DNA from: Vitrella brassicaformis CCMP3155
Taxonomy: Eukaryota; Protista; Chromerida
Length of the DNA stretch: 58,728 bases
Reading direction: 5' to 3'
NCBI GenBank assembly: GCA_001179505.1
Contig: CDMY01000522.1
Span: 1 to 58,728 of the forward strand
Shown here: in pieces, positions 1 through 58,728 of the stretch
Numbering within the stretch: the first letter of the stretch is position 1
Layout of the letters: every line of letters starts with the position of its first letter
Program-made: the position numbers and the translations under genes
The notes under the pieces: generated by a model
Databases searched by the model: none
The model's input: only the letters and a program-made list of their open reading frames with translations
Told to the model about the DNA's origin: nothing

Positions 1-60
1 CTGACCATCATAGGGTGGCACGTGCGTGTCGAGTGGGTGGGTGGGTGGGTGGGATGGGGA

Positions 61-180
61 GACAGGCCGTGTGCATGCTTCTGTGCATGTGCATGCTGCT
101 AGTTTAGTGCGTGACCTGGACAGGACCCCCTCGGGGTTACAGACACGAGTCTCGTTAAACACAATAACCAACCAACCAAT
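61..180 (+). promoter_or_regulatory. Conserved ~120-bp upstream block, copy 1, ending 13 nt before the alpha-amylase ATG
   Basis: Aligns by eye with 7160-7274 (about 10 substitutions and 5 gap positions). Contains repeated (T)GCATG, GGGGTTACAG, the inverted repeat ACGAG-T-CTCGT and (ACCA)3. Regulatory role is inferred from position only. Confidence 0.6.
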
Positions 181-193
181 GCGGTTGTCCAGA

Positions 194-2090
194 ATGGTGC
201 GCTGCTGCATTACCACTCTGCTACTCATCGCGTCTGTCAGCGCAGCCCCTGTGGACGATTGGACCAGCCGGACGGTCATCTACCAGCTGCTCACTGACAG
301 GTAAGATGCTGATCCGTGGGGTGTGTGCGTGTTCATCTGTGTGGTGTGTGCCAGATTCGCTCTCGCCGACGGCCATGCTGACACATGCGACACCGGCAAC
401 TGCCCCTACGGCAACTACTGTGGCGGCACCTATGGCGGCATCATCGAGAGGCTCGACTACATTCAAGATCTTGGGATGAATGCCGTCTGGATATCGCCCA
501 TCCCTGCAAACCGACCGTGCGGATACCATGGCTACTGGGCCGTTGACTGGGACTGGACCAACGAGCACTTCGGTGACGCTGCTGACCTCAAGAACCTCAC
601 GGCCACGCTCCACAGCCACGGCATGCATGTGATGGTGGACATGGTGGCCAACCACAACGGGCCTGGAAAGGTGCCCGACGGCCATCCCTTCACAGAACAA
701 GACCACTACCACCCCCGGTGCACCATCGATTTCAGCAGCCAGCGGAGCATCGAGCGGTGCTGGCTGGTGGACCTGCCGGATCTCAACACGGAGAACGGCT
801 TTGTGAGCGACTACCTGGCAGACTGGGTGGTGCGGCAGGTGGACGAGTATGGCTTTGACGGCATCCGATATGACACTGTGCCTTATGTTCCGAAGTGGCA
901 TTGGAAGAGGGTCGCGGACAGGCTGGCCGGCGGCGGGCGCAACGGCACGTACACCCTGGGTGAGATCCTCATCGGCAACAGAGGGGCCGACTACCTGGCG
1001 GGCTATCAGTATGACGCACAGTACGGGCCTATTCTAGATGGCGTGAGCATCGAGCGTCATCCGCGCACTCTACACTCACTGATTGTCCCGTTTTGTTGTG
1101 TTTTGTTGTGTTGTGTTGTTGCAGCTTCTGAACTATCCCCTGTACTTTGCGCTGGTGAATTCCTTTGCGCGCGGCCAGTCGCTCTGGGGCCTCAGCAGCG
1201 CACTGCAGGAGACGTTTGGGACATACAGGTGTGTCAACCACACACACAGACGGCACACTGAAACGATGCTTCATAGAGGTGTGTATCCGTTTCCATGTTG
1301 TGCAGGCGTCCCGCTGCTTTGGGCAATTTCGTGGACAACCATGACGAGGGCAGGTTTCTGCAGATGAACCCGTCCCACGCCCTGTACATGAGCGCCCTCG
1401 CCGTCGTCATGGCAACGACTGGCGTGCCCATCGTCTACTATGGCTCGGAGCAGGGACTCACACAAGGTGATGGATTGATGGACACCAACACACACACACA
1501 CACACACACATGGATGTCGTGTGAACACATGTGCAGATCCTGACGGCAGCCGTGGTGCGGACAACCAGAAGCGCCAGCCGCTGTGGCGGACGGGCTACAA
1601 CAAGAGCCACCCCCTCTACCGCTTCATCAGCCGGCTGGCCCGCTTGCGCACTCAGGGCCTCTTCGACGGCACACAGCGAGAGCTCTGGGTCCTCAGCAAC
1701 ATATACCTTTTCACACGGTCAGTCAGATCAGACAGACGGGGACACAGGCAGAGAATGAATGACCATGCGGACGTCTGTGTTGTGTTGGGCTGTGTGTGCA
1801 GTGGTGAGCGCGTGTTGATAGTGACGTCCAACCTGGGCGACGGGCAGTCGCTCGACATCACTCTGCCGCCGAGCAACGTGCCCGACGCCTTCAGACGCGA
1901 CGGTGACATCACCGTATGCGACCTGCTGCTGGGAGATGGACAAGGGAGGGGCGAGGGCGATGGGTGTGTGCGCGTGGCCAATGTGAACCGCGATGGCCTC
2001 CACGTACACATAGATGGCGGCATGCCGCAGGTGCTGATGGTGGTCTCGTCGACGAGGCAAGCCCGGAGGATGCCCGTGCTCGCAAAGTGA
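194..2090 (+). CDS. Secreted alpha-amylase, GH13 (Taka-amylase/fungal GH13_1-like), 6 exons
   Basis: Exons 194-300, 355-1042, 1125-1228, 1306-1466, 1537-1717, 1802-2090 splice in frame via GT-AG introns. Signal peptide MVRCCITTLLLIASVSA; IYQLLTDRF; YHGYW; conserved regions I DMVANH, II GIRYDTV (nucleophile Asp), III GEIL (Glu), IV FVDNHD; DGLLNYPLY. Confidence 0.95.
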
Positions 2091-3076
2091 CACTCGTCAA
2101 GATGAATCAATCGCCCGAGTGGGATGGGATGAGGGGCTTTTCCTAGTCTGTCTGTCTGTAGTTTGGCGAGATTCTGTTGGTTGATGTTGGTCATTGGTGT
2201 GTGTTTTTGTGTGTGTGTTGTGGGAGACCAAGTGGGGTGCGCACGTGATGTGCTTAGGTTTTGTGCGTGTCTGGACGGACGGTGTCTGTTTATCTGTCTG
2301 TGAGTGAGCTTGTCCATCAAGCGTCCGTCATGAGTCCCTTCTGCTGAGGGTGCGCGTGTGCAGGCGATGATGGCACACACACGCACCCTCACACACGCAC
2401 ACACACACGCACACACACACACACACACACACTGCACACACAGGCCTTCCCACCCCTCCCTCGCTGCGCGGGCCCCCTGTTGACATGAGCCTGTGTATGA
2501 GTGTGTGTGTCTGTCTGCCACGCGCTGCAGCACACGCGCATTCACCAATTTCGCAAACCCTACGCATAACTAGGGTTTAAATGAGCACATCAGCCGCCGC
2601 CCCGCCCCCCTGCAATGGGAAAAAGCCCTAAAATCAGAGAGAGTTTACAGAAGCGAGCTTGAGTGGTGCTAGGGCTCGCTAACGGCCCATGCCCTCTCAC
2701 AAAATACAACAGCAGCAGAGAGGTTCACACACAGAGAGGCCACACACGAAGCGAGAAGCAGCCAGAAGGCCCCCCAGCTGACATCTCTCTCTGTCTGTGT
2801 CTGCTTGTCTTCAGGAAGATGCTGCCCATTCTCAGCGAATCGGCCATCCTGTGGGATGCCCTAGCAGAGTGTTTGTGGCTCATCCATGAAGGCCTATCTG
2901 TGAGCTGGAGAGACCCCCATGTGTTCTACAAAGCACTCTCCCAGGGTGGCTACCCTACCAAGGTTTCCAACAGAAGCCGCGCGACCCACACACACGTCCT
3001 CCCTCGCTGTCCTTGCTGATCCCGCATCCGCCAAAGTCAAGTCATCTCACACACACGCGGTGGTCAGCTTCTGTAG

Positions 3077-3861
3077 GGGTGAAGGCACCTCTGCTCTGGG
3101 CAATTTCGTGGACAACCATGACGAGGGCAGGTTTCTGCAGATGAACCCGTCCCACGCCCTCTACATGAACGCCCTCGCCCTCGTCATGGCCACGACCGGC
3201 GTGCCCATCGTCTACTATGGCTCGGAGCAGGGACTCACACAAGGTGATTGATTGATGGATTGACACCAACACACACACACATGGATGTCGTGTGAACACA
3301 TGTGCAGATCCTGACGGCAGCCGTGGTGCGGACAATCAGAAGCGCCAGCCGCTGTGGCGGACGGGCTACAGCAAGAGCCACCCCCTCTTCCTCTTCATCA
3401 GCCGGCTGGCCCGCCTGCGCACTCAGGGCCTCTTCGACGGCACACAGCGAGAGCTCTGGGTCCTCAGCAACATATACCTTTTCACACGGTCAGTCAGATC
3501 AGACAGACGGGGACGCAGGCAGAGAATGAATGACCATGCGGACGTCTGTGTTGTGTTGGGCTGTGTGTGCAGTGGTGAGCGCGTGTTGATAGTGACGTCC
3601 AACCTGGGCGACGGGCAGTCGCTCGACATCACTCTGCCGCCGAGCAACGTGCCTGACGCCTTCAGACGCGACGGCGACATCACCGTATGCGACCTGCTGC
3701 TGGGAGATGGACAAGGGAGGGGCGAGGGCGATGGGTGTGTGCGCGTGTCGAATGTGAACCGCGATGGCCTCAACGTACACATAGATGGCGGCATGCCGCA
3801 GGTACTGATGGTGGTCTCGTCGACGAGGCAAGCCCGGAGGATGCCCGTGCTCGCAAAGTGA
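3077..3861 (+). pseudogene. Partial tandem duplicate of the alpha-amylase 3' half (last three exons); truncated or chimeric
   Basis: 3091-4083 is a near-identical copy of 1314-2323, including introns, stop codon and 3' flank. It lacks regions I-III. A new acceptor (ctgtag, 3071-3076) precedes GEGTSALGNFVDNHD. Confidence 0.75.
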
Positions 3862-4479
3862 CACTCGTCAAGATGAATCAATCGCCCGAGTGGGATGGGA
3901 TGAGGGGCTTTTCCTAGTCTGTCTGTCTGTATGGCGAGATCCTGTTGGTTGATGTTGGTCATTGGTGTGTGTTTTTGTGTGTGTGTTGTTGGAGACCAAG
4001 TGGAGTCCACATGTGATGTGCTTAGGTTTTGTGCGTGTCTGGACGGACGGTTTTTTTCTGTGAGTGAGCTTGTCCATCAAGCGGACGAGTAGGTTGATTG
4101 CGGATCTGAAATGCTGTTGTGTGTCTCTCGCTATCGGTTGTACTCGTGACGGACGCGTCCCTTCTGGCGTGGCGTAACTTGGTCTGCTGGTGCGACTTCG
4201 CGCAGGGTCCAACTCCAAGTCAGTCAGGACGTGGAGTTGGGCCCTGCAGGAGGTACATGAGACAGAACCAAGCGGCACACATCTCACATCACCTGATGAC
4301 ACATCGATGCATTACATCCACCGATTCCCTTGCTGACATTCCCCGTGTGCATGCCTTCAACACACACATACACGCGGTCATTCTCTCTATCGACCAACGC
4401 ACGGGCGACGCAGACACCAACACTGACATGAACACCATCGCTCTCACTGTCTGCACAGTACACGGCACACGTCATGACG

Positions 4480-6281
4480 TCAGGACCGCTCGAATGCCTT
4501 GGCCGGCACACAGCTGATGGCAGCACTCTCGGGCGGGCAGGTGATTGACTCGTCGGGCTCGATGCCCTTGCCGTCGATGTTGGTCTGCGAGGGCGTCTCG
4601 TAGCGTGCCGTCGTCACCGCAAGGGCGCCCGCAGCACCGTTCTGGAGGGGCTGCACCAATCAGACAGACGGACCGACAGATGGAAGACGAGATGCCTCTG
4701 TGTGCCTTTGTCAGCGTATCTAGTACCCACCCACCTGCAGTGTCTGTACGACCCCCTTGCCGTACGTCTTTTCGCCCACCAGCACGCCCCGGCCGTTGTC
4801 CTTGATGGCGGCGGCAAATACCTCCGCAGCAGATGCCGTCAAGCCGTCAACCAACACGACCAGCGGCTGCTTGACCGCTGGACCTGCACACACAGATGCC
4901 CAGCCCACGTCATCAGTCGGTCGTGACTGTCTTCCAGCGTGTGTCTTGATGTCTCCCTCCCCCCACTCACCGTCTTGGACTGACGCGTAGTCGGTCTTGG
5001 CGCCCCTGTTACTGGCCACGGACACGACGGTCTTGCCGCTGGGCAGGAAGAGCCGTGCAGCCTCGATGCCGCCGGTTAATGAGCCGCCCTTGTTCTGCCT
5101 GATGTCGACCACCAGCCCCTGCACCCTGTCACGCTCAAACGAATCGAGAGCTGACCTCAGCTCCTGTCCCATGTTCTCTGACAGACAGACAGACAGACAG
5201 AGACAAATGCGTACGGTTCGCCGATCGTCGTGGTGTTGGTCTCACCGGAGAATCTTGCGATTCGCATGACGCCCACTTTCCGCCCATTCTTGGTCTCCAC
5301 TGAGCATGTGAGCTCACCGGCTTGCCCCTCCTCCCTCACGATCCTCACGGCCCTCTCGTCCCCTGCCGCCCCCTCCCTCACGCGAACCAACACAGTGCTT
5401 CCGATGGGGCCCTTGAGCATGCCCTCCGCCTCCTTGACGTCCTTGGCGCTCTCACCGTTGATCGACACCAATATGTCGCCAGCTTTGAGCCCTGCCCGGC
5501 CAGCGGGGGAGCTGGGCGGCACCGACGACAGAGTCAGCTGCGGCGGGTCTGCTGCGCTGGGTGATGATGGCGATGATGCTTTGACCGACGCACCGATGCC
5601 TGCGGCCCGGTCGCTGAAGGTGTTTAGCGCGGCTGAGTAGCGGTCCGGTGTGAGGAACTTAGTGTACTTGTCGTCTAGCTGCAGCAGGAGGGAGTTGATG
5701 GCGCTGTAGGCCTCGTCGCGGCTGGCGTAGGACGTGTCACGGACGTACTTCTGCCGAAGGGCGAACCTGAACAGAGAGAGGGAAGAATGACAGATAGCTG
5801 GACCAATGACAGCTGGGCTGCCTTGCCATACCAGTCCTTGGAATTGAAGCTTCGATCATAGAACAACCTGCACCAAGAGCAGAAAAGCCATACGCAGGGC
5901 ATTCGTCAGCGTCCCCTTCTCCCTCCTGTCTGACCTGTCGGTGACTCGCCATGCCTCAGCCACAATCTTCTGCTCCGCACTCAGCTTGGCGTCAGCGTCA
6001 AGGGGGGCACCCACCATGACCATGGCCAGCAGTAAAGGCATCATCAGGCCGCTCCACATCCATCGCACCGCCCCATCCCAGCTGTTTCCATGCAAGATCT
6101 CGTCGTCTGCCCGCCTTCTGCTGATGTTCTGAGGGATTGATGGAGGCGGTGGTGCCCTCGACGGCATGAGTGACTGTCGCTGCAGCCTTGTCGTGAGAGC
6201 GTTGATTGGTGCGGGGCGCTGGAATGCATTGCTCAGGGACAGCACCAGTAGGAAGAGCAGTCCATCAGTGAGAGGCTTCAT
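4480..6281 (-). CDS. ctpA: C-terminal processing peptidase (S41A, PSII D1-processing type) with PDZ domain; plastid/thylakoid-lumen targeted
   Basis: Spliced exons give EQKIVAEAWRVTDRLFYDRSFNSKDWFALRQ, LDDKYTKFL, PDZ SPAGRAGLKAGDILVSING, VDIRQNKGG, catalytic Ser in TASAAE, catalytic Lys in TYGKG, and AVTTARYETP...GIEPD. Stop at 4480-4482. Leader: signal peptide ending SNA|F, transit-like segment, second hydrophobic segment ending ADA|K. Confidence 0.93.
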
Positions 6282-7159
6282 GATGCTTCATCAGTGAGAG
6301 CAGACCATGGTTGCGCCCGCCGGAAAGATCTGCCCTCTCCAGTCTTCAAGGGTTTCATACCCTACTACAACCCACGAAAAACTCCATTTTCTCTCGGCAG
6401 TGCTTGGTGGTAGGGGTGAAGCGGCTGGTGATGTCTTGTCATTGGTGTGGTCTCTTCTATGCGGTAGCCTATCACGTGTCGTTGCCCGCCATGATGTCTT
6501 TTCTTTTGCGTGTGCATGGTTGCGCGTGTGGTTAGACTTCGGCGTGCCTCTCTGTTGCGACCATACTCATGCCATTTCAGCCAGTGCCGCATGTCTGTCT
6601 GTTTGCTCATTACCGCGGCGGGGCTCTCCCCTTTAGCTGCCTTCTGTCTTCCTCTGCCAGCCCAGCCAGGACTTCCTGTGCATGTGTCTGCCAAGTGCCT
6701 ATCGACTTAGATCACACCGTACTGCATCACAGTTAGTGCCCGCCCACAGCTCACTACCGTACAAGTAGACAGGCGCCACTGTGGCATCATACTCAGTGCT
6801 GTGTGAAGGGATGGAGTGCACCTTAGGTATCGTCTATCATATGTTGCAGGGTATCATGGCCTGCCTGGCTATTTCCTTCTCTCTCCCTCTGCTGTCTTCC
6901 TGTCTTCCTTCCCTATGGGTCCCGTGTGTATATGGTGGTGTATTCATGTGATTGGCTGATCGTTGCTTTGGTGGCTCAGAGAGCGCTCATTTTTCCACTT
7001 CCCCCTTCTGGCTTCTGTACACTTGCCATGGCTCTTGCTGGGCGACAGCGCCCGTTCTTGTGTATGTAGCCGGAATCGGTGTTTGTCAACGTTCTACAAG
7101 GCAGCCAGTGCTCTCTGCTGCCATCTGTTTGTCCGCCGGTGCCAGTGCAGGGAAGGGTA

Positions 7160-7274
7160 GACAGGCCGTGTGCATGCTTTGCATGTACATGCTGCTAGTT
7201 TAGTGCGTGAGACAACAGGATCCCTCCGGGGTTACAGACACGAGTCTCGTAAACACACTAACCAACCAACCAAT
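7160..7274 (+). promoter_or_regulatory. Conserved upstream block, copy 2, upstream of ankyrin-repeat gene
   Basis: Copy of 61-180. Followed by a short uORF (7305-7370), a plausible GT-AG 5'UTR intron (7372-7426) and the ATG at 7446. Confidence 0.6.
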
Positions 7275-7445
7275 CGGCGTTGCTTTCCATCTCACCTTCT
7301 ACTGATGGAGGTGTCGGTGCGCATCAGCATCAGCATCGGACCTGATGCGGCAGACTCACGTGGCCAGTGAGGTACGCAATGAGAGAAATTGCATGAAAAA
7401 CGGGATACTGTCTGTGTGTGATGCAGATGTGGCCCGAAGGCAGTA

Positions 7446-9215
7446 ATGAGTGGAGGCTCGACTGATGCATGTGTGCCCCGTGGCTGGGTCGGACGCAGCG
7501 CTGACATCAGATTCCCCGACGACACCAGTGATGCGACCAGGCAGCTGTCCGAGGGCATCCTCTCGCGCACCTTCACCCGAGCCCAGGAGGTGACCGACCT
7601 CATTCGACAGCGGGGAGCCGACCCCAATGTACTCCCTCGGCTGCGTGTGGAGGGGGAGAGGACAGACCCCATGGAGTACCCCCTGCTGTCCCTGTGCATC
7701 GACAACCTCACGGACAACAGCGTGCCGTCCATCTTCGCAGCAGACGGCAATGATGACTGTCCCGTCGCTCTGCCGCACTGGCCGTCACCCGACCTGCAGG
7801 AGGGCGTCATGCTGGCACTCATCGAAGGAGGCGCGGACATCAACGCCATCCCGACCCACGAGGACGGCCGTGACTGCCCGGCCGCCGCGCCCATCTGCGT
7901 GGCCATCAGAGCGTGCAATGAGAAGGCCTTCAGACTGCTGATGGCACAGGAGGGGCGACAGCTGGGGGGCCGTAAGGTGATGCGGGTGCCATGGACACTG
8001 GACACGGACCGGCCCACCGAGGACCACGAGGCCACCCTGCTGTCCTTCTACCAGCAGCTCATCGATCGCGACCCCACCCTCGCAACCGAGACTGATAGAG
8101 ATGATGGCGGCAAGCCGGTGCATTGGGTGGCCTGCGCCCCTCTCGTGTGGTCCCAGTCCTTTATCGACAGCTACCTCGACCTGTTGGTGGCCAATGGGGC
8201 AGACATGACGGCAGCGGACGACGATGGCGACACGCCACTGCACTGGGTGGGAGGGTGGGGGAACCACCGTGTAGCTGCCTCCCTGTGCCGCCGCCTCCCG
8301 TCTGCCGACATCAACAGAGGGAGGCCAAATGACCCCACCCTCACACCCCTCGGCATCGCTGCCGAATGGCTCCATGAGAACATTCAGCTGGAGGAGGACG
8401 ACACTGCGGACGAGACAGACAAGACAGAAGCCACCAACGAGATTCCCCACCTCAAGACCGCCATCCGTGTGCTGCTGTGGGCGGGTGCAGACATCGCCCG
8501 GCTGCCTATGGCCACCGAGCAGCAGCACCGTCGTCGGCAGCTGGTGTTGGCCGAGTACAAGTCGGTGCTCAACGAGCTGTCCGATGTGGTCATGGTTGCC
8601 ATCAACGCCGCCCTCGCCCCTCAGCGCGACTACTCGATGCTTCTGGCCCGTCTGCTGCCCCTGGCGCCCCACCACGATGGCCACGCCACCCACCCATCGC
8701 CCTCCAACCTCTCGTTCGGCCCACAGGAGGCGGAGGCCATCGGCTGGTACGTCGGGTCCTTCCTGCACGAGCCCTCGACAGCTATGGCGACCATCGATGA
8801 GTACCTGATGGGCGAATCGCTGCTCAGGCGCCGTGTGCGTGCTGCCGTGGCGCATTTCGTGAGGCGGGCTGCCACACGGACGAGCAGCAACCGGCAGGTG
8901 GTCGGGGGTAGCCGGCACGGGCAGCAGGACGGAGACGCGGAGAGCACCAATGTCGCGATGCCGCCCCTGCAGTGCTTCGCCGTTAATGGGGGCCTGCAGG
9001 GAGGCGGGCAGCATCGGCTGCTGGGTGTGCGTGAGGTGGTGCACAAGGCCCGGTTGGACGAGGCGGCTCGGCACGGCGTGGAGGGGGTGGTCAAGGGCTT
9101 CAACACCCACCTCGGCAATAGCGACTGCCAGTTCCAGTGGCAGCAGCTGGGGTACATCGACGGCAAGGGGCGCTTTGTGTCCCTTGCTGCCGAATTCCAG
9201 CCTTGCCATGATTGA
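7446..9215 (+). CDS. Ankyrin-repeat protein of a lineage-specific family; coding body intronless
   Basis: 589-aa ORF with ankyrin-type motifs GADMTAADDDGDTPLHW and INR...TPLGIAA. Collinear with the paralogue at 55896-57585 (N-terminal TxDAxRxLS; C-terminal LQCF...REVVHxARxDEAA...KGFNxHL..DCQFxWQQLG). Confidence 0.88.
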   Translation: MSGGSTDACVPRGWVGRSADIRFPDDTSDATRQLSEGILSRTFTRAQEVTDLIRQRGADPNVLPRLRVEGERTDPMEYPLLSLCIDNLTDNSVPSIFAADGNDDCPVALPHWPSPDLQEGVMLALIEGGADINAIPTHEDGRDCPAAAPICVAIRACNEKAFRLLMAQEGRQLGGRKVMRVPWTLDTDRPTEDHEATLLSFYQQLIDRDPTLATETDRDDGGKPVHWVACAPLVWSQSFIDSYLDLLVANGADMTAADDDGDTPLHWVGGWGNHRVAASLCRRLPSADINRGRPNDPTLTPLGIAAEWLHENIQLEEDDTADETDKTEATNEIPHLKTAIRVLLWAGADIARLPMATEQQHRRRQLVLAEYKSVLNELSDVVMVAINAALAPQRDYSMLLARLLPLAPHHDGHATHPSPSNLSFGPQEAEAIGWYVGSFLHEPSTAMATIDEYLMGESLLRRRVRAAVAHFVRRAATRTSSNRQVVGGSRHGQQDGDAESTNVAMPPLQCFAVNGGLQGGGQHRLLGVREVVHKARLDEAARHGVEGVVKGFNTHLGNSDCQFQWQQLGYIDGKGRFVSLAAEFQPCHD

Positions 9216-9604
9216 GTGAATGAGTAGAGGCGGGTTAGTGAGAGGCGGGGGCTTGTCGTGATGAATGAATTACATTGCCTTGTCACGTGCATCGACTTGA
9301 TAGACTTGTCTTCTTCTCTCCCTTCTCGTCTGTATTTTCTCACGAGTGCAGACTCATTTCGCGTGTGGGGGGTGTGGGGGTGTGGGCCATACGTGACGGA
9401 CCTGACAGACCGAACCTGTTCAGACGTTCACATTTATACGGACGGTGTCTGTCATACCATGAATCAATGTCCTTGGAGCTGCTACCTCATGCAATGCACA
9501 CACGCAGACAGGCACCGCATCAACAACAAACACCATCACGCATCACATCACACAGTCAGCCGGCCGGCCGGCCGGCCAGTCAGTTAAACTGACTATGTAT
9601 ATAT

Positions 9605-12600
9605 TCACAGAGGCACCCCGAAGCACACAGGCGCGCTTCCCACCAGGTATCTGAACCGGCAGGCCCGCCTGGCCAGCGCCACCGCCTCAACGAGGCCCTC
9701 GTCGTTGGCCTCCTGCAGCAGCCTCGTCGTGAACCGGTCCAAATCTACGTCCGTCACGTCAAACAAAGTGCCCAAAGCTAACGGGCTGCAGCGCACACAG
9801 AGAAGCGAAGAAAATCCATGTGTGAAGGACGACATGTGGAGTGGGATGTGTACCTGCCGCCGATGAGGTAGTTGAGTGGCGTGCTGAAGGGCTCGAAATG
9901 CGGCACTCTACGGACAAGGCGGGCAGAGCTGCAGCCCAGCAGCAGGGCCGCTGCGGCACGGCACCCCCGCGACGCGCTGCTGTTGCCCCCAGTGGCCGCA
10001 TTCCCATCCCGAGAGTCCTCTTGTGCGAGTCCTGGGCGTGTGTCGCCCACCCAGCCCTTCTGCACCAGCTCGCCCGGCAGATACGCCTCGCCCCCCTGGT
10101 GACCTGCGGGACAAGACGGCAGACAAATTGGTGTGTGGGGTGTTTCGTGGTGGGATCTGGTGTCGTGCGTCTCGGTCACCGCAGTAGAGGTAGAGGTCTC
10201 GCAGGGCGAGCTGACGAATGATCTCCGTCCCTGACACAACACACATACCGACACACCACCCGTGCCATTCACCGTGCGGCCCGACCTCCCCTTGTCCCTC
10301 ACTTTCGGGCACGACGCCGATGACGCCCGTCCAGTTGGGCTGCCGCACCAGCAACGGCTTGATGGCCGCCTCAGTACAACTCAAATCACCACTCGGGTTC
10401 AATACGAAATACCCCGCTGACTGCGACGGCCGGATCTGCAGGTGCTGCTGAGGAGAGGACACAGTGCTGACCACCGCCGGATCCCTCTCCAACGTGTCGG
10501 CAGGCGACGCCAGAGGCTGCATATCACTCAGCGTGGCCAGCATGGCTGCCGATGCCACCCCACGAGACACCGCCTGGCCGTCGAGACACGGCAGAGACTC
10601 GAAGGGGAAGTCTGCCAGCGATGCGGAGGGGAAGAGGACCACTGGGCCTCGACGCGAGAGTGCCCCAGACTGGTCGCTGCTGACTGCACTGACGAAGGAC
10701 TGGGCGGCGTCCTTCCATGATGCAGCGGGGAGGGGGCCGCTGGCCGCTCGCAGTGGCATGACGCTCTCGCAGATGAGCCGGATGCTGTCACCGATGGAGT
10801 CGGTCACCTCTTCCTCGGCTGCCCCCGACGACGCCAGCTGCGGCAGGCTCAATGCAAGCAGCGTGAGACAGCACATGCCCGCCAGCACCGGCCGCACCGT
10901 ATCTGGGGAGCTGCGGTGGTCCTTGACGACAGCAAGGAGGGCATGCAGGCCGGTGAAGCAGGAGGGGCCGCCGTCGATCCAACCGAGCACCTTCCTCGCC
11001 GCCTCTCGCCAAGCCTCCCAATCGCCCGCAGGTGCAGCTAGTGGGGCGAATGAGGGCGGCCGGCCAGCAGGTGCTGCTGCTGGTGCCCTCTTGAGCGGAG
11101 GTTTGTGGGCGGTCTTCTTGGGGGCTGGTGACGGCGGTGATGGGACGCCCGTGAAGAGGAATGAGGCCCCACGGAGAAGGCTGTGTTCGAAGTCCCGGAA
11201 CAAGGTGCCGAGCTGCTCGTCAAGTGCCATTCTGCAGGCCGCAAGTAAGACAGACGCAAGACAGACGCTGCTCGCCTCACTTTGCAAGTGCGTCCTCTTC
11301 TCTCTCCGGCTCACCGTTCGTGTCGCCACTGTTTGCTGAGTTCGGGGTCCTTGGCCCTGTCCTGGTGGTGTTTGTGGATCTCTAGCGTCCGCTGCAAACC
11401 CGCGCTGTTGTCCTCCTACAAATGACATAAATGAAGACATGCCATACCATGCCTCGCGGACCCGCCGTTTCTCACCCTCCCTCCCTGAGTCTTTCCCACC
11501 TGTATCTTCCGATATCTCTGCAAGCAGCTGTCCAGGACCCCTGGCTCGCTCCCCTGCACCTTGACGCACACGAACGCCCCCTCAATATTCGCCTTGCTGC
11601 CGGCATCTTTGCCCTCGTCCGGTGCAGCACTGCGCGACCGAGCAGCAGCCGGACTCGGCCGCTTCGCCCTCGGCGCAGCAGCTGGTGGCTTGGCGTTTGG
11701 CCCCTTCCTCTGGCAGTCCTCCCGGCTCACGCCAGCCTTGCGTTGAGGTACACGAGGCTGTGATGCGTCCTGCACCACCTCCAGCACCGTCTGCATCAGG
11801 ACGGCGGGGAAGTAGCGGCCGACAGTGAGAGCCGACTGCCCCTGCGATGAGAGGGCAACGAAGACAGCACTCCACTTGACGGGCAAGAGGCTAAGAGGAC
11901 TCGTGGCGTGCCGGTGTTCCTGTGACGGCTGGAGGGCGACCTGTGCGGCGAGCAGACGGGGCGGGTCCTTGTCGAGCGGCCTGCTCTGCCGCTGCGTGCG
12001 GCGGAACTCTCGAAATGCCGACACCATGAACCCACTGACGGCGGGGAACAGGCTTTGCACCAGCGACTGCACGCGCCACTGCAACTCGCACAGCCGGGAG
12101 GCCTCCTCTCGCGACGTTGGTGTCTCCTGCTGCAGGGTCTCGGTCTCCGTAGGCCTCTTCCTCTCAGGTGTGGCTGTCCGCGACACACTCCGCCCCCTGC
12201 CCCTGCCCCGACCCCGTCCACCGCGGCCCCCTCTGGCCTTGGCCTTCGCTTTGCCCTTCGGCTGTGCCTTGGGTGGCTCTCGTGGCGCGGCAACCTCATT
12301 GCTTGACAGCGAAAGGGCCTCCACGGCCATGTCCCTCCCCACCATGAGGGCTTCGATGAGGAACAGCGCCGCGTCGCGAATGGCAGGTCCCAGACACAGC
12401 AGTCGGGCCAACCGCAGGCTGAGGGCAGCCAACGCGACGCTGCAATGCCAGCTGGCGGACTGCCCCTTCTCCGTTCCTGTCAGTGACTCAAGCACCGAGT
12501 TGAGGGCCGCCGTGTCGACCTCCCATCGGCAGCCTGCTGTGGTGCTCTCGTTCGGCGTCAAGAGACGGTGGGCCAGCTGAAGAGTCATGATGCACCCCTC

Positions 12601-15600
12601 GAGCGACCCTCCATTCTTCTCATCGGCACTCAGCAACCTGGACGCCACCTCCAGGCAAAGTCGGGCCAGGCTGGGTGTGGTAGGGTGGAGCTGCTGCAGG
12701 CGCGTCCTCAGGGCACTGACCGTGGCACCAATAAGGCCGTCAGACATGTTGGTGGCGCTCACCGCGCCGTCCCCGGGCCACCAGACTTGCGGACAGGCGC
12801 TTGTGTCGCCGACAGACGCACTGTGGTCGTCCATGAGCAGGCTCCCATCCTTGTCGCGCCGCCAGGCCAGCAGGCCCATGACCTTGGCGGGCTCGAGTCT
12901 GGAACATGCCGGTCGTTCGCCGCTATTGTCGTCCTCATCAGGTGAGTCATGCTCCTCTTGACACGACAGTGGCTCATCGTCAGCTGCGGCCTCTGCTTGG
13001 CCTCCTCTCGGGTCGGTCGCCACAGGGTCCACTCCCCAGGCGATGGGGCTGGCCAGGGGGGATGGGAACAGCGGCTGCTCCAGGTTGACTAGGGCCAGCG
13101 CGAAGTGCGCCGCCCAGTTGGTCAGCACGCTCTCGCTCGAGCACATGGTCAGGCCATTGGTGTAGAAGTACTTGGCGTATGAAGACATCTCGGCTTTCTC
13201 CGACAGCTGGCCGAGGAGCAGGAAGACGCGCAGGACGGCCGCCCAGCTCTGCCACCGGTCGAATTTGAGGCGGATGGCGGAGATGGGCTCTTGGTCGGGT
13301 GGACTGGCGACTTTGGCGCGTCTCATGGTGGTGAGGCCGAAGCCGGTGACGAATGAGGCCGCGGTGAATGCGTGGGCCATTGCGGCGCCTAGAGACCCCT
13401 GAACATACATGCGATGCCTGCAGACAGAGAGACCAAAGAGGAGATTCATGAATGATCGACGGAAAGTGTCACGGTCAGCTCGTTGTGTCACAGCCTGTGT
13501 GTTTGGTACCTGGCGAGTTGTGTGGAAATGGTGACGTAGTGGATGCATTCCTGCTTCGTCAGTCCGCCTCCCTTCGGCTGCGCGTCGACAGGGCGTAGCG
13601 TGGCGCCGCTGTTGACTGGACGGGGCGGGGCTGGGGACCTCGGACCCCCATCAGGTGCGACAACGGCCGCCTCGCCATACAGTTGCAACACCTACGTCAA
13701 GAGCGAAAGGCGGCCATCAGGCATGGAACACATATACCCTTGTCCTTCCTTGGCTGACCTCGTTGGCACGTGTCCAGTGGCCCAGTGCCTGCATGGCTTC
13801 GATAGCCGCGGCTCTCAGCCGCCCTCTGCCCTCGTCCACTATCGCTCCCTCCTCCAGCCGCACGCGCAGCGCTTCAGCCGCCTCAAGCCACTCCCACGCT
13901 CGACACATAGCCTCTCTACCGCCACCAGCACAGTCATGAGCCAGCGCAATGCTAAGGCGATAGAGCACCACAGCACAACCCCTCTGTCGATGAGGGTCAG
14001 TCGATAGATTGTCATCGTCCGAGGGATCGGCCCATGATAGTGCAAGAAGACGGGCTGCCAGCTGGAGGGTGGCGATCGTCAAGTGGCTCCATGTTGAGGC
14101 GGGCGACGGGGTGACGTCTGGCGATGTGTGGAGTAGGGGAGGGGTCGACAGCAGCTCAAGGAAGGAGGCCAGCTCCAGGGAGGCCCTGAACCCAGCCAGA
14201 CAGGGGAGCAAATGAGTGAAAACGACGAACTATATGCGTGTGGCGTCCTGATAGTCTCACCTGAGCAGCTGCTCGTTGTGCCTCTCTGACGTCTTGTCAC
14301 AATCCACCCCGTCTCGACAGCTGGCCACCGTCATGGCCCCCACGTCCGCTACATCCACCCCCGCAGCTGCATGCAGGGCCTCCACTGCCGCCTGCAGTGT
14401 CTTGAGCGCCTCTGCACTGGCCTTGGTGCACTGCTCCCACCCACAGCCACCCTTCGCTGTCCCCTTCTTGGCTCCCCTGCCTCTCTTCGCCTTGGCAGCA
14501 CCGGCAGTGGGCAGAGCTTTGGGGGGTGTTGACGGATCGAGACAGAGCTGCGCGTAATGGAAGAGACACTGGGCAAGGCAGAGCTGCAGCGGCCTCAACA
14601 CATCGGTAGCCGGCGGCCGCGCTGCTCCTCCCCTGCCCTTCCCAGAGGCACCGCGCACTGGTGTGTCGATCACGGCCTGCAGACGGCTCTTGGTGGCATC
14701 AAGGGCTCTCAGTCCCGCATGGGCACACTCAGAGGATGGACATGCCCGCACCAGCCATGCCGCCAGGCGCGTCTGGTTGTGCATTGCGCCAGCGAGGTTC
14801 TCTGATGCTTCCATCGACACCGTCTCCTTCATGCATCTCTCCAGATGGTCGAGCAGGGCCTTGTGCATTGTAAGGAGGAAGGGCAGCAGCCGCGGCATGG
14901 CCCTCTTGCCGACGTCGCTCATGGTGGCATGCTCCGCGCAGTAGTGCGTCCACAGCTGCAGCTCCTTGCCGAGCCAGTTGGCCGCGGCAACAGAGGCTCC
15001 CTCACTGGGTTGCCGCACAGCGTCGAGAAGAGGGCACTGGCAGATGTCGGCGAGGTCGCTGTCGTCCCCCTTCGCCTTCTCGTCGATGAGCCTCAGCCGG
15101 GCCTTGACGCCAAACGCGTGGATCCAGCTGATGTCCTTCTTGATCTGTCCCTCGTGTGTCTCGTCAGCCAGGGCATGGGCGAGGAAGGACGTCGACTGGC
15201 CGAGCAGGGCGTGGATGCCGCCCCACTGCTGCCGGTCGTAGGACTCCTCAACCAGCGTCTGGAGGGTCTGCACGAAGAACTCCGTCGCCTCCCTGCTAGC
15301 CAGTGGGGGCGTGTGGTCGTTTGACGGTGAGGGGAGGCAGAGTGAGGCGAGCAGGTCGTACGCCAGCCGGAAGCAGGCGATGTGTGCGTCTGACTGGCCG
15401 CTGGAGGCCTTGCCCCTGAGAGTGAAGCCCAAACGGCGCACACTGACGACAAAAACGACAGCATGAGAAAGACATCCATCTCTTGGCTCATCAGACTCTC
15501 CTTGCTGGTGGGTGCATGTTTGTCTAGTTGTCTTACGAGTCAGCAGGTGCGAGGAGGCTGGCTGCGTCGGCAGGGGTGGGGGATTTGCCCTCCCGCTGCA

Positions 15601-18411
15601 TGAACAGCCGCACTGTCTTCTCCAGCAGCGCCTGCAGCTGGATAGACAGACAGGCAGACAGACAGACATTTGCACACGATTCTCAGCCCGAAGGCGTATG
15701 TGCGTCTACGTAGCCGTGGGCCCTACCTGTGCCGATCGCTGTGGATTGCGGACATTGGCGACGAGGCGCACGAGAACGTCTACCTCTGTCTGTATAAAGA
15801 CAGACAGACAGCAAGGGGCAAAAGGGTAACCATAAGAAGTAGATCTACGAGATCTTCTGCTCGTGATTGCCAGTGTTCCTAGGTACCCGGAGGATCTGTG
15901 CGGCCAGCGTGCCGTCGCCTCCCTCCTTCCCCCGCAGCCGCCCCACCGCATGCCTCAACACGGCGGAGGCCTCACTCATGGCCACACCGACTCGCACCAC
16001 CCGCCCGTCCGTGTCGGCCCCCTCCCGCCTCTCCGCTCCCTGCGGCCTGGGTGTGATGGCCCCGAAGCCAGGAGTGCCCTTGCTCCTCTGAGTGGGTGGT
16101 GGTGGCGTGGCATTGCGGCTTGCCCCCTGTGACGGCTTGTTGAGGGCCGCGGTGAAGCTCTTGCCGACGAATCGGAGGGTGGTGAAGAGCTGGGTGTGGA
16201 TCTCTGAGAGGGCTGATGTGGTGATGTGGGGGGATCGGTGGATGGTGTCGAGCAGTCGGGGGATGGCGGACAGGGCCGTGTGGAGGGAGGCGAAGAGAGC
16301 GTCGTCGTGCCACATGCGGCAGAGCACATCCTCTACGCGACAAATATACAAGAGAAACGTACAGATAGTTCACTGCCTGCAGTGCCTGCCCTCGTGATGG
16401 GGTGGATGTGTGTACCAGTGTATGTGTGGAGCTCTCGCATCCTGAACCGGAGTATGGACAGGGCCAAATCGGCACTCTCTTCAACGTCGCCGACAGACCC
16501 CACATCCGAGCACTGCCGACACTCAGCTACCAAATCGCCAAACGCACCTGAACACGCGCACAAAACCATACCTCGCTGCTCCGAAGCCTCAGTGGGCCGC
16601 TCGCTGTTGCCGCTCTGCATACCTGCGGCCGCACACACCCGTCTGAGTGCGTCTACAATCCGCCCCATTGCGGCACTCTGCACGGGGGCCTGCTGAGGCG
16701 TCGATGGCCCCTTGGTGGGCGTGACGGGACGGTCGGCCAGCTTGCGCTTGTACTCGGACACGAAGCCGCAGAACGTCTCGTAGAGGTACATGAGGGCTGC
16801 CGTGGGGGCACGGTGGGTGAGAAGAGACGCGAGAGGGTGGCGGGCGGAGGGCACAAGGGTGGGGCACAGCAGTGATGTTGCCTCTTCGACGATGGACAGC
16901 TTCAGCTCGCGAGACATGCCTGTAGGTGGGGAAGCACAGGGGCCCCATAGTCATCGCACACAGCTCGCGATCCATCCTTGTCTTTTGGTGCCTACCCGTC
17001 CAGTAGATCGCCTGAACGATCTGCTTGGCGCTGGCGTGGAAGCGCTGCCTCCGCTCATCTCCCGCGTCAGATTCCCTCCCGCCGTAGAAGGCGAGGAAGA
17101 CCCCCAAACACGCACAGCGCCACACGCACCCCAAAGCGACGGCCCACTTGTCACCTTCCCCCTCGCCCACAGCTAGGTCCGATGCTGCGGTCGCCGCCTT
17201 GATCAGCGGCGCCATGAGGTGCTTCTCGATGGTGAAGTTGACGCTGTCGGTGTTGGTCTTGGTAGGTCGGTGGTCTTGCAGGGTCTCCATGGCGACCATG
17301 AGGGGCAAGATGCGCTTGACAGATACCATGGCGAATGTCTGCATAAAACACAGAGAGGGGAAAGGGCATCACGTCAAAGAGCATCTTTGTCCAATGGTCC
17401 ATGGGAGTGCCCTGCCCTTTATGTGGACCCACCTGGAGCTCTCGCATCCTCTTCCGAGCGATGACCATGTGTGCCAGCACCTTGCACCCGTCCATCAGGA
17501 CGCCACACAGCCGATATGCATCCTCGGCGCCGCCGCCACCACCTCCCGCATCATCATAGCTCGACGCACCCTTCCTCCTCTTCATGTTTCCCTCTCCCCC
17601 ACGCAATCCGATAGTCAGCAGCTTTTCCGCCACATCAGGAGGGCACGGCAGTTCACACAGCTCGCCCGCCGTGCCACTGCTGCTCACATCGTCTTCTGTG
17701 TCAGGGTCTCCCCAATGTGGCGTGGATGGCCTCTGCCGAACGGCACGGCCGGCTGTCGACTCCACACATGTGGCGGTGCAGCCGTCCATAGTGAGAGGGA
17801 ACAGTTCTGCAGGCGGCTCGACACGGGGGACTGGGCAAGGAGGGGCAGCCGATGGCTCTCGCAGCTGTGCGATATGCCGCTCCAGGTACTGGAAGAATGA
17901 CACTAGCTCCGGTGCAGCGCCGCTCTGATGGGAGAGAACACACAGTGAGGCATCATTCATGGACTTGGTGACATCACAGGCTGCTCACCGCCTTCACGTC
18001 TGCGAGGGCGAAACACACACGCACCCACAGCTGCGCCAAGTCGACTGGGGAGAGCACCGGAGCGGGCGCAGCCTTCTTGCCCTGCCGAGCAGCCGATGCC
18101 TGCATGGAGGACTGGGTCTCCTTGAGCGTGGTGAGGCATTGCTGAGCTATGGATGCGTAGATGGGCTTCTCAGTGGCCGGGGCGCTGGACGCCCGCCGCA
18201 GCGTCTGCGAGGCGATCTCGAGGATGGCACCGTGGAAGGAGTCGTCACAGGGCCTGCACACCACACATGGATACCAGGCAGATGAGATCACGTGTGGGTC
18301 CCGCCCTGACCTTTTGGATGGATGGCGCGAGATGATCTCAGTGACCTTTTGCTCGGCCTCTGCCGGATCTCTGTCCAGCAAGGCAACGACGTCCCGTACC
18401 GACGTGGTCAT
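9605..18411 (-). CDS. ESP1: Separase (peptidase C50), multi-exon
   Basis: 3' exons give KQWRHER-MALDEQLGTL, FPFESLPCL, VLNPSGDL, LYLYCGHQGGEAYL (catalytic His), LLLGCSSARL (catalytic Cys), GTLFDVTDVDLDRF and RYLVGSAPVCFGVPL*. A contiguous run of minus-strand ORFs reaches ATG 18411 (MTTSVRDVVALL). The C-terminal identity is strong; internal exon borders and the start are approximate. Confidence 0.88.
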
Positions 18412-18637
18412 TTCCCCGATGGACAACGCAACAGTCCGATCGCAAGCTCGCAGTGGCAGACGATGGGTTACACAGATCTTGTGTGTTTTTGTGACGTGGA
18501 GGTCGGCGAGAGGCAAGAAAATTCAGGCCCACATCTCAGCTGCAACCGGCAGAAGTCGAGCGAAGAGGCCCCACAAGCGCGGCCGAGCGACGAGGGCGGA
18601 GGTGGCCGGCGCCCGGAATCATTCGACGAAGAAGGCG

Positions 18638-21185
18638 ATGAGTGTCTCGGAATCGTCGGAAAGCAGCCTGGCAAGCAGCCGAGCGGCACCAGCCACGGGA
18701 GTGGTGAAAATTGGATGCCTGAATCGCCTGGATCGCCGACAGATGGGCATGATGTGGACGAACGGGGAGTGGAGGACAGAGGCGAGGAAGCTTAAAGAGA
18801 TGGTTGCTCAATTCTACGAGGGGGCAGGCAGCAAGGCGGCGTACGAAGAGTTTCCCACTACCCTTCGATACGAGACGCAAGTCAACGACAGTGGGGAGGT
18901 CGAAGAGAAGCTTGTCGGGATAGCGTTCACTCCCGAGCCCTTCATGAACACTGCATGGAGAGTCGCTCGTGCCCTTCTCTTTCAATTGGCAACTGCATTG
19001 GTCTTTGCAATCGCATGGGCGCTCTTCTGTGTGGGTAAGATAAAGCCAACTTCACGTGCAAGGAAACAAAGAAGATGTATCTCGACGGATGCCATCATGT
19101 TTGTGCGTTTATGTAAGGTTGCTGGCCGATGTGTGAGTAGAAGAGCTTCAGTCGCGGGGTGCCGTGGATAGTCCTTGATTTCGTTCGTGTGCTGCTTATC
19201 TGTGTCGGCTATATCGCCGGCGCACTCCTAATGGCCGAGGGGGATGGAGGACTAGCTTTGCGACGCCTTGTCTCGTGCTGGTGGCTTTTCGTGCCTGGCG
19301 CACTCTATGTGTTTTCAAAGGCAGTGGTGCACCACTTTTTTGAAGGGTTCAGAGTCCTATACAAAGCTTACATAATGCCCCCCGCGGTGTTTGTCGTCAT
19401 GCTGCTCATACCCTTCCTCTTCTTTCGCTTGAGCACCCACAGGAATAAGACTGTTATTCGGCACAGGAAGATGACGTATTCCATCCAGCTGACGTTGATA
19501 TATTCTGTAAATGTGTTACTCGGACACGTCACGTAAGCCGAAATGCCCATGTCAACATTCGATGTTGGCCTGCTTGTGTGTCTCCGGCAGCCAATTCTTT
19601 TTCCTGCCTCTGGCCGTAGAAACGGCGACGACCGATACGGAGCGGACACGAGTGGCATTCGGTTTCCTGCTGATCACGTGGCCACTCCTTGGATTAGGTA
19701 CGTTGGTTCTGCGATGATGCTGATGTGCGCGAAATGGCCTAGCCGTTCTTACAAATCAATCAGTGACGGCCACCAATCGGGCTATTCGGGATGGATCAGC
19801 ACTGCAGACAGCACCATGTCTCGCCTTTGGGGCTGTTGCGCATGCTTTGTTTCCTCGCATGTAAGCAGCACCCAAGTGAGAGACGAATATACATGATCAA
19901 TGCATTGCTCTACAGACTTCAGTCAAAAATGGCATTGCTTTCGCTGCATCAAATCCTGACATCTGTCGCTCTCGGGTAAGGTCTGCCTGACATATTGGCC
20001 CCTGCCATTCGCTGCCCTGTCCATTCTCCTCGGACAGGTGCTTCGACCTCTTGACAGACATCGCGATTCCATATTGTATGCAAGCAATCGATACATTGCA
20101 TTCCAAGTCATGTCTCTTCACATTCTTCTTGCGTGAGCAGGCGTTCTCCTTGGTGGCGCGAGCAGGAGGCTATTCATACGACTGGTGGCCCGCTTCAAGC
20201 CGAAGCAAAGGGAGACGCAAGATCAACATGATGCTGTCGACATTATTGACGTCAGGGACGCTATGGGAGCTACGGCTAAGAGCAACAGCGATCGAAAGCC
20301 CGGCCCTCCACTGAGTGGTCTTTCCACGAGGGCGGCGTCGTACCGCCGTTCGAAGAGTGCGGCATTCGATCGCCTCCGCTCCATGTTAAGCCGCTCGTCG
20401 CTTGCATCGCAGCTGAGTAGGATACTTGACGCGCAGTCCAAATTCGTGACGGCGGGGTACCATCCTATGTTCCTTCGTCGACTCAGCGACGTGAGCACTT
20501 GACAGGAAGAGTCATACATTCCATCCATGTATGTCTCCTTTTCCTGTTGATTGAGTACAGCAAGTCCATTTGTACGGCCTGGCGGAGCTGACCGCACTGG
20601 TACGAACACATGCAGGGAGGCAGGGACGTGATGCTTCCGTTCTGTCACCTTACTTACAGATCTTCTCCAATTTGTGCTCCATCATCTTTGAACAGGTGTG
20701 TGTGGACCTGCAGTATCACACCTGCCTGTGTATGTGTTTCGTCATACAGATGTTGTTTCCATCTGGCGAGCGGTTGGCGGAGAGACTGGCTGGCCTGGCG
20801 GTCCTTGTGCTTATCGAGATGAGCCTCGAATTCCTACTCTTCTGCGTGAGCTACATAGCTCTCCATTAAAGCGCAAAGACAAGGGCAATTCCATTCGCTC
20901 ACCATCTGCCTGGGTGTGGCTGGCTGTCTTGTCTTGGTGCGTTGGATGCAGTACATGGTTCGTGTGATCAATTTGCCATTGATCAGGAGCGAGAGGGAGC
21001 CGAAAGCCGTGAGAATGCGACTCATGGGCATGTTTTTCGCCGGCAGCATCTGTGTCGTTCACGGCGCTTCACACATAGTCGCCTTCGTTTTGCAGTCGTT
21101 GGACAGAGCGGCATATGGCAGCGTGGAGCTGCACGACTACTGTCCGCACGACTCTTTCCTCTTGCGGAGACACATGGGGGCATAA
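18638..21185 (+). CDS. Uncharacterised multipass membrane protein (~620 aa, about 9-10 hydrophobic segments), 11 exons
   Basis: Exons 18638-19030, 19141-19532, 19591-19697, 19743-19860, 19916-19975, 20038-20075, 20141-20490, 20561-20599, 20660-20695, 20750-20845, 20952-21185. All ten introns are GT-AG and phase-consistent, giving one open frame. The start codon is the least certain element. Confidence 0.78.
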
Positions 21186-21813
21186 TTGATTGAAATCAGC
21201 CAGCCAGCCAGCCAGTTGGTGAGTGAGATACATATCCGTATGCCGTGCTGTGCTCTGCTAAGGCAAGAAAAATGGCTGTCGTCAAGGTTTTCATGTCTCA
21301 TATGGGTAGGGCTGATATTGACGAGTGAGTGGTGCCCGCAACGTACTAGGACTTATTGGTTGTGATTGGCGATTAAGCGGAGCTTTGGTGTCGTTTCGCT
21401 CCACCTCACCAATCTGAGTTGTCTGCGTTGGTTCGATGAGTGAGACTGCTGCAGGCGTTGCATGTCAATGAGCGGTTCATCCACACACACACTGTCGAGT
21501 CAGTCGGCAGACAGCAGGCAGGACATGCAAAAGTCGTGTCACTACCAGCCATCCATCCATCCATCCCTCCGTTGCACCCTGCCTGTCATGTGGTGAATTC
21601 CTCAGTCAGTCCCCATCAAAAACGATGCACTTTGCCTGTATTTCACCCACATATCGGAAAAAGGCAGTTGGTGGCCAAGCAGACAGACAGACAGACGGGA
21701 TTATGTGGCCTCACTGCCGTCCATCCATCCCTTCCTGCTTTGCATGCAGCTCACACCGACGTGTCACTACTGAGGTCCCCTCCCTCCCGGCACACAGCAT
21801 CTTCTCATGCATT

Positions 21814-21931
21814 GACGGAGAGGAGGAACAGGAGGAGGAGTAGCCAGTGATACAGTCAGCCACATCATTGTCAGCAATGATGTGGCTATCTGTATCACTG
21901 GCTACTCCTCCTCCTGTCCCTCCTCTCCGTC
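21814..21931. repeat. Long inverted repeat (57-bp arms, 4-nt loop)
   Basis: 21814-21870 is the reverse complement of 21875-21931 at 54 of 57 positions, checked base by base. Loop is TCAG. Confidence 0.97.
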
Positions 21932-24900
21932 GTCTTCCTGCACGGGCGGGAGGGGCGGCATGCGGTCCTCGGGCGGCTCGTACTCGGGCTTCTCGCCAGC
22001 CAACCGCTTGCTGCACACAGACACAATATGTACAGAGCAGCCACAGAGGTCATTTACACACACATGGCCGGTAGGTACCTCGTGTCTGCCTCTTTGTGTG
22101 TATGTGTATACGTCACCTGCGTCGCACAGCGCTGCCCTCGGGTGTGTGGGCTCGCTCGGGTCGGCCCCGCTTGCGCCCCCGCTTGCCGCCCGCCGCACTG
22201 CTCGCCACCGAGCCTGACCCAAACACAGCGGACTCACTCATCCATGCCATTCGTCTCTTCTCCTGTACCCGCTCACTCACCGACGTCACCCATGTTATCC
22301 GACTCGTTAGACCCAGATCCGCCCCCAGCAGGAGCGGCGGCAGCAGCAGCAGCAGCTGCTGCTGCAGGAGCGGCCCTCTCCCCAGTGCCCCCCTCCTTGT
22401 CGGCCACGAGGCCAAGAGGTGGCATGTGTGCTGCCGCTGGAGGAGGAGGCGATGGCCTGTGGAACGCGAAGAAGCCCCAGCGGTAGCCTGATGACCAACG
22501 GCCCTCCTGGGGCGGGGGGCTGGGGGGAGGGGCGGCCGCCGCTGCTGCCGCGGCTGCTGCAGCAGGAGCTGGTGAGTCGTCGTCCATGTCATCCATGTCA
22601 TGGTCGTCATGCAGGCCGCTGTCGAATGGGAGGGGCGGGGGCGGGGGCGGGGGCGGGGGGAAGGGGAAGGCCGCCTGCTGCGGCTGCTGCTGCTGTGTCT
22701 GGGCATCGAGAGCCGCCTGTTTCTCTGATGGAGGAAAGAGGACAACAAAACAGCAAGTAGGTATGTGGCTTGTGGGTGGCGTCGTGACAATCAGCGCGGC
22801 CTTGTGCTCACCTTTCAACTGTTGCTGGAGAGACTCGACTTGGCTCTGAAGGTTGCTAATGGTACCGTCCCTCGCCTGAAGCATCCATCCATCAGACAGG
22901 GAAGCAGACGAGTTGATGGTGTTGCCTTCCTGCCTGCCTGCTTTGCTGTGTTCCTCACCTCCTTGTCTGCGCGCAGTGTTTCTATGGTGCGGTCCTGGTC
23001 CGCTATGCGCTCCCGCAAGTCGTCCGCGGACTTGACCAGTCCATCCCGCTCAGACACCCAACTCTGGTTGAACACCACACCACAGAAGGGGTAGACATTC
23101 GTGCCCGTTTCGGTGCAAAGGTGGGTTGTGCCGGTGCGTACCTGCTTTTCTGCCTGGAGGGCCTGCACTTGGCCAGTGACGTTGGCTACGGTAGTTGTGG
23201 CCTGCGTCAGCTCCTGCTGGGTTTGGTTGTGGCCCTCTGAAAGGCAACACGCGCATGGCGCAGGTCTGTCTGCAGATCGGCTGTTTTCTGCTGACCTAGC
23301 AGCTGCTGGTTCTGCTGCTGCAGAACACCCAGGTGGGCTTCGGCAGCCTGACGGACAGACAGACAGACAGACAGATTGGAATGAGCACGGATAAGACATA
23401 GATGTGCAGTGAAGAACTTTCCTTCCTGACCTTCCTGTCGGCTTCGATGTTGTGCATGTGTGTCTGTATGTCCTCGTAGGCCTTCTGCGCACCAGCCAGC
23501 TCAGCCTCCAGCTTGGACGCACCATCTGCCGACAAAAGACGCGTCGCACACATGATACACATCACACAGAGGGAGGGAGGCGGATTCCCCGTCATTCAGA
23601 TGCCCTCACCCTGCAGCGACTTGCACTTCTGCTCCAGCTCCTCGCGGGCCGACATGGCAGCCTGACGCAAACGCATGGAAAACAACAAAATCACGCCTGA
23701 CTGACCTGTCGACGGATGTACGTGTGTATGCCTCGGTGCTTCCATCGATGTCTCACCTGTTTGTCGCTCTGCAGTGAGGTGATGTGTGCCTGCAGCTGCG
23801 CGAGAGCGTCCCGGGCCTGCTGCGCCTCCTCCTCCAAACGCTTGTGGCCCTCTGATGCATACGTACCGACATAACACGATCAACACCACCCACACACAAC
23901 CAGGAAAGGGACGGTGATGAAGCCATCCATTCATTCGGCTGTGCGTCCCACCCAGTCCCCCCACTCGCTCACCCTCCGAAGCTGTTCTGGCTCCGAGCAG
24001 CTCGCTGTTCTCGATCTTCAGGCGGGCATACTCGCCGTCCAAGTCCTGCACACACGCAACGAGGAGGGTCGTGTGTGTGGTGGATGGATAGGCCTGTGTG
24101 TGAGTATTACTTGTCGGCTGACCGTTTTGGCGTTTCTGTTGTGCTCGGCCTCCTCGCGCGCCTTGTGCGCGGCCTGCTGCGCCTCCGACACCTGCTTGCT
24201 CAACTCGCCCATCGCTCCTGAAGGCGACAACCACACAAACACAGCCAGCGGTGCGGCCAATGGGATCAGAGACAAATTGTGAGACGTGGCCGTCTGTCTG
24301 CCCCCACGCACCTTCGATGTGTTCCTTCTGCTCCATAGCCGCAGCTTTCTCCTTCTCTAGGTTCTCTACCTTGCCCGTCAGGTCGGCCACCTGTCGCTCA
24401 GCGGCCTGCAGGCTCGCCTTGGTGTTGCTGTAGTCCTCCTGAGTTGCCGACATGGCACCTGACACACACACAGAGAGAGAGAGAGAGCTTATGGACGTGT
24501 CCGCCTGTGTGTGTCGTCGTCTGTCCGACTGACCTTCCAGCTGCTTGAGTTTGGTCTCGAGCTGCTCGATCTGCGTGTCGCGGTTGCCCACGTCAGCCGT
24601 GAGGCGTTCGTTGGCGGCGCGGAGGGCGGCGTTCGCCTTGCCCTGCTCCTCGATGGCCGCTGCCTGCTGTGTGATCTTGGTCTGCAGGTCGTTGTTGAGA
24701 CCCGCCAGCCGGGTGCACTCGCCTTGAACAACCTGTGTAAGGGCAGGCAGAACAACCACCCGACGGTGTGGCGTGTGTGACGTGATGTGAAGATCGCGTG
24801 GAGTGGGTGTGTGGGCGAGGCGTACCTGACGCGATTTCTGAAGAGTCTCGTGCTCCTGCGCCAGCGATCCATACTTGCCTGCACGACCAATGGACGGATG

Positions 24901-25626
24901 AAGACATAGACAGGCACCCAATGAGCAGGCAGGCATTAAACCCTCTTGTGTGTTGGCCTTTTCTTGCTCACCTTCCGCCTCATGCATCGCCTGCTGGTAT
25001 GCCGCCTGCTGCTGGCTCTTGTCCTGCGCCAGACCCTCGAGCTGGCCCTGCAACACCTGAAGCGCCTGCTCCACTGACGCCTTGTCCTTCTGCACCGACT
25101 CCAGCTGCTGCCGCACGGCTGACAGCGACACAGAATCAAAGGAAGACACCATGGGTCGATGCAGCGCGTGCACTGTGTCGGCTGGTGTGTGCGGACCTTG
25201 CAGTGACTCTATCGTCCTCTCGCCGTCCAGGGCTTCGAGCTGCCGGATGCGCTTGGACAGAAACTGAAGCGCACATGGAGAGAGCCATACAGGTGCTTGC
25301 TGGGGGGAGAACTGCTGTTGTCCGACCTCGTTTTTCATCTCCAGCTCCAGATTCTCGTTGTTGAGTTGGGCGAACCGACGCTGAAGTGCCACACAACAGA
25401 GAGGAAACAAACGCAGCCATGACGACTCCAAAGACACAGGAGACAGATGCCCGCACCCTGAAGACGTCATTCTGGTCCTGCAGGAACACAGACAGCATAG
25501 AGGTCTCCGCCCGTGTGTCCCCCTGTGCTCGCCCCTGTGCCTCAGCGACGGACGTCTGCATACCTTGAGCTCCTGGTTGGCACGCAGGACCTGGTCCATG
25601 CTCTTTGTTGGCACCCGGATCGACAT
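21902..25626 (-). CDS. Long coiled-coil protein with Pro/Ala-rich low-complexity region and basic/acidic C-terminal tail, multi-exon
   Basis: Heptad-like Q/E/K/L/A-rich exons (e.g. LQTKITQQAAAIEEQGKANAALRAANERL), poly-Pro and poly-Ala, then in-phase exons GSVASSAAGGKRGRKRGRP...RRR (22213-22117) and SKRLAGEKPEY...EEE* (22010-21902). Start at 25626 is assumed. Confidence 0.75.
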
Positions 25627-25841
25627 CGTGCTAAACCTATGCCCTCACCGCTCAGCCTAAGGGTCGCTGCTTCTTTTTCTTCCTTCCTCTCCTTTTACTC
25701 CTGCGAGCTCAAAGGTGGGCGAGCTCAAAGGCTTCTCCCCAGGAATCTCTACCTCTCGAAGGTGTAGGCGTACCACATGAGGCGCGAGGTCATCATTGGG
25801 CCCATCTTGACGTCGTTTCGTTGCTGTCTTCATTCGCGGTG

Positions 25842-28111
25842 ATGAGGGATCTTCTGCTGGCGTGTCTTGCTGCCCTGTTGGTGGGTCGGGAGATGCTCGT
25901 TGGCTGGACCTGCCATGCAGCAGCATCGCTGTGCGGTGATGTGGCCGGTGGGCGCGATGCATCGACATCACTGGCACTCATTCGGAGGCGCTCCAGAGCC
26001 AGAGGCGCCTTCATTCGCAGCCCAAGGGCAGCAGAGGTCCGTACGCAGTGAATGTGCGACGTCTGTTGGCACAGCAGCATTGCGCTTTGTGTCTGTGCGG
26101 TTGTTTGTGGTCAGGTGAGTCACTCCTTTGTGCGTCGTGGGAGGAGGCATCTAAGAGCACGTCGGCACACAGCGCACCAGGTATGTAGTGGTGACACGAG
26201 CAAGGCACTGTTCATGATGGGGATCTGCCTTGCAAGATCATGCGTCTGTCTCTTTGTTCCGCGTTGCCTTGCCAGGTGGTGGTTGATTCGCTCTCGCCCA
26301 CCGACGAGCAACCGTCACGGCTGCGTGCGACCGACACAGACAGCGTCGACGTCCCGCTGAAGCCGCTCTCCCCCTCACCGACCCAGCAGACCTTCCGTGC
26401 CGTCCCTCCAAAGGAGCAGACAGGCCGGCGTGAGAGGCCCACACAGACACCAGACAGCGATGCCCCCACTGACCCTCCCGCACCACCACAGCCGTCAGCA
26501 GCAGCAGGGCAGGTTCCGCTACACCTGCTGCCGTCTGTCGAGGCGACAGAGCCCGGCAGGCCGCTGGAGAGGCGGACGTCATCCAACTTCACTGGCGACG
26601 ACCCATGGGTGCGGAATCCCATGAATGCCGTGCCGCCTCCGCTGGCAGCCCTGCAGATGGAGTATGAGAGGCTGCTGAGGTCGCAGTGGAACGATAGCAT
26701 GGCGGTGGTGTCGCAAGCCGGCAACGTGACGGATGTTCCCGAGATGCCGATGGCGTCTTGGTCGGCGCTGCAGCAGATGCCCTTTCCCTTTGTCCCGGTG
26801 GTCATGTCGCCCCTGGGCCCAGTGCCTCTCTTTCTGCCCCCTCTCCCATCCCTCCCACCCCCCACACCACTCGCCATGCCCCCGCCCCTCACCCCGTTCG
26901 CGCCACCAGTGCCCGGACGACAGGCGAGCCCATTCCAGACGGCCAACGGCACGTCCATCGCTCAGCTTGGCGAGGCGTCGAGGACGTCCAACGTGATTGA
27001 CGGGCGAGCCATGGCCGAGCAAGTGCGCAATGAAGTTCGAGAGGAGATCTCATGGCTGTTGTCCAAGCCTCGTGTGGGGGATGGGAGGTCTGATGAGGAG
27101 AACGAGGTGCGTCGTGCGTTTGTGCGGCCCCCGTCGCTGGCTGTGATCCTGGTGGGCGAGAGGTGGGACAGCGAGACGTACGTGCGGATGAAGAAGAAGG
27201 CGGCCGACGAGGTGGGCATCGAGTGTGAGGTACAGCAGCTGCCGGCGAGCATCAACCAGTTCCAACTCATCGAGCGCATCACACGCCTCAACCGCAACGC
27301 AACTGTCGATGGCATCATCGTCCAGCTGCCGCTGCCCGCACACATCGACTCGCGCCTGGCGCTCTCGGCCATCGACTACGCCAAGGATGTCGATGGGCTG
27401 CACCCCAACAACGTCGGCAACCTCGCACTGCGGAACTTCGGCGGCTCGCCGTCGATCATGTCGCCCGACAGCTGCCTGTTCAAGCCGTGCACGCCGCTGG
27501 GCTGTGTGGAGCTGCTGAAGCGGTCCTATGTGCCGATCGAGGGCGCCAAGGTGGTTGTGCTGGGGCGATCGAGCCATGTGGGTCTGCCGGCGGCCCTGCT
27601 GCTGGCGCAGGAGAACGCCACTGTGACGATGCTCCACTCCAAGACACTGCCGGGTGACATACGGGCGGCAGTGCAGCTGGCCGACATCATTGTGGCGGCC
27701 ATGGGGAGGCCCCGGTTCATCACGGCCGACATGGTCAAGCCGGGCGCTGTGGTGCTCGACGTGGGCATCAACAGTGTCCCCGACGCCAGCAAAAGGCGCG
27801 GCTATCGGCTGGTGGGCGACGTGGACTTCGAGACAGTGCGGCAGGTGGCCGGGCTGATCACGCCCGTGCCCGGCGGGGTGGGGCCCATGACCGTCGCCAT
27901 GCTGATGCGCAACACGCTCGACAGCTCCAAGAGGCGGCAGCTCATGTCGATGAGAGAGGGGAGGGCGGGGATGCGAGGGGCGAGGGAGAGCATGAGCAGC
28001 CGGATGCAGCGTGATGCGCTGACGGCGGCGGCTGCATCGGCCATCACCGCACTCCTGACAGCCTTCGTAGAGAGCGGGCTGGACTTTTCGGCCCTCAAGC
28101 TGTTCTTGTGA
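25842..28111 (+). CDS. folD: Bifunctional methylene-THF dehydrogenase/methenyl-THF cyclohydrolase with long N-terminal extension
   Basis: SETYVRMK (YxxxK), GIIVQLP, KDVDG, PCTPLG, VLGRS, HSKT, DVGIN, ITPVPGGVGPMTVAMLMRNT. Two short upstream exons (from ATG 25842) splice in frame and encode a hydrophobic then Arg/Ser-rich leader; the 5' exons are less certain than the catalytic domain. Confidence 0.92.
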
Positions 28112-28987
28112 CAGACTCAACGGACAAGCGAACAGAAGGAAGAAGGCGTTATGTGTTTTTCGTTTTGGTCGAGGCTGATGATCAGTTAGTTGATGGGACT
28201 CACGATATAAGCGAATGGACGGATGTGACGTTGGAGGTAAGGCACCCCGTTGAGTTCAACTGCAGCCCCAAGGTCACACAATGGGGTGCGTCGTGGGATG
28301 TTGGTCGATTCGTCACTTGATTCATGTGTTGAGTGCCATCATCCCAGTGTCTGTATGCAGTGTCTCCCCTTGCCACCATCCACCCTCCGTGCACACACAT
28401 GAATGAGTGTGATCGCGCTGTGTCTGCCCCTCCACCACCCTCCCAGCCACCCCACCAGCCATGTATGATCCCTCCGAGTGAGTCGACTAATTCCCTGATT
28501 GGGGTCAGACAGGCGGGGGAACTGCCAGCACAAAAGCACGACACGACCCGGCACAACCACCAGATGAGACACCCACCCCTGTACAACCAGCCGATTCATC
28601 AAATGGGCACACACGAGGACAGACGAAGACAGACGAAGGGCTCCAAGTGAGCTCTCCACGTATACATTCATTCAAACGTGCAGACAACTACCTGCATACG
28701 GACGTCTGATCCTCTCTCACATCGTAAAAGGCGAGAAGAGAAGGCATCTATCTCAGCCTACCTACCTACCTACACAGTCGTGCAGTGCATGCTCTCGCAC
28801 GCACTCAGTCAGACCAGTCAGTCAGCTCAGCAGACAGAAGAGGGAAGCCAAGGTTGAAAAAGCCAACGAACACCTGTCTGTTGTACAACCTACCCGCCCA
28901 CCCACCCAGTGAAGTACATGTATTGTATGTGTGTCAGACGAACCCCATCCGTCCATCCATCCATCCATTCACGCATCCTCGTGTGGC

Positions 28988-29693
28988 TCATCTAAAGCCA
29001 AACGCATCACGTACTTTACTAGTGGCATTTTTTTCGACTGCCTTTCCCAGGGCTTTTCCCCGACGCCCGACCATCGACGCAGCCTCGCCGAAACCTCTTC
29101 CGATTCTAGGGCCGTGCTCACGGCCAATCTGTTCCCCCTTGTTCGCCCCTGCCCAGCTGCCAGTAGCAGCCATTCCGACGGCCGCCCCGGCTGCGCTTCC
29201 ATACCTCTCGCCCAGGCGTTCGCCCTCATCGCCCAAATCGTGGCCATGCTTATTGCCAGTTCCAATGGTATGCCTGGTGTGGTAGTAGTCGTCTACGATC
29301 TCATGGGCAGGGGGAGTATTCTCTGCGACATTCTTGATTGTCTCGGCCGCATCGACTAGGTCACCGAAATCCTCAACCTCGGGCACCGCGATGCCGAATG
29401 GACCGAGTCGACGCAGTCCCGGCTGTTTGAAGTCTTCATCCGCCTTAACGGAAACGCCAGACCTGCAGCAGGCAAGACAGACAGACAGACAGACAGGTGT
29501 GTGGTGCGCTGCTGTGTCGTGTGGGTGTTCGGGCTCGTGTGTGTGTTTCCTTCTCTTACTTGTCCTGTATGGCCTTGTCACGCAGAGAGCGGAGTCCATT
29601 GGGCGCAGCCTTGACACTGTCAGCGGGGCTTCCAGCCACCACCACGGCGATAGCCAGCAGGGCGACAGTCGACATCATGACGAAGCGAACCAT
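28988..29693 (-). CDS. Small secreted protein with glycine-zipper-like C-terminal region, 2 exons
   Basis: Exon 29693-29560 encodes signal peptide MVRFVMMSTVALLAIAVVVAG. GT-AG intron 29559-29463 joins in phase 2 to exon 29462-28988, which has GxxxG-spaced glycines. Confidence 0.7.
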
Positions 29694-30210
29694 CACGGAC
29701 GATGAACGAGTCAAGGGACGATAGATAGATGCAAGCCACGGGGCGGGAGCGCTGGACGGATAGAAGGGATTTGAGAAGACCGAAGGGATCTGAAGTTGGA
29801 GCGATGGATGGACGGGAGAATTGAGATGAGCAGCGGCGGCAAGACACAAGACAGACGACAGGCAACGACAGAGAGAGATAGGTCTTTCTCGAGATAGGTC
29901 TCGTTCTCTCCCCTCCAACGTGCGCTGAACAAAGCACCTGCAGACAAACACACCTGAGAGCCATGCCTCGTGCAGTGCAGTGCTGCCCCCACAATGGGGT
30001 TACAGGGTTGCGGGGTTCAGGGTTTGACTGCGAGCTCCAAAGATTTTCACACACAGATTCTGGCAACGGGAGGCTCTCCCGCATCCTCAGGCTACTCGCA
30101 AGCGTGTAAGATCTACAAGAAGGCTGCGTGCATGCACGCAGAATGGTCGTTTGTGTGTGTCGGTGTCTGTGTGTGTTCCAGCGCCTTCCCCGCACCACAC
30201 TACACACACC

Positions 30211-31790
30211 ATGAGCAGCAAGGCTGTTGGCCTGCTCGACGGCCTCCCTGTCTATGCGGCGGCCGGGTGGTTCAAGGTGAAGGTCGATGGCGAGCTGCGC
30301 ACGCTGCCTGCCGCCGCCAAGGGCAAGATCATCATGTTCGTGGACGAGCGGCAGCATCCGGGGCAGCCCAAACCAACCTTCCAGATCTTCGTCAAGACTC
30401 TCATTGGTACAGAGGTGCAGTCAGAGACACACAACCAGTCTGTAGCCCGTGTGTGTATGCAGGCCAGTGCATGCCGTTGGATGTGGATCCGTCTGACACC
30501 ATCGAGGACGTCAAGGCCAAGATACAGGAGCGTTGTGGGGTCTCCCCGCCCGAGCGGCGGCGGCTGATTCTCGCTGGCAAAGGGCGGCTGGATGACGAGC
30601 GGACCCTGGCATTCTACAGCATCCAGGGCGGTTGCGTGCTGCACGTGAGACTCGGGCAGGTCTTCGTCAAGACGCTCACAGGTGGGCACTGCACTGCACG
30701 TGTCCGTCTACAACATGCTTCGTGTGTGTCATGTGTAGATAAATGCATGCAGGTAAGACCATCACGCTGGATTTCGTGCCCTCGGACACCATCGAGAACG
30801 TCAAGGCCAATTCAGGAGGAGGAGGAGGAGGAGGGCATCCCGCCAGAACAGCAGCGGCTCATCTTCACCGGCAAGCAGCTCGAGGACGGCCACACTCTCG
30901 GGGACTACAACATCCAGAAGGAATCCACGCTTCATCTGGTGCTGAGACTGAGGGGCGGCATGTTTCACGAGACCAGGTGAGTGGGGTACACCTCGACACA
31001 CAGCGACGGCCAACACAGCCGTGCAGTGCATGCCTCTTTGCACTCCGTGTGTCTGGTCGGTGCAGCGGCCGCGATGGTTTCGATACGGCTGGTGTGCAGC
31101 AGGACAGCAACCAAGAGGAGACGAACAAGGACGACCACAAGGATGGAAACGAACAGGTGACGTAGGCCACCCACAACACACTAGCAAAACGTTCATCTGG
31201 GTGGTCCATGTGTTTCTTGCAGGAGGGTGGGGGTGATGGTGATGGTGATGGGGCACCTGACACACAGCAGCAAGAGTCACCGGCCAGCCATGAGGGAGCG
31301 GGTAGGTGCCGCGGCAAAGACGTCAGCCGATCGATTCGTGCACATTGGGTGTGTGTATGTATCTGTAGGTTTGCTGCCAATCTCAGGTGGTGCGGATGAG
31401 GAGCAGGACGACACACAGGCCAAGGACAATACCGAAGACACCAACACCGGCACCATCGGCGAGCATCAGATGGGATCCGAGCACATCGACAGTGAGGGCC
31501 CTGCAGCAGAGGAGGAGGGCAACAACGAGCAGCAGATGAGCGACGAAGAGGACACCCACAGCAAGAAGAACAAGCAGCCCCCGGCCAAGCAGTGGGCCAA
31601 GCGCACACGCCGTGGGGCGGTCGACAACAACCGCAGCAGCAAGCGTGGCGATGTGTCGGCGGTGGGCGTGGCGTGTGAGGGCGTCACGACGCGCAGCATG
31701 GCCCGCAAGCGGGCGGCGGAGCAGACTGGTGCCGCCACAGCTGATCGGCTGGCCAGCAAGCGCACCAAGAGAGAGAAGGGGCTGCTGTGA
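30211..31790 (+). CDS. Tandem ubiquitin-like domain fusion protein with acidic/basic tail; frameshift in the second Ub domain (possible pseudogene or sequence error)
   Basis: [10 protein letters not shown]|[22 protein letters not shown]...RRLILAGK; QVFVKTLTG|[18 protein letters not shown]-[frameshift ~30810][58 protein letters not shown]; then acidic exons to the stop at 31790. Confidence 0.8.
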
Positions 31791-32413
31791 TGTGAGTGGG
31801 TGGACCGACAATTATTGTTTGTGTGTTGGGGTGTGCTGGGAGACACACATGCCGTCCGTCTCTTTGGTCCGTGTATTGTGTGTACCCATGCGTGTGTGCG
31901 TGTCCGTGAGGCGTTTGGTGGCGGGGCGGCCCATCTGGTGATGCGACACTGTGTACACTAAGACACACTAGACTATATGTAGACCGAGTGTATGTCTCGA
32001 CCGCGAAGATCTGTGTCCTTGAGATTGCCAGTTGTTTGATGCTTCGAGACACTGCACAAGCGAGCGTCCTTCCATCCCATGTGTGATTTGTAAGTATACA
32101 TATTGATTGTCGTGTGTGTGCTTTGGGTTGCCCCTGCCCTCACACACACACCCACAAACGCCCACTCACTCACTGACTCACTCCACACACTAACGGAACA
32201 ATGAATGCATCCGGGGCCACTCACTGCTTCACCCCCCGCCCAGCTCTACTTGCGCTAGCTGGGGTGACAGGTAAGGTACAGTGTATATGCGACAAGAGGG
32301 CCGCCGATGGGGCAATCTGTGAAACTCTTGTGAGGGCATTGGTTCTGAAATCGGAATGGCCTGAGTTTTCCTCGCATGAGCGACCGCAGGTCTTGTCCGA
32401 TTGTCTGTAGAAG

Positions 32414-35400
32414 ATGAGCGAGACGACGTTCCTGATCCATCTGGATGAGTTTCTGTATCCGGGTGAGCTGGAGGACTTTCTGGTGGCGCGTGACTGCTTC
32501 AGCCGCATCTGCTCGACCATCGGCACCGAGGACCTCCGATACGTCATACCGCACTGCCTCGAACTCCTGGAGTTCGCCGCCGAGCGCATCAGATCTGATG
32601 CCGCACTCGCCCTCCTCTTCATTTCTATGGGCTGCTCGGTCGGCAACGCCGCCAGGGGAGACCTGGTCGCCCGCATGAGGACCGCCAGCAGCCTCTTCCA
32701 GAAGTGGGGCGCGTTCGCGTGCTTTGTGCACCACCTGGAGCACCTCTTGGACCGGGTCAAGGAGGAGGGCGCAGGCGGGCAGGAGAGGGAGAGGGACGAC
32801 CCACAGGCCGGGCTGTACGCCCAGCCGGGTGTGCAGGAGCGCGACTTCAGGGCGGTGCTCAACCTGCTGTACATCTACTACCTCTTCCACCACGAGAACC
32901 CCGACTTCGTCGACTTTTTGCACGGCAAGGGGACGGCGGAGCTGCGGTTCTCGCCCGTGCAGACGGAGCACAAGGTGCCCTTCCTGGTGCTGCTCTCCGA
33001 GACCCTCGCCATGTTCCACAAGTGCATCAGCATCCCATGCCGCAAGACAGCTGTGCTCATCTTCAAGACACTCCAGACCTTCCTCGGCGTCGACGACAGG
33101 CACCTGGAGCCGCCGTCCGACCCAACTGCGGGCAGCAAGGACAGAGCGGCCGACTCGCCGCCCCTGCGGTCATCCTCTTCGCCACCGAGGCGCGAGGAGC
33201 CCAGCAGCCCGCCGGCAAGCCAGGCAGGTCGTGGACTGGCAGAGGAGAGGGTCGAGGGGGAGAGAGCGGAAACCCCCAGGGGGCAGAGGAGCGAGACGGC
33301 CCCTATCGTCTTGGCCTTGCCGCCTCCCTCTCCCTCTCCTTCTGGTGGCCCCGATGACGATGCGTCCATGTCGCTGCACGATCCCGACGAGATGCCGTCC
33401 GGCGGTCGGTCGTCGCCCAGTGCGGTCACTGAGGGGTCGCCGGTGCGCTTCAGCAAGCTCATGGCCGACAGGGGTTGGGAGCACCGCGACCAGTCTCGCT
33501 TGAAGGAGTTCCAGTCGTTCACGGCGCTGTGTCTGCACGAGCAGAAGCTGCGTGAGAGGTGGCACTCGGTGTACCCAAAGGCAATCGAGGAGGGGCTGCA
33601 GATCATACAGACATACAAGGTGGGGNNNNNNNNNNNNNNNNNNNNNNNNNNNNNNNNNNNNNNNNNNNNNNNNNNNNNNNNNNNNNNNNNNNNNNNNNNN
33701 NNNNNNNNNNNNNNNNNNNNNNNNNNNNNNNNNNNNNNNNNNNNNNNNNNNNNNNNNNNNNNNNNNNNNNNNNNNNNNNNNNNNNNNNNNNNNNNNNNNN
33801 NNNNNNNNNNNNNNNNNNNNNNNNNNNNNNNNNNNNNNNNNNNNNNNNNNNNNNNNNNNNNNNNNNNNNNNNNNNNNNNNNNNNNNNNNNNNNNNNNNNN
33901 NNNNNNNNNNNNNNNNNNNNNNNNNGGGGACAAGGCAGGTGGCGAAGGAGTAAGTGGGTCAAATGGAGTGCAACGCTGGGCCCACTATGCTGTGGGCGTG
34001 TGTGTTTGTGTTTGTGTCGGTTCAGATGGATTTTCTCCGAAAACACAAGTTCCACCCTGCTGAAGTAGAGTACATGAAGAGCAGACCCTTCCTCGCAGAC
34101 GTACGCGACACACACACACACACACGAAGACACCCACATGCTCTCCTCTTGTCTGTCTTGTTTGTCTCTGCCGTCCGTCCAGACATGGCGTGAGCTGCAG
34201 CACATAGAGCGCGATCGCATCCACCGGGCCCGTCTGGCCAAGTACCAAGAGGCCGCCCGCAAGGCCTCCATCCGCCTCCCCCCCTCAGCCTCCTCGCCCA
34301 CCTTCTCCGAGCCCGCACAGCCCAGCGACGACTCCTCCCCGTGTGGCGACATTCACCATGCCGCCGATGACGGCGGACAGGAGGGCTTTCGCGAGCTCAA
34401 TGGCCACTGGGACAGGGAAGTGTCATCCCGGAGGGGACATGAGGGGACGGCAGTGGCCGACTCGGGCGGGACGGCGGAGCAGGGAGCGAAGAGCACGTCG
34501 GCGCTCAATGGCGTTGGGGCGGGCGATTCATCGGCGCGTCCGGCGCCTCAATTGGCTCCTGCGTCGGGCCTGGAGGCGTGGGATGACGATAGCGTGTTCA
34601 GCAGCAGCGAGGAGGGATCGGTGGCCGAGTCCATGGCGGCGTCGGAGGTGTCTGAGGCGGCCACAGAGGTGCTGGTGGAGCAGGACGTGGCAGACGTGGA
34701 GCATGCACATGTGCTGCGGCCGCCACCTGACGAGCTCCTCCCTCCCGCACCGTTGCCAATTAGTGCGGTCGAGAGAGGACAGCTGGACCACCACACTGGT
34801 CGGGGGACGTCTCTGTCACTGTCGCCTCCGTCGTCCATCCCCACCGACTCATCACCCGCTGCTGCTGATGCTGCTCCTGGTGTGCCAGCTGGTGGGGTGG
34901 ATGAGGGTGTGTACAGGGCTGGGAGTGAGTCGCCGATTCTGTTTACGGGCGACCCTGGCCGCGTGCCGCACCGTCGTGGGTTCAGCTGGCTCTATCGGCA
35001 GCTGTGGCTGGCCTCGCCGCAGCAGGACCACCTCAACTCCTTCATCGTCATTCTGCTCAAGCTACTGCTAACCACTTGCAGGAACCACCGAAGCAGATCT
35101 TCAGGTCGGTACCTACCTGCAAACACAACACAGATAGATAGATAGATGTCTCGATGTATGTAATGTGTGCGAATGGGTCACTTTGTGTATCTCCTTCCTT
35201 GCTCTCGATCTTAATGAATGCAGACGGAATCCTGGATGCGGATCACGACCTCGACGCGTGCCGCAACCAGGACTCCCCCTACCACCGGCAGCTATCACCC
35301 AGCCCCTCCGCCCGATACGACGAGTCACCACCCAGGCTCGCACGCACAGCCCAGCAGACCACCAACGGCCTACACAGAGAAGAGGAGGAGCCACAACAGC

Positions 35401-38400
35401 ACCGACAAGACCGATCGCACACGGACTGGCCCGACGGCACCGCCGATGCACCGACTCAGCAGAGCTTTGCGTCCCTCGACCGAGGAATGAGTCTCCAGGA
35501 TGCTCTTGGGAGTGCGGCTGACGACAGCAGCAGCCCGTCCGCAGCAGAGCAGACACTGGAGTTCGTGCGGATCGACCAGCCTGCTGATGAGCCGCAGTGG
35601 GACAGTGTCATTGTCCGCGGCCCCCACGGCAGCCAGGAGGAGGACGGTCGCACCACCAATGGTCGGGGCGTGGCTGCGATGGTGCGGAGGGAGTCAATGG
35701 GCACACCTGAGTCCGAGGGTCAAGACGAGGATGAGGAGGAGGATGATCAGGGGATCGTCGCTCAACAAGACGATACAGAGATGGATCAGGACGTCGATGC
35801 ATCTCCAAACGGCCGCCGTGTGCCGCGCAAGGACACCCCGGTGCTCTCGGTGGACGCGGTGGCCCAGGTGCAGGCAGAGGCTGCCATTCCCACGGAGGAG
35901 CCGTCGGAGACACCTGACACGCTGGTGACGGAGGATGACACCACCGCTCAGGAGGGGGATGAGGAACTGCAGGAGGTCGCTGCAGACACGACCGACCTGC
36001 CTCATGGCAGCAGCGGCAAGGCCCCACCCTCCCCCAGGGAGGTCGCTTCCATCAACCCTTCCGATGAGCCACTGGATGGGCAAGGCGATACTGCGGTGTG
36101 GAACGACGAGCAGGAGCCGTCATCATGCCACCCCGACGAGGCCGTCGAGGCACATGAACAGTCGCTGCCTCCCCCTGAGGCCCCTCCCTCACCCGTCATA
36201 TCTTATCGGCTCCCCGCGGACATGATGGCCGATGATGATGAGGAGGAGGAGGGCGACGATGACGACGACGGGCAGCAGGAGGCGCAGGAGCGCTTCCATG
36301 CCAGCAGAGGGGTCGGCGAGGAGGTGGACAGGGACCAGGAGCAGGAGCAGGACGAGGAGTCAGATTACGTCTTCTGTCGGCGGGAGTGGGTGCAGGAGGA
36401 CAAGGGGGGACGCTCCTCATCTCAACCTGCCGCTGCCACCATGCAGTCGTCCCCGTCCGAGCAGATCGACGATCTCGAGCAGAGCGACCTCCACGAAGAT
36501 CAGACGGCGGACCCCCCACTCGAGGAGGACGATGAGGACGATGAGCGCCCTCCAGAGCCGAGGCGCCAGCCTCCCCCCAGCCCCCACCCCCATCGCGTCA
36601 CCCCCACCCTCTTCTCATCCTCTGACGAGGCTGACATCGATGCAGATGGGGGCGTGGACGGCAACGGCCAGCCCTTCTCAGAGATATTCGTCCCCGCCAT
36701 GGAGGAGGACGAGACGCCCTCCGACTCGCCATCGCCTCAGGCGTATGGCGCCATGGTGGACTCGAGAGACGGGAACGGCACGGAGGACATAAGGGAGGAG
36801 GGCAGGCGATCGGGCGTCGACGACCGCCCTGCTGCAGGTGGCCGCGAGAGAGGAGAGCAGGAGGGCGGGTCTGCGGATCGTGAGGGCGCTGAGGAAGAGG
36901 GTGACAGCCCCACCTGCACCAGCGGCAATGGCGAGAGGACTGGGGGCGGGGGCGGGGGTGGGAGTGGGAGTGGTGGGGACAGCGAGGACAGCCCTGACGA
37001 CGAGCTGCCGGGGTCAGTGTGGCGTCACCGTGAGATCATCGCAGCGGCCGTGTCGGGCATTCTCTTTCTGCTCCTCAAGGGGGCGCGCAAGTCGCGCCCC
37101 GAGGAGTTCTCGTGGCTATCGCAGCTCATCAGCGACATGAACGGCATCCTCGTGGTGCTCAAGTACTTCAACAATGACACCGACAGCAGCAAGGAGGGAG
37201 GGGGAGACAAGGGCGAGGCGGCCAATGGGGAGGGAGGCACCAACGGGGGCTGTGAGAACGGCGTGGCTGCCTCGGCGGGGTCGTCGCCGGGCGGGGAGAA
37301 TAGCAAGGGGCCGCGGGGTCCGCACCGCAGCATGAGATGGATGGAGCGCATGTCGCCGGTGCTGCCCTGTCTGCAGCACGTCGACCAGTGGGTACGCAGC
37401 GACTCGACTGACTCATTTATGTATGGGTGGGAAGGGGATGGAACCTAAAGCTTCTCTGCTCTGTGTGGTCTCTCCCTGTCCGTCTGGTCTGGTGCACTGA
37501 CTGCAGCATGAGAGGCACTCGATGTGGTATGGAGCTGCCGTCTACCGCCTCCTTAAGTAGGCGAAGCGAGGCGACGACATCCAAGAGGCAGAGAGAGATG
37601 TGTGAATTCTTTCTCCTCGTGGATTGATGTGATGTGATATTGTGTGTGCAGGGTGTTGTATCTGCTGTCGAAGAACTGCCCAGAGAGGCTGCGCAAGTAC
37701 CTGGTCCAGTACAAGGTGAGCGATGCGATTTGAGGGATGGATGGATGGTTGGATGTCATCCCCACCACCGATGTCATGTGTGCCTTGCAGGCGCCGTTCA
37801 TCCTGAAGCGTCTGTACAAGCTGGACAACCCCGTGTACACCAACATGGTCCTCAAGATCATGAAGAAACAAGTCAGATACATGCCCAAGTAATGAAACAA
37901 ACAAACCACCCACAAACATGCATACCGACCGACCGACTGGCTTGGCTGCCCCACACTCACGCCAACACACATACCCCCACCCAACACACACCCCTTGTGC
38001 ATCTGTGTCCCTCTCACTCGTGTGGCACTCACCACTTGTCGGCAGGAAGTGGAAGCAGACCAACATGAAGACCATCTCACACATGTACTCGGCGGTCCCC
38101 ACGGCCCCACTCGAGGACTGGCTACTCACAGAACAAATCGGTGGGTGGGTACCCATCCCATCGACCCCCCCCAACACACACTGCGAGCAGCACAGTGCAT
38201 CCACACACACCACACACACCACACATGGCCCTCTGTTGGTTGGTTGATATGGCTGGCTGCCATGCCAGGCGGTGAGGAGTACGAGGGTCCGAGCCAGGCT
38301 CATCTGGGGGAGGGCAACAAGCTGTACAACACCATATTGCAGGAGCGCCACTTCGACCACGCCCACACCCCGCAGCTCTACTACAACCCTCTGCAGAGCC

Positions 38401-39749
38401 AGTACACCATCCCCCACCCACCTGTGAGCCTGCACCACTTCCCCGCCGACCTGGCCCTTCAGGACGACCCACACAGGGGATGGCTATCGGACGGAGCGGG
38501 CGGCCTCGTGCACCTGCCGCCATCGCCCTACCCCTTTCCCCCGCCGCTCACCTTCCCCAGGCAGCAGCAGGGGAGGAAGACGGAGGTGCCTCTGTCCATG
38601 GGTGCGGCTGACGGGGCCGACCTGGAGAGGCGCCTGATGCGCCTGGGGGGCATACAGCACCGCGTGTCGACCAACGGCACGTCCACTCAGCCCATGTCGT
38701 CCAGCAGCCACACGCCGGTGGCGGCACAGAAGGTGCCTGAGGATCCGCTGTATCACCCTCCGACACGAGAGGAGCTCATGCGGCTGCAGCAGTTCGGCAC
38801 ATTCATCAAGCAGCATCTCGAGGAGGAAGGCGCCCTCTGCCCACCAAATGGCGACACTGTCGACATGGACATCGACATGGACAGCATCATAACACCACCA
38901 TCACCATCACCGGCGGCAGCAGCAGCAGCATCAGCTGACGACGGCAGTGTGGCTTCTGGTGTGAGGGAGCTGTTGGCGAGTCCGCCGCCGACCAGCAGCG
39001 GGGCTTACGCGTTAGTGGATGCCAAGGAGGACGACAAGATGCTGCGGATGCTCGAGATGTGCGGCGCATCCATGAAGCCCTCACACGTCATCCCGCCATA
39101 CCTGGCTGAGGCATTCACAAGGGCCACCATCACCCAGCAGCAGGAGCAGCAGCGGCAGCAGGGAGTGTCCTCTGGCGGTATTCCATCAGCAGCAGCAGCA
39201 GCATCCCCACTCGGTGTGTCGACAACCAAGCGCATCAGCCGGTCCAAATCGAGCCGCCGCGCGTCGCCCTCTTCCCACCTGTCGTCATCAGCGGCCGACA
39301 GCCAGATCATCAAGTTCGTCAAGCGCGAGCCCCTCATTTGGGAGGAGTGCTTCGACGACATCGACAACACACACAAACGACTCATCAGGGGAGAGGTCGG
39401 CAAGGGGGGCCACACGACCACCACCAACGACACCAGCAAGACACAGAAGCAGCAGCAGCAGCAGCAGCAGGTGTCCTCTTCTCGCGGCACCACACACACC
39501 CAAAGCCAAAGCCAAAGCCACAGCCACAGCCGCCGTCAGCAGAGGTCCTCTGTGCTGGCCTTGGCGCGTTCGACGCCCTCTGACGCCAACCTGGACCTCA
39601 AGGCCTTTGAGGAGGGGCCGGGGTGCGCCAGCTATGTGCTGCGGGGCGAGCGCAAGGGCAACTATGACGAGTGGCTGCAGGACGACGTGTGCGACTACAC
39701 CTGTGTGCTGGAGGGGCTCAGACAGTACTTGTGCCAGAGCGACAGATAG
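32414..39749 (+). CDS. STRIP1: Striatin-interacting protein STRIP1/2 (FAM40/Far11; N1221 + DUF3402-like) with large low-complexity insertions
   Basis: DEFLYPGELEDFLVARDCF; IVILLKLLL; RHREIIAAAVSGILFLLLK...LISDMNGILVVLKYFNND; YKAPFILKRLYK...VLKIMKKQVRYMPKKWKQTNMKTISHMY...EDWL; C-terminal NYDEWLQDDV. These match remembered STRIP/Far11 blocks (RHKEII, SAPILKR, NMKTMSAIY, YDLWL). Confidence 0.85.
33626..33925. other. Assembly gap (300 N) inside a STRIP1 intron
   Basis: Run of N flanked by G-runs, just after donor AAG|GTGGGG. Confidence 0.99.
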
Positions 39750-40529
39750 GCAGCAGCGACTGCCAGTGGGTAGCAGTGGTGTGCTATAGCAGGGGATGGT
39801 GGGAGGGAGGGAGGGAGGGAGGAGTGGGGGGCTCTGGCCCTTTTGTTTGTGTGTGCGCACCACTTGAACGCATTTGTTTGGAGGTGACCTTGTGTGCAGT
39901 GATTGCAACAGTGCTGTAAATGACCTTTGAGACGAGCAAGCCGTCCGTCGTCCACACCCCCCACGAACCAGACCCACCACAAACACGCAAAAGCCATACA
40001 TATGTCGGCCGGTGCAGTCACGCCATCCATCCATCCATCCATCGACAACCACACAGGCACCCGGACACGACAGACCATTGCCACACACACACTCACACAC
40101 GATGCCCGTGTCACCCGCCCTGGCAGAGAGCCAGCAAAGACTCAGACGGACAGGGAAGGAGGCAGGGAGGGAGGGAGCAATGACAAGGAGGGAGGGCGGG
40201 AGGGCAGGAGGGAGCAAATCGACAACGACAGCAGGGAATGGAATGAGCAACACTCATCATTGATATCCACACACACAAAACAACACAACACCTCCTCACG
40301 GACCCACCCGCAACCAGCCGTGTGGCTGACACACGGCAGAAAGAGAGAGAGGCTCCACTGAACCCTGCCGTCTGTCTGTCTGTCCGTCGTGATGCACGCA
40401 CATGCTCACAGACCCACGGAAAAAGTCAGACAGGCAGACACCACCAACGAAGAAAACACCTGCCTGCCTGCCTGCCATGTGATGTGTATCATCCATCACC
40501 GAGTGATTGGTACGCTCGTTCCGTTCTAG

Positions 40530-41494
40530 CTAGCCCATCCAGCCCTTCCGGTAGCTGCTCCGCCTGTCGCCACCCAGCGCCTGCACACAACACACGCACC
40601 AGACCACACACAACATCAACCACAACAACACTTTCCCCTCCGCCCACCCACCTGTTCCAGCTTCATAGAAGTGCCCTGCTGCGACACCCGTGGTAGCACC
40701 CCCGTGGACCGCCGGTTGGAGTCGCCGGCCGGCGATGTGGGCGACATGGGAGCCATAGACTGCTGGGAGGTCATCAAGACGGGATCCAGGCCTCGTCTTG
40801 GCAATGCGGGTGAGCCCATGATGCTGGCACGTGCGGCTGAGCGGGGCATGCGAGCTGAGAGGGGGTTTGGGTGGGTGAGGGATGACGAGCGGGGCGGGGT
40901 GTGTGCGGCCCCTGGGGCTGAGGACATGATGGTGACGTGTTTGTGGAGGGTGTTGGAGAAGGGCGGGTGCGTCACGCCCTGCTCCTTCTGCTCCTGCCAG
41001 TACCTGCAGGCACACATCACATCGTCCACACACACAAGTGGGTGTGTGGCCTGGGTTGGAGAGGGGGGGAGGGTTTCTTGGTTACTTGTAGTTGTGTTTG
41101 AGGTTCTCTGGCCAGTCCCGCTCGCCGATGAGGCTGGTTAGCGGCAGCCAGAAGGGCTTGATGACGAAGTCGATGAAACCCAACTGCATTTACAGTGAGT
41201 GACACACATATGGAGGGGTCGATGCGAGCAAGAGCTGAGTGAGTTACCTGCATGGACGCCATGGCTTTGGTGTCCTCTGGCGGATTCTTCATGAATGGCA
41301 GCCCCTCCAAACCTGCACACACACACACGATAAGCAAGGTACCAAACACATCATGGTGGGTGCCGACCCGACACAATCTGTCTGTCTGTCTGTCTGTTGG
41401 TTAGGTTAGGTCAGGATGTGTGTGGCGTCTGTCTTGTCTGCACTCACTCACCCAGGTCATCTTCAAGCAAGTGCTGGTTGTAGAACTCCGTTAC

Positions 41495-41525
<31 letters not shown>

Positions 41526-44500
41526 ACACACACACGCAGAGACGTTCCCACTGGATGTGTGTGGGTGTGGGAGGGTGGGTGTGCTTCGGTCGGTCCTGCC
41601 CATCCGCTCACTGACCGATTCGTCTGGTCCACTTGACGTACAGCTCCAGCGGCAGCAGGGGGTTCGAGATGTCGGCGGCATGCACCATGCAGTCACACTG
41701 GACCAACGGACCATGGATCACCCACAACAAAGGCACACAGGCAGACAGACAGGCAGGTGTGTGAAAGGAATGGTCTTGGGCTCTCTCTGTCTCTCTGTTT
41801 CTCTCTCTCTCAGTCTATGACGATCTGACCATACCATGAAGTCGAGCTGGTCATCCGACAGCTCCACTGGCTCACCGCCCTTGGACAACTCTGTCACGGC
41901 CGTCGTCAAATCCTGCACACACACACACACACGAACACGCTTCCTCACACACACACACACGCACGCACACACACACGCACGCACACACACACGCACGCAC
42001 ACACACACGCCGATCGACGCCCACGTGCGGACCGACCTTACCTTGTGGATGGTCATGTCGGTCGAGAGGATGGACGAGATGCACCGCTTCCTGAGCTGCT
42101 TGTACTCTGGGAAGGGCAGGAGGGAGAGGAAGTCGCAGCCCGGCAGCGTCAGCAGCTCGAACAAACACGACGAGTGGTACGACTCGAGCACCGAACGGTC
42201 GTTGTAGCGGATCGCCTTCAAAGCAAAGAGCGCAAAGAAAGATGGGAACGAACGAACGAACCAACGAAGAGAAAGAGAGTTAAGATGTCATGTGCTTCTG
42301 GATGATGATGATGATGTTGTGTCGGTCGACGCTGTGTGTGTGGGTCAACTGGTTACCAGTGGGTGTCTGGCTTGGACCAAGAAATCATTGTTCGACCCAA
42401 GATGGCCTGCACACACACACACACGTGGGATACGCCCCCTCCTCCCCTCCCCGTCTCCCCTCCCCAGCAGGCAGCATAGCACCACCCTACCAATATCGTG
42501 GCAAAGCGCCGCAATAAGGCACCCCATAGCCCTCAAATCCCCCAGCACGTTGGTCACCGACGCAGGGCCGTCGGCGTACGTGTGCGCCATGGCCTTGATC
42601 AGCCGCTTCTCGCTCACTTCGGCACTGTGAGACGGCGCCTTCAGCCGCATACGGCCCGCACCGTGCTGACACATCAGAGCCGTCACATGCATCACCGAGA
42701 AACCTGCAGAGACATGGAGGGTTCAGAGAGTCAGGGGGCCGACGGGAAAATCTGATCTTCTTCTGCAAGTGTGGGGGGGACCATGGTGGAAGTTGTGGTA
42801 GGGGTTGGCGAAGTAGTGGCGGCCGACTTGAGCCACGAAGTTGCGAAAGAACACCTGGAACACCCGACAAACACCCACCAAAGCACCCACCCATCAGCAC
42901 CCATCCCTCTCTGTCCAGTCCATCCATCCATCCATCCATTGTGTGAGTGTGTGTGCGGCGCGGTGCCTGCCTTGTTGAGGTCGAACAGGTCGAAGAGGTT
43001 GAATTCTGCGAAGATTCGCTCGACCAGGACGATGAGCTCGCCTTTGGAGAACTTGAGGGCGTCGAATGAGAGCGAGAAGACATCCTCCATCGGGATGTCG
43101 TCAGGGGGCGGGGGCCGGGGCGGCAGGCGAGCCTCGGCGTCGAAATACGACACGCGGTCGGGGTCGGCGTACAATGGCTGGTGGAGAGAGAGAGGGGATG
43201 ACGGGCATAATGCCTGTGNNNNNNNNNNNNNNNNNNNNNNNNNNNNNNNNNNNNNNNNNNNNNNNNNNNNNNNNNNNNNNNNNNNNNNNNNNNNNNNNNN
43301 NNNNNNNNNNNNNNNNNNNNNNNNNNNNNNNNNNNNNNNNNNNNNNNNNNNNNNNNNNNNNNNNNNNNNNNNNNNNNNNNNNNNNNNNNNNNNNNNNNNN
43401 NNNNNNNNNNNNNNNNNNNNNNNNNNNNNNNNNNNNNNNNNNNNNNNNNNNNNNNNNNNNNNNNNNNNNNNNNNNNNNNNNNNNNNNNNNNNNNNNNNNN
43501 NNNNNNNNNNNNNNNNNNGGGGGGGGCTGGGGGCTCTGTGTGTGCGTGGTTGTTTGTACTTGTGAGACGGCGAGTAGCGGTATGGCCTCGTTGTCTGCGG
43601 TGCAGACGGCCAGGGCGTCGCTGTAGTAGACATCGTTCAAACCGGCCGTCCCATCAGGCTCCACGTAACCTACAAACGCACAGACGCACAGATATATTCG
43701 ATGCACTGCATCCTTCCCCCCAACCCCCTCCCTCTCACACTTTGCCCTCTCACTCACCTGAGAGCAGCTCCCCCGCCAGCACGGTCATCCCGCCAGGCGA
43801 TGCACCCGACGGCGAGGACGGCTTCCCCTCGCCCGGGCGCCCAGCTGCAGCAGCCATCTGTATCTGCTGTGTGGTGGTGTCGGTGCGGATGGACACCGGC
43901 GAGCCGCCTCCGCCCTCCGCGTCGGTATCGGGCCTGCCCATGGCCGACACAGGCAGCTTCTTGACCACCAGCGACGCGCGCGGCAACGCCCCCGACTGCA
44001 CCAGACGGTTGCCGGCCACGTCTAGCAGACACTCCACCTGATGAGATCGATGTGGCCAATGAGAGAGAGAAGGGGGGGTGGGTGGTGTTGTTGGTTGTGA
44101 GGTGAGGTGGTTCGCTTGCCTCTTCTGCGAGGTCTCCGGCGAGGTCTCTGATCTCCCACGGCTGCGCGCCCTCATCCACCGGTCCCAACACGCGATGCAC
44201 CGCACCCCTACGAAGAAACCACACACACACACACACACAAAGGGGCGGTCAGTCAGTCAGTCAGTCACCACACACACCGATGGATGGATGGATGTTTCTC
44301 CGCGACTGACTCACCGGGCGACCTGCTGCAGCACATCCACCTGCTGTCGGACCGGCCCGGAATACGACCACGGCGGCCATGGGAGGCCGCTGGTGGCACT
44401 GCCGCCGCCGCTGTCCCCACCACCCTTGTCCTCACCACGTCTCCCAGACCCACCACCCTCACCACCCCCACCGCCAGCCGAGGTCGGTGATGGGTCAGCA

Positions 44501-47500
44501 CTCGCCGACGGCTGCTTGGGGTCGCTCGGCGCCTCCAGGTGCATCGAAGAAGCCACCCCTCCCCCAGACTCTCTCTGCTGCGATGGGGCTCCCTCGCCGC
44601 CTTTCCTCTCTTCAAGGCTGCGGCGCCTCTCCGCCATGGAGGGCGACTTCCTGATGTCGCCCGTGTTGGTGTTTTCCACTGGGATGCGGTCCAAGGCCGA
44701 GGGCAGGTCGGTGGGGGACAATGGCGAGTCGTCTGACGGCATGGGGGGGAAGGGGGGCGACGGGTGGCTGGAGGGGGTGGACGGCACCGCTGTCGGCTTG
44801 CTCACGGAGAGCTCAGCCGCCTGCAGTGCATCCAGGCGGTGGGTTCTGTTGCCTGGGTCTGGTCTCTCTCTGTGTGGGGTTTAGGTGTGCTGCTGACCTA
44901 CTTACCTTTTTCCAGGACATGAGCTGGCTGCCCATTGCGTGGCAGATGACGGTCGATGTCAGCGGCCCCCAGTGCAGGAATATCCGAGACCGCACAGACG
45001 TCTTCTTCCCGCCCGCCCGGCGGCTCTCGGGCGATTCGGCCTCACCACCTTCACCACCTTCACCTCCACCCTCCCCGCCACCAGCACCAGCAATAGCACC
45101 GCCCACAGAGAAAAAGGCCGTCTCGTCTGCAGCAGTGTCGGCGCCTCTTGTGGTCTTGTCACCGCTCATTTCCTCCATCCACTCGCGCAGCTCGCCCCTG
45201 GCGCCGGAGAGGAGGTCGTGGATGGTCTTTTGCGTGAAGAAGTCTGCTGATGTGAAGATGGTGTCCTGGGTCTTGAAACGATGCAGGTCGAGGGCTGACA
45301 GATGGGTGGACCTGCACAGACAGAGAGGGTGGGGAGGGTAGAAAGTATGCAAGCTCTGTGTGTGTGTTGTGTGTGTGTGTGTGTTTGTGTGTGTGTGCGT
45401 GTGTGTGTACGCTCTGTGCATTGAAACGGACGTCTTGGGTGAGGACTCAGTGCTCGGCCGCGGGCTCGACACACCCTGTCATTCGCACGCCCACACAGAC
45501 AGACAGACAGACAGACGCACGTGCACGGCTACACCCATCCCGTCTCTCCCCCTCCCACACTGATCACCCGTGTGGTCTTCTGTATCGACACATCCTCATT
45601 GGCTTGCATCTCAATGTCACTCAGATGCACCACAGACCCGCCGCCACCACCACCACCACCACCAGCCGTGTTGTTATCCCCCCCACCACCGTCCAGGTGC
45701 CCCTGTGTGGGCTTGCGGCTGGTAAACGTGTTGTCTCGGTGCAGAAAGGTGGTCGACGGCAGCCAACAGGGGTAGTCGGCAGGTTCGTCAGCCACCATCA
45801 GTGCCTTGAGGTCGAACCCCATGGCGAGAGCGTCCCTGATCTGCGCCCGCCAGACCTGGTTGCGGAGCGTCTTTGTGGCGGCGACGATGAGGAGGACGCC
45901 CTCGTCCTGCTCCTTGATGCGCGTGACGTTTTGGGTGGTGACCAGCCGGGTGAGCTCCTTTGGCGAGTGGATCATCTTGACCTTCATGTCGCAGAGGGTG
46001 GCCACGTAGTCGAGCTTGGACTTCTCGGCGTCAGACAGGCCTATGCCAACCAGGATACGATCCTCTAGCTGATGGAGGGAGGGAGGGATGGACACGGGGG
46101 AGGCAGGCAGACACAGCAACTGCGTGTGTGTGTGTGTGTGTGGGTGTGGGTGTTGTGCGCGCGCCTGTGCGAGTGCGAGGCTGGGCGGTATTGGCATGTC
46201 GCTTCTGTCGCGGCGACCGAACACCTCAAACGACAAAGCAAAGGTGGAGCCCTTCTCCTGGGGAGGGACAGACACGCGATCAGAGGGATGCGGGCAGGAC
46301 AGGCATCGTATTGTGTGTTGTGGGTGGGGTGGTATCCTCACTCACCGCAGCGGAGAGCACATTCAGGTTCCCTCCGATGGCTCGGATGAGCCGCCGAATC
46401 ACAGCGAAATGCAATGTCGACACCGAGTCCTACACACGACACGCACCATCAGACACACAGACAGACACATCCCTCCCCAATCGCTCGCTCCCGTGACAGA
46501 CTCACGGACCTTGAAAGCATTGTGCACATCGCTTTCGGAGAGGATCTTGTTGGAGTCTTTGACCTCGACCTTGATGGTGTATCTGTGGCTCATGAGAGCC
46601 ACGTTGGGGTTGCTGCCTGTGGCCGCCGGGGCGGCCACGCGGTTGGTCACCACCACAAACATGTCGATGGTGCCCTTGCTGTGGGAGGAATGCGTTATGG
46701 CGTTGAGCAGCAGAGACTCCAAGACCTGCAGAAATGGCAGACACAGAGAGAGATCGGCGGATGTGCACGTGTGAGAGCGCGACTTCGGTCACCCACCTGT
46801 GAGAGCGCAGCTTCGTTAGAGAGCACCTGGGAGGGGAGGCCTACACAGACCACACACACACACACATTCCCCCCTCGGCGGCCGGCCGGCACAGGATTGC
46901 GTGTGGCGCGTCTGTGCGTACCAGGTCCCAGTCGGCATCTTATGTTGAGCCCCTGCCTCGCTGCCCGTGGGGCATACGCCTCGATCGCCCGCTCAGCCAC
47001 AGACACGAACGAGAAGAAATCCTGACCGTAGTAAGCAACACGAGAGTAGAGTGTGTTTACAGATGCCTCCCTCGTTTGCAGCACTGGGACAGCTCACGTT
47101 CTGTGGGATCGCCTTGCGGGTCTCCTCGGCAGTGAGCGACTCCAGACGGGCGAACTGAGTCAGCTGACGAACAGGGGAGCGACGCAGCAACCAGCCAGGT
47201 GATTCTGTGTGGTGTCTGTGTGTGTACCTGGATGATATTGCCGTACAGCAGCTGGGCGATATGTGCCATGGCCTGCATCGTCACCCACAGCGGCAGATTC
47301 CACCCGAGCGGCGCTGTGGTTGACACAGGCGCAGACGATGGCCCCTTCACCATAGCTGCCCATATCCACCATCCAATCCAACACCGGTGACCCAACAAAC
47401 AAACAAGCACACACACGAATGGCTGCACCATGCACCACCCGGCCCAGCTAAGGTACCCTACCCTTGTGTTGGTCGGTGGAGTTGATCATGGTGGCGGCGA

Positions 47501-48948
47501 AGGCCATGAGGGCGATCAGCCGTGCCCGCATCCGCAGGTCGAGGATCTCGCTGATGTACCCCAACGACGCGCGCAGCCGGCTGCTCTCAAACTCCACCCT
47601 GTCTGTCAGCTCCTTCAGCTACACGCACACATGAAGGGGGACGACCCGTATCATGATGTGTGTCGGCTCGGCGCGGCAGGTGCGCTGCGCTGACCTGTGA
47701 GATGTTGGTGCCTCCCGGGCTGATGGGTGAGAGTATGAAGTATCCGAACAGCAGCAGGCCGAGGAGGAAGGTGACGAGGCCCAGCAGGATGGGAAACAGG
47801 AGGAAGTAGTTCTGATCCTTCAGCTCCATGGCGTCCACTATCGACGACTGCAGCTCCTTCACACTCTGCACACACACACACACACACACGCACGTTCGAT
47901 CCCCCACTGCACTCACTCAGCTCACGCACCACTTGGTAGGTATCGAGTGCGGTGTCCAGGTCCTTCATGAGCACGTCGAGTGCGTCACACCCCACTGCAT
48001 CCAGCAGCCCGTCGCGCAGCGCCGCCACAGCCGACGCCACACTCGCCACCTGACCCTTAACGCGACTCGACGCAAACGATCCCGTAAAAGTCACCCCAAG
48101 CCCATCGAGGTCCCGAAAGTGCGCGTCAGCCGCCCTTATGCCGGTGGCCTTGCCGTCGAGGTCTCGCACCTCAGCGTCGGTCATGGTGGATGGGGGCTCT
48201 GTGGTGCAGACGGTGAGAGTCAGTGAGAGGGCCGTGGAGCGGAGGGACTGCGTGTAGAACATGAGTGTGGTGAGCTGGTCGGTGTCCTCTGGGAGGGGCC
48301 GGGTCTGGAAGGCGATCGCCTCGGCGATGATTATCGACAGCAAAGACAGCACAAACAGCACCGTCAACGCAGCTGCACACAACACATACACACGTGGAGG
48401 GACAGCAGAGGGAGGGACTCATGGCATGGGAGGGGTAGGGTGCATTCAGGGAGGCCCTGTGTGTGGTGTGCCGACCGACCAATGATGCGTATCCGTTGTC
48501 TTCTCTGCCGCGCCCTGAGGTCCATCTCGCGGCTGACCATCTTGGTGTCCACCATCATGTTCTGCGTGTCAGCCCACACAGACGGCCGCCGGTTGGCACG
48601 CCGGCTGGTCGGACTCCCACCACCTTCATCCACGCCGCCGCCCGACGGCGGCACCCCCGTCTTGTTGTCCTTGCCCTCAAACATGAGCAGGATGGAGCTG
48701 TCCCGCTGCTTGCCGCCCCCGCCATTTGCCATACCACCCGGCCCGATATCGCTCGAGTGGTCGTCGTCAAGAATGATGTTCTGGGTCTTGCGCATGTTGA
48801 GTGTGAGAGCCAGGGACGACAGCTGGCCGGTGCCCTTGTTCTTGTGAGGGTCCTGCAGCCGAGAGGGCCGCCGCATGAGCAGCCGCCCCGGCTTGCTGGT
48901 CTCCTCCTCCCCCGCGGCTGACAGTGTGCCGCCCGACGGGGAAGTCAT
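40530..48948 (-). CDS. Membrane sensor / degenerate histidine kinase (DHp + HATPase_c) / pseudo-receiver / class I cyclic-nucleotide phosphodiesterase fusion, multi-exon
   Basis: PDE: NPYHNFHH, AALCHDIGH, VLESYH, STDMTIH, HAADISNP, EFYNQ, QLGFIDFV. Upstream in-phase exons: TM1 (AALTVLFVLSLLSIIIAEAIAF), ~150-aa loop, TM2 (YFLLFPILLGLVTFLLGLLLFGYF), FSFVSVAERAIEAYAPRAARQGLNI, LSQVLESLLLNAITHS (N-box), IKVEVKDS, IRRLIRAIGGNLNV..EKGSTFALSF, and a receiver-like RILVGIG...TSRKP. Splice phases were checked from TM2 through the receiver; linker exons are less certain. Confidence 0.88.
41915..42010. repeat. Intronic (CA)n/(CACG)n microsatellite, representative of many intronic/intergenic simple repeats in the window
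   Basis: Direct reading; similar tracts at 1488-1510, 2375-2432, 5180-5200, 45360-45410 and 46125-46145. Confidence 0.9.
43219..43518. other. Assembly gap (300 N) inside a phosphodiesterase-gene intron
   Basis: Run of N. The flanking exons (…LAVSQ | PLYADP…) join in phase 0 without needing a hidden exon. Confidence 0.99.
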
Positions 48949-49542
48949 GACGGCTGGCTGGGGACTGGGTTGCGCTTGCCTGTCGATGAATCGCTGAAGT
49001 AAGTAAGGGTGAATGTCTGCTGCCGCTGCTCCGACTCAGCACCTCCTATTCGCCTCAGACAGTTCTTAGGGGCACGTTCTTCTCACGAGGAGCTGCTTCT
49101 GTTGTCTGAATAATGAAAGAGCCAGCCTGCTCGCCGCCTCTCGTGACTTCGAAGTCTTTCAACGTCCTTTCGGCGTTGGCGTATCCTCATGTGTGCACCC
49201 TGCAAAACACACATGACAGCCCCGTCCGTCACACTGACTGATAGACGAACACCGCCCGCCCGTGTCCCATCTACCGACCTGTATGACGCGAATCTCCCGA
49301 CCTGTATCTCTATCTTCACTCCTCTGTCGTTGATGATCTGACGGCACAAGGTTCGCAGAGAGGGAAAGACGCCGGCTGCATGCGAGCTCGCCAAGAGCCC
49401 CCACCAGGCCCCCTTCAAGTTGTCAAGTTCTCTTCAGTCAAGCGTTGAGCCATCGACAGACCTTCATATTGCTTGCCTTGCTCCACATTTCCCTCCCCAA
49501 CCGCACATCCGCACTGTTTGACCCTCCCCCACGGTACCAGCA

Positions 49543-50537
49543 ATGCCAGAGTTCAAGAGACGACTTCTACCAGCCCTCACCCATCCCCTCGTGCGGCAAG
49601 TCGTGCGGCTCCGACCACAGCCCCCTCCCCCCATCGAGAGGGTCCCCGATGAGCCCTCCCCCGTCACCCTCAGCAAGCGATTTGATGGCCTACTCAACAA
49701 ACTCATTATCCCACCCAAGGGGACCGAGGGGACCGCAGAGTGGCAGTGCTACGCGGGCAGAAGGCTGTATGCCCGGCAGTGCCACTCGGGCAGATGGGAG
49801 GGCAGCCCGTGCACCGTCAGCCAGGTGATGGGCATGAGGACATCGCTCTGCACGCTGGCAGAGGCGGAGGTGAGAGGGGAGGGAGGGAGGGAGGGAGGGA
49901 GGAGGGAATGGGAGAGACATGACATTGAGGTACTTTTTGCCTTCCTGCAGTCCCACTCCCCTTCGTTTTTCCGACGCCGACACACAGACCCAGAGCTCCA
50001 AGCCCGCCTGCAGAAGGTAGGTGTGCATGCTGAGAGACAGAGAGAGAGAGAGAGACATGCAGGACACCCTCTGTTTGCCGTGTGTGGCTGGTGCCTGTTC
50101 AGATACCAGCTCCTCCCCCACTGCCGCCGCGTCGCGTGCCATCGAGTGTGCTGAAGAAGGAGGAGGGTCGTTTGGTTGTGCGAGAGCCGACAGCGGGGCG
50201 CGGCACCCCAGCCAACTGCATCCATCCGCCTCTCCCCTTCCAGTCAGGCCTCCACTCTGAGGTTCCCCTAAGGTACATCCCTGCTCGTGCCGACGGCTAC
50301 ACACCGATGTCGGCTGTCCACCGCGACATGAACATCCATGCGGCCATCGATGTCTACGTGAAGCGACAGGCCAAGGCGAGGGCAAATGCTGTGGCTGAGC
50401 AGCTGGCGCTGCAGCAGGAGTATGCCTTGATGCGAGAAGTGGCCGCTGAGCTGGACGTCAAGAGACTGGCGGGGGAGACACGCAGGGCGATCCTGAGGGA
50501 GAGGGCGGGGTGGACACGCTGCTTTTGCTGCTCTTAA
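49543..50537 (+). CDS. Hypothetical protein (~275 aa), 3 exons, Cys-rich C-terminus (RCFCCS*)
   Basis: Exons 49543-49869, 49951-50016, 50103-50537 join in phase 0 via GT-AG introns. No recognisable domain. Confidence 0.6.
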
Positions 50538-51688
50538 TCTGGTGTATCGAGCAACGAGTGGGCTGGGGCGGTGGGGTACGACGACACGCGAAAGAGACAC
50601 GGCGGGGGGTTCAGAGGGAAAGGGCGATATGAGGTCGACGATTTTGCTGCTTCACGGGTCAAGGGGTCAGGGGGGGTGAAGGGCATCCAAGGGCTGGGGC
50701 GATCAACGACACGACAAGGGATTGAGCTGTGGGGCGCTTGCGTGACTCAGTGATACTTTTTGGAGACAGACAAGGCAAGAACGGCATCTTGGGCGAGCAA
50801 AGGGCAGGACGGCAGGAGGACCGATCGGACGGCTGGGCTTTCCCGCAGCCCAGGGACCAAGCAACGAAGCATGGCACCGAGGGAGGGATGGGTGGACGGC
50901 ATGTCCGACGCAACAAGGCGTCATTCGGCTGTGATGGGAGGGTCGCTGCCTCATCATCGGTGAGGGCCACCAGACGTCGACCCAGTACTGAGAGCACGGC
51001 GGGGGGTCAGCACTCAGAGGGCGACATCGACACGAGATCGGTCACCGCTGACGGGTCAGGCGGTGAGGGGGGCTGGACCAGCCAGCGACACGACAAGGGA
51101 GGGGTAAGGGCGACACGGGGGGCGCTGTTTGCTGGGGTATGACATCCATAATGATGATGATGATGAGGAGTCCTCCAAGCACCGGGCCCATCGATCGCAG
51201 GGGACGCCGCTGTTTCACCTCACTTCTCGTCGCGGCCGACATCAAGGAGCAGGTAAAGTACTGGTGCTCCAGTGTTCATGCCCTCATGCAATGGTGTCTC
51301 ATGCTGTGTGTTGTGCAGGTGTTTTGGGACACCAGCTGCCATGCACACCAGCTGCCATGCGAGAGATGAAGAGACACAGAGCGGGTTACCTACCGCGAGG
51401 GAGAGAGAAGGCTTTGTGGTGTCAGACTGGATTTCTCATTCGGCAGTGACGCCATCTGTGCACTCTGGCGTAAGACGTGTGTATGTCTCGTGTGTCGATG
51501 CCTTCCTTCTCTTGCCGTAAGGCTGGTCAATGGTCATGCAAAGGACGTTTCGACGGGTTTGTGCCTTGATGCTCGCGGAAGACCAACCATGCCATGGCCA
51601 TGCACTTGGTATACGTGTCTTCATGATCAACGCATGTGTGTGTGACACATGGAGCAACAACAGAGCAGCACTACAGTGCGTCAACGCA

Positions 51689-54600
51689 TCAAGTCCTCAG
51701 TGCCCCCGTCCTGTCATGGTCATGTCCCTCTGCTGCCTCTGCCTTCCTGAGCATCACCGCCCAATTGTTCGCATCAAAATACATCGACTCAACTGACGCA
51801 CCACACACACGGCCACACAGACCTATAGCACACACACATACACACACATGCACACACACATGCACACACAAATCCAAGAGACCTTCACGCGAATGAGGCG
51901 CTCTGAGCTCTCACTCAGTTCCTCACCGATCAGCTCGTCTTTCGTGAAGACGTGGTAGTATCGTTTGAGTTCCACCAGATGCTCCCGCGCTCCGCTCAAT
52001 TCGCCGCTCGGTGGACATGGTGTGTCGCTGCCCTCTGGTTGCGTCTCGCTGTCTGGTTGGTCTGCCTGTGAGCCAGACTCGTAGACCCTCTGGAGGTGCC
52101 ACGGCACGAACACTGCACCAAAGTACAAGGAAGGGCAGGCAGTGGGTGCAGGTACGTCTGATGAAGTGCTGTGTCTGTGTGTGTGGCGCTGACCGTCTTG
52201 TGAGTCGAATTGCCGTGCACCGATGGATCCCTGCTCCTGCTCGTACGCCCTGTACCATTAACAGACTGTCTGTCTGTCTGTCTGTGTGATAAAGCGCTCA
52301 CCAGACGTACACCAGGACGGCCCCACCGGACCTGACACATCGCACGAGCTCCTGCAGGGCGGCCAGCCTGCACGACATACAGACAAGACGGAGGGAGGAG
52401 ACGTGCTGGTGCGGTGGAGGCAGGCAGTCGTGGCATGATTGCTTTGCCGACCGACCTTCTGTCCTCACTCCCCAGGTGGTGGATGACGGCAATCGACAAG
52501 GCAGCGTCGGCGCAACCTGCAGACGCAACACATCACATGTTCGTCACGTGTCGGTTGCATCGGGGCCTGTGTGTGTGTGTGAGATTCTGACCGACCATCC
52601 CTGAAGTTGAGTCTGACGCTGTCGGCGACCAACACCTGAGCGTCAACGCCCAGCCTTTCCCTGATGGATGAATGGCATGGATGACCCACACACGACCTTG
52701 TAGTGCACTGATAGGTCCGGTGTGTCGCCTTTCTCCTCTCTTGCCTCGTGCCTGCAGACAGACACCGACCTGCATATCTCCACGAGGGGCGCCGAGCGGT
52801 CCGACCCGATGCACAGCACATTGGACGCCGCACGGAGGTACTTGCCGTTGCCGCAACCTGCACCGCCGTGCTCACGCGCACACATCAATCAATACATGCA
52901 GCTACTTCCTTACACCCATAACACACCTACCGGTGTCGAGCACAAGGCTGCCCGGCTGCAGCTGCTCCAGGAAGGCCTGCACCTTTGGCCATGGCTTGTA
53001 CCTCGTGTGGCTGAAGTGCCCCGCTATCTTGTCATAAACCTGATACACGTGGTCTTCCTCCAGCTGTGTGGCGGGCAGCGACACATCCACCGGCCGGCAG
53101 CTCTTGTCCGACGGCGGCATCTTGGGGCGTCCCTCTGACGGAGGCCGGGAGGCCTCGGAGGAGAACAGATAGTCGCTGGCCGCACCCTGAGCTGAGCGAG
53201 AGAAGCGGCCTTTCTCTCCATGTGTGTGGACATGGTGGGCCAGACCTTCTCACCGTTCTGCTTGATGCTCCGCATGACAACCATGAGTGCTCGACTCCGC
53301 GTGGCAACTGTGCCGCCAGTGAGTGCAGGCTCCTTGACGGCAGGGACGACGAAAGTCCATGCGTAGCGGGCCTCCCCTGTGCACACACAACCCACAGACA
53401 ATGAGCACGCAATACACCCTTCTCACTCACCCTGCATTGTCAGCATGTCGCCCTCGTTCAGCCACAGGCCCTCCACACGACCTGATCCATCCATCCATCC
53501 ATCCGTGTTGTTCAATGAGGAAAGAAATGCCAACCAATCATTAGCAATGGGAGGATTCTTGTGCCACGGACCTGCATGTGGGTTGAAGAGGCTAAGAGGC
53601 AGTGAGCCATGGACACACACAAAGGCGATCCAGTCCTGTAACAGACAGACAGACAGACACCCAATGCCGGCCGATGGATGGATGGATGGATGGATGGCAG
53701 GTGGCTGTCTATGAAGGCGCATGCTTACTCACATCGAATATGGCGTCAGACTCCAGGCAGTAATACTCGGTGCCCTGAATGACAGACACATCAGCCAAAC
53801 CGATCATGCATCCACCAAGTTCTTCGCATGAGTCTCATGTACCTTTCCAGGCAGCGCCTCGATGACGGTCGCTTGGTTCACAGCAATCGGTGGCGTCCTC
53901 TCGCCGAATGAGGCCACAATCCTGTCCACGAACCCCTCATGGAGCACCGCCCCAAGCCGCTTGACGCACTTGTGCCAATCCAGCATGTGGTTGCCGCGAC
54001 CATGAAACCCACAGCCGATGTGCAGCTCTGAGGGGAGGGAGCACACAGACAGAAGGCAATGAACGAACAAATGGATGACCTTGTCGCGTGCTGGACTGAC
54101 TGACCTCGTTGCCTTGACGCCTTGTTCCAGTTCTGGGCATCAACCTGCCGTCGGACAGTCTCGCAGTCGTCCTGCACCACCCATCCCCGCAGCAGCCGCA
54201 CACCCGCCCCAAGCGCAGCACTCCAGTTATCGCCCTGTCCACTGAAGTACGAGCAAGGGTCCTGCACACTGTCCAGGGCGCCCTCCTGCCCCTGCCACGA
54301 ACACAGCTCCGCGTATTCGGCATCGATGGGCAGAGAAATGCCGAGTGACTCCATCACCGAACGCAGCGAGGCACTGTTATCGTCAGCTTCGCCCTTGCTG
54401 CTGAGTATGGCCCGCACCTTGGCTGCTGTCGGCGCGTCGGTGAAGGATGCGAACAGGTAGTTGCGCTTGAGGATCAGACAGAGGGCCGCTGGCTGCAGGG
54501 CGGGCGGGAGGGAGGCGAAGAGCCGTTCCAGATGATCTTGCTGCAGCTGCGCGAGGCCGATGGATGGGATGAATAGATGGGGTGTGGGAGCTGATATGGT

Positions 54601-54760
54601 CATCGGGTGAGGAACGGGACGCCTGCAGAGTACCACAAAGGCAAGCAGGGCAGAAACTTGAGGGAGGGATGAAACTTCGAGATGCAGCCCAGCATGCAGT
54701 GATCTTTATCTTTGGGTACCGGAAGGGCGAAAGGGTGTGCCAAAGCGCTGTGATCTTCAT
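51689..54760 (-). CDS. ALKBH8: ALKBH8/Trm9-like tRNA wobble-uridine methyltransferase (RRM + degenerate AlkB-like domain + class I SAM methyltransferase)
   Basis: MTase: LEEDHVYQVYDKIAGHFSHTRYKPWPKV, VLDTGCGNGKYL, GSDRS, ALSIAVIHHL, GGAVLVYVW, RYYHVF, YFDANNWAVML. Upstream RRM-like block (PHLFIPSIGL...NYLFASF) and AlkB-like block (NQATVIEALPG...GEARYAWT...VMR). Confidence 0.9.
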
Positions 54761-55895
54761 GCGTTCTTTCTTCGGTCGCTTACAAGCTCGCCCAGATCAC
54801 GGATCGAACTCATTGCAGAGTTTCTTTTTTTCCTTTCTTCCCCTTTTTCTTTTCGCTTTTGAATCTCCGCCTTTCTCCACACAGACACAGACAGCACAAC
54901 ACGGGACAGCACAAGAGGGGAAAGGAAAATTCAATGCACGTCAGTCAGTCAGCCGTCATTGGGGTTATTGCCAACCATCCATCCATCGACTCATGCAACA
55001 CGTGGACATGTACAGGAATAGAGTCGGTCAGTATGTGTCTTCCCCATCTGCTGTACATGGTGCCTTGCTGTGCGACCGGGGGGGAGGGGAGCGCAGCCAA
55101 CTTTCGCTCATCTAGCTGTATCGATCTATCTGTCTGTCTGCCTATCGATTCACCCACGGTCTGTCTGTCTGTCTGTCTGTCGCACCCCACCACCCGGCCA
55201 CCTATACCCTCATCTATCTCTTTGTCCGCAATGGTGACATACACTCAATGGATAGCATCGATCTCATGGCATGCTTGTCCGTGTCTTTTGACCCATGCGG
55301 AGCGACGCTTCCTGTCTGCCTGTCTGTCTGCCTTTCGTCTGTTCCATCAATTTCTGGTTGGCCAAGTCGTTCGTGTGCATGTGAGCGGACTGTCTGCGCA
55401 CAGACCGACCTAACGAATGAAGCTCACACACGCCCAGATTGAGTACTGCGCTGCGGCCAGATTGAGTGCAGAATGTATGCGCGGGCAATCGATGCATGTA
55501 GGTATACACACGCCATGAATCCGTCCAAATATTCGCGAACGCATCAATCAATCAGCCATACGCACAACGTACACACACCCGGCCACGCGAGAAAGTCCCT
55601 TCACACACGCAACACACATGACATGCACACGCTCATATGCACACGCACACGCACAACACCCACGATTAAGCCAACCAGCCGGCTACCTCTGTCAATCAAT
55701 TCACCTGCTGCCCCATCCATCGTGCAGCCAACGGTAAAGCAGCCGATCCGGCAGCGACATCCGTCCATCCATCCATCCACACACACACACACACACAAAA
55801 AACACCTGCCTGCCTCCATCCCTCGTGCATCTATGTCGTCCACTACTCCTCCATCTCATCGTCACCGCCGCTCTCCAAATCCTCCTCCGAGTCAG

Positions 55896-58313
55896 CTACT
55901 GAAATGCGGCCCCCAGCTGCTGCCATGTGAACTGGCAGTCGGCATCGTCCAGGTGGGCGTTGAAGCCCTTGACCACCGCCCCATCCGCCAGCCCCCACTT
56001 GGCCGCCTCGTCCATCCTGGCCCGATGAACCACCTCACGCAGGCCCACACGACCGCGTGTGTGCACGGCCTCACGCGGACGGCTGTCGACACCCTCGAGC
56101 TCGAAGCACTGCAGCTGCGGGCGCCTCGCCGGCTGCCCCTCGCTGTCCCGCTTCCTGCCGCCACAGCCCACCACCTCCTCGTTGCCCACCACCTGCAGCG
56201 ACGCGGCGGCCTCCACGAATCGCGCCATGGCGGTGTTGATGCGGCGGCCGACCTCTGTCGCATTCTGCACGGGCCGGGGGCGCTGCTTGAGCACCGATGG
56301 GTCGACGAAGAATGACGCCACGCGCCACGCCACAGCCGACATGTCCCGGTTGGCCAGGGGAGTCTCGTCGTCCTGCCAGGGGGCCAACGGGGTGACGTGT
56401 AGGGGCAGGGGGGGAGGGGGCAGGGAGGGGAGGGATGGGTCGAATGAGGGGAAGGCGGCCTTGAGCTGCTGGGCGGTGCCGTTGTGGAATGCTTTGGTCA
56501 GCGCGTCAGCCATCTTGCGCTGAGGTCGCAATGCGGCGTTGACGGCCGCCATCACAGCAGTGGGCAGCTCGTTGAGCACCGTCGCATATTCCGTCAGCAC
56601 CAGCTGATGGCCACGACGGTCCCTCTCTGTGGCTGTGGGGATGCTGCTGATGTCGGCCCCCGCTCGCAGCAGCGAATGGATGATCCGCTTGTAGTTGTCA
56701 ATTTCGGTGCGCATCTCCTCCTTGTCGGCGTCGGGCGTGTCCGGGTCCTGAAGCTCTTGAGTGCAGCGATCGAGCTGTCTGGCAGCGATGGCGAGGGGCG
56801 TCTTGCCGGCGACTGTCCGTCTGTTGATCTGGTCAGCGGGCAGCTTGCGGCAGAGGTAGTCGGCCACCTTGGGGGAGCCCTGCAAAGCCGCCCGGTGCAG
56901 TGGCGTCCATCCGTTGCCGTCGGCTGCCGCGATGTCTGCCCCGTTCGCCGTGATGAGGTCGAGGTAACTATCAATGAAGGACTGGGGATAACGCCCTTCC
57001 GCCCACAAGGCTGCTCTGTGCACCAGGTTGCCGCCCTGCTCGTCTCGTTCGGTAGCGAGGGTGGGGTCTCGTGTGATGAGTTGCCGATACATCGACATGA
57101 GCAGCTGCAGATACTCAGATGAGGGCTGACGCAGCAGACGGGGCAGGCCCCACACGTGCAGGTCGATGTCTTGACGCGCCGTCAGGATGTCGAAGGCCGT
57201 CTTGTTGCCGCATGCAATCGCCGATTGGAGGGGCCTCTGTTCGGTCTCGTCGGCTGCCGCATTGGGGTTGGCGCCTCCGTCGAGGAGTGCGGTCAGGACG
57301 GCCGCCTGCAGCTCGTCAGACGGCCACTTTGGCAGGGCGACGGGACGGCAAGCGTGACTGTCTTCTGCTTCGATGGTCGGGACGGTGTAGTCTGACTTGT
57401 TGTCAATGGCGAGAGACAGGAGTGGGTAGCCGTAGACCACACCACTGCTCTCCCTCCTGGCCACCAGCCCAGTCATGACATTCGAGTCGGCGTCCTGCTG
57501 TCGGATTAGGTCGGCCACTTCTCGTGCGCTGGTGAGGCGGCCGATGATCCACCGTGACAGCTCCCTGGAAGCGTCGTTGGTGCCCTGGGAATCGAGCCTC
57601 CAGCTCATCGAGTCCGAAATGGCTGTCAGGTACAGGAACAGCTGGATCCACCAGGCCATTGAGGGGATGACCTGCAACACACACAGCCACCACACCACGG
57701 ACAGTGATTGTGCGCACAGGATCCTCTCTGTCTGCCTGGCGTACCTTCCTCCTCATATTCCCAGTCGTCGTCCGAGTCTCTGTCATCGATATCTTCTCCC
57801 TGGTCGCCATCGCCATCCTCCTCCTGCATGCCACCCTGACACACAACAAAGAGGCGGGGGGCGGGAAATGACTCAAGGGCCTCCATCGCATGGACTAGTG
57901 TTGGTGTTGATGAGCGCCTCACCGATTCGTCTCCATCTTCCGCCTGCGGACCATCACCACCGTCGGCCATCTCATCGGCCATCGCGCCCTCCTGTTGCTG
58001 CTGGCCGCCTGGACACCAACACACACCTGGCGTGAGTGTGCTGCTGGTGTGTGTGCGTCGAATGGTCCGTGTGGCACGTCTGATCACTCACCGCTGTCTG
58101 CGCCGTCGAGGTCTAGTTCCTCCGGCTGCCCACTGCCGCTATGCTCCTCCTCAGCTACATTGCCTGCACACGCCATCGAAGACACACACACGTGTGGCGC
58201 TGATGCTGTGTGTTTGATGTGTCACATTCATCTGTTTGTGGCGTACCCGCATCGCCACCGTCACTGTCCGCCATGGCAGCGGAGGCCACGTGGGTGTCGT
58301 GACCCTCAGACAT
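55896..58313 (-). CDS. Ankyrin-repeat protein (paralogue of 7446-9215) with four acidic N-terminal exons; apparent frameshift near 57585
   Basis: Ankyrin motifs GADIAAADGNGWTPLHRAA and GKTPLAIAA; shared C-terminal domain with 7446-9215. Upstream exons from ATG 58313 splice in phase into GHPLNG...EARFP, which is out of frame with the body. An in-frame alternative start exists at 57608 (MSWRLD). Confidence 0.8.
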
Positions 58314-58728
58314 CTCACTCAAACAGACACCAACAGCTGCACCGACCACACACACAGAGAGGCGACAAGAGATGAGCAGACACCTGCTGCATGTGTCGTG
58401 TGTGTGCTCGCCCACCTAGCTATGGGTCAAATGGTACAATGACGCTCAAACAAGCCGCCCCGTCGACAAGGCCGACCTACACAACACGACACCGACACAC
58501 AAAGGCCGCAACTCACCTGACGACTACTGGTGAACGAATCGCATGAGCGCGTACCGTCGGGTGGCTCTCTCCTGCTAAGCGCCGCGATGATTAATTCCCC
58601 AGAAGGCCTCCAGCGATAGAGAGGAAAGAGGCCCGTCTAAGTTTTTTTTGGGAAGAGATAATTGACAGATGGCATCCATGCACTCGCTTGTCCAAATCGC
58701 CTCCATGAATCTATCCACATATGCCTAT

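Follow-up and report, generated by a model that had tools for sequence, protein, structure and literature searches.

Does the minus strand of contig CDMY01000522.1 of Vitrella brassicaformis CCMP3155 encode a single membrane protein in which a histidine-kinase chassis is joined to a cyclic-nucleotide phosphodiesterase (PDE), and, if so, could the kinase-derived part still act on the enzyme? A preliminary description of the window, which comprises the first 58,728 nucleotides of the contig, had assembled in-phase exons into one such polypeptide. We followed this proposal with RNA contigs, profile comparisons and structure prediction. The reading that we favor, with a probability of about 0.6, is that a degenerate kinase CA domain and an intact PDE are combined in a two-pass membrane protein, the N-terminal third of which is the relic of a sensor kinase.

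The RNA contigs define one spliced transcript without an in-frame stop, with its ATG at 48948, an in-frame stop upstream of that ATG, and its stop codon at 40532-40530 (Table 1). The introns follow the GT-AG rule in 26 of 29 cases and are GC-AG in the other three. Twelve of the splice junctions are given directly by the contig listing, and the rest were placed by exact match of contig-coordinate arithmetic, using gaps of 64, 74, 50, 88, 173, 367 and 668 nt. X6 contig 16 (5249 nt) extends from exon 2/3, which encodes TM2, through the kinase-like exons and the linker into the PDE and the 3' UTR, and X7 contig 19 (2750 nt) spans exon 12 to the 5' UTR past 49100. The kinase-like exons and the PDE exons therefore share one transcript. 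Furthermore, position 43560 is joined straight to 43177 in both X6 contig 16 and X7 contig 18. The assembly gap at 43219-43518 is therefore intronic, and the continuity of the frame is independent of it. The single polypeptide proposed earlier is thereby borne out: the 1803-codon frame is unbroken, and all motif strings quoted at that stage are present in the spliced protein, one of them upon removal of the 81-nt intron 46841-46921.

Table 1. Features of the locus, with positions in the window and the evidence used.
Feature	Position	Strand	Evidence
Coding region, one gene, 30 exons, 1803 aa	40530..48948	minus	Spliced RNA contigs, exon model, stop-free translation
Untranslated regions	5' UTR extends past 49100; 3' UTR to about 39815	minus	RNA contigs
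N-terminal cytosolic low-complexity region, aa 1-154	48487..48948	minus	Translation, composition
TM1, aa 155-177	48311..48486	minus	Kyte-Doolittle peak 2.94
Loop with two Cys, predicted to be extracytoplasmic, aa 178-324 (about 147 aa)	47806..48310	minus	Between TM1 and TM2
TM2, aa 325-347	47737..47805	minus	Kyte-Doolittle peak 2.74
Juxtamembrane region where DHp would sit, aa 362-476	47104..47618	minus	phmmer, DHp HMM, hhalign, hmmalign
CA / HATPase_c (GHKL) domain, aa 477-638, exons 7-11	46222..47103	minus	Home-made kinase HMMs, hhalign, shuffles
Alpha/beta domain after CA domain, aa 658-750	45790..46068	minus	AlphaFold single sequence, Foldseek
Low-complexity linker, aa ~780-1340, about 550 residues	43085..45702	minus	Composition; exons joined in RNA contigs
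Intron 18 (GT..AG), enclosing the whole assembly gap	43178..43559	minus	Contig join 43560/43177, splice ends checked
Class I cyclic-nucleotide PDE catalytic domain, aa ~1345-1670, exons 19-28	41003..43072	minus	Pfam PDEase_I, PROSITE-type signature, phmmer
C-terminal low-complexity tail, aa 1671-1803	40533..41002	minus	Translation

The membrane part is simple. Only two segments of the spliced protein reach a Kyte-Doolittle value >=1.6, confirming the topology of two hydrophobic helices, and the coding sequence of the first is split by intron 1 (48373-48479). The region ahead of TM1 matches no Pfam family and closes with an Arg-rich stretch directly before the helix; from this positive charge on the N-terminal side, the segment between the two helices is predicted to lie outside. 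This loop has no Pfam hit and no ligand-binding fold was recognized in it, its single-sequence AlphaFold model (pLDDT 41) being uninformative on the fold and lending no support to the mostly helical character described earlier.

The kinase ancestry of the cytosolic part is carried by the CA domain. With home-made profiles, this segment scores 40.0 bits against an HMM of five E. coli hybrid kinases (E 1e-14, for one target) and likewise 40.0 bits against an HMM of 85 kinase cores, and hhalign places it at 98.8% with an E value of 6e-17. The segment reaches 49.3 bits, compared with <=6.8 bits for the best of 2000 shuffles. In every case, the language-model (atlas) neighbors of exon 9 are HATPase_c domains. 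The Pfam HATPase_c model gave no match when run on single exons, a search that does not cover the spliced domain. Judged by sequence comparison, the segment is a true CA domain, homologous to those of histidine kinases, which agrees with its earlier assignment to the GHKL type.

The catalytic motifs of this domain are only partly preserved. The N-box Asn, the G1 Asp and the C-terminal KGSTF are retained, and profile alignments show the G1 box DxGxG changed to DSNKI and the G2 box GxGLGL changed to VSTLHF, with loss of the glycines in both, as had been read from the genomic sequence. The ATP lid is shorter by about 12 residues, a deletion seen as a 12-column gap between the F box and G2. Since the N-box Asn and the G1 Asp survive, the domain may have kept some nucleotide binding; as a kinase, we infer that the module is catalytically crippled.

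Between TM2 and the CA domain, the preliminary description had placed a DHp-like helical pair, and this homology finds no confirmation: the DHp HMM gives -0.9 bits, hhalign 1.8%, and aa 355-476 stay unaligned in hmmalign. The region contains an insert of about 30 aa, and phmmer gives a weak alignment to helix 2 of the ArcB and RcsC DHp domains for its last helix (aa ~441-466) alone. The DHp assignment is thus one of position alone. Two histidines are present, at aa 412 and 445, and neither stands in an H-box context. The suggested replacement of the H-box His by Glu in GYISEIL holds insofar as no H-box His is found, but GYISEIL itself aligns, non-significantly, to the helix-2 motif and not to the H box. 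An active kinase of an unorthodox kind, which would bind ATP non-canonically and control the PDE by phosphorylating an atypical residue of its own chain or of a partner, could draw on these two histidines and on the retained Asn and Asp; we consider it highly improbable against the loss of both glycine boxes, the shortened lid and the missing H-box context.

The alpha/beta domain that follows had been described as a pseudo-receiver, for which the profiles offer no support. A receiver HMM trained on 110 domains gives -0.4 bits and finds no receiver across all 1803 aa, hhalign gives 0.5%, and Pfam Response_reg (PF00072) has no match at E values up to 10. A phmmer search of 1.84 billion representatives returned no relative of the domain and no receiver protein. 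The single-sequence AlphaFold model, of low confidence (pLDDT 55.8), runs strand-helix-strand-helix-strand-helix-strand and then into disorder. With this model, Foldseek yields generic flavodoxin/Rossmann-like matches (best E 0.009), a mixture of TIR, dehydroquinase and designed Rossmann folds with some receivers. The earlier observation that the acidic pair and the phospho-Asp are missing is upheld, in that no acidic pocket is present and the predicted strands 1 and 3 end in GIG and VAAT with no Asp, although receiver positions cannot be assigned by a reliable alignment.

In contrast to the kinase-derived part, the PDE is well preserved. Class I PDEs are marked by the signature H-D-[LIVMFY]-x-H-x-[AG]-x-x-[NQ]-x-[LIVMFY], together with the HNxxH histidines and a later metal-binding Asp. 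A regular-expression search of the spliced protein finds this signature as HDIGHLGSNNDF at aa 1471, across an exon junction that is supported by RNA contigs, accompanied by YHNFHH at aa 1397, HAADISN at aa 1580 and QLGF at aa 1637. Exon 23 alone matches Pfam PDEase_I (PF00233) with 55.5 bits, compared with a cut-off of 24.8, and two more pieces, in collinear order, correspond to positions 21-45 and 150-176 of the profile. In a phmmer search of the PDB, the 58 aa of this exon recover Rh-PDE and PDE9A at E values of about 1e-9, Rh-PDE being the best (8e-10). In keeping with the initial reading, the domain is intact with respect to all class I metal motifs and is predicted to hydrolyze cAMP/cGMP. 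The first two metal motifs are separated by about 33 aa more than those of PDE4D.

Between the two halves, the linker consists of 15% G, 11% S, 9% A and 9% P, contains Gly runs, and ends in a proline run directly ahead of the catalytic domain. Its exons 14, 15, 17 and 18 match no Pfam family, and from its composition it looks disordered. The tail behind the PDE likewise has no Pfam hit.

The preliminary description had proposed that the signal of a ligand bound by the outside loop travels along TM2 and the DHp-like helices to the dead CA domain and the pseudo-receiver, and so switches the PDE without phosphorylation. The order of loop, TM2, helical region, CA domain, alpha/beta domain and PDE is indeed that of a hybrid kinase plus an output, and pseudo-kinase receptors that signal without phosphotransfer, such as the plant subfamily-2 ethylene receptors, are an established precedent. 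Rh-PDE of Salpingoeca rosetta (PDB 5VYD, 7D7P) shows that a fused PDE can be gated by a membrane sensor, there an 8-TM rhodopsin connected through a 76-residue coiled coil (PMC7644710). Here, however, that coiled coil is replaced by some 550 residues of low complexity ending in a proline run, receiver homology is unsupported and the fold of the sensor loop is unrecognized. Because of the long linker between relic and PDE, a rigid conformational relay is disfavored, and we regard this reading as rather unlikely.

At the other extreme, the kinase part could be an anchor and nothing else, with a PDE that is constitutive or controlled by partners or by phosphorylation of the linker or tails. The degenerate G boxes would fit this, as would the alpha/beta domain, whose lack of detectable relatives suggests fast evolution, and a review describes the regulatory regions of apicomplexan PDEs as undefined, with phosphorylation as their probable control (PMC10865986). 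Yet the CA domain remains recognizable to kinase profiles, at 40 bits, with its hydrophobic core motifs kept, and the frame is open across 30 exons and expressed. Together these observations argue for continued selection on the kinase-derived module and make its complete loss of function improbable.

Under the favored reading of a sensor-kinase relic with an intact PDE, the relic would be incapable of autophosphorylation, so no phosphorelay would pass through it. It would most likely serve as a membrane-anchoring and dimerizing module, possibly with a response to a ligand. Class I PDEs act as dimers, the sensor-fused Rh-PDE among them (PMC7644710), and the relic would hold a pair of PDE domains at the membrane on flexible tethers. 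Control of the PDE, if any, would run through dimer geometry, tethered contacts or phosphorylation of the linker rather than through a rigid relay from helix to helix. The gene probably arose by the fusion of a sensor kinase to a cyclic-nucleotide enzyme, comparable with the intact kinase-receiver-cyclase proteins of Vitrella (PMC6324907).

We found no description of a CA-domain relic combined with a class I PDE, and the protein is a real, apparently undescribed variant of the sensor-PDE fusions. Dictyostelium RegA, in which a receiver is fused to a class I cAMP PDE and served by separate histidine kinases via RdeA, likewise unites a two-component module and such a PDE in one polypeptide. RegA has a functional receiver adjoining the PDE and neither a kinase nor a membrane part, whereas the protein described here has a kinase CA domain, a pair of TM helices and ~550 aa of linker, and no receiver was found in it: low-complexity, proline-rich sequence occupies the place just upstream of the PDE. 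A GHKL/CA domain kept after loss of the His and/or the G boxes is known from E. coli RcsD, which was aligned here, and from the plant subfamily-2 ethylene receptors and the kinase-related domain of phytochromes; it functions there without autophosphorylation of the canonical type. None of them is known to carry a phosphodiesterase.

Rh-PDE resembles the Vitrella protein in coupling a membrane sensor to a class I PDE at the C terminus, and the similarity of the PDE domains was measured on the single 58-aa exon 23, but the protein here has only two TM helices, and its linker is of low complexity. Kinase-receiver-cyclase fusions, which occur in chromerids and Perkinsus (PMC6324907), share the sensor-kinase chassis and the cyclic-nucleotide enzyme. 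Those proteins have an output that synthesizes cyclic nucleotides, and Pfam recognizes both their kinase and their receiver motifs, whereas the protein described here carries a degradative enzyme as its output and a kinase that has degenerated. Plasmodium PDE alpha-delta and the Toxoplasma PDEs also carry TM helices upstream of a class I PDE (PMC10865986). Apicomplexan and alveolate PDEs typically have six such helices near the catalytic domain, with no kinase-like module reported, and the N-terminal regulatory regions of the apicomplexan enzymes are described as undefined or as having diverged past recognition (PMC10865986). Should an extracellular ligand alter cyclic-nucleotide breakdown through a histidine-kinase chassis without phosphotransfer, which we hold to be doubtful, the protein would represent a small family of receptor-type PDEs and could be a still-recognizable ancestor of those apicomplexan regulatory regions.

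The phosphodiesterase (PDE) gene at 40530-48948 lies on the minus strand of a region of GC-rich eukaryotic DNA, in which its open reading frames appear as short in-phase fragments. Two of the four public sequencing runs covering the stretch (X6 and X7) behave as RNA assemblies, and their contigs were aligned to 43519-49100 and 39600-43700. Short segments bounded on the plus strand by CT..AC are absent from the contigs, which identifies these segments as GT..AG introns of a minus-strand gene. Twelve splice junctions are listed directly by the contigs, while the remainder lie in microsatellite-rich introns and were masked. More specifically, microsatellite blocks in the introns and the 3′ UTR draw hundreds of unrelated contigs (word depth ~16,000 at most) and create many false joints, so that several true junctions are hidden. 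The masked junctions were assigned by their GT/GC..AG ends together with an exact match to the contig coordinates, and the chosen exons reproduce the lengths of the unplaced contigs (64, 88, 173, 74, 50, 367, and 668 nt) to the base. As a whole, the gene comprises 30 exons and 29 introns, the latter measuring 64-141 nt except for one of 382 nt. Its 1803 codons are uninterrupted, starting from an ATG at 48948 with an in-frame stop upstream and ending with a stop codon at 40532-40530.

The 382-nt intron contains the assembly gap, and its length is an estimate only. X6 contig 16 and X7 contig 18 both join 43560 directly to 43177, which places the gap (43219-43518) inside intron 18 and without bearing on the frame; a break of the coding sequence at this position is thereby ruled out. 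Furthermore, X6 contig 16 (5249 nt) spans exon 2/3, all kinase-like exons, the linker, and the PDE and extends into the 3′ UTR, and X7 contig 19 covers exon 12 through to the 5′ UTR. The preliminary description had read the kinase-like and PDE exons as one gene, and this is borne out by the single spliced contig bridging both; with junctions agreeing in two runs, separate genes and a chimeric assembly are ruled out. The contigs are short-read assemblies, with which a minor internal-start isoform remains compatible. A second copy of the protein was not found in the window by tblastn.

Two introns have lengths that are multiples of three and are stop-free in frame. Retention of the 81-nt or the 96-nt intron would add 27 or 32 residues within or just after the kinase-like ATPase domain with the frame intact; the RNA contigs represent the spliced form. 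On the plus strand, a neighboring transcript (X6 contig 15, X7 contig 17) ends near 39790. The contig of the PDE gene's 3′ UTR extends to about 39815-39833, and the two genes are arranged tail-to-tail with 3′ ends that nearly meet (39600-39833).

Features of the PDE gene, its surroundings, and the CA domain of its product.
Feature	Position	Strand	Evidence or remark
GC-AG introns (3 of 29)	46069-46164, 44038-44119, 42855-42970	minus	RNA contig arithmetic supports all
Stop-free introns, multiples of three	46841-46921 (81 nt), 46069-46164 (96 nt)	minus	
Microsatellite blocks, CTG/TCTG- and GT-type	40459-40476, 41377-41397, 41733-41737, 42405-42426		introns, 3′ UTR
ORF of neighboring transcript	37995-39749	plus	poly-Q/poly-A-rich protein
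CA domain, phmmer against ArcB	aa 445-660		19.9 bits, collinear
CA domain, profile of five hybrid kinases	aa 470-638		40.0 bits, E 1e-14 (one target)
CA domain, profile of 85 kinase cores	aa 477-638		40.0 bits
CA domain, hhalign			98.8% probability, E 6e-17
CA segment against shuffles			49.3 bits; at most 6.8 bits in 2000 shuffles
Exon 9 alone, language-model look-up			only HATPase_c/GHKL clusters

The predicted catalytic domain at the C terminus is certainly a PDE, judged from its sequence. Three collinear pieces match Pfam PDEase_I, and exon 23 by itself reaches 55.5 bits (cut-off 24.8). A PROSITE-type PDE signature at aa 1471 crosses an RNA-supported exon junction, and the motifs YHNFHH, HAADISN, and QLGF are all found in the spliced protein. 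As an oddity, the first two metal motifs are spaced ~33 residues further apart than in PDE4D. Among solved structures, exon 23 best matches the catalytic domain of rhodopsin-PDE (Rh-PDE; entries 5VYD and 7D7P, PMC7644710), followed by PDE9A.

Hydropathy analysis yields exactly two membrane-spanning candidates, at aa 155-177 and 325-347. An Arg-rich stretch precedes the first of them, which suggests that the N terminus lies inside, a 147-aa loop outside, and the remainder inside. For the outside loop, AlphaFold gave an unusable model (pLDDT 41).

Every sequence string quoted in the preliminary description occurs in the spliced protein. On stop-free pieces and single exons, PDEase_I was the sole Pfam match and no kinase or receiver family was matched. 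Because the candidate ATPase (CA) domain, the HATPase_c/GHKL domain of histidine kinases, is divided among five exons (7-11), this negative is not decisive, and profiles applied to the spliced protein reversed it. References were the E. coli kinases ArcB, BarA, EvgS, TorS, RcsC, AtoS, and RcsD with their regulators, as well as 80 diverse bacterial kinase loci retrieved using an alignment of the E. coli kinases; all were compared with the spliced protein. The phmmer, profile, hhalign, shuffle, and language-model results (Table) together show that the CA homology is real. The profile alignments also confirmed the earlier motif reading: the N-box Asn, the G1 Asp, and the C-terminal KGSTF are kept, while DxGxG has become DSNKI and GxGLGL has become VSTLHF. 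They further revealed a 12-column deletion in the ATP lid and an ~18-residue insert ahead of G1.

A dimerization and phospho-acceptor (DHp) region had been assigned to what is now aa 362-476, with GYISEIL as its probable H box. The DHp profile scores -0.9 bits and hhalign gives 1.8% there, hmmalign leaves the region unaligned, and no histidine in an H-box context is found in it. The string GYISEILDL aligns, without significance, to the helix-2 motif instead of the H box, and a weak alignment to helix 2 of ArcB and RcsC is confined to aa ~441-466. The proposed receiver homology of aa 658-750 likewise has no profile support: Pfam is negative, the score with an HMM of 110 receivers is -0.4 bits, and the hhalign probability is 0.5%. 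AlphaFold, run on the single sequence, predicts four strands with helices between them (pLDDT 55.8), for which Foldseek returns only weak, mixed flavodoxin/Rossmann-like matches, including TIR domains and some receivers. In the Atlas search, exon 12 matched TIR-like clusters with scores no higher than 0.80, which we treat as no more than a lead to a flavodoxin-like fold. Since BarA and RcsC also carry an alpha/beta domain directly after the CA domain, aa 658-750 may be a receiver-like remnant.

No relative of exon 12 was found by phmmer among 1.84 billion representatives. The window's own protein was also missing from the results, so an empty search of this set carries little information on distribution. 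The single phmmer match to exon 12, a 4745-aa silk-like protein (P0001) matched in 23 stretches, is a repeat artefact: it contains ~20 near-identical, spidroin-like repeats of ~190 aa, was matched via summed weak repeat scores, and is unrelated. Metagenome scans yielded no relatives of exon 9 or exon 12.

With both glycine boxes lost, the lid shortened, and the H box absent, canonical autophosphorylation is very unlikely, going by established kinase biochemistry. The same losses make an unorthodox active kinase extremely improbable. The preliminary description had further proposed that the sensor, kinase-like, and receiver-like parts act as a conformational relay to an intact PDE. Membrane segments, kinase-derived domain, and PDE do occur in one chain. 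The relay would require mechanical coupling of these parts to the PDE. Instead, residues ~780-1340 form a low-complexity stretch that contains Gly runs and matches no Pfam family (G 15%, S 11%, A 9%, P 9%), with a run of prolines directly ahead of the catalytic domain. The linker of Rh-PDE, in contrast, is a 76-residue coiled coil (PMC7644710). A true conformational relay thus appears unlikely, and a flexibly tethered PDE is preferred. More specifically, the kinase relic would anchor and dimerize the tethered PDE and may be ligand-responsive, with control exerted via dimer geometry, tethered contacts, or linker phosphorylation. We give this reading, identity and mechanism taken jointly, a probability of about 0.6, and consider a pure relic quite unlikely.

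In apicomplexan parasites, cyclic-nucleotide turnover governs motility, egress, and differentiation. A recent review describes the regulatory regions of their PDEs as undefined or "diverged beyond recognition" (PMC10865986). Judging from its composition and intron style, the window probably derives from a free-living relative of these parasites, and the N-terminal module of its PDE is still identifiable as a sensor-kinase relic. Some alveolate PDEs might therefore derive from kinase-receiver-PDE fusions, which would mirror the kinase-receiver-cyclase fusions known from chromerids, and dead kinase domains could act as regulatory or dimerizing modules for PDEs. Parasite PDEs may hold comparable relics, which could be found if profile or structure searches started from this protein.

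Full-text searches of open-access papers turned up no account of a class I PDE with a fused kinase-like domain; PDEs go unmentioned in a survey of eukaryotic histidine kinases (PMC6324907), and a review of apicomplexan PDEs gives no kinase-like regulatory domain (PMC10865986). The databases searched seem to be without this protein, so their results give no measure of its taxonomic spread. To our knowledge, Rh-PDE is the one characterized sensor-PDE, and it shares with the present protein the pairing of a membrane sensor with a PDE. RegA shares the combination of a two-component module with a PDE; by their defining tests, the protein falls outside the RegA-type proteins as well as outside working kinases and receivers. 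The protein also has features of two further groups, the kinase-receiver-cyclase fusions, which occur in Vitrella, Perkinsus, and green algae (PMC6324907), and degenerate kinase receptors such as RcsD. The architecture that unites these features in one protein is solid.
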